From positions 1 to 39,281 of the IMG/VR virus record IMGVR_UViG_3300043423_000015: DNA of 39,281 bases, one strand, 5' to 3'. Under the pieces are notes generated by a model. The model was not told where the DNA came from, searched no databases, and saw only the letters and a list, made by a program, of their open reading frames with translations. This DNA comes from a virus (lineage: Duplodnaviria > Caudoviricetes). Shown piece by piece: positions 1 to 39,281 of this stretch. The position numbers were made by a program, and so were the translations under genes. The first letter of the stretch is position 1, and each line of letters opens with the position of its first letter.

Positions 1-127
1 ATTGCCAACCTCATCAATTCAACCCTCTACAAGCTGCGCTTCCTCAAGTAAGTTTGCAGACAGCCACGGGAATGGCTGAACCGTTGTGAATAGTCGAAAC
101 CTACCTAGTGTAGGTTTTGGCGTTTAT
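1..127. repeat. Exact terminal overlap with 39155-39281 (circular assembly)
   Basis: attgccaacc...ggcgtttat is identical at both ends; 127 is a common assembler k-mer; the overlap cuts through the last CDS. Confidence 0.95.
61..118 (+). terminator. Two hairpins after the last rightward gene
   Basis: cagcca-cgggaa-tggctg (61-78) and aaacctac-ctagt-gtaggttt (97-117). Confidence 0.45.
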
Positions 128-820
128 GGTGGGTATGTTGAGGGCTTTTTGTAAAGCAGTTGGCCCTGATAAAAATAAAAAATAGTGTCAATCGACTGAG
201 CTTGTTTAAAAAAAAGTTTCCAGCCAAAAATCACGCGCTCATTTTTTTTTCCAAAAACCTCGGGTGGAGGGGGTCAAAAAATAACCGCTTTTTTCCCATA
301 ATTCCCTATATCCGAGTCGGAAATAGGGTCTAATTATGTATAGTTAAACCGAGGCGAAAACCGATTCGGGCATTCTCCGAATTCTGAAAATCCATCGACT
401 CGCCCTCGGGAGCGGGTCAAATCGGGCGAATGAGGCGAGATAATCCCGTCTTAATAGGTTGATATACCTCAACCCACCGAGGCCGTTCTAGGCCGTTTTC
501 TCATCCCCTCAAAATCGGCCCGAATTAGGCCCGAAAACCTTAATTCGGTCAATCCCGACAGATTCCCCACCGATTCCCGACCGATTCGCCCATCCCTGCG
601 CCCCTGCGCTGAAATAGAACGGGAAACCCTGAAAACGGGGTCGAATCCCTGCGAATTGGTCGGCCCATCCTATAAGGGCGAGCAAATCCCCGACCCCTAA
701 GGGCCAAAAACGGAAACCGAAAACGAAAAAACCTAGGGGCCGACCGAGAACAAATCTCAATCGACCCCTAGGTCTATTCGCTTTTCAGGGGAAAACGGGA
801 AACCCTAGATTTTTAGACGT

Positions 821-1054
821 TCATTCGTGCGATTTGGCGAACCTCGAATATCGTTCTAGAACAGCCCACGCCTCGGCGCGTTCGGTGGGTGATTCTGGTT
901 TTCGACATCGACGAAAATATGCTCGGGACGATTGAACGTGTCCCTCGGCCTCGGAGAATGCCCCGATTGATTTGTCCCGTTCGACCTCATCGGGAAAGAA
1001 TAGGACGGGACGGTCGGCCCCGTTGATTTGCTCGAATCGAATCTCAATTTTCAT
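821..1054 (-). CDS. Hypothetical protein, last gene of the terminal leftward operon
   Basis: ATG at 1054 behind a GGGGG-type RBS; overlaps the stop of the upstream gene. Confidence 0.7.
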   Translation of the reverse strand: MKIEIRFEQINGADRPVLFFPDEVERDKSIGAFSEAEGHVQSSRAYFRRCRKPESPTERAEAWAVLERYSRFAKSHE

Positions 1055-1304
1055 CTTCGCCCCCATAGGCTGATTCGATGACTCGGCCCGAATGGGCGCA
1101 GATTAGATTCTCGCCCTCCCAATGAACAAAAACGGCCTCGGGAGTCCATTCGCGCCCCGATTCCCTGCGAATCAATCGGTAATTTTCACGCGCCGATTGT
1201 GAGTCGATGACCTCCCCATCCCTCATAAGTAGGGCGCAGGGATAACCCCCCGGCCACGCCCACCCACCCGACCGAATGAAATTTTGAATGTCGGTTTTTT
1301 GCAT
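1044..1304 (-). CDS. Hypothetical protein (GGWAWPGGYP motif)
   Basis: RBS ggggg-tctaaaa-ATG; tightly packed operon. Confidence 0.8.
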   Translation of the reverse strand: MQKTDIQNFIRSGGWAWPGGYPCALLMRDGEVIDSQSARENYRLIRRESGREWTPEAVFVHWEGENLICAHSGRVIESAYGGEDEN

Positions 1305-1306
1305 TT

Positions 1307-1798
1307 TTAGACCCCCGCGCAGCGTTCGTAAATAAAACCCGAGTCATCGCTCGGAATGTAGTCCCGCCTCGCTGCGAAGATGGAAACCCCCGCCTCGGCG
1401 CATAATTCGACCCGTTCGCACAGTCGAAGTGACTCCCAATACTGTTCGGCCTCGGCCCATTCCAATTCGGAAAAGTGGGACTCATCGAGAACGGGATAAT
1501 CTGCGAGGGCGCAGGCCATCGCATCGGCTGCGAGGATGGCCTCGACGTTCGATTCGTGAATAGCCACCCATTCGACCCACCCGACCGCCCAATGACGTTC
1601 GCGAACGACTAGAACGGAATCGGATTCGCCCCCGAGGGCGCGGAGGCCGCATTCAAAATTAGAACGGGTCAACGCATCGGAATCTCGGGATTGACCGATA
1701 AAAACGAAATATTCGGGCCATTCCGCGCCGAAATACGAATCGGGCATCGTCCATCGTTCGAGGGCGCGGATGTTTTCGAGATGTTCTAAGTTTTTCAT
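1307..1798 (-). CDS. Acidic, aromatic-rich hypothetical protein (HWAVGWVEW motif)
   Basis: Start moved to MKNLEH at 1798, overlapping the upstream stop. Confidence 0.8.
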   Translation of the reverse strand: MKNLEHLENIRALERWTMPDSYFGAEWPEYFVFIGQSRDSDALTRSNFECGLRALGGESDSVLVVRERHWAVGWVEWVAIHESNVEAILAADAMACALADYPVLDESHFSELEWAEAEQYWESLRLCERVELCAEAGVSIFAARRDYIPSDDSGFIYERCAGV

Positions 1799-2268
1799 AC
1801 TAAGTGGCCCCCCTCGTCGAATTCGTACCCGTTCGCCTCGATTGATTCCTCGACGGCCTCGTCCGAATACTGATATTCGATGTCGTTCTCGACTTCTCGC
1901 ACGAATGCGTCGAGCGCAGATTTGAACGATTCGAGGGCATCCCCCGTTTTTTTCCATTCGTCGGCAAATGTATAACGCAAAGATGAGTCGAAGCAAAAAC
2001 CCGTGGGCATCGCTTCGCGGTCGAATTGGGACAATTTGCGCCCCCTAAAATTTGAATTGTCGGCATCGGTGCGAATGAATGCACCACGGCCCCCGATGGA
2101 ATAGTCGAGAACCTTAATCCCGAATTCGTCGCAGAATTCGCGCAGGGATGATTTAACCTCGGCCCACCACGGGTATTCGAGGCCGCTTCGATACCATTCT
2201 CGGGCGCGAGATTTGGCGTATTCGTCCAACTCGTCGAAGGTATAAATTGTTTTTTCAATCGTTCGCAT
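1795..2268 (-). CDS. Acidic hypothetical protein (YTFDEL...AREWYR; EYQYSDEAVEESIEANGYEF), like proteins of plasmid/ICE leading regions
   Basis: GGAG RBS before MRTIEK; family recalled from motif, not searched. Confidence 0.75.
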   Translation of the reverse strand: MRTIEKTIYTFDELDEYAKSRAREWYRSGLEYPWWAEVKSSLREFCDEFGIKVLDYSIGGRGAFIRTDADNSNFRGRKLSQFDREAMPTGFCFDSSLRYTFADEWKKTGDALESFKSALDAFVREVENDIEYQYSDEAVEESIEANGYEFDEGGHLV

Positions 2269-2509
2269 TGTCGTTTTCTCCGTGTTCAAGTATTGAGAGA
2301 ATCGCGGTCACTGATTTTTTCAATTCCGTTCTGTTTTTCATCGCTGATAGACAGCCCTTGTATTCTTGCGTTCGCGTAATGTCGAGACAATAGATTCTTA
2401 ATAGGCCGTCTATTTCTTGTCCGAGTAAATCCTCGTCGTGGATTTTTGCGTTCGCCTCATCGTGGAAAATCATTCCATCCGAGCATAAAAAAGCGGTAAT
2501 TTCTCGCAT
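2255..2509 (-). CDS. Hypothetical protein
   Basis: AAGGGG RBS before MREITAF. Confidence 0.7.
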   Translation of the reverse strand: MREITAFLCSDGMIFHDEANAKIHDEDLLGQEIDGLLRIYCLDITRTQEYKGCLSAMKNRTELKKSVTAILSILEHGENDNAND

Positions 2510-2519
2510 TGTCGGCCCC

Positions 2520-2843
2520 TTAAAAGCAAAGATAGACGACCGATGAGTCATTCGACCCGACGACCGAGGTGTTGTCGTTCAAGTAGTCGAGAACGACCTC
2601 GCGAACCTCGTCCTCGTCCTCGCATTCGCTGATGTCGATGGAATAATTCGAGGCGACATCCTCGAATGAGTCCTCGGAGAATTCGCAGCAAATCGCGATA
2701 ACGTCCAATTCGGTCGAGTCGAATTCCTCGAAATAGTCGAAAAGCCAGTCATAAGCGATGTATGAGAATTGGTCATAACGCCCATATTGGCGGAATTCGT
2801 CGCGCAATTCCGAGGCCGAGTCGATTGTTTTAATGAATGGCAT
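2520..2843 (-). CDS. Very acidic 107-aa protein, candidate DNA mimic
   Basis: 28 D/E versus 5 K/R; AAGGGG RBS. Confidence 0.8.
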   Translation of the reverse strand: MPFIKTIDSASELRDEFRQYGRYDQFSYIAYDWLFDYFEEFDSTELDVIAICCEFSEDSFEDVASNYSIDISECEDEDEVREVVLDYLNDNTSVVGSNDSSVVYLCF

Positions 2844-2853
2844 TTTTAACCCC

Positions 2854-2949
2854 TTATTTGGTGAGAATGTCGAAGTAAGCGAGGGCGCAGACTGCGAGGG
2901 CCGCGCCGATAGTGAGTGCTGCGATAATGTCGAGGATTTGGTTTTTCAT
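2854..2949 (-). CDS. 31-aa single-TM peptide MKNQILDIIAALTIGAALAVCALAYFDILTK
   Basis: Translated by hand; fills the operon gap; stop overlaps the next RBS. Confidence 0.6.
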   Translation of the reverse strand: MKNQILDIIAALTIGAALAVCALAYFDILTK

Positions 2950-2958
2950 GGGTTCGCT

Positions 2959-3114
2959 TTATTGGTTAATTGTGTTGATTGAATGGACGGGAAACGAGTC
3001 CCGAGGAATGACGACTAATTCGCCGAATCCGTTGTCTGCGTAACATAGGACAATCGAACGAGTGATGTAGACGGAGGGCCGTTCGATACACCAAAAACCG
3101 AGCAAAGTTTGCAT
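2959..3114 (-). CDS. Hypothetical 51-aa protein, first gene of the terminal operon
   Basis: Same aaggggttaaaaATG initiation region as 2843. Confidence 0.6.
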   Translation of the reverse strand: MQTLLGFWCIERPSVYITRSIVLCYADNGFGELVVIPRDSFPVHSINTINQ

Positions 3115-3159
3115 TTTTAACCCCTTAAAAATTCCCCCCGATTTGGTGGGATGCCCCAA

Positions 3160-3192
3160 TGCTAGCATGAAAAGTTGAGCAAAATAAACCTA
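3160..3192 (-). promoter_or_regulatory. Putative extended -10 promoter (TGcTAGCAT) for the leftward terminal operon
   Basis: Divergent gap between 3114 and HNH; weak -35. Confidence 0.4.
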
Positions 3193-3216
3193 GGACAAAC
3201 CCTAAGATAAAAAAAG

Positions 3217-3645
3217 ATGCCGATTCTCCCTAAAAATCAGAAATGTGATGCGCTGCGCTGCGCCGAATCAAGGGTCGAGGGGTCGGCGTATTGTGAGAAC
3301 CACGGAGGGCGCAGGAAAATTAGCATCGAACGTCATTCGCACAATGCGGCCTACAAATCGAGGGCGTGGGCGCAGATAAGGGCCGCGCAGTTATCCCGCG
3401 CCCCATTGTGCGAACGATGCAAATATGAGGGGCGCATCGTTCAAGCCGCCCACGTTGACCACGTTTTTCCGTGGGCCATTATTGGGGGCGAATCATTCCA
3501 CCGAAATTTGTTCGCGTCATTGTGCGCCCCGTGCCATTCTCTGAAAACCTCAATCGAACGTCGAGGCGTGTTCACCCGATACACCGACCACGGCCCGATT
3601 GAATACACCGCGAACGACTATCGGCGAATCGTTCTCGGCGAATAA
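3217..3645 (+). CDS. Packaging-associated HNH endonuclease (HK97 gp74-like)
   Basis: PLCERC...HVDHVFP...LCAPCHSLKT; lies upstream of terS. Confidence 0.9.
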   Translation: MPILPKNQKCDALRCAESRVEGSAYCENHGGRRKISIERHSHNAAYKSRAWAQIRAAQLSRAPLCERCKYEGRIVQAAHVDHVFPWAIIGGESFHRNLFASLCAPCHSLKTSIERRGVFTRYTDHGPIEYTANDYRRIVLGE

Positions 3646-3929
3646 CCCACGGCCTAGGCCCATCCCTGCGCCCCTAGGCCCATTCCTAGGCGTTTCCCTG
3701 CGCTGATTCCCCCATCTCATCCCCATCGAGGCCGCATCGCCTCGGGCATCTCTGCGCCTCGCCCTCAAATCGAATACTAATTCGCTCAATTATGGCAAAT
3801 TGGGCGTTTTCACGTTTTCTATTTGTGACCTCCGCCCATATAATCGACCCGTTTTCGAGGTTGATATGCGTTCGATTCGCTCAATTTGTAGTGCATTCGT
3901 ATTCAAATCGATGCGCCGAGGGTGAAAAA

Positions 3930-4015
3930 CGCGCCGATTAAGAACTAAAAAGTCACAGATGCGGTCGGGAGCAGGCGCGGGGTCAATTTCGTAGAGATTG
4001 AAAGTCGGGAGGGGG
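3930..4015. other. Presumed cos/packaging-initiation region
   Basis: Position between HNH and terS as in HK97-type phages; GC-rich core gagcaggcgcgggg; composition switches here. Exact cut site unknown. Confidence 0.4.
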
Positions 4016-4053
4016 AGTAAGCTATACTCCTTGACAGAATTTAGGGAATTCCC

Positions 4054-4425
4054 ATGAAAAAAGCGCCCAAACACATCATCAATTACATCCGCGACCCAGA
4101 GACTTGGGATGCGACTGCTTTTGAGACTCAGATTCGTAGCGAAGTGGAAGGCTCCACAGGCGCTTTGACCGCGAGTGATGAAACGCTTGTGGGAATGTTG
4201 GTGATGACCATGCAAAGTTTGATTGATGCCGAGCGCGTGATTCAGACCCAAGGCATGATTGAGCATTACAACTCTGGCCCTGCCACTTCTCCGTACTACA
4301 AGATAAGAACCGAATGTCTCGACAAGGCAATCAAGATACTGGCCGAGCTTGCGCTTGTGGCCCGTGGTCGCCCCAAAAAGACATCCACACCCACTGCCAT
4401 AGATGAGTTATTCAACACTGCTTGA
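4054..4425 (+). CDS. terS: Terminase small subunit (P27-like)
   Basis: Size, position, overlap with terL, helical SPYYKIRTEC segment. Confidence 0.75.
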   Translation: MKKAPKHIINYIRDPETWDATAFETQIRSEVEGSTGALTASDETLVGMLVMTMQSLIDAERVIQTQGMIEHYNSGPATSPYYKIRTECLDKAIKILAELALVARGRPKKTSTPTAIDELFNTA

Positions 4426-6076
4426 ACCGGCGTTTAAGTACGCCACTGCCGTAGTTCGCGGCGACCAGCTCGCGTGTGAAGATGTCAAGATTGCCTGTCA
4501 ACGCTTCTTGGACATGGTTGAGCGCAAAGACGCGCCCTACGAGTTTGTCCCCGCCAAAGCTGAACACATCCTCAAGTTTGCCAAGTTCTGTCGCCATGTC
4601 AAAGGGCCAGACGCAGGTAAGTCGATTGAGCTTGAGGGTTTTCAGGTTCTATTCCTTGCGGCGGTGTATGGCTTCCGAAACAAGAAAGACCACAGCGTTC
4701 GATGGGTGACGGACGTTATCCTGTTCGTGCCGCGCAAGTCTGGAAAGACAACCCTTGCGTCCATCATTGCCCTGTATGAGCTGCTGTTTGGCGAAGCTGG
4801 CCCCGAGGTGTTTACCTTGGCGACCAACCGTGAGCAGGCATCAATTTGCTTCGACTCGTCCAAGGCCATCATGGAAAGCATGGCCCCTGAGTTGCAGAGC
4901 CGATTCATTCCGTTCCGAAGTGAGTTGAAAAAGGCTGGCGACTCCACATCCACCTACCGCGCCCTATCGCGTGAAAACCGTAAGACTGGTGACGGCAAAA
5001 ACCCATCGTGCGCGATGATTGACGAGGCGGCTCAGATTACCGAGCGCGGCTCAATCGAGGTGTTGCACTCGGGCATGGCTGCTCGTAAGAATCCTTTAAG
5101 GATGTACCTGACGACTGCCAGCTTCACCAAAGAGACAAAGTTCTATGAGGACTTGAACCATTTTCGGGCTGTGCTGCGCGGCGCGGCGGAAGATTCGTTT
5201 CGTTGGTTTGGCTTGCTGTACTCGGTTGACCCCGGCGATGAGTGGTCTGACCCCTCCGTATGGGGCAAAGCCAACCCCATGCTTGGCGTGTCGGTCACAA
5301 CCGAGGCCATTCAGCACATGGCTGATGAGGCCAAGAGCAAGCCTGCATCCCTTAACGAATTCTTGTGCAAGCAGCTCAATATCTACGTCAGTTCCAACGC
5401 TGCGTGGGTTGACCGTCGATATTGGGATGAATCCGTGGCTGAAATGCCCGTTGACAAGCCAGAGGCCACGTTCATTGGATTTGACTTGGCTCACAGTCGA
5501 GATTTGAATGCCGTGGTGACGCTTCACCGATATGACGAGGAAGACCTTTACGCTAAGTTCAAGTTCTTCTTGCCAGAGGAGTCGATTGAGCTGATTCCGA
5601 ACCACTACAAGTCGATTTTCAGTCAGGCGGTGGCATCGGGCATCTTGCATCTAACGCCCGGCAACGTCACCGACTTGAACGAGATTGAGTCCTACATTCG
5701 TCAACAGGCGGAAATATATGAAGTCAAAGAAATTGGCTATGACCCTTACAACGCTGCTGCTCTTGTCGCCAATCTTTTCTCCTATGGCCTTCCAGTCAAA
5801 AAGGTTGGACAAGGCATGGCAGTACTATCCAACCCGTCGAAAACGGCAGAACAGCTCATCCTCAAAAAAGCCATCAAGCACGATGGAAATCCGTTTGTGG
5901 GGTGGCAACTCGGTAACTGTGAGGTATACACCGATGTGAATGGCAACGTAAAAGTGAGAAAAAACGAAGCCGACCCATCCGCCAAGGTTGACGGAATCAT
6001 TGCCATGATTATGGCTTTGCACTGCCATTTGGATAACGTATTTGTATCAGACTCCTATGGACTACGATTATTTTGA
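4403..6076 (+). CDS. terL: Terminase large subunit (HK97-type)
   Basis: Walker A VPRKSGKT, Walker B MIDEAA, GFDLA, YDPYNA, KVDGIIA. Confidence 0.97.
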   Translation: MSYSTLLEPAFKYATAVVRGDQLACEDVKIACQRFLDMVERKDAPYEFVPAKAEHILKFAKFCRHVKGPDAGKSIELEGFQVLFLAAVYGFRNKKDHSVRWVTDVILFVPRKSGKTTLASIIALYELLFGEAGPEVFTLATNREQASICFDSSKAIMESMAPELQSRFIPFRSELKKAGDSTSTYRALSRENRKTGDGKNPSCAMIDEAAQITERGSIEVLHSGMAARKNPLRMYLTTASFTKETKFYEDLNHFRAVLRGAAEDSFRWFGLLYSVDPGDEWSDPSVWGKANPMLGVSVTTEAIQHMADEAKSKPASLNEFLCKQLNIYVSSNAAWVDRRYWDESVAEMPVDKPEATFIGFDLAHSRDLNAVVTLHRYDEEDLYAKFKFFLPEESIELIPNHYKSIFSQAVASGILHLTPGNVTDLNEIESYIRQQAEIYEVKEIGYDPYNAAALVANLFSYGLPVKKVGQGMAVLSNPSKTAEQLILKKAIKHDGNPFVGWQLGNCEVYTDVNGNVKVRKNEADPSAKVDGIIAMIMALHCHLDNVFVSDSYGLRLF

Positions 6077-6106
6077 GTGATAACATCACGGAAACTAGGA
6101 GCTGAC

Positions 6107-7504
6107 ATGGCTATTCTCGACATTTTCAAGCGCAAGTCCACGCAATCGGACGAAAGCAACAACCTTTTCGGCCAAACGGCTCTAGGTAACAACATTGTCT
6201 ATTCGGGTAGCAATACTCGCCCGACCGTCAACACTCAAGTCCTGTATGTGACGACCGCCAGCACGAATACCGCTGGTCGCGTTATCAACATGGACTTGTT
6301 GACTCGCAACAGCACCATCATGGCTTGCGTTGGAGCGAAAGCCCGGGCCTTGGCTCAGTTGCCAATCAAAATCATGTCAGAGCAGGAGGATGGCTCATAT
6401 CTTGATGCCGTGAAAGACAAGGCTGTTGGCGTTCGCGACAAGAATAAAGCCAAGCAAGTCTCCAAGCTGCTGAACAACCCCAACAACTTCCAATCAAAAT
6501 ACGAGTTCTGGTATCAGTGGCTCATGTGGTTGGAATTGTCTGGCGAAGCGTTTACCCTTTGGTGGCGCGAAGACCAAAAGAACCCTTCACAGACTCCAAT
6601 GGAGATGTATGTGTTGGATTCGACGTTGATTGCCGTGACCATCAATCCTGCGCGTTACCCTTCTTACCGCCTGTCTACTCCGTCATACGGTTTCAGCAAA
6701 GATGAGCCATTGGCCGCTCATCAAGTGATGCACATTAAAGAAGCAGCATGGCAAGGTTCCGCTGGTTTCAACAAAGGCATCTTGGCTGCTGAATTGGTGA
6801 CGCTTGACCAAGACATTGACGTTTACGCCAACTTCATCATGCTCAACGGCGCGAAACCAACAGGTATGTTCACGACCGAACAAGTCATCCCTGACGGCAA
6901 GTACAAGGAATTGGCCTCTCGCTTGAAAGAGGCTTGGTCAAACATGACTGGTAGCCAACGCACTGATGAGTCCAAGCCGGGCCAAGGTATGTTGCTTGAC
7001 CAAGGCATGAAGTACACCCCAATCGACATCCTCACTTTGCAAGACACTCAAGCTGCCGAGTTGAAGATTCAAACCATGAAGCGTATTTGTGGTTTGTTTG
7101 GTGTGCCTCCAGCCATGATTGGCATTGGCGACTCCAAGTACAACAACACTCAAACCATGTTGGACGAGTTCTACAAGTCAACGATGTACCCAACCATCGT
7201 GAACGTCCAAGAGAAATTGAAGCAACAGTTGTTCAATGGCTACCCTTCATTGTGTGTTCAGTTCGATACGGCAAACTTCTTGAAGGGCGCTCCAATCGAC
7301 CAAATGAACTATGTGAAGGCTGGCGTTGATGCTGGCATTCTGACTCCAAACGAAGCGCGTGAATATCTGAACAAAGCTCAGATGGAAGGCGGCAACGAGT
7401 TGAAGCAAGACACAAAACCAAGCGACCCAATTGCAGGCTCAAGCCCTCAAGACACCGGTGGTGGTGGCGGAAACCAAAAGAACAAAGCAAACATCGGCAA
7501 ATAA
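6107..7504 (+). CDS. Portal protein, HK97 family
   Basis: LLNNPNNFQS, ICGLFGVPPAMIG, GILTPNEAR; AGGAG RBS before ATG 6107. Confidence 0.95.
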   Translation: MAILDIFKRKSTQSDESNNLFGQTALGNNIVYSGSNTRPTVNTQVLYVTTASTNTAGRVINMDLLTRNSTIMACVGAKARALAQLPIKIMSEQEDGSYLDAVKDKAVGVRDKNKAKQVSKLLNNPNNFQSKYEFWYQWLMWLELSGEAFTLWWREDQKNPSQTPMEMYVLDSTLIAVTINPARYPSYRLSTPSYGFSKDEPLAAHQVMHIKEAAWQGSAGFNKGILAAELVTLDQDIDVYANFIMLNGAKPTGMFTTEQVIPDGKYKELASRLKEAWSNMTGSQRTDESKPGQGMLLDQGMKYTPIDILTLQDTQAAELKIQTMKRICGLFGVPPAMIGIGDSKYNNTQTMLDEFYKSTMYPTIVNVQEKLKQQLFNGYPSLCVQFDTANFLKGAPIDQMNYVKAGVDAGILTPNEAREYLNKAQMEGGNELKQDTKPSDPIAGSSPQDTGGGGGNQKNKANIGK

Positions 7505-7637
7505 ATGTCGTTGATTTTTAAGATTATGGTAGCATCGTTGGTAGCAAATAGGCCAACGGTTGCGCCGCCTCCAAAGCGCGGTCGGCCACCAAAAACAATA
7601 CACGACATTGATTTATCTAAAGTCGATGAGGTAATCC

Positions 7638-8438
7638 ATGACGCAAAACTTGATGATGGTGTGCGAGGCCAAACTGGTTCTCGAAAAAGCAGGCAACGCA
7701 GAGCCAACAGGCAATATTGAAGCAGTTGTCACAACTTGGGGGCCACGCGAAGGTGCTGATGGCCGCAAGTTCAACTATCAACCCGAAGCATTTATGCAAT
7801 GGGCAGAGTCGTTCAGCAAAGCTGGTCGTCCTCTCCCAATGTTCGTGAACCATGATGCTGATTCCATCCCCGTGGGTGAATGGACATCATTTGAGTTTGA
7901 CGAAACTGGCATGAAAGCCTGCGGTCGTTTGTATATCAACACCACTCAAGGCTCTGACTTGTATCAAGTAATGAGCGAGTCACCAAATATGTTTGGTGGC
8001 GTGTCTGTTGGCGCATACGCCGAAGAATATCAGTGGACAAAAGAAGACGGCACTCCAATGACCGTTGGTTCTGATGACCCATACGAAGACGGCTACTTCC
8101 AAATCACCAAAGGTGGTCTGCGCGAAGTGTCAGTCGTGATGTACCCGAACAATCCAATGGCCGAAGTGCAAAAGCTGGAGTATTTCCGCGCTGATGGCAC
8201 TGCCGACCTAAAAGTTTTGGAACAAGCCCTGCGTGATGCTGGTCTATCCAAGAAAGATGCGGTCGCTGCCGCATCTACATTCAAGAAAGTAATTGAGCAG
8301 CGTGACGCTACTCAAGAGCCTATTGAAGCTGCGACGACTCAGAGCGATTCTGATGCGGAAGCGACCAACGCAGCAATTCTCGAAGCTCTTGAGCAACGCG
8401 AATTGTTAAAACTCCTCGACAAGCGCCTGAAAGGTTAA
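7638..8438 (+). CDS. Prohead maturation protease (HK97 family)
   Basis: PMFVNHD, PVGEW, GGVSVG, LREVSVVMYPNN; GAGG RBS. Confidence 0.92.
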   Translation: MTQNLMMVCEAKLVLEKAGNAEPTGNIEAVVTTWGPREGADGRKFNYQPEAFMQWAESFSKAGRPLPMFVNHDADSIPVGEWTSFEFDETGMKACGRLYINTTQGSDLYQVMSESPNMFGGVSVGAYAEEYQWTKEDGTPMTVGSDDPYEDGYFQITKGGLREVSVVMYPNNPMAEVQKLEYFRADGTADLKVLEQALRDAGLSKKDAVAAASTFKKVIEQRDATQEPIEAATTQSDSDAEATNAAILEALEQRELLKLLDKRLKG

Positions 8439-8440
8439 TC

Positions 8441-9784
8441 ATGTCAAAAGAAATCATCGAAAAATTAGATGCCATCGAAGCTAAACAAGCTGAGAGCATC
8501 GTGGCTGTTGAAGCCAAAATCCCTGCTGCCATCGAAGCTGTTAAAGCCGAAATGAGCGAAATGGTTGCCGCTTTGGAAGCCAAAGTTGCCGCTATTCCTG
8601 CTGCCGCAGTTCACAAAGAAAAAGCCAAATCTGTTCGCCAAGATGTGAACCGTTCGGTGAAAGAACAGCTCAAGGCAATCGCCGAAGGCAAAAACACCCT
8701 TGAGAAACAACTGCAAGTTTTTGCTGATGAATCTCAAATGGAAGCCTACATGAAAGAAGCCTCGGCTCTGACTGCTGGTGGTGACGGTAAGGGTGGTCGT
8801 ACTGGCTATGACCCTGTGTTTGCTGCTTTGCGTTTGGCTAACCCAATGCGCGGCGTGTCTCGCACTGTGGCTACCGATGGCTCTAGCTATCAATTCCGCG
8901 TGAAGACTGGCAATGCTGGTGCTGCATGGGGCTACACAATCCAGAACAACGGTTCGGCAACAACTGAAAACACTTCAATCTGGCAATTGGTTTTGCAAGA
9001 CTTGAACGTGCAGTTCCCTATCCGTACTGCTGCTCTTGACGACATCGACGGTTTGGAAGCAAACGTGGTTGACGATATGTTGGCTGAATTCGCACAAGCC
9101 GAAGCTCTGTCAATGATTCAAAACAACGACCAAGGCTCTACCAGCTTGCCATACGGCGGCTCTAACGGTCTGCGCGGTTTGAACCAATACGCTGGCGCTG
9201 CTTCGACATACGCTGGTGGCTCTACTACTACTGCTGCTTTTGGTAGCTCTGGTACTGGTTCTACAAGCGGCTTGCACAGCTTGGCTACTTATGACCAGTT
9301 GACTTCCAACGTGAACACTGTCGGTGCTGCAAACATCACCTACAAAGACGTTGTGAACTTCATCTACGCATTGCCACAACAATACTGGACTGAGAGCGCT
9401 AAGTTCATCATCAACCCAGTTTTGTTGTCACAAATCCGTGGTTTGACAGACGACAATGGCACTCCTGTGTTTGAGCGTATGTCTCCTCTGGAAACCAATG
9501 GCATCGTTGGTCGCTTGTTGGGCTTCGACGTTGTGGTTAACAAGTACTTGGACAACCCAAGCCAAGCAACTGCCGCCTCTGCTGGCACAACTAGCTTGTA
9601 CCCAATGTACTTCGGTGACTTCCAACGTGGTCACACCATCATTGACCGTCTGAACATGGTTATGCGCCGTTATGACCAGACAGCCCCCGGCTACATCACC
9701 TTCTTCGGTGAAAAGCGTCTGGCTACATCTGTGCGTGACCCATTTGCTATCGTGCGTTACCGCTCGACTGGCACTGCCGCCTGA
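8441..9784 (+). CDS. Major capsid protein (HK97 fold) with N-terminal coiled-coil scaffold (delta) domain
   Basis: Coiled-coil first ~105 aa; GRLLGFDVVVN, YFGDF, TFFGEKR; strongly biased codons. Confidence 0.95.
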   Translation: MSKEIIEKLDAIEAKQAESIVAVEAKIPAAIEAVKAEMSEMVAALEAKVAAIPAAAVHKEKAKSVRQDVNRSVKEQLKAIAEGKNTLEKQLQVFADESQMEAYMKEASALTAGGDGKGGRTGYDPVFAALRLANPMRGVSRTVATDGSSYQFRVKTGNAGAAWGYTIQNNGSATTENTSIWQLVLQDLNVQFPIRTAALDDIDGLEANVVDDMLAEFAQAEALSMIQNNDQGSTSLPYGGSNGLRGLNQYAGAASTYAGGSTTTAAFGSSGTGSTSGLHSLATYDQLTSNVNTVGAANITYKDVVNFIYALPQQYWTESAKFIINPVLLSQIRGLTDDNGTPVFERMSPLETNGIVGRLLGFDVVVNKYLDNPSQATAASAGTTSLYPMYFGDFQRGHTIIDRLNMVMRRYDQTAPGYITFFGEKRLATSVRDPFAIVRYRSTGTAA

Positions 9785-9795
9785 TAGTTGCCTTG

Positions 9796-9822
9796 GATGG
9801 GGAGTTCGCTCCCCATCTTTTT
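9796..9822 (+). terminator. Rho-independent terminator between the two capsid genes
   Basis: gatggggag-TTCG-ctccccatc-ttttt, perfect 9-bp stem. Confidence 0.85.
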
Positions 9823-9841
9823 AACTCTCATTGGAAAAACT

Positions 9842-10858
9842 ATGACTATCACCGAAAAAATCCTGAACGGCATTAAGCAAGCCATTACCGAAGGTGGCAA
9901 AGTCACCATTGACCTGAAAGAAGCCTCTGCAATCACTGGTTCTGGTTCGGGCGTTGGTGGTAATGTTGTATTCGACGATGCGTTTGCCGCTCTGCGTCAA
10001 GCAAATCCACTGCGTCAAGGCTCACGCCAAATTGCCGTGAACGGCTCTGATGCTCAATTCGTTGCCAAGACTGGTAACGCTGCAAACTCTACAAACCCTT
10101 GGGGTTACGAATTTACTCCCAACACAGGTTCTCCTGATGTTGATACATCCATTTGGCAACTGCCAGTGCGAGTGTTGGTTGCACAGCTTCCAATCCGTAC
10201 CGCTGTTTTGTCGGATGTGAATGCGCTCGACGCAACCTTGGTTGAAGACTTGGCTCTTGAGTTCGCTCAATTGGAAGGTCAGTCAATGGTCTTGAACGAC
10301 GACCAATCTGGCTCCACCACTGAATCCACAGGCGCTGAATACGGTCTGCGTGGTTTGGATAGCTACCCATCTGGTTCCGTGAGCGCCTACGGCTCAAGCG
10401 GCACTGCAATGACTGATGGCTTGCATGACCTTGCCACCGTGTCTTTGGGTGGCTCTGCTGTGACCTACAACAAGATTGTGGACGCTGCAAACGCTCTGCC
10501 TGCTCAGTACTGGTCATTGGAAGGCACAGCTTGGCACATGAGTCCAGCAATGATTTTGGCTCTGCGCGAGTTGAAGGATAGCTCTGGTATGCCTTTGTTC
10601 TTGGAAATTGGTGACGCTGATGGCGCGGCTGTTGGTCGCGTGTTCGGTTGGCCTGTCATTCCAAACCCATACCTGTCCACTGACTTCCCTGTGTACTTGG
10701 CAAATTGGAACCGCTTTTTGACGATTGGCGACACTGAGCAGATGAATGTTCAGATGTACGAGCAAACGCAGCCCGGCTTCATTACCTTGTACGCCGAAAA
10801 GCGCGTGGTAAGCTCTGTGCGCGACCCGTTCGCTGGTGTCCGTATTAGCGCAGCATAA
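9842..10858 (+). CDS. Second capsid-family protein, paralog of 8441-9784 without the long scaffold domain
   Basis: Collinear shared motifs KEASA, FAALRxANP, KTGNA, SIWQL, PIRTA, GLRGL, ALPxQYW, SVRDPFA. Confidence 0.92.
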   Translation: MTITEKILNGIKQAITEGGKVTIDLKEASAITGSGSGVGGNVVFDDAFAALRQANPLRQGSRQIAVNGSDAQFVAKTGNAANSTNPWGYEFTPNTGSPDVDTSIWQLPVRVLVAQLPIRTAVLSDVNALDATLVEDLALEFAQLEGQSMVLNDDQSGSTTESTGAEYGLRGLDSYPSGSVSAYGSSGTAMTDGLHDLATVSLGGSAVTYNKIVDAANALPAQYWSLEGTAWHMSPAMILALRELKDSSGMPLFLEIGDADGAAVGRVFGWPVIPNPYLSTDFPVYLANWNRFLTIGDTEQMNVQMYEQTQPGFITLYAEKRVVSSVRDPFAGVRISAA

Positions 10859-10868
10859 GAGGTAAAAA

Positions 10869-11540
10869 ATGGCGGCTGATTCACAACTCGGTTACTTGAA
10901 CTACGGAGGCGGAACCCGCAATCCGTTCAACTACGCAAAGACAGAGCAAATCAGTCGTGACATTGCTACGCCTTGGCTGACGATGGATGAAGTCACCAAT
11001 CAGTTGAACCTGTTTGATGATGAAAGCCAAGATAGTTACCTGACTGGCCTTGAAGTGGCCGTCAGGATGACTATTGAGGATTTCCTTGGAATGTCCATCT
11101 TCCCAACGTCATATCGTGTCTGGTACAACTCTGCGAGTTTGAACGGAACGCCTTTGACTTTGGACTTGCCAGAGGTAAGCCAGAACACAAACCCATTGCT
11201 TTCTGGTGTGACCATCAATGCGGTCAAATATTGGAACGACAACAACCCGCCTGAGTTAATCACGGTTGCTGCCGACCAGTATTACTACGACCCATCTGGC
11301 AACAAAGTTGTTGTGGCGAATTTGCCAACGAACCTCAACAGTTCGATGACTTCGCCTGTGATTTGCGAGTACACAACAGCGGCAAACCCCTTGGCGGCTT
11401 ACCCCGTAATTAAACAGGCTGGTTTGCTGTTGTTGACTCACCTCTACAACAATCGTAGCGACACAACAGGCCCAATCCAGCACAACATCCCTTGGGGTGT
11501 TCAATGCTTGCTGCGCCCTTACAAACCATTGGTGATGTAA
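10869..11540 (+). CDS. Head-tail connector (HK97 gp6/SPP1 gp15-like)
   Basis: IKQAGLLLLTHLYNNR...IPWGVQCLLRPY. Confidence 0.88.
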   Translation: MAADSQLGYLNYGGGTRNPFNYAKTEQISRDIATPWLTMDEVTNQLNLFDDESQDSYLTGLEVAVRMTIEDFLGMSIFPTSYRVWYNSASLNGTPLTLDLPEVSQNTNPLLSGVTINAVKYWNDNNPPELITVAADQYYYDPSGNKVVVANLPTNLNSSMTSPVICEYTTAANPLAAYPVIKQAGLLLLTHLYNNRSDTTGPIQHNIPWGVQCLLRPYKPLVM

Positions 11541-11885
11541 ATGGCAATCGCACGTTTCGAGAACATTGCAATCAACAACCTCACTTTCTCAAAGAGTGAT
11601 TTTGGTGAAGGCGCAACGGTTCAGACCAAATGGTTTGATACTCGCGCCCGTGTGTCTGATGTTGCGAATAGCTTAAAGATTGCTGACAAGTATCGTCTGT
11701 ACCAAGAGCTGACTCAGTTCACTCTGAACTACACGCCAAACATGAAACAAATCGTGGATGGACAAGACCAATACTCAATCACTTGGCGCGGCCAAGATTG
11801 GCGTATTACGGATGTGCGCGAGGCAAACGACCGCATGACTGTGATGTTCTTGTGCTACCGCAATGACCCTGTGACCGCAGTATGA
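11541..11885 (+). CDS. Head closure/stopper (SPP1 gp16-like)
   Basis: Position, size, ITWRGQDWRITDV. Confidence 0.7.
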   Translation: MAIARFENIAINNLTFSKSDFGEGATVQTKWFDTRARVSDVANSLKIADKYRLYQELTQFTLNYTPNMKQIVDGQDQYSITWRGQDWRITDVREANDRMTVMFLCYRNDPVTAV

Positions 11886-12301
11886 CGACTCAGCTCAATC
11901 CAGTTCTGTACGGCAAGGCAATCCAATACCAATTGGCGAACATTGTCACCCCCGTCCCTGTGTACGCTTCGTTTAACCGCAATTTTGCGAAACAACCAAA
12001 GTTCATCACATGGCAGTTGCGTAATGTTCACCAACCCGTTTACACGGGCCAAACGAAAAGCAACAAGGGCATTGACCGCCCTGTTTTTCAAATTTCCATC
12101 TTCACTCAGAACATTGAAGACGGTTTCACTATTTCCAATCAGGTACTACAATCCCTACACGGTTATAGTGGTCAATTTGGTAGTCCGACCGATGGGTTCT
12201 TCATTGCGAAGGCCGATGTGGTTTGGCTATACAACAGCTATGACAACGAGCAGAATATGGCGCAAGTCTTTTTGGATTGCACCATCGACGTTCCAGCATA
12301 A
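11882..12301 (+). CDS. Tail terminator/completion protein
   Basis: Position, FQISIF...LQSLHGYSG. Confidence 0.65.
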   Translation: MTTQLNPVLYGKAIQYQLANIVTPVPVYASFNRNFAKQPKFITWQLRNVHQPVYTGQTKSNKGIDRPVFQISIFTQNIEDGFTISNQVLQSLHGYSGQFGSPTDGFFIAKADVVWLYNSYDNEQNMAQVFLDCTIDVPA

Positions 12302-12336
12302 GACAGTTACATCAACTCTTTTCAAAGGAAATCAAA

Positions 12337-12861
12337 ATGGCTCTCATCAATAAAGTCTTACCCGGCTACGTTGCAACCCTGTGGTGTCAAGATGACGCAA
12401 CTCCCACTCCTCTCACCGACACTCAGTTGAACACATGGACTGCACAAGTTGCAACCATTGTTGGTACTACTGCTGGTGGTACTGGTACTGCTGGCATTCA
12501 GATTCCAGTGGAAGCTGTGCCTGCATTCGGTGCTGACGATGCTGTTGCCGCTTACTCTGTGGCTGGCGCTCGTACTGGTGCAAAAATCACCACTCAAAAC
12601 CAAGTGACATCTTTGGCTGTTACCGCTGCATGGAACCCTGCTGACACTGCTCAGTTGTTGATTCGTGATGACGGCTACAACGGCACAATCGTTCGCACTT
12701 ACGTTGTTGCTGTGTATGACGGCACTGACACTGTTGCTTACGCTTTCAACGGCATGATTGGCGGTATGTCTTGGGATATGTCTCCATCTGCCGAAGGCAA
12801 GTTCAACTTCACAATCCACCCTGTTGGCGGCAACAGCTACGGTTGGTCTAACAACACCTAA
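12337..12861 (+). CDS. Major tail tube protein
   Basis: AAGGA RBS, highly expressed codon bias, position before chaperones. Confidence 0.75.
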   Translation: MALINKVLPGYVATLWCQDDATPTPLTDTQLNTWTAQVATIVGTTAGGTGTAGIQIPVEAVPAFGADDAVAAYSVAGARTGAKITTQNQVTSLAVTAAWNPADTAQLLIRDDGYNGTIVRTYVVAVYDGTDTVAYAFNGMIGGMSWDMSPSAEGKFNFTIHPVGGNSYGWSNNT

Positions 12862-12872
12862 TACGACATCAC

Positions 12873-13100
12873 ATGACAGTTACAGTAAAAGACAATAGTG
12901 ACCTCCTGAACTTTCTAGTAACCCAAGCCGATTCCCGCAAGGATTGGTTTGGGTTTACTCAGCAACGTCTGACGGCGGTTGCTTTGGCGCATGACATTGC
13001 TCGTCATCACGCCGACAAGCTAACTCCAGCTCAAGCTGTGCAATACGCACTCAGCTTGAATGAGGAGATTTACCACAAGATTATCAAAACCACACGATAG
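12873..13100 (+). CDS. Hypothetical protein in tail module
   Basis: Fills the gap between tube and chaperone genes. Confidence 0.65.
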   Translation: MTVTVKDNSDLLNFLVTQADSRKDWFGFTQQRLTAVALAHDIARHHADKLTPAQAVQYALSLNEEIYHKIIKTTR

Positions 13101-13108
13101 GACTCAAA

Positions 13109-13579
13109 ATGAGCAAGCTCGCCTCTGCCTTTGGCAAGAAGTATGAAAGCGCGGTCGCGCAAATCCGAACAAAAACTTTCAGCATTGGAGGCCACGAATT
13201 TAAGGTTCGCGTCCCATTGACTGCTGAAATGACAGCTTTGCAAGAGCGCATTGCAAAAGTTGACGAAAGCAAACTTCAAGCCAAGTTTGAAGAAATGACC
13301 AAAGAGCTTCGTAATTCGCCTCCTGCTGGCGTTGAAGTTACAGAAAGCGATGTCATCATCGAAGGTAAATCCACCCGTGAATTAGCGAATGCTGTTCTAA
13401 TGATGGAAAGCCGAGTGGTTGAGTACATCCGATTGTTGATTCCTGTAAATGGTACGTTGGACGACATCACCTACGCCGAGATTGAGGAAGAATGGCCTCT
13501 GGCGGTGCAAATGGAGATTGTTGAAAAAGTTGCCGAGGCAATCCAGCCGGGCTACAAGGACACTCGAAAAAACTTCTAA
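13109..13579 (+). CDS. Tail assembly chaperone (gpG-like)
   Basis: Position; slippery heptamer at 3' end. Confidence 0.8.
   Translation: MSKLASAFGKKYESAVAQIRTKTFSIGGHEFKVRVPLTAEMTALQERIAKVDESKLQAKFEEMTKELRNSPPAGVEVTESDVIIEGKSTRELANAVLMMESRVVEYIRLLIPVNGTLDDITYAEIEEEWPLAVQMEIVEKVAEAIQPGYKDTRKNF
13567..13573 (+). promoter_or_regulatory. -1 programmed frameshift site A AAA AAC
   Basis: -1 frame is open from 13570 into ORF 13654-13938. Confidence 0.85.
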
Positions 13580-13938
13580 GGGATAACCGTCAGCAAGCCC
13601 GAGCATACGTTTGGGCGCATGGTGGTTGTCCCGACAACATACCAGCGAATGAAATGCAGAACATTGAGATTATGTTCAGTGACGGAATCATAGGAAACAA
13701 GGCCACGCTGTTGGCCTTGAGTATGCTTACCACTGGCAATCTCAACTCCAAGCTCAAGCCCAATTCGCCGCCTTTCACAATGAATCATGTGCTTCCATCG
13801 ACGCATGACTACATCATTCCTCCTTTGAGCGATGAGGAGCAAAGAGAGCAAGCCAATCGAAATATGATGGCATTCATGGCCTCATCACCTAAAGCTCCTG
13901 AGAGCTTGAGAAAGGCATTTAATGGTGCAAATATTTAA
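13570..13938 (+). CDS. gpT part of the frameshifted G-T chaperone
   Basis: Reads KLLRDNRQQARAYVWAHGGCPDNIPANEMQNIE... without stop. Confidence 0.8.
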   Translation, partial: KLLRDNRQQARAYVWAHGGCPDNIPANEMQNIEIMFSDGIIGNKATLLALSMLTTGNLNSKLKPNSPPFTMNHVLPSTHDYIIPPLSDEEQREQANRNMMAFMASSPKAPESLRKAFNGANI

Positions 13939-14389
13939 AGAGGAAGGCTTTGAGGAGCTGGAGCAACAGCTCCTTGAGATGGCTCAAGGGTTTCGCGGCG
14001 ACTTGGTGATGCGGAATACGGTCAACAAGGCCGTCAGAGCAGCCTTGGAGCCTGTACTTGCCAGCGTCATAGCCAAAGCCCCATATGACGATAAGAATGA
14101 TGGCCCAATTCATTTGAGAGACACCGCCAGACTGGATGCAAGGATTCCAACCTCGTCAGATAGGAAATCTGAGTTTGTTTCTCAAACAGATGCCGTCATT
14201 GGTGTTGTGTCCGTCAAGAAAAGCGCCGTTTCGCTATCTCAAGAGTTTGGCAACGCAAGAACGCCGCAGCATCCTTTCTTGCGAGTTTCGTTAGAAAGTA
14301 ATCGCGACAATATCATCAACATACTAAAATCGGAGCTGGCTGTGAGCATCCCTGCTTACGCGAAGAAACTAGCCAAACGGAAGATTTAA
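13922..14389 (+). CDS. HK97 gp10-like neck/tail component
   Basis: EGFEELEQQL, HLRD, QEFGNARTPQHPFLR. Confidence 0.8.
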   Translation: MVQIFKEEGFEELEQQLLEMAQGFRGDLVMRNTVNKAVRAALEPVLASVIAKAPYDDKNDGPIHLRDTARLDARIPTSSDRKSEFVSQTDAVIGVVSVKKSAVSLSQEFGNARTPQHPFLRVSLESNRDNIINILKSELAVSIPAYAKKLAKRKI

Positions 14390-14390
14390 C

Positions 14391-16769
14391 ATGGCCGCAT
14401 CACAAAACATTGCTCGACTTGGTATTGTCCTTGGCTTGGACTCTAGTGAACTTGTCACCAAGATTACCGAGGCTCAACAGAAGTTTGGCAAATTCAAGGC
14501 TCAAATCAAGCGTGACAGTGAAGATGCGGCAAAGGAAATTGTGCGCCTTGAAATGGCGACCCGCAACTACGGGAAGACGCTTACCGAAGTTGAAAAGGTT
14601 GAGGAGCAGATTCGCCTTGGCAAATACAAGCATCAACCAGATGTCATCATCAACAGCCTGAAAGCTCAAGCCGCAGCCTACGACAAGGTTGCCGCAGCCG
14701 CCAAAGCAGCGGAGCAGGCAAAGATGGGCAAGTCTGGTGGCATGACAGCCCAACAGCAAGCCGCGCTTGGCTATCAGACAACCGACATCATTACTAGCTT
14801 GGCTGGTGGTCAAAACCCAATGATGGTTCTGTTGCAACAGGGCGGTCAATTACGCGACCAATTTGGCGGCTTTAAGCCATTGTTTGCTGGCATCACTTCC
14901 GCAATCACGCCAATGATGGTCGCAATGACAGGGGCTGCTGCTGCCGTTGGTGGATTTGCTCTTGCCATGTATAAGGGCGCTCAAGAGAGCGAAAAGTTCC
15001 AGAACACTATGATTCTGACTGGTCGTTTTGCTGGCATTACAGAAGGCCAGTTCAACAACCTTTCAATGGCTATCAAACGTGACTTTGGCGGCAGCATTGG
15101 CGCTGCGCGTGAAGTTATGGATATGCTTGTGTCCTCTGGTCAATTTACTGGACAGGCTCTTTATTCTGTTGGTGCTGCTATCACAAAGGTTGCAAGCCTT
15201 TCTGGTGAGGCTGCATCTGACGTAGCCAAAAATCTAATTCCAGCATTGGACGGTTCGGCATCTTCTGCTGCAAACCTAAACAAGCAGTATCACTTTTTGA
15301 CATTTGCTCAATACAAGCAGATTGAGACTCTGAACGAGCAAGGAAAAATTCAAGAGGCGATTCGTGTAACCGCAGATGCTTTGACGGATAGCCTGACAAA
15401 GCAAGAGCAGCGTATTGGCTCAATTGAAAAGGCGTGGAAGTTCCTGAAAAATGGAATGAGCGATGTTTGGGAATGGATGAAAAGCATTGGTCGCGATGAA
15501 ACGCCAATGGAGAAAATGATTAAGTCTGCTGAGAAGTATGCTCAGTATGCAAAAGACAAGCGTGGCGGCGGGGCAAACTCCAAAGTCGCCCGTGATGCTT
15601 TGGCCGACTATGAGAAATATGCTGCACAAGTTGGCGAAGCCGCTAAAAAAGCAGAAGACGAGTCTATTGCCAAAGCCAAAGAAGCCGAACGAATCAAACT
15701 TGAAGAACGAATTGGCGGCAACAAAAAGTACCGTGACATTCAAAAGCAGATTGATGACGCTGCCGCAGAAGCCAGCTATCAGCGCGAGGCTTACGGTCTT
15801 CAAAAGGTAGACCAGCTTAAAAAGCAGGCGGCTTTTGATATTGCCAAAGCACTTAACGAGCAAGAAAGACTAATTGCAGACGAAGGCGGAGCAACAAAAA
15901 TTCAGCGCATGAAGTTGTTTTCTGAGCAAGAGAAAGCAATTCTTGAGAAACTTGAACGAGACAAAGAGGACATCTACAAAGAATCTCGCAAGAAGTTTGA
16001 AGACCTTGCAAAGACAGAGCAAGACTCTATCGAGAAAGAGCGCGAACGCCTGCAAGTCTACAAAGAGAATATTCTTGCAAGTCAGCAAGACTTAGACATT
16101 GCATTGTCGCGATTGAAGACTCAGCAAGATTTAGTCGCTCTAAACAAGCAAGAGAACATGAAGGATGTTGACCGAGAGGCTGCTGCCGCTCGTATCAACT
16201 ACCTTGACAAGCAACGTGAAGCAGTCATCATGCAGCGCGAGGAGTTGAAGCGCCTGCAAGACATGAACCAATCTGTGTTTAACAACATGGGCAATGCCAT
16301 TGACAACTTTGTTCGCACTGGCAAGCTGTCATTCAAAGATTTGACTCGTAGCATCATTCAAGACCTTATCTCGATTGCGATGAAAGCTCAGATGATGGCT
16401 ATGTTCAAAGGATTTAACTTCTTTGGGCCTTCTGGTGGCGGCGCTCCTGTTGGTGATTTTGGTGGCCCATCAATGGCCGCTGCTCCAACATTTGCCGCCA
16501 ATGGCGCTTCTGCTGATGCTGGTCAACCGTTTTACGTTGGCGAACAAGGGCCAGAATTGTTTGTGCCTCAAGGTGCTGGCACAATCATGCCAAACAAGAT
16601 GGTTGGAGCCATGATGAACAATCAGCCTCAAGTCGTCTACAACGGCCCATACATTGCCAACATGAGTGCCATTGATACACAGTCTGCCACTCAATTCTTG
16701 GCAAAGAACAAACAAACCATTTGGGCTGTGAATCAATCCGCCCAACGGTCTTTACCAGTGAGCAAGTAA
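14391..16769 (+). CDS. Tail tape measure protein (lambda-like)
   Basis: YQTTDIITSLAGGQNPMMVLLQQGGQLRD, coiled coil, C-terminal YVGEQGPELFVP. Confidence 0.95.
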   Translation: MAASQNIARLGIVLGLDSSELVTKITEAQQKFGKFKAQIKRDSEDAAKEIVRLEMATRNYGKTLTEVEKVEEQIRLGKYKHQPDVIINSLKAQAAAYDKVAAAAKAAEQAKMGKSGGMTAQQQAALGYQTTDIITSLAGGQNPMMVLLQQGGQLRDQFGGFKPLFAGITSAITPMMVAMTGAAAAVGGFALAMYKGAQESEKFQNTMILTGRFAGITEGQFNNLSMAIKRDFGGSIGAAREVMDMLVSSGQFTGQALYSVGAAITKVASLSGEAASDVAKNLIPALDGSASSAANLNKQYHFLTFAQYKQIETLNEQGKIQEAIRVTADALTDSLTKQEQRIGSIEKAWKFLKNGMSDVWEWMKSIGRDETPMEKMIKSAEKYAQYAKDKRGGGANSKVARDALADYEKYAAQVGEAAKKAEDESIAKAKEAERIKLEERIGGNKKYRDIQKQIDDAAAEASYQREAYGLQKVDQLKKQAAFDIAKALNEQERLIADEGGATKIQRMKLFSEQEKAILEKLERDKEDIYKESRKKFEDLAKTEQDSIEKERERLQVYKENILASQQDLDIALSRLKTQQDLVALNKQENMKDVDREAAAARINYLDKQREAVIMQREELKRLQDMNQSVFNNMGNAIDNFVRTGKLSFKDLTRSIIQDLISIAMKAQMMAMFKGFNFFGPSGGGAPVGDFGGPSMAAAPTFAANGASADAGQPFYVGEQGPELFVPQGAGTIMPNKMVGAMMNNQPQVVYNGPYIANMSAIDTQSATQFLAKNKQTIWAVNQSAQRSLPVSK

Positions 16770-16770
16770 C

Positions 16771-17451
16771 ATGAGTCTGCAAACCATTCTTTCAATCAGC
16801 GAATCGGTTGGCATCAATGACCAACGCTTTGTTGGTCAAACAGTCAGTCGAAACCAAAAGATTACAACGTCAGAGATTTTGACTGTGGTTCCTTTTGCGT
16901 TTGAACTCAAGCCAATGAACTACCTTCTGTACTCTCAGAATCGCGGTCTATTGAATAGTTTGCGTATTCCTGACAAAGCCTTGACGCAGTATTTGAATTT
17001 TGGCTCGACTGGTTGGCTGAACTACATTCAGTACCAAGGAGACATGACAGAGATTCAAATTGGCAATTGCCAATGGCAGACATCGAGCGCAAACACAACT
17101 CTTGTCCTTGGCTCATTGCCTTCAATTTCAAGCTCTAAATATTTGTTTAGGGCGGGTGATTTTGTGCAAGTTGGACTTTATTCATACATCGTCACTGCTG
17201 ACGTTGTAAGAGGCTCAACCACAACGGTAAACGTCCCTGTTCATCGCAGTCTGATTGACGCATTGACATCTCCTGTGGATTGTGTTGCTGGCGAATTTGG
17301 AACGACCATATCAATGGGTGGAGACACATACACTGGTGTCACATTCCCTGTTGTGCTTCGTGACTACCCAACGTACACTCTCATGCCAATCACCAACGAC
17401 TCGTTCATCAATTGGAGCGGTTCGTTTAAAGCATTTGAAAGCGTCCTATGA
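16771..17451 (+). CDS. Distal tail protein
   Basis: Immediately after TMP; FRAGDFVQ. Confidence 0.65.
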   Translation: MSLQTILSISESVGINDQRFVGQTVSRNQKITTSEILTVVPFAFELKPMNYLLYSQNRGLLNSLRIPDKALTQYLNFGSTGWLNYIQYQGDMTEIQIGNCQWQTSSANTTLVLGSLPSISSSKYLFRAGDFVQVGLYSYIVTADVVRGSTTTVNVPVHRSLIDALTSPVDCVAGEFGTTISMGGDTYTGVTFPVVLRDYPTYTLMPITNDSFINWSGSFKAFESVL

Positions 17452-18041
17452 ATGTAATTGCGCCAGTTGACGGAACAAGCAGCATTCGACTTGCTGACTT
17501 TGTTCGTGTAAATACTGGAGGCGACATCTATCGCTTCACTACGGCCCCGTCAGATACTTTGGTTCCCGCTGTCGATTCCACTGCTTTTAGTGCAGTTGGG
17601 ACATTGATGAAGGTGGGCGATGTTCAGCGCGACATCAAGAGTACGGCTAACGAGACATCCGTTACCTTGATTGGCATTGACACTGCTATGTTGGGTTGGG
17701 TTCTTGGTCAAACCGTAAAAGGCTCTCAGATTGAGATGTGGCATGGTTTTTACAATGAAAGCAATGAGCTTCTTACAAGCGGCGGTTCTGGCGGTTTGTA
17801 TCAATTCTTTAGTGGTGTAATCACATCATTCACCATCTCTGAAACATGGATGGAGGAAGCCCGTGGCTATGTTGGAACAATCACAATCTCCGCATCTGCC
17901 ATTCAGTTGATTCTCCAAAATAGGATTGCTGGTCGATACACCAACAACAACTCATGGCAGTTCTTTAATGATGGCGATACATCCATGAATCGCGTGAACT
18001 TCATTGAGACAATCAACTACCAATTTGGCAAGGGCGCATGA
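17448..18041 (+). CDS. Tail tip/hub protein
   Basis: Position; beta-rich; overlapping start/stop. Confidence 0.6.
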   Translation: MNVIAPVDGTSSIRLADFVRVNTGGDIYRFTTAPSDTLVPAVDSTAFSAVGTLMKVGDVQRDIKSTANETSVTLIGIDTAMLGWVLGQTVKGSQIEMWHGFYNESNELLTSGGSGGLYQFFSGVITSFTISETWMEEARGYVGTITISASAIQLILQNRIAGRYTNNNSWQFFNDGDTSMNRVNFIETINYQFGKGA

Positions 18042-18484
18042 TTGTTCGTCGGGCGACTCCATTTGATGTGCCTGTCCTACTGGATATGCTTCGTCGATAC
18101 AGGAAGTTGACTCCTTTGGCCTTCCTTGCGGAAGCTGACGATGCTGAATATGTGACAAAGCTATTGACTGAGATGATGGCTGGCAAAGGAGTTGTCCTTG
18201 TTGTTGACAATGATGGCATTGTTGGTATGTTGCTTGCTTCTATTGCTCCAAGCATTTGGTCGCCAAAGCACCTTTTGATGACTGAGTTGGCTTATTGGGT
18301 TGAGCCTGAATCTCGCGGAGGAACGGCTGGATATAGACTGCTTGCTGAGTACAAAAAAATAGGCGAGCAAATGAAGCAAGAAAAGCGCATCTGTAATTTC
18401 TTAATCAGTAAAATGAGCAACAGCCCGAACTTGCAGTATCAGAAGTTCGGATTCGACAAACTAGAAGAATTTTGGGTGGCCTAA
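18038..18484 (+). CDS. GNAT-family acetyltransferase
   Basis: IVRRATPFD, ELAYWVEPESRGGTAGYRLL, YQKFGF. Confidence 0.85.
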   Translation: MIVRRATPFDVPVLLDMLRRYRKLTPLAFLAEADDAEYVTKLLTEMMAGKGVVLVVDNDGIVGMLLASIAPSIWSPKHLLMTELAYWVEPESRGGTAGYRLLAEYKKIGEQMKQEKRICNFLISKMSNSPNLQYQKFGFDKLEEFWVA

Positions 18485-18485
18485 T

Positions 18486-21400
18486 ATGCCGGGTTCAATT
18501 ATTGCTGCTGAATTGGGTTTGACTGGCGTTCAAGCTGCCATTACTGCTTTTGCAATCAACATGGTTGCTGCATCTGTTATCAGTAAATCATTAGGCCCAG
18601 AAGGGCCAAATACGAACGATGCAACGCAAAACCCCGGCAGTCGCGCTCAAGTCCCTCCTGCTGGCGACAACAAAGTTCCAGTCGTGTATGGCTCTGCATA
18701 TCTTGGCGGCATTGTTACAGATTTAAGCATCACATCCAACAATCAGAAACTGTTTTATGTGATGACTTTGGCGGAAGTCACCAATACAGAGACAGGCGGA
18801 ACACCTGATACATACACATTTGGCGATGTGTATTGGGGTGGCAAGAAATGTATTTTTGACGGAACAGATGAGTACAAGGTTGTTGGATTGCTGGATGAGT
18901 CAACGGGCGTAACTGACACGACTGTTGCTGGCAAGATGAACATATATTTGTTCAGTAATGGCTCGTCATCTGGTGTCAACACATCATTGTCGGCCATTGA
19001 AATTATGAACTCGTCTGGTCTTGTCTATACATGGGATTCGACCAAGTTGATGAGCAATGTTGCGTTTGCAATCATTGAGTTGACATACAACAGAGATGCG
19101 AACATCACTGGATTGCAGCAAACTCGATTCCAAATTACAAACAGCCGTTACAAGCCCGGCGACTGTTTCAGCGACTACTGGCAGTCACAACGCTACGGCG
19201 CTGGCTTGTCCTTGTCTCAGATAGATACAGCATCTCTGACTGCGTTGAACACTTATAGTGACGGTTCATTTGCTTACACAACATCTGGCGGTTCTCCAGC
19301 TACTCAATCGAGATTCAGGTTTGATGGCGTATTGGAAACCGCAAACACGATTATGACCAATATGCAGTCGATGGCTTCATGTTGCGACTGTCTGATTAAG
19401 TACAACCAAATCTCTGGTCAATGGGGTGTGATTGTTCAAAAGCCAGAATACACAGTGGTTATGGACATCAACGACTCAAATATGGTGTCTGCCATTCAAG
19501 TATCTCCTATTGACCTTGCATCCAGCTACAACATTGCAGAAGTCAAGTTCCCAGATGGGACGGCAAAAGACAGCTTTAACAGCGCAACATTTGATTTGGC
19601 TGAAATCAACCCATCGTTGCTATATCCAAATGAACCAATCAACAAGCAGACAATCAGCTTGCCATTGGTAAACAACAGTGTTCGCGCTCAATATTTGTCT
19701 AACCGATTCCTTGAATCCGCCCGTGAAGACTTGCAAATCAGGGTTGACATCAATTTCTCTGGTATTCAATTGGACGCTGGTGATGTTGTCACGATGACAA
19801 ATGCCAACTATGGTTGGGAAGCAAAGCTGTTCCGAGTGTCGCAAATTATTGAGAAGTTTAGCGATGATGGGCAAGTGACGGCTTCGTTGTCTTTGATGGA
19901 GTTCAACCCACAGGTTTATGACGATAGGGACATCACTCAGTTCACTCCCTCTCCGAATACTGGCATTGGTTCGCCTTTGGGTTTTGGAGTCCTGTATGCA
20001 CCAACAGTAACGAACATTCAGGCATCATCACCAGTTCCATCATTTGATGTTTCTGTAAGAGCGGCGAGTAACGGTATTGTCCAATATGCAGAGGTGTACT
20101 ACTCTGCTTACGCATCACCAAGCCTATCGCAGCGTTTCTTTGCTGGAACAACCGCTGTGAACCCCGGCGGAAACCCATACACTCCTGCTGCGTTGATGGG
20201 TTCCGTGACTTTGAGCAACATTCCTCAAGGCGATTGGTACTTTGCAGTCAAGTATGTTAACTCGCTTGGCTCAAGTGACTTTTCCGCCTCGTCCTCAGTC
20301 TTTCAATGGCGACCATTGACATTCCAATTTGGCAAGCGATGGTTGGCTGTTGCATACGCTGATAACGCTACTGGAACAAGCGGGTTCAGTTACGACCCTC
20401 GCGGCAAAGATTATTTCGGCATCTACAACAACGACACCGCAAACGGCGGCGCAGACCCTACGCTATACACATGGTACGAGTCTGCGGCGTTTGGAACTGC
20501 CAACTATTTACTTTACGCAAACCGTCAAAACCGCAAATTCAGTTTCGCCGTTGGTAATGCTGGCTATGTCAACCTTGGCGGCGCATTTGTCCCATCCAAT
20601 ACGTCCGTCTACGACTCAACGCAATGGTCTGCTTTGCTTGACCCTGTAAGCGGCATTCAAAGTTTTATTGACTTGGATGTTCGCACTGGTCAACTCACAA
20701 TCGCTGGAGCCACTGGCAACAACGTGAACGATGGTTTCCTTGCTGTTACCAACAACACCGACGGCTCAATGAAGGTCAACTTACATGACTTCTTGAACTT
20801 TGGTGCTGGCGTTTACTCCAAGTCATTTACTGCTGCAACTTTGACTGTTGACGTTTACGGTCGCGTGATTGGCTTTTCTGAGGCTGACAACTTCTACTAC
20901 ACAGAAGACGTATTTAGCGCAACCTCTGGTCAAACCAGTTTTAGCGTCACACATACTGTTGGATGGGTTCTTGTGTTCCGTGATGGCATTTTGCTTGACC
21001 CAACTGAATACACGGAGACTGGCACAACTGTTGTGATGAACACGGCTTGCGCGTCTGGAGAGAAAGTTGTCGTCATTTATATGCGAGGCAACAGCACAGC
21101 AGAATACTATGAGCCTCTAAACATTACCATTGATACAAGTGGCTCAAATACAGTCACCTATTCAGAATTGCCTTGGAACCAAGTTCAGGCTGGCGACCAA
21201 ATTGCATTTGCAAATACAGGCTCCCCAACCCTTTACACAGTTTCCACAGTCAACCAAGCAACCAAAGTTATCACATTCACAACAACAATTTCTGGCGCTA
21301 CCGCTGGATTGCCGCTGTATCGTTATCGTGCCGCTGGTTCAGACTACGCCCCGTTCACCCGTTACGACCAAGATGTAGTTGGAATCACAAGTTTCTTGCC

Positions 21401-21794
21401 GACTGAGTATGAAATCAGGAACGGTTTTGAGTTCTTGTTTGTGAACGGTGTTCAAATTAGCGAGATTGACTATGACATCAACCCATCAACCAACGAACTT
21501 GGTGGCTTCCCATCGCCATTGACGGGTCGATTGAGCGTGATTCAGTTCACTCCAAACAACTTGGCTGTTCCAGCAAGCAATATTGCCAACACGCCAGCTT
21601 ACTCTGTGAGCGGTCAAGCAACATACCCATTCAACAGCAACCCGCTGTCAATGGAAGTCTATGCAAATGGCTGTTTGCTTGCAAAAACTTACGACTACAA
21701 CGCTTACGCCGCAAGTTGGGTATTGACTACGCCTTTCGGCAATAATGACACCTTGCTTAATCAGCAAACTTTTGCGAGAATGGGCGCTGCCTAA
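18486..21794 (+). CDS. Central tail tip / host-specificity protein (gpJ-like)
   Basis: VPVVYG, RYGAGL, RFRFDGV, LDAGDVVT; 1102 aa. Confidence 0.85.
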   Translation: MPGSIIAAELGLTGVQAAITAFAINMVAASVISKSLGPEGPNTNDATQNPGSRAQVPPAGDNKVPVVYGSAYLGGIVTDLSITSNNQKLFYVMTLAEVTNTETGGTPDTYTFGDVYWGGKKCIFDGTDEYKVVGLLDESTGVTDTTVAGKMNIYLFSNGSSSGVNTSLSAIEIMNSSGLVYTWDSTKLMSNVAFAIIELTYNRDANITGLQQTRFQITNSRYKPGDCFSDYWQSQRYGAGLSLSQIDTASLTALNTYSDGSFAYTTSGGSPATQSRFRFDGVLETANTIMTNMQSMASCCDCLIKYNQISGQWGVIVQKPEYTVVMDINDSNMVSAIQVSPIDLASSYNIAEVKFPDGTAKDSFNSATFDLAEINPSLLYPNEPINKQTISLPLVNNSVRAQYLSNRFLESAREDLQIRVDINFSGIQLDAGDVVTMTNANYGWEAKLFRVSQIIEKFSDDGQVTASLSLMEFNPQVYDDRDITQFTPSPNTGIGSPLGFGVLYAPTVTNIQASSPVPSFDVSVRAASNGIVQYAEVYYSAYASPSLSQRFFAGTTAVNPGGNPYTPAALMGSVTLSNIPQGDWYFAVKYVNSLGSSDFSASSSVFQWRPLTFQFGKRWLAVAYADNATGTSGFSYDPRGKDYFGIYNNDTANGGADPTLYTWYESAAFGTANYLLYANRQNRKFSFAVGNAGYVNLGGAFVPSNTSVYDSTQWSALLDPVSGIQSFIDLDVRTGQLTIAGATGNNVNDGFLAVTNNTDGSMKVNLHDFLNFGAGVYSKSFTAATLTVDVYGRVIGFSEADNFYYTEDVFSATSGQTSFSVTHTVGWVLVFRDGILLDPTEYTETGTTVVMNTACASGEKVVVIYMRGNSTAEYYEPLNITIDTSGSNTVTYSELPWNQVQAGDQIAFANTGSPTLYTVSTVNQATKVITFTTTISGATAGLPLYRYRAAGSDYAPFTRYDQDVVGITSFLPTEYEIRNGFEFLFVNGVQISEIDYDINPSTNELGGFPSPLTGRLSVIQFTPNNLAVPASNIANTPAYSVSGQATYPFNSNPLSMEVYANGCLLAKTYDYNAYAASWVLTTPFGNNDTLLNQQTFARMGAA

Positions 21795-21803
21795 AGGAAA
21801 ACT

Positions 21804-22280
21804 ATGACTCAGGCTTTTAACCTTTCACAACTAGCAAACAACCTCAATTCATCTGGTCAACTAGACGCGACAGATGGATTGACAAACGCTGTTCCTGTTG
21901 CCAATGGAGGCACAGGCGCAAGCACTGCTTCCGCCGCTCAAATAAACCTTGATGTTCCCGCCACAGATGGTACAGGAGCAACTGGCGAATGGCCTATTGA
22001 TATTTCTGGAAATGCGGCAACTGCAACTGCTGCAACCGCTTTTTCAACAACAAATTGGACTATTGAGCAATCTGGTCTTAACCTTGTCTTCAAGTACAAC
22101 GGCGTTGCTGTTGGTTCTATTTCAAGTGTTGGTGTTCTTGGCGGCGCTGGCGTATCTACGACAGGCTCAATTTCTGCTGGAACATCAATTTCTTCTGGCA
22201 CAACAATTTCTGCTGGCTCAAGTATTTCGGCCACAACCAGCATAACGGCTGGAACAACTGTTACAGCAAACGGAACATAA
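21804..22280 (+). CDS. Short tail fibre-like protein
   Basis: VPVANGGTGAST motif; 6-aa ISAGTS-like repeats. Confidence 0.65.
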   Translation: MTQAFNLSQLANNLNSSGQLDATDGLTNAVPVANGGTGASTASAAQINLDVPATDGTGATGEWPIDISGNAATATAATAFSTTNWTIEQSGLNLVFKYNGVAVGSISSVGVLGGAGVSTTGSISAGTSISSGTTISAGSSISATTSITAGTTVTANGT

Positions 22281-22290
22281 GGAGTAAATC

Positions 22291-22602
22291 ATGGCAACAC
22301 TTACATCATCTGGCGTTAACTTTTCTGACGGGACAACTATTAACGGGACAGCGTTTACTTCAATTGGCGCTGTTTATGCAGGCCACCCTGCAAGCAACGT
22401 AGGAACTCTAACCCCCGGAGGCACACTTGCGGGTTCAAATTTACGGTCGCTTCAATATATGTGGGATTCGTGTATTGGTTATTATGTAAGTAACCCTAAC
22501 TACAATTCATCTTTATCTGGCACTTGGACTAACAAAGGCGCTGTTATTAACGCCAATGGAGGTTTCGCAGTAATTGCTATTGTGTGGGTCAGAACTGCGT
22601 AA
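22291..22602 (+). CDS. Small fibre-tip-like protein
   Basis: GVNFSDGTT, SLSGTW, WVRTA end; AAGGAG RBS. Confidence 0.6.
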   Translation: MATLTSSGVNFSDGTTINGTAFTSIGAVYAGHPASNVGTLTPGGTLAGSNLRSLQYMWDSCIGYYVSNPNYNSSLSGTWTNKGAVINANGGFAVIAIVWVRTA

Positions 22603-22613
22603 AAGGAAAAACA

Positions 22614-22859
22614 ATGATTACATATACAAACGTGAAAAACCCAAAATGGGCAAATTCAGAGATGACTTTCCTTGATTGCGAGGTAGAGTTCCCGCATCTT
22701 GGTGGTTTTATTCCATTTACTGCCGTTGCCCAAGGCGATATGGAGCATACACATCAAATTTTTGCTGAGTGCGTAAACGGCAAATACGGTGAAATTGCTT
22801 CATATATTGCGATTGATGAGCAGCCTCAACCCGAAGTTGGCGGAACTGAAACGCTGTGA
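22614..22859 (+). CDS. Tail fibre assembly chaperone-like protein
   Basis: NPKWANSE...DCEVEF...IPFTA...GKYGEIA. Confidence 0.65.
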   Translation: MITYTNVKNPKWANSEMTFLDCEVEFPHLGGFIPFTAVAQGDMEHTHQIFAECVNGKYGEIASYIAIDEQPQPEVGGTETL

Positions 22860-23134
22860 ACACAGTAACCCCTCGCTTTGTTGTTAATCAAGATGGTACG
22901 CAACTAAATGTATACCACGCCAACAAAGGCGATGGGTTGCCTAAGCACGAACACAGTTACTCGCATTTAACGATATGTCATGCTGGTTCAATTGCTATCC
23001 GCAAAGAAGGCAAAGAAGTGGTGCGAACCAAGGAAAGTCAACCTGTCAATCTTGTGGCAAACGAGTGGCATGAGATTGAAGCATTGGAAGATGGAACTGT
23101 GTTTGTGAATGTATTTGCCGAAGGTAAATATTGA
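22856..23134 (+). CDS. Cupin-fold protein
   Basis: LPKHEHSYSH and WHEIEALEDGTVF motifs. Confidence 0.85.
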   Translation: MNTVTPRFVVNQDGTQLNVYHANKGDGLPKHEHSYSHLTICHAGSIAIRKEGKEVVRTKESQPVNLVANEWHEIEALEDGTVFVNVFAEGKY

Positions 23135-23225
23135 GCCATTGATTTCTTTGACACGATAAAATAAAACATCCGTAGCCCCGTGAGTACATGGGGAGCGTCA
23201 CAACCTGAGTTCAGGGAAATGTCAA

Positions 23226-23708
23226 ATGGCACTCTTTTCGCAAAACACCCTTACGCAAGTAAGCGGTTTCGACAACCCCATCATTGCTGGTGAATTGGTG
23301 TGGGAACAAAAAACATACTGGAACCTTACATTAAGGTCTGGTTCTACTCCAGTTAATTTAACTGGCGTTGACATTGATGCACAAATTGTTCGTCGCACAG
23401 TCACAAACCTTACGGACACTCGCAACGGATTGACTTTTGATGTTGGCAATTACAGCCCAACGCCAACACCCGTTTCTCTTTCTATTGCAAACAGAAATGA
23501 TGCCGCTGGCTCTTTCACGTTGCTGATTGACGATTCATCTTGGGATTTGATTTCAAGCGACCCTGAGTTGGACATCAATGCTCAAGACCCCGTGTGCTTC
23601 ACAGGGCGTATCAAGATGGGCTTTCCCGCATCCTCTCCAACTCCCGCAGAAGACAACATCATTTTCTTGATGTTCTTGGTTCGTTCTGACGGCGTTGTGG
23701 TTGTTTAA
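23226..23708 (+). CDS. Virion structural protein (fibre adaptor, BppU N-terminus-like)
   Basis: PVNLTGVDIDAQIVRR; position before the long fibre. Confidence 0.55.
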   Translation: MALFSQNTLTQVSGFDNPIIAGELVWEQKTYWNLTLRSGSTPVNLTGVDIDAQIVRRTVTNLTDTRNGLTFDVGNYSPTPTPVSLSIANRNDAAGSFTLLIDDSSWDLISSDPELDINAQDPVCFTGRIKMGFPASSPTPAEDNIIFLMFLVRSDGVVVV

Positions 23709-23718
23709 GGGGTAAGAC

Positions 23719-26154
23719 ATGGCAAACATTTCAGTCACAGTTGAAGATGCAAACAACATCATCCTTGAACTCATCCCTGTTCCAACTCAAACCATCACGA
23801 TTGACCGTGGCGTTGCTGGCGTTGGCATTGAATCCATCACTGTTGTAACGATTGACGGCGACCAATATCTTCAAATTGAATTTACAAATGGCACAACATC
23901 TGATGTTGGCCCAATCAGCGCGACAAGTTACACGGGCGTAACTCCAATCGTTGTAAACAACACAACCAACCAGATTTCATTGGACACAGTGCCAGTGGCC
24001 TCTGGTGGCACAGGCGCAACAACAGCGTCTGGCGCACGAACCAATCTTGGACTTGGCTCGATTGCAACTCAGAACACCAACAGCGTAACCATTACAGGCG
24101 GCTCCATCACTGGCATTACCGACTTGGCTATTGCTGACGGCGGCACAGGCGCATCCACAGCCTCAGACGCACGAACCAACCTTGGCCTTGGTTCTGCTGC
24201 CGTATTGACCGCAGGAGCAGCTTTAGGCGCGGCAACGCTTGACGCTGGTGGCACTGTTCCTCTGTCTCAAATTCCAGCCTCTATTCAGGGCGGCTTGATT
24301 TATCAAGGCACTTGGAATGCCTCAGCCAACACTCCAACTTTGACTTCTAGTGTCGGCACAAAGGGTCATTACTATGTCGTGAGCGTTGCTGGCTCAACCA
24401 ACTTGAATGGCATTACCGATTGGAATATTGGTGACTTGGCTGTTTTCAATGGCTCAGTTTGGGAGCAGATTGACAACACGGATGCTGTCACTTCGGTTAA
24501 TGGCTATACAGGCACAGTCGTTTTGACTGCCGCTGATGTTGGGGCATTGGCAAGCGTCACATCTTCTGATGGAAGCATCACAGTTAGCCAAGTTGGTACT
24601 GCTGTTGATTTGGCTGTATCTGCCGCCTCGCCTGCTTCTACTTTGCTTTTGCAAGTTAGAAACAACTCTGGCGCAACAATGACAAAAGGCACTGTCGTTT
24701 ATGTAAACGGCGCTGTTGGTCAATTGCCAACCATTGCCAAGGCTTTGGCGACCTCTGATGCCACTTCTGCTCAAACACAGGGCTTGGTCACTGCCGACAT
24801 TTCAAACAACTCAAATGGTTATGTGACCATTGTTGGCTTGGTGACTGGTTTAGACACCTCTGCTTATTCGGATGGAGAGCAACTTTACTTGAGCGGCACA
24901 ACTGCTGGCGCAATGACTGGCACAAAACAATATGCGCCAATTCATTTGGTTTATGTTGGTGTGGTCACTCATGCTCATCCGACACAAGGAAAGATTCAAG
25001 TCAAAGTTCAAAACGGATATGAGCTGGACGAGATTCACAATGTCAGCGCACAGACACCAAGCAACGGACAAACCATTGTTTACAACAGCGCAACAAGCCT
25101 TTGGGAAAACAACACCGTTTCTTTGACCGCTGGCGTAAACGGAACATTGCCTGTGGCTAATGGCGGCACTGGCGTTACGACCTCAACTGGCTCTGGAAGC
25201 GTAGTTCTTGCCACAAGCCCAACCTTTGTTACGCCTTTGCTTGGAACTCCAACAAGCGGCACATTGACAAACTGCACAGGCTACACCTACGCAAACCTAT
25301 CTGGCTCTATTCCAACTTGGAACCAAAACACAACTGGCTCTGCTGGCTCTGTTGCCAACGCATTGACAATTGGCACTGGTTTGAGCGGAACCTCATACAA
25401 CGGCTCGTCTGCTGTAACCATTGCCTTGGCTAACACTGCGGTAACTGCTGGCTCGTATACAGCGGCAAGCATTACTGTTGACGCACAAGGTCGAATCACT
25501 GCTGCGTCAAACGGCTCAAGCGGCGGCGTAACTAGCGTTACTGGCACTGCGCCTGTTGTTTCTAGCGGCGGCACGACTCCAGCAATCAGTATGGCTGCGG
25601 CAACCACTAGCGTTGATGGTTACTTGACTGCGGCCAATTGGAATACCTTTAACGGCAAACAAGCCGCATTGGTAAGTGGCACAAACATCAAAACAGTGAA
25701 CGGCACGACATTGTTGGGTTCTGGTGATTTGACCGTTTCTGCATCTGCTGCTGGTTCAAACACTCAAGTTCAATACAACAGTTCTGGTGCATTTGCTGGT
25801 TCTGCTAACTTGACTTTCAACGGCACAAACTTGACTTGCGGCGGCACAGTTACCGCCAACTCTGATGAGTCTCTAAAAACCAATTGGCGCGGTTACTCTG
25901 ATGATTTTGTGGAGCAACTTGCAAAAATCAAGCATGGAACGTATGACCGTATTGATGTCGAACTGACTCAAGATGGTGTTTCTGCTCAGTCATTGCAGAA
26001 ATTGCTTCCAAACTCTGTTCTGCAAAACGAAGATGGAATCCTGTCTGTTGCTTATGGCAACGCCGCATTGGTTTCTGTCATCAAACTTGCAGGGCGCCTC
26101 TTGGCCGCAGAGTCTCGCATTGAACAACTTGAACAACTTTTGAAAGCAAAATGA
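23719..26154 (+). CDS. Long tail fibre with C-terminal intramolecular chaperone (peptidase S74-like)
   Basis: G/T/S/A-rich GGTG repeats; SDESLKTN...GVSAQSLQKLLP...SVAYGN plus terminal coiled coil. Confidence 0.88.
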   Translation: MANISVTVEDANNIILELIPVPTQTITIDRGVAGVGIESITVVTIDGDQYLQIEFTNGTTSDVGPISATSYTGVTPIVVNNTTNQISLDTVPVASGGTGATTASGARTNLGLGSIATQNTNSVTITGGSITGITDLAIADGGTGASTASDARTNLGLGSAAVLTAGAALGAATLDAGGTVPLSQIPASIQGGLIYQGTWNASANTPTLTSSVGTKGHYYVVSVAGSTNLNGITDWNIGDLAVFNGSVWEQIDNTDAVTSVNGYTGTVVLTAADVGALASVTSSDGSITVSQVGTAVDLAVSAASPASTLLLQVRNNSGATMTKGTVVYVNGAVGQLPTIAKALATSDATSAQTQGLVTADISNNSNGYVTIVGLVTGLDTSAYSDGEQLYLSGTTAGAMTGTKQYAPIHLVYVGVVTHAHPTQGKIQVKVQNGYELDEIHNVSAQTPSNGQTIVYNSATSLWENNTVSLTAGVNGTLPVANGGTGVTTSTGSGSVVLATSPTFVTPLLGTPTSGTLTNCTGYTYANLSGSIPTWNQNTTGSAGSVANALTIGTGLSGTSYNGSSAVTIALANTAVTAGSYTAASITVDAQGRITAASNGSSGGVTSVTGTAPVVSSGGTTPAISMAAATTSVDGYLTAANWNTFNGKQAALVSGTNIKTVNGTTLLGSGDLTVSASAAGSNTQVQYNSSGAFAGSANLTFNGTNLTCGGTVTANSDESLKTNWRGYSDDFVEQLAKIKHGTYDRIDVELTQDGVSAQSLQKLLPNSVLQNEDGILSVAYGNAALVSVIKLAGRLLAAESRIEQLEQLLKAK

Positions 26155-26336
26155 TGGCGACGATTGATGCAACTGATGCACGACTATCCACGCATGAGGA
26201 GGTGTGTGCAATGCGCTACGAGCAAATCAACGCTCGACTCAAGCGCCTTGAATCCATCATCATTAAGGCGTTTGGCATTCTCACAATAAGCATGGCTGGC
26301 GTTATTTGGGCCTCCATCGCTCCTCATGTAAAGTGA
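26151..26336 (+). CDS. Small coiled-coil protein with C-terminal TM (lysis region)
   Basis: HEEVCAMRYEQINARLKRLE followed by a hydrophobic tail. Confidence 0.7.
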   Translation: MMATIDATDARLSTHEEVCAMRYEQINARLKRLESIIIKAFGILTISMAGVIWASIAPHVK

Positions 26337-26337
26337 A

Positions 26338-27057
26338 GTGCTTGACCCAATCACAATTGGGTTAGCCATCAAAGCAATGCAGGGTGCTTTCAGTGGCATC
26401 CAGTATTGCTGCGAAGCCTTGTCGGACGGCAAGGTTCAAGTTCAGAAAATCAAGAAAGCCGCAGAGGATGCCCAAGCCATCGTAAAAGAGGTTAAGGGCA
26501 TTTGGGCGCTGATTAGCGGAGTCTTCAAGCCAAAGCAGGCTCCGCAACCAACCTTGCAGAGTCCAGAGACTCCTCAACAGAAGCCAAAGCCCAAGGAAGT
26601 GTTTGTCAAACACATCCCAACCGAGGTTGAGATTGTTGAGCAGTTCATAAAGCACGTTGGCGACTTCTATCATCATCATCGTGAGCTGTCGGAGCTGTAC
26701 GAAACAAAGTCAGAGGAAGTCTATGCAATGGATAGACCAGACCCAAGAGACATCCTTTTGCTATCTCAAATCAGGCATGAGCTTGATGGGGCATACATGA
26801 AGCTCAGTGGCATGATGCGCGGCGCTCATGTACCTCCGCAATTAGGCCCGTTGTGGGACAATTTCCACAAAATATACGAGAACGCAAAAGACAAACAGGC
26901 CGCTAGACGGGAACGCGAACGTATCAGGAAACAGCAAGAGTCATGGCTACGCGAGGAGGAATATCTGCAAAGGGTAGAACTAACAGCGGCAGTGTTCCTA
27001 ACCTTGCTATTCGTTCTGGAGCTGTGGGCCGTATGGATAAACTCATTTACAGACTGA
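26338..27057 (+). CDS. Hypothetical protein with C-terminal TM
   Basis: LDPITIGLA start, coiled coil, TM tail. Confidence 0.75.
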   Translation: MLDPITIGLAIKAMQGAFSGIQYCCEALSDGKVQVQKIKKAAEDAQAIVKEVKGIWALISGVFKPKQAPQPTLQSPETPQQKPKPKEVFVKHIPTEVEIVEQFIKHVGDFYHHHRELSELYETKSEEVYAMDRPDPRDILLLSQIRHELDGAYMKLSGMMRGAHVPPQLGPLWDNFHKIYENAKDKQAARRERERIRKQQESWLREEEYLQRVELTAAVFLTLLFVLELWAVWINSFTD

Positions 27058-27227
27058 TTGTTGCATTGGCTTGCCTGATATTGGCAATCGTCCTCATCAT
27101 CACTCCAATTGTCACCAGAATGTTCATTGACATGGATAGGCGTGAAAAGCGAATAATCGAAGCCGAAAAACGAATACAGAAAAAGATAGAACAGCTTGAA
27201 CAACCTGAACTACCGAAAGGCGAATGA
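27033..27227 (+). CDS. N-terminal TM plus coiled-coil peptide
   Basis: MDKLIYRLIVALACLILAIVLII... Confidence 0.6.
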   Translation: MDKLIYRLIVALACLILAIVLIITPIVTRMFIDMDRREKRIIEAEKRIQKKIEQLEQPELPKGE

Positions 27228-27730
27228 TGCTATCTTTATTTTCTACCCTTGGCGGCTTATTGCTGTCCATGCTTCCAAAACTGATTGACCTATTTCAAAG
27301 CAAAGCAGACCAAAAGCACGAAGCTGAGTTGGCTCGTATTCAAACAGAGCGTGAGCTTGCTCTAGCTGCCGCTGGATTTGCCGCTCAAGCCAAAGTTGAA
27401 GAACTACGAACAGACCAAGTTTCCATCCAAGCTGACGCTGCTATGACTCAGGCTGCTTATTTGCATGAGGCAAAGGTGCTGGAAAAGGCTGCGCCGTGGG
27501 TTTCTACCTTTGTTGGTACTGTGCGTCCCATCGTCACCTATTTGTTCGTTCTAGAGCTTGTTTTCATCAATGCTGGTCTTGGCTATTATGTGTGGACACA
27601 TCCAGATATGATTAAGAGCGTGGAAGACTTGGTGAAAGTCGGCAATGAAATTTTCAGCGAAGATGAAATGGCTATGCTTGGCGGCATCATCGGTTATTGG
27701 TTCGGCTCTCGCGGTAACAGCAAGAAATGA
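27224..27730 (+). CDS. Putative holin (3TM type)
   Basis: VRPIVTY and GYWFGSR motifs; directly before the endolysin. Confidence 0.7.
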   Translation: MMLSLFSTLGGLLLSMLPKLIDLFQSKADQKHEAELARIQTERELALAAAGFAAQAKVEELRTDQVSIQADAAMTQAAYLHEAKVLEKAAPWVSTFVGTVRPIVTYLFVLELVFINAGLGYYVWTHPDMIKSVEDLVKVGNEIFSEDEMAMLGGIIGYWFGSRGNSKK

Positions 27731-28248
27731 TTACCAGCAACGAAGGCATTGAGCTGATGCACAAGTTTGAGGGCTATCGTGACAAGCCCTACCAGTGCAG
27801 CGCCGCCATGTGGACGATTGGGTGGGGTCATGTAATTTATCAAGACCAAATCAAATACCCAATCGTTCGCAAGGAAGGCTACACAGGGATGCTTAGACCC
27901 GAGTACCCTTTAAAACCAGAAGACAACAGAGTGTGGAGCAAAGATGAACTCAAAGAGATATTCAGAAAGGACATCCGAAGTTTTGAATCTGGTGTTCTTA
28001 GACTTGCTCCCAATTTGGTTGGTCGTCAAGGTGCTTTCGACGCTTGCGTTGCGTTTTCCTTCAATGTCGGATTGGGGAATTTTCAGCGGTCTACTATTCG
28101 GATGAAGATTGGTAGAGAGGAATGGGATGCCGCCGCCGAAGCGTTTATGAGTTGGACGAAGGCTGGCGGGAAAGAGCTGCGTGGCCTTGTGCTTCGTCGC
28201 ACTGCTGAACGCAAGCTCTTTGAGACTTCTATCGAGAAAGATAGCTGA
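27727..28248 (+). CDS. Endolysin, GH24 lysozyme
   Basis: FEGYRDKPYQCSAAMWTIGWGH (E-x8-C-x5-T), FSFNVG, GLVLRRTAE. Confidence 0.95.
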   Translation: MITSNEGIELMHKFEGYRDKPYQCSAAMWTIGWGHVIYQDQIKYPIVRKEGYTGMLRPEYPLKPEDNRVWSKDELKEIFRKDIRSFESGVLRLAPNLVGRQGAFDACVAFSFNVGLGNFQRSTIRMKIGREEWDAAAEAFMSWTKAGGKELRGLVLRRTAERKLFETSIEKDS

Positions 28249-28507
28249 CGGCAATCAAGAATGCTGTTACCGCAATGATGGCAACAGCAAAAATGAATGC
28301 AACTAGGTTAATGATGTTTTCCAATGTTGTGTTCCTTTGCTTCGCCTAGTGTTTCAAAATATTCATCGCAAACCTTGCATCGCCATAAGACTTGTCTTGT
28401 GAACTTTGCAAGGTTTTCTTGCTTACCCTGATAGCTTGTTAAAACCCTTGAGTCGCCCCGTAGAGACATCACGCTCTCTAAGTTGGACGGCAATCTTGCA
28501 TTTGTTT

Positions 28508-28699
28508 TCATTTGTCTTTGGTAATAGCTTCGGCTTTTTTATTTTCTTCTGCTCCTGTTTTGGCCAAGGCGCATTGGGCGCTAGTACTGTCTTGATTTGT
28601 GTCATGTTTTTTACCAAAGATTGCTTCAAATTGTTTTGCGAATGTGTCGTGGCCGACACTGAATGGGCGCGGTGCGCTGCCTTTACCGCCGTCACTCAT
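28508..28699 (-). CDS. Hypothetical protein (SDGGKGSAPRP)
   Basis: Overlapping stop/start with the upstream gene. Confidence 0.55.
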   Translation of the reverse strand: MSDGGKGSAPRPFSVGHDTFAKQFEAIFGKKHDTNQDSTSAQCALAKTGAEENKKAEAITKDK

Positions 28700-28893
28700 T
28701 TTTTCACTCCTTTTGGCATTCCTGCTTTTGAGTAAACATGGAACTCAGTGTTTTCCAATGATGGCTGCTTAGAACGAGAAAGAGAGCCAAACTTTTGCCC
28801 ATTTGCTTTTTGTCCCGCCTCCTTGCGAATGTTTGACATGAACTCTGGCATATAGGTTTCAACGTAGGCTGGATGGAATGCGTTGATACTCAT
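28696..28893 (-). CDS. Hypothetical protein
   Basis: Start MSINAF with GGAG RBS. Confidence 0.65.
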   Translation of the reverse strand: MSINAFHPAYVETYMPEFMSNIRKEAGQKANGQKFGSLSRSKQPSLENTEFHVYSKAGMPKGVKK

Positions 28894-29009
28894 AGCAGCT
28901 CCCATCCGAACACAACTGACAACCAAAGAATCTTGCACAACAATCCAATGCCAACAAGGAATAGCGCCGTCAACATGACGCTTGTTACGAGGTCTAAAAA
29001 TGCTTTCAC
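28890..29009 (-). CDS. 39-aa hydrophobic peptide
   Basis: Hand translation (GTG)KAFLDLVTSVMLTALFLVGIGLLCKILWLSVVFGWELL; coupled to genes on both sides. Confidence 0.55.
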   Translation of the reverse strand: MKAFLDLVTSVMLTALFLVGIGLLCKILWLSVVFGWELL

Positions 29010-29070
29010 CAGAAAATCCAATCTAAAAAAGCGGCTACTACAACAATGAGAAAAAGAATGTGAATGTCTG

Positions 29071-29367
29071 TTATTGGCATTTCATAATCCTCTGCTGACG
29101 ACCTGAGCGGCCAACTCTCGTTCCTTCGATTTTGATGTACTTCTTTTCCAGAAGTGCTTTGTATCTCGCTGTCACGCTTGAATAAGGGAGCGTGGGGAAA
29201 AGTTCTAACACTTGGTCGCTGATACATCCGTTGTCTCCAAATGATTTGATGGCTTCATAGACCATCTTTTCTAGTTTTGTTGTGTCTACTTTTTCTGCTG
29301 CTTCAAATGATGTCTGTGGGTCGTTCTTGCGAAATAGTTTTGCGATGTGTGTTCCGAAATTCATCAT
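29071..29367 (-). CDS. Winged-helix DNA-binding protein
   Basis: NDPQTSFEAA...YSSVTARYKAL...GRSGRQQ. Confidence 0.75.
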   Translation of the reverse strand: MMNFGTHIAKLFRKNDPQTSFEAAEKVDTTKLEKMVYEAIKSFGDNGCISDQVLELFPTLPYSSVTARYKALLEKKYIKIEGTRVGRSGRQQRIMKCQ

Positions 29368-29387
29368 GTCATATCCTGTTTTATAGG

Positions 29388-29497
29388 TGGGGGTACTCGC
29401 TGCACTGTGGTCGGTACTGATTTCCGACTTATGGTGTTCCGTTTTGACACGGAATAACGTATCAGCCTACGTCTTCACAGCATCCGCTTTCCCCCCG
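29388..29497 (-). ncRNA. Candidate structured RNA (multi-hairpin, closed by a GAA/AGUA internal loop)
   Basis: Nested complementary segments read by hand. Confidence 0.6.
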
Positions 29498-29503
29498 TGA
29501 AAC

Positions 29504-29719
29504 TTACTTTGTTTTGTCGATTTCCATTTGGTCTGGAGACTTTGCATTCTCCACTGAGCAACCTTTGCTGATTGCATCAACCAAATCATCCTGTGTTGCC
29601 ACACGGAGAGTCAGCATAGAGTTTGCAACATGAGACAAAGCCTGTGAACGAACGCTTGCTTTGACCAATCGAATGTCGCCACTTGGGGTGCCGACCAAAT
29701 AGATGCGCTGTGTAGCCAT
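29504..29719 (-). CDS. Hypothetical protein (RLVKA...QAL.HVA...RVATQDDLV)
   Basis: GGGGTG RBS before MATQRI. Confidence 0.75.
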   Translation of the reverse strand: MATQRIYLVGTPSGDIRLVKASVRSQALSHVANSMLTLRVATQDDLVDAISKGCSVENAKSPDQMEIDKTK

Positions 29720-29721
29720 GA

Positions 29722-29850
29722 TTACACCCCGCAACCGCAGACTTGCTTGCCATTCATGCCGACATAGCAGCGGTATGGAGCGTACTGAGGGCAAGATGCA
29801 GCGGCAACGCCAGAAGCAACCAAGAGAGCAATAGCAATAAACTTTTTCAT
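29722..29850 (-). CDS. 42-aa secreted Cys-rich peptide
   Basis: MKKFIAIALLVASGVAAASCPQYAPYRCYVGMNGKQVCGCGV; AGGA RBS; fills the operon gap. Confidence 0.75.
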   Translation of the reverse strand: MKKFIAIALLVASGVAAASCPQYAPYRCYVGMNGKQVCGCGV

Positions 29851-29858
29851 GTGATGTC

Positions 29859-30350
29859 CTATTTGATGGTTAAACGGTCTTTGCGAACAATCTGTGCGCC
29901 GCCAATAGCTTCGCCAGCCAAGATTGCATTTTTAATCTTGGTTTTGCTTGGCTCTGGTGGCTTTGGGTCATTGCAAAGCTCGGGTGGAAAGGTCGCCCCT
30001 TCGTCAATCTCAACCGATTCATCTCGGCCAACATACAGCTTCACTTCAAAAGAGCCATCATCGGCTTTAATCTCTGTGATGCCTGAGACTTTCATGTTGT
30101 CAGCAAGGTACTCACGAAGCCGTTTGGCCTTGTTTTCCCTTGATGTTTGGAGAGCCTTGATACGCTTGATGGCGCTCTTGGCTTGTTCTGCCTCTGATTC
30201 AGTGTTCAGTACATAGGCTGCGACCTGTGTAATCTTGCTGCCAAGCTGAACACGGAACCCCTCAAACTCAGGCTTGGCTACGCCGTCCTCATCAAACAGG
30301 TCGTCAAGTTGATTGCGGAACTCATGGCTGAGTTGATAGAGGGATGTCAT
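29859..30350 (-). CDS. Siphovirus Gp157-family protein
   Basis: SLYQL start, IKRIKAL coiled coil, PSKTKIKNAILAGEAIGGA. Confidence 0.85.
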   Translation of the reverse strand: MTSLYQLSHEFRNQLDDLFDEDGVAKPEFEGFRVQLGSKITQVAAYVLNTESEAEQAKSAIKRIKALQTSRENKAKRLREYLADNMKVSGITEIKADDGSFEVKLYVGRDESVEIDEGATFPPELCNDPKPPEPSKTKIKNAILAGEAIGGAQIVRKDRLTIK

Positions 30351-30953
30351 TTAGAACCCCTCGCGTGGCATTGCGGCCAATTCTGCGTATTGTGGGGACT
30401 TCTTGATGGTGTCAGACAACCAATCAGGCAAAGCCTCAAACACCTGCCAATCGGGTTCGTCAAGGTTGAACATGACAACTTCATGGTCTGGCTGCGGCTT
30501 CAAGTTCTTCATGGAAGATGGAAGCGGGGTGATGGCGGAGATATTTGTGTATGTCTTGCCGTCTTTTTCACTGGTGGTGATGTTCAACATACAGTAAACA
30601 TTCAGGATGTTTGTGATGTCGAAACCTTCCAACTCCTCGGGGGTGAAATCACGACCGCGCCAAGAGATTAAATCCTTGCGTAGACCAGCTTTTTCGTTGA
30701 GGGATAGGGTGTAGGTCTTACCGATGGTCATTTGACGCTGTACGCCGTCAATTTCAACCGTCAGGGGTGCGCCCGTTTCGTCTTCTCCAGACACTTCCCA
30801 ACCCAAACGGATTTTGTGTTGAACGGATTGACCAAACTTGCCGTCTGACAATTGTTCGCCCATGTCCACCAATAGGTAGCAACGAGCAACGTGAGAGCCA
30901 ACTGGAATGCGTTTGAAGTCAGCATTACCTTTGTCTTTTGCAATAAATCCCAT
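30351..30953 (-). CDS. Phage single-stranded DNA-binding/replication protein
   Basis: IPVGSHVARC, YTLSLNEKAGLRKDLISWRG, GKTYTNI, LPDWL. Confidence 0.7.
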   Translation of the reverse strand: MGFIAKDKGNADFKRIPVGSHVARCYLLVDMGEQLSDGKFGQSVQHKIRLGWEVSGEDETGAPLTVEIDGVQRQMTIGKTYTLSLNEKAGLRKDLISWRGRDFTPEELEGFDITNILNVYCMLNITTSEKDGKTYTNISAITPLPSSMKNLKPQPDHEVVMFNLDEPDWQVFEALPDWLSDTIKKSPQYAELAAMPREGF

Positions 30954-30979
30954 TTTCTTCTTTCGTTTAAAAACCGCAA

Positions 30980-31186
30980 TTACAGGTCTGCGGAATGACC
31001 TTTTTTCATCTGTTCAATCAATTCGCGTTGGCGGTACATGATTTCTTCGGTGTCTTCAAGCAAATGGCAGAGCTGTCTAATGGTTGTTTCAAGATAGCCA
31101 ACCCTGAATGCAAGTCTGTCATTGGCTTCATTTGAATGAAATTCAGAAGCAGTCTTTGCTTTGTCCAACAAAATCTGGGCATCCAT
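30980..31186 (-). CDS. Hypothetical coiled-coil protein
   Basis: GGGGA RBS before MDAQIL. Confidence 0.65.
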   Translation of the reverse strand: MDAQILLDKAKTASEFHSNEANDRLAFRVGYLETTIRQLCHLLEDTEEIMYRQRELIEQMKKGHSADL

Positions 31187-31187
31187 G

Positions 31188-31379
31188 TTATCCCCAAATC
31201 TTGAAGAAAAGGTAGCCAGCAAAGAAAGAAAGTGCCACATAGCCCCAAAATTCTGTGTTGATTTCTTTTGGAGTGTGGGCTTCAAACCACACTGAACGCT
31301 CAAGCATGGCGTTGTGTTCAACAGTGTTTGGAAACGCCTCATCCATTGAGCGTGGAAACATACGGGTAGTGTCATTCAT
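31188..31379 (-). CDS. Hypothetical protein with C-terminal TM (TRMFPRS)
   Basis: Operon packing. Confidence 0.65.
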   Translation of the reverse strand: MNDTTRMFPRSMDEAFPNTVEHNAMLERSVWFEAHTPKEINTEFWGYVALSFFAGYLFFKIWG

Positions 31380-31627
31380 GGTTGGTTCCATTCTTCAATA
31401 ACTCGTTTCATGTCAACTTCGCAGTATTGCTCAATCTCGTTCTGCTCGGAAGATGTAAGGTCTGCCCAAATGTCTTTTTTGTTGCGAATAACACAAATCT
31501 CAAATGAGTCTGGTTCGCCAACCGACTTGTCGCCTTCTGAGAACTCGTAGTTCACCAGAACGTCAGGGTAAGTTTCTGTTGACCATTCATCAAGGTAATG
31601 AATGAAGCTGCTGGTTAGGTTTTTCAT
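31376..31627 (-). CDS. Acidic hypothetical protein, first gene of the leftward early operon
   Basis: AGGA RBS before MKNLTS. Confidence 0.7.
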   Translation of the reverse strand: MKNLTSSFIHYLDEWSTETYPDVLVNYEFSEGDKSVGEPDSFEICVIRNKKDIWADLTSSEQNEIEQYCEVDMKRVIEEWNQP

Positions 31628-31662
31628 GTTGTTTCCTGTTTTCATCCTTATCGGACAGACGT

Positions 31663-31690
31663 AGTATACACAACTAAACAGTCGAGTAAA
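31663..31690 (-). promoter_or_regulatory. Leftward sigma70-like promoter TTTACT-16-TATACT
   Basis: Reverse complement of 31685-31690 and 31663-31668. Confidence 0.6.
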
Positions 31691-31738
31691 GTAATCCCGA
31701 CTAAGTTGAAGGGTCTATACCAGTATAGAGAAATCAAC

Positions 31739-31744
31739 TATAAT
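31739..31744 (+). promoter_or_regulatory. Rightward -10 TATAAT, probably a near-leaderless cro transcript
   Basis: Perfect -10 seven nt before the ATG; no RBS. Confidence 0.55.
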
Positions 31745-31751
31745 CCGACAC

Positions 31752-31922
31752 ATGAAAAAACAAGACGCAATCAAGTTGGCTGGCAGTGCCATCAAACTCG
31801 CCAAAGTTCTCGGCATCACAAAGGGTGCTGTGTCTCATTGGGGTGAAGACATCCCAAAGGGACGAGAGTATGAACTTCGTTACATCAAACCTGAATGGTT
31901 CCAAGAGGAGAAAAAGAAATGA
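31752..31922 (+). CDS. cro: Cro-like HTH regulator (missing from the ORF track)
   Basis: MKKQDAIKLAGSAIKLAKVLGITKGAVSHWGEDIPKGREYELRYIKPEWF. Confidence 0.88.
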   Translation: MKKQDAIKLAGSAIKLAKVLGITKGAVSHWGEDIPKGREYELRYIKPEWFQEEKKK

Positions 31923-32095
31923 ACTACGCGCCAGAATCAGAAACAGATGCTTTGATTCAAGATGACAATAGAACCCCTGCTCAAAAGCAGTTGGACACAA
32001 TGATTGCCCAACGTGACACCTTTGAGCAAGGGCAGGATGATTACCGCATCCTGTACCAAATCGCACTTGAGTTAATTGAAAAGGACATGAAATGA
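31919..32095 (+). CDS. Hypothetical protein
   Basis: ATGA coupling on both sides. Confidence 0.6.
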   Translation: MNYAPESETDALIQDDNRTPAQKQLDTMIAQRDTFEQGQDDYRILYQIALELIEKDMK

Positions 32096-32397
32096 GCTAC
32101 GCAGAAGTCGAAATGAAAGTCATCCAATGGTCGGAGGCTCGTAAGATTATTCCGAACAGCACCCCTATCGCCCAATGGAAAAAGGCCGCAGAGGAGCTAG
32201 ACGAATTGCGTGATGCGCTGGTCAAGAATGACCTTGCAATGGCGATTGACGGCGTTGGTGATACCGTGGTGTGCCTTATCAATATTTGCGCCTTGTTGGA
32301 CATCAACTTGGTGGAATGCTTGAAGGTTGCTTACGAAGAAATCAAAGACCGCAAGGGTACGATGAACGCAGAAGGCATCTTCGTCAAAGAAGTGTGA
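32092..32397 (+). CDS. MazG-like nucleotide pyrophosphohydrolase
   Basis: EELDEL...DGVGDTVV...AYEEIKDRKG. Confidence 0.88.
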   Translation: MSYAEVEMKVIQWSEARKIIPNSTPIAQWKKAAEELDELRDALVKNDLAMAIDGVGDTVVCLINICALLDINLVECLKVAYEEIKDRKGTMNAEGIFVKEV

Positions 32398-32407
32398 TAT
32401 AGTTTTT

Positions 32408-32478
32408 GAAACAGCGGCTAGGTCTTGGGTAGCTCCCTTGACTGAAAAGAGTTACCCCCTTCTCCTGCCGATTGTTTC
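32408..32478 (+). ncRNA. Candidate three-way-junction leader RNA, copy 1
   Basis: gaaacagcggc/gccgattgtttc outer stem; GGCTA..GAAAAG..CCTGCC core. Confidence 0.6.
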
Positions 32479-32505
32479 TTTTCTAAGGGGCGTACAAAGG
32501 CGGGT

Positions 32506-33294
32506 ATGCACTACTACCAATTCAACATTGGCGATTACGCCAGTCACACTCGGCATCTTGATTTGCTGGAAGACTTGGCATATCGCAGGATTCTTGACCT
32601 CTACTATCTCCATGAACGCCCGTTGAACGGCGATGCAACGCTTGTTGCAAAGCAGATAGGCATGAGGGATGACGCTCCAATCGTTCGTGATGTTCTCAAT
32701 GAGTTCTTTGAGAAGACGGACGATGGGTATGTCAACAGTCGAGCAGACAAGGAAATTGCTCACTACCACTCCAAAATCGAACAAGCGTCACGCGCTGGTA
32801 AAGCATCCGCTGAACGTAGGTCTAACGGACGCTCAACGGACGTTCCAACGGACGTTCAACCAAACAATAAACAAGAAACAATAAACAAGAAACAAACAAA
32901 AGAGAAGGTCGCTGACGCTCCCGTTGTTTTGCCAGATTGGATGCCTTTGGAAACTTGGGCTGCGTATTTGGCGATGCGAAAGAAAATCAAGAAGCCAGCA
33001 ACCGACTATGCGATGAAGCTCTTGGTTGACAAGCTGGCGAAGTTCAAAGCGAACGGGCAGGATGTCCAAAAGGTCTTGGAGAAGTCAATCACCGCTGGTT
33101 GGCAGGATGTGTTTGAAATCCATGACAAGCAACCGTTTACCAACAAGTTCGATGTAGCGCATACCACTACACCGCCACCGCCAAACCAAGACGCTGCTCT
33201 CAAGAAGATTGCGGAAGACCGAAAGAAGGCTGTGCCAATGCCTGCCGACATCAAGGCGAAGATGGCTGAATTGACAAAGGGGATGAAGGTATGA
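32506..33294 (+). CDS. Replication initiator with DUF1376 (YdaU-like) N-terminus
   Basis: MHYYQFNIGDYASHTRHL...AYRRILDLYY; C-terminal WAAYLAMRK...SITAGWQ. Confidence 0.88.
   Translation: MHYYQFNIGDYASHTRHLDLLEDLAYRRILDLYYLHERPLNGDATLVAKQIGMRDDAPIVRDVLNEFFEKTDDGYVNSRADKEIAHYHSKIEQASRAGKASAERRSNGRSTDVPTDVQPNNKQETINKKQTKEKVADAPVVLPDWMPLETWAAYLAMRKKIKKPATDYAMKLLVDKLAKFKANGQDVQKVLEKSITAGWQDVFEIHDKQPFTNKFDVAHTTTPPPPNQDAALKKIAEDRKKAVPMPADIKAKMAELTKGMKV
32821..32900 (+). repeat. Putative replication origin inside the initiator gene
   Basis: Three aacggacg iterons followed by the A-rich tandem (aaacaataaacaag)x2, a lambda-O-like layout. Confidence 0.7.
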
Positions 33295-33521
33295 CGGACG
33301 AAATTCCAACTTTTGAGCAAAACACTCCTACCTGTCCTCATTGCGGGTATCAGATGGATTCAGAAGATATGCTGTCAACGCAAAAAGGCATTGATGTTTT
33401 TGCTATGGCTTGTCGTGAAGAAACAGAAGTTTTGACTTGCCCATCTTGTGACAAAGAATATTGGGTTCAAGGTGGCTATTACCCGCATTACACAAGTGCA
33501 TTTTCGGAGGAGGAATTATGA
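33291..33521 (+). CDS. Small zinc-ribbon protein
   Basis: CPHC...CPSC. Confidence 0.75.
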   Translation: MTDEIPTFEQNTPTCPHCGYQMDSEDMLSTQKGIDVFAMACREETEVLTCPSCDKEYWVQGGYYPHYTSAFSEEEL

Positions 33522-33817
33522 AATGCAAACATACGCAAGGGCCGTGGAAATACGAGAAGCTAGTTCAAAAAGTTTATGGTCGATCTGTTGGAGGTTGCAG
33601 TATGCAAGAGTCAGATCACATGATTGCAGATATTCGAGGATGGGGGCATTTAAGTTATTTGCCTGATGGAGCAGCAATTCAAGATGCAAATGGTCGCTTA
33701 ATTGCCGCTGCGCCTGATCTTCTCAAGGTTTTACAAAGTCTTTTGCCAACATTGGAAGATCAAAGAATTGCAGACGATGCTCGTACTGCTATTGCTAAAG
33801 CAACGGGGGAAGAATGA
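33518..33817 (+). CDS. Hypothetical phage protein (HTxGPW...ANGRLIAAAPDLL family)
   Basis: GGAGG RBS; recurrent phage motif. Confidence 0.8.
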   Translation: MKCKHTQGPWKYEKLVQKVYGRSVGGCSMQESDHMIADIRGWGHLSYLPDGAAIQDANGRLIAAAPDLLKVLQSLLPTLEDQRIADDARTAIAKATGEE

Positions 33818-34111
33818 TTGGCAACGAAAAAACAGAAAGAAGCCCCAAGACTGTTTGGGCCACCACTGGAGCGCCCAAGCACCTACAAGGGCGGAATAAC
33901 CCAAGCGGAGTTGGAACACATGAGGGACTGCGAAGCCCGAGAGTGGATAAAACGATACAAGGACAAAGCGAAGACGATTGGTGCGAGTGGAGCTGCAAAT
34001 TGGTGGCAAGACCACTTAACGGCAATGCAAAAAATCAGAGGCGAGTTCGCTACTTTGGATTTGAGGCGGCGCATGACTGAACAACAAAAGAAAGCTAAGA
34101 ATGCGAATTGA
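33818..34111 (+). CDS. Hypothetical protein
   Basis: LEHMRDCEAREWI; operon packing. Confidence 0.65.
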   Translation: MATKKQKEAPRLFGPPLERPSTYKGGITQAELEHMRDCEAREWIKRYKDKAKTIGASGAANWWQDHLTAMQKIRGEFATLDLRRRMTEQQKKAKNAN

Positions 34112-34454
34112 ACTTGATTTCCCTCCTGCCGAACTATTCCCAAATCGAGCCAAGGGAACGCATTGGGCCAAGCTGTACCAAACTCGCAGTGACTACCGCG
34201 AAGGTTCAACATGGCTTGCCAAACACCAAATTAAAGATTGGAAGCATGACGGTGGAGACATCCGCCTAAAGCTGACATTCATCATGCCCGACAAGCGGAT
34301 GCGTGATGCTGATAACTGCCTGGCGGCAGCTAAAGGTGCGTTGGATGGACTGTCAGATGCCTTGATGGTGAATGACAAGTTCTTTCAACCCATCGAAATC
34401 CATCGTCAATTTGGCGATAAATCAACCCGTAAACTTATCGTGGAGATAGCATGA
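34101..34454 (+). CDS. rusA: RusA-like Holliday junction resolvase
   Basis: PDKRMRDADNCLAAAKGALDGL...NDKFF. Confidence 0.85.
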   Translation: MRIELDFPPAELFPNRAKGTHWAKLYQTRSDYREGSTWLAKHQIKDWKHDGGDIRLKLTFIMPDKRMRDADNCLAAAKGALDGLSDALMVNDKFFQPIEIHRQFGDKSTRKLIVEIA

Positions 34455-34702
34455 CAATACAGAAGACCCTCAAACAGCGCCAAAAGACTCATGGCAGCTT
34501 CTCAACCCACGCTGTTATTAGCCAACAGCTCAAAGCCGTAATGCGTGAGCATGGGCTGCTTGAGTTGGCTCCAGACCAAATCGAAGCGTTGGAAATGATT
34601 GCTCACAAGATTGCGCGTGTACTGAATGGCAATCCAGACCATCACGACCATTGGCATGACATTTCTGGCTACGCTGAGTGCGCGGCTGAACGCTTGGAGT
34701 AA
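34451..34702 (+). CDS. DUF6378-like protein, copy 1
   Basis: RQKTHGSF...KIARVLNG...DHWHDISGYA. Confidence 0.8.
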   Translation: MTIQKTLKQRQKTHGSFSTHAVISQQLKAVMREHGLLELAPDQIEALEMIAHKIARVLNGNPDHHDHWHDISGYAECAAERLE

Positions 34703-34708
34703 ATCGAC

Positions 34709-34909
34709 ATGACAAGACAAGAATACTACGAGCATTTGTGTGAACTTGGACTTCCTGAACTGATTTCGGCATCAATGGCCGCTCAATCAGTCAGGGGAGC
34801 AAGGGATAGAAAAAGCTCATCCATGAAATACGCCGTGTACTGCTTTCAAAGTTGGAATCAGACATGGGAAGGCCAAGAGTTTTGGTCTGAATTTGTGGAC
34901 TTGGTATGA
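34709..34909 (+). CDS. Hypothetical protein
   Basis: GGAG RBS; WEGQEFW. Confidence 0.65.
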   Translation: MTRQEYYEHLCELGLPELISASMAAQSVRGARDRKSSSMKYAVYCFQSWNQTWEGQEFWSEFVDLV

Positions 34910-35325
34910 AGTACAAGCTCTACGAAGAAAAGCAAGCACACGCCACCATGTTGGCCGTATGGAACATCATCAAGGAATCAATCTATGGCGGCAAGAAAGT
35001 CATATTGGAGGTCACAGAAGAAAAACGCTCTGACCCTCAAAATAAAAAATTCCACGCCATCATTGGTCAGATTGCGAAGCAGGCGCAACACGCTGGAGCA
35101 ACTTGGGATGTTGAAGATTGGAAACGGTTTCTACTCGACCAGTTTGCAACTGACCGTGGGATGGAGGGAGGCTCTGTGATTCAGTCATTGGACGGCCATC
35201 GAGTCGTTCAACTTGGCATCCAAAGCCGCAAATTCACCAAGGCCCAAGGCGCTGAGTTCATCGAGTGGCTGCTAATGTGGTCTGCAACCAACGGAATCGA
35301 CATCAAAGAACCAGATTGGCAATAA
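34906..35325 (+). CDS. ninB: NinB/Orf-like recombination protein, copy 1
   Basis: RSDPQNKKFHAIIGQIAKQ...EDWKR...QSRKFTK. Confidence 0.85.
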   Translation: MKYKLYEEKQAHATMLAVWNIIKESIYGGKKVILEVTEEKRSDPQNKKFHAIIGQIAKQAQHAGATWDVEDWKRFLLDQFATDRGMEGGSVIQSLDGHRVVQLGIQSRKFTKAQGAEFIEWLLMWSATNGIDIKEPDWQ

Positions 35326-35377
35326 CTATGGTATAGTTATCTCAACTCGGAATGAGTTAAACAAGAAAGGACAAGAT

Positions 35378-35605
35378 ATGCCGTATGTGAGCGTTTATGT
35401 TGAAACCCATGACATTCTCGAAGAACTTGATAGCGATGACATCATTGAAGTAATGAGTAAGCGTGGTTATAGCTGCTTTAAAGGTAGCAGCTCTGGTGAC
35501 AATGTTTTTTCGTCTGTTGAGCATTTGCTTGATTGCGGATTAGCTGACACAGCCAGAGCCGAAGCATTGATGATTGTTGGAAAAATTCTTGGAAGGTCGC
35601 TATGA
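35378..35605 (+). CDS. Hypothetical protein
   Basis: AAGGA RBS; extended -10 TGgTATAGT at 35329-35337. Confidence 0.7.
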   Translation: MPYVSVYVETHDILEELDSDDIIEVMSKRGYSCFKGSSSGDNVFSSVEHLLDCGLADTARAEALMIVGKILGRSL

Positions 35606-35709
35606 ATTGGCCTTTCCCATCAGCAACAGGCGCAGTTCCTTGGACTGCCAAACAAATCAAAGCGTACCAACAAGAGAAATTCGCACAACTGCCAGAGGCT
35701 CCGCTATGA
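35602..35709 (+). CDS. 35-aa protein MNWPFPSATGAVPWTAKQIK...LPEAPL
   Basis: ATGA coupling on both sides. Confidence 0.6.
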   Translation: MNWPFPSATGAVPWTAKQIKAYQQEKFAQLPEAPL

Positions 35710-36425
35710 CACCAGAAGAAACACTTGATTGGTTGGCGCAACAGCACTTTGACCAATGCCGTGAAGCGCGACCTATCCAAGATTGGATTCGCAAGATGAA
35801 GTCACAGTTACCCAAGCAAGAGCAGGGTGAGCCTGTTGATGAACAAGCCGCTTTTGAAGAGTGGTTATATCGTGTTTGCCCCTCTGGTGATGTTGAAGAT
35901 GTGCAGCGCCAATGGGAAGCAAGCAGCGATTATGCTGACCTCTACACCAAACCACAACCCAAGCATGATGAGCCTGTGGGCTATGTTCAAACCGTAATTG
36001 AAGCTCTTTATGAAAACAGTGACCCTGTTTCTGTCGACGCTGCTGAATTGTTGGAGAGAATTTCTATCAAGGAAGGGCAGATCGAGGACTTAACTTACAA
36101 GGCAGACTACTGGAAACGAATGCAAGATGAAGTTCGCGCTCAGTGGATAAAAGATACGTCCATCAAGCAAGAGCAGGGTGAGCCTGTGGCGTGGATATGG
36201 GATGGTATGCATGGCCGATGCGTTTCTTTGGAGCCTTGGCTACCAAACACACTTGGGATTAAAGCGGCTCCTCTCTACACCACACCACAACAACGCACAT
36301 GGGTTGGGCTGACGGATGAGGAACGGGAGCAAGTTTATAAAATTTGGCGCTTTCATCCAAGCAATGAAACTAATTTGCATCTTTGCAAAGCCATTGAAGC
36401 CAAACTCAAGGAGAAGAACGGGTGA
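35706..36425 (+). CDS. Modular hypothetical protein with repeated EPV / LYT cassettes
   Basis: KQEQGEPV twice, KHDEPV, PLYTTPQQRTWVGLTDEE. Confidence 0.8.
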   Translation: MTPEETLDWLAQQHFDQCREARPIQDWIRKMKSQLPKQEQGEPVDEQAAFEEWLYRVCPSGDVEDVQRQWEASSDYADLYTKPQPKHDEPVGYVQTVIEALYENSDPVSVDAAELLERISIKEGQIEDLTYKADYWKRMQDEVRAQWIKDTSIKQEQGEPVAWIWDGMHGRCVSLEPWLPNTLGIKAAPLYTTPQQRTWVGLTDEEREQVYKIWRFHPSNETNLHLCKAIEAKLKEKNG

Positions 36426-36685
36426 GATATGCAGCAAGGGTTGACGCCACGCAGGAACAAGTCGTTTCTGCATTACGGGCTGCTGGTGCTTATGTCTATC
36501 CTATTAAGTTGCCTGTGGACTTATTGGTTGGTTATAACGGCGTGACTTATTTGGTAGAAGTGAAATCCACGCATAAAAGCCTTTTAACTAGGCTACAACA
36601 GATTTTTTTTGCTAAATGGACTGGTGGTAGGTTGGAACGAATTGAAAGCCCTGAACAAGCCTTGAGAATGATTGGAGTGATATGA
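36422..36685 (+). CDS. PD-(D/E)XK nuclease (VRR-NUC-like)
   Basis: PVDLLVGY...LVEVK...LTRLQQIF. Confidence 0.8.
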   Translation: MRYAARVDATQEQVVSALRAAGAYVYPIKLPVDLLVGYNGVTYLVEVKSTHKSLLTRLQQIFFAKWTGGRLERIESPEQALRMIGVI

Positions 36686-36933
36686 CAATTGAAAAAACAT
36701 TGAAACAACGTCAAAAGACACATGGCGACTTTGCAACACACGCAAAAATCAGCCAAGACCTTAAAAACGTAATGCGTGAACATGGGCTTTATGAACTTGA
36801 CGCAGACCAGATTGAGGCTTTGGAAATGATTTGCCACAAGATTGCCCGTGTGCTGAACGGCAATCCAAACCATCACGACCATTGGCACGACATTGCTGGC
36901 TACGCAACTTTGGTGGGCGACAGGCTGAAATGA
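36682..36933 (+). CDS. DUF6378-like protein, copy 2
   Basis: 65 of 83 residues identical to 34451-34702 (hand count). Confidence 0.8.
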   Translation: MTIEKTLKQRQKTHGDFATHAKISQDLKNVMREHGLYELDADQIEALEMICHKIARVLNGNPNHHDHWHDIAGYATLVGDRLK

Positions 36934-37334
36934 GATATGACCTTGACAATCCAGAGCAAGCCACAACGCTGATGCAAAACCTGTGGCCCAAGGTCAAGGC
37001 TGCATTGGCGGCAGGGCGTAAGCTGACGCTAGAAGTCAAAGACGCAAGCAAAAGCCGTGACACTGAAAAGCTGTATCACGAATTGATTGGTCAGATTGCT
37101 AAACAAGCACAGCATCTAGGTGCTAAATGGTCTGCTGAAGACTTTAAGCGTTTGCTTGTTGACCAATTTGTGCGTGAGATAGGTTTGGCTGGCGGCAAAG
37201 TGATTCCAAACCTTGATGGCACAGGGATTGTCCAGCTTGGCTTTCAAACTAGAAACTTTACGCAAGAGCAAGGCAGTCAATTTATTGAATGGCTTTATGC
37301 TTGGGGTGCTACAAACGGCATCACTTTTGAGTAA
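36930..37334 (+). CDS. ninB: NinB/Orf-like protein, copy 2
   Basis: YHELIGQIAKQAQHLGAKW...VQLGFQTRNFT...FIEWL. Confidence 0.85.
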   Translation: MRYDLDNPEQATTLMQNLWPKVKAALAAGRKLTLEVKDASKSRDTEKLYHELIGQIAKQAQHLGAKWSAEDFKRLLVDQFVREIGLAGGKVIPNLDGTGIVQLGFQTRNFTQEQGSQFIEWLYAWGATNGITFE

Positions 37335-37343
37335 AATATGGGC

Positions 37344-37391
37344 GTGGCTACCTTTAGCGGGGGAAAAGCAGATTGAATCACTGCCTGCCAC
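37344..37391 (+). ncRNA. Candidate three-way-junction leader RNA, copy 2
   Basis: gtggc/gccac stem; same GGCTA..GAAAAG..CCTGCC core. Confidence 0.55.
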
Positions 37392-37425
37392 AACTTTTAA
37401 TGATTCGTAACATGAGAGATTCATC

Positions 37426-37911
37426 ATGCTGACCTATGAAAAAGTCAATGAACTTTTTGAGTATTTGCCTAATGGCGAACTAAAACGAAAAATTACAACA
37501 TCGCCAAAATCAATAGAAGGAACCATTGTTGGAAATGGCGACCTTAGACGATACAAATATTTTTCTTTTAAGGGTAAAAAATATTACAACCATCGAGTTG
37601 TTTGGTTGTTGCATCATGGTCGTATGCCAAAACAAATTGACCACATCAATGGTAATCCTCTTGATAACAGAATTGAAAATTTGCGTGAGTGCAATCAATC
37701 ACAAAACAATTGGAATCAAGGCATAAAAATAACAAACAAATCTGGACATAAAGGAATTTCTTGGTATGTTAGAGATAAACGATGGGTTGCTAAGTTAAAT
37801 GTTTGCGGCAAATCACACATTGTTGGCAACTTTGTGAACAAAGAAGATGCCATAAAAGCTATGGAAAAAGCAAGAATTGAATTGCACAAGGAGTTTGCTC
37901 GTCATGCGTAA
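37426..37911 (+). CDS. HNH endonuclease with AP2-like DNA-binding domain (homing type)
   Basis: HRVVW...IDHINGNPLDNRIENLR...NKSGHKGISW...WVAKL; AT-rich. Confidence 0.92.
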   Translation: MLTYEKVNELFEYLPNGELKRKITTSPKSIEGTIVGNGDLRRYKYFSFKGKKYYNHRVVWLLHHGRMPKQIDHINGNPLDNRIENLRECNQSQNNWNQGIKITNKSGHKGISWYVRDKRWVAKLNVCGKSHIVGNFVNKEDAIKAMEKARIELHKEFARHA

Positions 37912-38365
37912 AAAATGTCGCCGTAAAGTTTGGGCAACTAACATTGACACAGTGGGTCATGCTATCGCGGGTGCAGCAGTATCAGATAAACGAGCATTGG
38001 ACAAATTGCGGCTTTGTGAGCTTTCAGCTATTGACGCAATGACCAAAGGAATGGGAACAACAGAAGATTGGCGATGGTTGGCTGACGTTATCAACATTGC
38101 CGAAACAATGGGCAAAGCTGGCATTGGTCCTGAAGTTCTGCCGTATTGCCAAGAAGCCCAAACCGCCATGCTGGAATGTGCCAAACGTTACCAAGAAACC
38201 AAAAAGATGGGTTTATCAGGCGCAGGAATCAAAGCAATCAAAGATGTGTGGGAGTTCCACGACCTTCAGCGCACCAGCATCCCACGGTCAGAATACGAAA
38301 AGATGATTCGTAAGACCGCCAATTACATTAAAAGTCACGGAAAAGACGTTGTTGAAATTACATGA
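37904..38365 (+). CDS. Hypothetical protein
   Basis: AAGGAG RBS before MRKKCRRK. Confidence 0.75.
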   Translation: MRKKCRRKVWATNIDTVGHAIAGAAVSDKRALDKLRLCELSAIDAMTKGMGTTEDWRWLADVINIAETMGKAGIGPEVLPYCQEAQTAMLECAKRYQETKKMGLSGAGIKAIKDVWEFHDLQRTSIPRSEYEKMIRKTANYIKSHGKDVVEIT

Positions 38366-38826
38366 AAAAAACAGGATGGCCACCAGGCTTATTGCAAGAT
38401 GATTGCTCAAAACTTAGTCGATGGTTTGCATCCAGACCAGACGCAAGGTATCAAATCAGAATGATGTTCCCAAAACACGAATACGTCCGTAGCCCCAAGC
38501 TGCTTAAAGCGGTAAGAGAGCTATCCTGCCAATCCTGCGGCTCAGACTATGGGATTCAGGCTGCTCATTCAAACTGGGGTGGAGGCAAGGGTAGGTCAAT
38601 CAAAGCTGACGACAGCCATATTGCCGCCCTTTGCCCAACCTGTCACCACGCCATTGACCAAGGCAACCTGTTAAGCCGTGAACAACGGATGAAGCTATGG
38701 GTTGTCGCCCATTACAGAACCGTGAGAAAATTGACCCAATCAGGGATGTGGCCTAGTGAAGTGCCAATCCCATTTGACCAACAGTACGAGGACATCTGGA
38801 ATGAAGAAATATACAGCCAGCATTGA
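38362..38826 (+). CDS. His-Me finger nuclease-like protein (DUF968/DUF1364-like)
   Basis: CQSC...AAHSN...KADD...LCPTCH; true start may be MMFPK near 38461. Confidence 0.75.
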   Translation: MKKTGWPPGLLQDDCSKLSRWFASRPDARYQIRMMFPKHEYVRSPKLLKAVRELSCQSCGSDYGIQAAHSNWGGGKGRSIKADDSHIAALCPTCHHAIDQGNLLSREQRMKLWVVAHYRTVRKLTQSGMWPSEVPIPFDQQYEDIWNEEIYSQH

Positions 38827-39205
38827 AGCGCAACACAAAGGGGCCGACCCTGTGATGCAATTTGTCATGTGCCTATTGCATAGCGTCACCAATGCCCACA
38901 TCCTGCATCTGTCCACCACCAGCTACTCGACCCACCAAGCACTCGGAAATTTCTACGCAGAAATAGGCGACCTTGTTGACGGATTTGTTGAGGCGTTCCA
39001 AGGTAAGTACGGCTTACTGACTGATTACAAGTCTGACTACGCTGTACCCGCCAACCCAATCGACTACATGAACTACCTCAAGGCCGAGGTAGAGAAGCTG
39101 CGCCGTGAGCCTCAGTTCCCACAGGACTCAGAGTTGCAGAACGAGGTGGACACTATTGCCAACCTCATCAATTCAACCCTCTACAAGCTGCGCTTCCTCA
39201 AGTAA
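38801..39205 (+). CDS. Ferritin/Dps-like four-helix bundle (DUF5856-like)
   Basis: AHILHL...HQALGNFY...DGFVEAFQGKYG...TLYKLRFLK. Confidence 0.8.
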   Translation: MKKYTASIEAQHKGADPVMQFVMCLLHSVTNAHILHLSTTSYSTHQALGNFYAEIGDLVDGFVEAFQGKYGLLTDYKSDYAVPANPIDYMNYLKAEVEKLRREPQFPQDSELQNEVDTIANLINSTLYKLRFLK

Positions 39206-39281
39206 GTTTGCAGACAGCCACGGGAATGGCTGAACCGTTGTGAATAGTCGAAACCTACCTAGTGTAGGTTTTGGCGTTTAT
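39155..39281. repeat. Second copy of the terminal overlap
   Basis: Identical to 1-127. Confidence 0.95.

Follow-up and report, generated by a model that had tools for sequence, protein, structure and literature searches.

Why does one end of a small, uncultured freshwater phage's genome use short words so differently from the rest of it? The window studied here is the whole stretch of DNA analysed, 39,281 nucleotides, a single contig assembled as a circle with a 127-bp end overlap. A preliminary description, made from the letters alone, had singled out a 3.7-kb segment ahead of terS and proposed that it is a leading region purged of host defence targets, expressed before the remaining DNA enters.

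The segment has its own vocabulary

The distinct vocabulary was confirmed, with a 3-mer statistic of 1303 for positions ~225-3971, against 28-139 in 18 windows of the same length elsewhere in the genome, and with sharp Markov changepoints at ~225 and ~4013. The inner edge lies at ~225-260 rather than at 300, as first described, whereas the outer edge does fall before terS, at the inferred cos (Table 1). Counts in 300-3960, compared with the number expected at the rest-of-genome rate, are raised for TCG/CGA (312 vs 83), CCC/GGG (188 vs 56) and GAAT/ATTC (105 vs 30), and lowered for CAG/CTG (48 vs 128), AAG (46 vs 151), CAA (100 vs 250) and AGC (40 vs 138). AGCT is indeed absent, with sites at 199 and 4020, none between them and 130 in the rest of the genome. 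CAG/CTG is scarce, as had been noticed, but its supposed confinement to GCGCAG/CTGCG contexts amounts to just over half of the cases (27 of 48 in CGCAG and 16 of 48 in GCGCAG). The shift spans both strands, the minus-strand genes, both non-coding blocks and the HNH gene, with only a small change in GC content, from 47.5% to 51.7%.

Chimeric assembly was rejected as a cause. No chimeric junction was seen, and positions 1-6000 are unbroken in two runs, which are possibly the source of the record and hence not independent; the same layout in independent IMG/VR contigs argues against a chimera. Avoidance of Type II palindromes was also rejected: although 6-bp palindromes are scarce across the whole genome, several are commoner within the segment (GAATTC with 7 copies, against 3 outside it; CCTAGG with 6 and 0, respectively), and TCGA, GGCC, GCGC and CGCG are enriched as well.

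The segment lies at a mapped genome end

Contig ends of relatives locate the terminus close to the ~3960 anticipated: among 28 right ends, 18 terminate at the equivalent of 3971, and among 34 left ends, 20 begin at that of 3982. The order HNH-cos-terS-terL was found, as predicted. The 10-nt gap between the ends is what a 3' overhang would leave, a polarity read from the gap itself. The segment is thus the linear genome's right end, which by lambda/HK97 convention is packaged last. Other HK97-type features are present, namely, HK97-class TerL, portal, protease and capsid (phrog_9, 12, 80, 10) and HNH families. The tail is known from genes alone, with a 792-aa tape measure and no sheath match among the 57 proteins scanned; these include no single-subunit phage RNA polymerase, nor is there an unassigned ORF of that size. 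Matches in metagenome-assembled genomes are only three (Rhodoferax and Burkholderiaceae, each with a TerL 60% identical, plus a short contig binned as Chitinophagaceae, 85% identical), which is insufficient to name a host.

A deficit with the geometry of Type I restriction sites

Within the segments, A followed by T at distances (d) of 7 to 10, that is, A-N6..9-T, is depleted. Averaged over 25 segments, the ratios at d7, d8, d9 and d10 are 0.70, 0.75, 0.82 and 0.87, against 1.02, 0.95, 0.96 and 0.98 in the backgrounds, and about 1 at d5-6 and from d11 onwards. In the segment of the window, 149 such pairs were observed at d7 where 219 were expected, and all 10 representatives have a d7 z between -3.9 and -7.4. 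Pairs at d7 with an all-A/T upstream context on both halves show no depletion (251/241). One segment, from relative G028, is an exception, its deficit being weak and orientation-nonspecific (A...T 0.85-0.95, T...A 0.88-0.92). As a positive control, positions 1-9200 of T5 give 0.84 and 0.85 at d8 and d9, against 0.96 and 0.99 in 10.3-40 kb, and blind 3-mer segmentation selects 0-10 kb of T5 and 0-1 kb of T7.

Every numeric interval between methylated adenines of Type I systems listed in Table 1 of PMC3874165 is 6-9 bp, which corresponds to d7-10. The deficit may combine the traces that purging has left for many different Type I specificities, some 125-500 by arithmetic estimate if each were fully purged. 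Such purging is partial: eight textbook enterobacterial Type I sites occur 18 times in the segment, against 27.9 at wrong spacers. The proposal of a purged leading region is in this way supported, and the main force behind the purging can be identified as Type I restriction geometry, but purging does not extend to all targets, GAATTC, CCTAGG, TCGA and GGCC being enriched. The enriched Type II palindromes count against the proposal, given that naked first-step DNA should avoid those too. Sites of Type IIG, III or BREX-like systems perhaps contribute to the loss of AG. Among absent 5-mers there is a 5' bias for AG (NNNAG, 47/339; AGNNN, 22/324) and not for AC (NNNAC, 33/424; ACNNN, 43/419). The enriched words (CCC, CCG and CGC; TCG here) may be what remains once mixed words of A plus G/C are removed. 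Avoidance of CRISPR PAMs does not predict a dip at d7-10.

Could mutation bias, DNA shape (A-tract phasing, hairpin avoidance) or codon and mRNA selection produce this pattern with no defence involved? The large dinucleotide shifts (CG up, CA down), a slight excess of A...A at d7-11 and the A/T tracts at the inner edge could be read in that way. However, the dip occurs only at d7-10 and only for A before T, with T...A at 0.94-0.97 across 10 representatives and C...G near 1, and neighbour-dependent mutation is not known to act across 7-10 bp. In addition, the same word can shift in opposite directions between lineages (CGA, +1.9 here and -1.8 in G007). Codon or mRNA-level causes are rejected, as the preliminary description had anticipated for codon bias: vocabulary shift and deficit are strand-symmetric and extend into non-coding DNA, and the deficit survives synonymous-codon shuffling (94 vs 124, z -4.6). 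Spacing and orientation specificity already largely refute these non-defence causes, which we regard as scarcely credible.

The same position with other genes and words

In related phages the shift occupies the same position but involves other genes and words, as expected beforehand. Of 11 near-complete genomes of such phages, 7 carry a terminal block of this kind, whose sequence is often unrelated and whose words often differ, and at least seven segment lineages unrelated by blastn share position and deficit. The segments are not independent, since all 11 TerL rows that come with a segment fall in a single clade. The terminase, portal, capsid, tail tip, fibre and lysin proteins of one relative (G002) are 88-100% identical to those of this phage, but the words that it avoids are not the same; the vocabulary is therefore no simple readout of the host.

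A further question is whether the segment is an imported cassette, purged in other fixed-end phages or carrying a donor's vocabulary, with no such selection acting here. Its genes do occur in other phage groups, including some with another terminase class, and in Chi-like phages, and the HNH diverges along with its module (in G002, 58%, whereas TerL is at 99%). Against this origin, the shift also takes in the HK97-type HNH itself and the stretch from there to cos, and the recurrence of position and deficit in at least seven unrelated lineages would have to be accounted for. Moreover, of 25 loci carrying one segment gene, 22 were examined and none has this vocabulary across the whole locus, which rejects a whole-genome donor; in other phages' loci the deficit is again local, mostly 0.74-0.91 near the gene and 0.92-1.00 in the measurable far flanks. 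We consider such a cassette quite improbable.

The inner edge and the case for a pause

The deficit stops abruptly at a conserved tract of 8-11 T. The pooled ratio goes from 1.04 to 0.83 and 0.71 across the inner edge and then stays at 0.67-0.84 up to cos, with no decay. In 24 of 25 segments the tract is no more than 120 bp away from the changepoint, and in this genome it holds the sole run of at least nine T; all 26 loci with a segment have a run of at least eight T upstream of HNH, as do 9 of 40 other loci. When the element was searched for in exact degenerate form, four loci were returned, and in several lineages the tract directly follows a late terminator. It is a candidate entry-stop signal or module junction, and it may be only a recombination junction.

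The same Type I purge might also arise with no programmed pause, if this end merely enters minutes ahead, or if a site-free end escapes cutting by translocating enzymes, which cut between sites; the sharp edge would then be a product of module swapping at the T-tract. Annotations resembling T5 A1/A2 are absent from our PHROGs, Pfam and NCBIfam scans, segment length among relatives (2.3-4.5 kb) varies with gene content, modules are swapped among phages whose TerL are 93-99% identical, and the last 3.7 kb of lambda are mildly low, at a borderline 0.92 (null minimum of 128 windows, 0.879), all of which agree with this possibility. What counts against it is a deficit that is flat from cos to edge, and the purging of the inner non-coding block, past the operon terminator (a long terminator-like hairpin with a T tail at 729-775, minus strand, at the end of the early operon). 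So does the comparison of 74 of 80 HNH loci, where those with a minus-strand block average 0.81 (n=27) and those without it, from 47 relatives whose cos layout is the same, are flat at 0.98; being packaged last is thus insufficient for the deficit. Two module-less HNHs nest among the segment-bearing ones, and five short module-less loci pool to 0.94-0.97. We deem entry with no programmed pause unlikely.

Genes of the segment

The 86-aa protein labelled as a ligase (Table 1) is far too short to be one. The protein encoded at 1307-1798 has no match in the Atlas or among cultured phages, and the models of those at 1795-2268 (pLDDT 96) and 2520-2843 (pLDDT 86) gave no fold match (best Z 4.9) and no significant Foldseek match (best VIA, Z 5.3), respectively. 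The very acidic composition of the latter recalls Ocr, with 34 acidic and 6 basic residues in 116 aa (PMC3874165), making this protein, whose fold is unmatched, a candidate DNA-mimic anti-restriction protein. The start of the first operon ORF is suggested by an RBS-like 17-mer repeated at 2840 and 3111. A sigma-70 scan found one site vs 3.7 expected and did not locate the early promoter. No Ocr, ArdA or KlcA label was found in 14 window proteins or in 64 of 105 candidate ORFs of relatives' segments; the family matches obtained are DUF7227, GP88, DUF6927, DUF6926 and TreK.

Table 1. Features at the analysed end of the window.
Feature	Position	Strand	Remarks
Terminal segment	225..3971		shifted vocabulary and A...T deficit at d7-10; right genome end
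T-tract element A-T9-CC-A5	241..257	+	conserved; among further A/T tracts at ~206-293
Inner non-coding block	258..820		vocabulary shifted too
81-aa protein	821..1066	-	common to G009/L090-type segments
86-aa protein	1044..1304	-	phrog_18452, labelled DNA ligase
163-aa acidic protein	1307..1798	-	31 D+E, 13 K+R
157-aa protein	1795..2268	-	homologues in Chi-like right-terminal block and Caulobacter phage terminal repeat
98-aa protein	2255..2551	-	ORF
107-aa very acidic protein	2520..2843	-	28 D+E, 5 K+R
First ORF of minus-strand operon	2959..3168	-	start likely near 3113
HNH endonuclease, HK97 gp74-like	3217..3645	+	adjoins cos; carries segment vocabulary
Outer non-coding block	3646..3971		reaches right genome end; conserved AACTAAA at 3943
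Inferred cos	3972..3981	+	10-nt gap CAGGCGCGGG separating right from left contig ends in relatives
terS and HK97-class terL	4054..6076	+	outside segment, ordinary vocabulary

Proposed explanation and its implications

The explanation we lean towards is that a Type I-purged end enters first and alone, and that its early genes are expressed before the rest. The 3.75 kb before cos would be depleted because they are the first to enter and stay exposed alone during early expression. The right end would enter first, the minus-strand operon would be transcribed inward from it, and entry would halt near the T-tract; an operon product, for which the acidic 107-aa protein is the best candidate, would shield later DNA, and the remaining genome would follow once restriction is likely disarmed. 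Purging of the leading region by restriction-modification is highly probable in our judgement, and given such purging a true pause is probable. Restriction of T5-like phages by Type I and II systems is reported to act chiefly on sites in the first-step DNA (PMC10644984), and that of murciaviruses on sites injected early (PMC12455610). The last-in-first-out premise is disputed in vitro, where lambda is reported to have ejected each of its two ends in roughly half of cases (PMC10287942).

It is tempting to speculate, if only tentatively, that T5-style staged entry arose in small cos siphoviruses, where abundant freshwater HK97-like and Chi-like phages would inject a swappable module of 2-6 kb first, halt at a cis signal (the T-tract in this clade) and disarm Type I restriction by uncharacterised proteins, with the A-N6..9-T deficit as a host-independent marker. 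A survey of almost 4000 viruses reported no genome-scale avoidance of Type I sites (PMC6286503), and a 2025 paper on Murciavirus suggested as the reason that selection acts on early-injected DNA only (PMC12455610). Such sub-genomic selection is visible here without knowledge of host motifs, and the same deficit marks the known first-step DNA of T5. If our proposal is true, the deficit would reveal the first-entering end, and hence entry direction, together with the length of the first step, the Type I families of the hosts and the sites of new anti-restriction genes, for which the purged modules would be a short list; staged or strongly polar entry would extend to cos siphoviruses.

Comparison with known systems

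T5 and BF23 (Tequintavirus) share with this phage a terminal block of small early genes, the A...T deficit at these spacings and a 3-mer shift that correlates with the one here (GC-corrected r 0.69 for T5, vs 0.13 and -0.20 for the lambda and HK97 ends). In T5, restriction-relevant sites are reported to count only in the first-step region (PMC10644984), and the stop signal to be part of non-coding DNA, conserved as a block, at the inner edge (10.1101/866236). However, T5 has 121 kb, 10-kb direct terminal repeats and a need for A1/A2, whereas this phage has 39 kb, an inferred 10-nt cos and no A1/A2 annotation; it has no long direct terminal repeats, its block being single-copy and its ends mapping to the 10-nt gap. 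A T-tract takes the place of T5's repeat and DnaA-box array, and the deficit is stronger here, extending to d7 and d10.

T7 and Murciavirus (Autographiviridae) resemble it in having variable early genes at a fixed end with inward transcription, and in Murciavirus Type I sites are reported to be selected against only in the early-injected region (PMC12455610). They differ as podoviruses with their own RNA polymerase, T7 also having Ocr; the Murciavirus result concerns one motif, whereas the trace described here is summed over many specificities, and the first 1.3 kb of T7 have no A...T deficit. In conjugative plasmids, the leading region is likewise first-entering, rich in anti-defence genes and of its own composition (PMC13478746), but it enters single-stranded and is reported to show no consistent depletion of short palindromes (PMC13478746).

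With HK97-type cos siphoviruses this phage shares the order HNH-cos-terS-terL, and the 10-nt 3' overhang of HK97 (PMC9410871) is like its 10-nt end gap. The nearest isolate is Methylophilaceae phage P19250A, with a TerL 61% identical; neither P19250A nor HK97, whose end is flat, has the terminal block or the deficit. The Chi-like phages (Chivirus: Chi, Utah) differ in that their genes run toward the end and inward here, and in that the Utah edge has no tract of at least seven T; our literature search found no report of staged entry in them. Yet they too are cos siphoviruses, and their terminal block, of 5.8 kb, has the deficit at d7-10 (Utah, 0.90, 0.90, 0.79 and 0.83; Chi, 0.90, 0.88, 0.77 and 0.82) and, in Utah, encodes a homologue of the 1795-2268 protein. 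Their 3-mer shift correlates with that of this segment (r 0.88), and as coliphages they offer a route to testing these ideas in E. coli.

Vocabulary and position of the segment

The phage genome, which occurs in freshwater metagenomes, is complete (39,154 bp, circular assembly with a 127-bp overlap), and its nearest isolate is the Methylophilaceae phage P19250A (TerL 61%). The distinct vocabulary that the preliminary description had reported for its end is real: between 300 and 3960, TCG/CGA (312 versus 83 expected from the remaining genome), CCC/GGG (188 versus 56) and GAAT/ATTC (105 versus 30) are in excess, CAG/CTG is scarce (48 versus 128), and AGCT is absent between positions 199 and 4020. 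The 3-mer statistic reached 1303 in the segment and stayed at 28-139 in each of 18 other windows; the changepoints lie close to 225 and 4013. The shift spans both strands, two non-coding blocks, minus-strand genes (seven ORFs of at least 50 aa) and the plus-strand HNH gene. Genome-wide (1-39154), GATC occurs five times only, always within 33-37 kb, CCGG 16 times only, and most 6-bp palindromes are absent, which is a Type II-like avoidance that one small region escapes. Coordinates are collected in the table.

To locate the genome ends, we used the best 80 loci of each kind from IMG/VR, out of 431 for TerL and 148 for HNH. First, 18 of the 28 HNH contigs ending at most 60 nt from a conserved AACTAAA-like motif have their last base at the position corresponding to 3971 of the window. 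Second, 20 of the 34 TerL contigs with the post-cos motif within their first 120 bases begin at the equivalent of 3982. Third, the 10-nt gap between both ends is conserved in contigs reading through, and fits the 10-nt 3' overhang stated for HK97 (PMC9410871). These stacked ends, near the terminus that had been predicted, place the segment at the right end of the linear genome. By the lambda/HK97 convention this end is packaged last and, in the classical view, the last-packaged end leaves the capsid first. For lambda in vitro, ejection of either end first about half the time is described (PMC10287942).

Positions of the segment, its elements and other features (window coordinates unless a locus, L-number, from IMG/VR is named)
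Feature	Position	Remark
Segment	about 225-3971	
Inferred cos	3972-3981	outer edge of segment
A-T8..11-A element	241-257	inner edge of segment
Gene of acidic product	2520-2843	
Gene shared with Chi-like phages	1795-2268	
31-codon hydrophobic ORF	2854-2949 (-)	read by eye; like a small ORF in the segment of relative G016
Dps-like/DUF5856 gene	38756-51 (across join)	last late gene before segment
Two adjacent genes matching major capsid family phrog_10	8441-10858	447 and 356 aa
phrog_16943/474 gene, then NinB-like gene	34451-35325 and 36682-37334	pair present twice
GNAT acetyltransferase gene	18038-18484	within tail module
Right-terminal block, Utah	L207:14200-20001	Utah 53.2-59.0 kb
Right-terminal block, Chi	L228:14500-20579	
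Segment of relative G028	L195:7900-11200	

A swappable module

Blind segmentation of 12 near-complete genomes, the window included, placed the strongest block 0-86 bp from the right end in eight (TerL 85-100% identical), and not at the right end in P19250A and the relatives G010, G011 and G015 (TerL 61-83%). The 25 segments studied (2.3-4.5 kb) sort into at least seven groups that blastn relates to one another weakly or not at all. The shift recurs at the same position, as the preliminary description had proposed to check, with differing sequences and words: the CGA log2 shift is +1.9 in the window segment and -1.8 in that of G007, and GAG is nearly lost in that of G006. Relative G002 is 88-100% identical to the window in terminase, portal, capsid, tail tip, fibre and lysin, with HNH at 58% and unrelated segments. 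This mosaicism, together with differing words at one position, indicates that the block is a swappable module and that position is what defines it. The segment-bearing TerL rows (n=11) form one supported clade, so that block presence across genomes is not independent; the segment sequences still are.

The segments of G028 and locus L107 are AT-rich and CG-depleted, the reverse of the others, and retain the T-tract element. Related modules with weaker deficits also lie directly before the terminase genes of IMG/VR phages whose terminase belongs to another class. The TerL of these phages shares about 32% identity with that of Pseudomonas and Vibrio podoviruses, which we take to have short terminal repeats. 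Dps-like/DUF5856 homologues flank modules in such phages too (L193-L197).

A spacing deficit with Type I geometry

The first hint came, unexpectedly, from a context scan, as a signal at a distance of 7-8 bases from adenines. Relative to distances (d) of 14-30, A-before-T pairs averaged 0.70, 0.75, 0.82 and 0.87 at d7-10 over 25 segments, and stayed close to 1.0 at d5-6 and at d11 and beyond; the backgrounds of these segments gave 1.02, 0.95, 0.96 and 0.98. T-before-A pairs remained at 0.94-0.97 at d7-10 (10 representatives). At d7, z was -3.9 to -7.4 in all ten representatives, with 149 pairs versus 219 expected in the window segment. Where both adenines had nothing but A/T upstream, pairs were not depleted; the deficit was weak and lacked orientation specificity in G028, and was uneven in G027. 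Codon usage, which the preliminary description had regarded as not easily explaining the vocabulary, does not account for the deficit, with 94 d7 pairs versus 124 after synonymous-codon and 136 after full codon shuffling.

Type I sites are bipartite and carry a methylated adenine in each half; all numeric intervals between these adenines in Table 1 of PMC3874165 are 6-9 bp, which corresponds to A before T at d7-10, the geometry of the deficit. Half-sites of eight textbook Type I enzymes occurred 103 times at their own spacing in segments versus 154.5 at wrong spacings (backgrounds, 1446 versus 1443), and exact sites 18 versus 27.9. The purge is broad but partial, as expected if other enzymes are the real targets; if every specificity were purged completely, it would take about 125 of six bases or 500 of seven to produce the deficit. 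After GC correction, pooled losses were CAG, GAG, AGA, GAC, AGC and ACT, and pooled gains CCC, CCG, TAA, AAA and CGC. The earlier proposal of a purge of defence targets is supported for Type I spacing and not for several Type II palindromes: GAATTC (7 in the segment versus 3 in the remaining genome), CCTAGG (6 versus 0), TCGA and GGCC are all enriched, which counts against a general purge. The context scan gave mixed evidence for IIG/III/BREX-like sites. We consider it very probable that many Type I systems have shaped this segment as a leading region.

The inner edge and the mode of entry

With edges placed by 3-mer likelihood, the pooled ratio was 1.04 in the 400 bp outside the inner edge, 0.83 and 0.71 directly inside, and 0.67-0.84 from there through to cos: the profile is a step, not a decay. 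HNH loci with a minus-strand block averaged 0.81 (n=27) and those without it 0.98 (n=47), these being the 74 of 80 loci with sufficient upstream DNA, which are not independent. The module-less loci L125, L133, L134 and L147 have a late terminator in common with the G009/L090 family, within which the L125 and L133 HNHs nest, and all four lack the deficit; together this suggests that the module was lost and its signature decayed.

These observations bear on how the DNA would enter. The leading end may enter first and a real pause then follow, which we regard as somewhat the better reading, since the profile is flat up to a step, the inner non-coding block is purged as well and module-less relatives lack the signal; the main rival, a kinetic head start without any stop, appears less likely. 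The A-T8..11-A element lies at the edge in 24 of 25 segments and is the sole run of at least nine Ts in 7 of 8 segment-bearing genomes, such runs being absent from all four near-complete genomes without the segment. A T8 occurs upstream of HNH in 9 of 40 segment-less loci, and four of eight inspected resemble hairpin terminators. As an alternative to a stop signal, the element may be a recombination junction of modules.

Segment genes

Family scans found no known anti-restriction protein among the segment genes. The acidic product belongs to a widespread viral family (404 matches) and resembles Ocr in charge (28 acidic, 5 basic residues); its confident model gave no structural match. Recurrent DUF7227, GP88 and DUF6927-like genes in the purged modules of L086, L089, L100, L104 and L167, and a TreK-like gene in that of L091, are further candidates for early anti-defence functions.

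Comparison with known systems

The principle of first-entering DNA is known from T5, BF23, T7 and murciaviruses, as described in PMC10644984 and PMC12455610, and PMC6286503 reports Type I avoidance to be absent at genome scale. Searches of the open literature found neither a purged leading module described for cos siphoviruses nor a summed spacing signature of this kind.

Over the first 40 of its 122 kb, T5 gave 0.84 and 0.85 at d8-9 in first-entering DNA (1-9200) and 0.96 and 0.99 at 10.3-40 kb; d8-9 correspond to families IC and IA in Table 1 of PMC3874165. The first 1.3 kb of T7 showed no A...T deficit. Blind 3-mer segmentation selected T5 0-10 kb and T7 0-1 kb, and internal regions rather than ends in lambda and HK97. 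The last 3.7 kb gave 0.96 in HK97 and 0.92 in lambda, and the window's last 3 kb 0.82, against a null of 128 windows (mean 0.975, minimum 0.879). The T5 stop signal is described as part of a block of conserved non-coding DNA at the inner edge (10.1101/866236), the same relative place as the T-tract element here.

Among the homologues of the gene shared with Chi-like phages, that of Utah sits inside a 5.8-kb right-terminal block; the inner non-coding block of Utah carries repeated short motifs. Utah, with annotated cohesive ends, and Chi are cultured cos phages whose right-terminal blocks share the deficit at Type I spacings, most marked at d9-10 (0.90, 0.90, 0.79, 0.83 and 0.90, 0.88, 0.77, 0.82 at d7-10, respectively); the correlation of their 3-mer shift with the mean of the freshwater segments is r 0.88.
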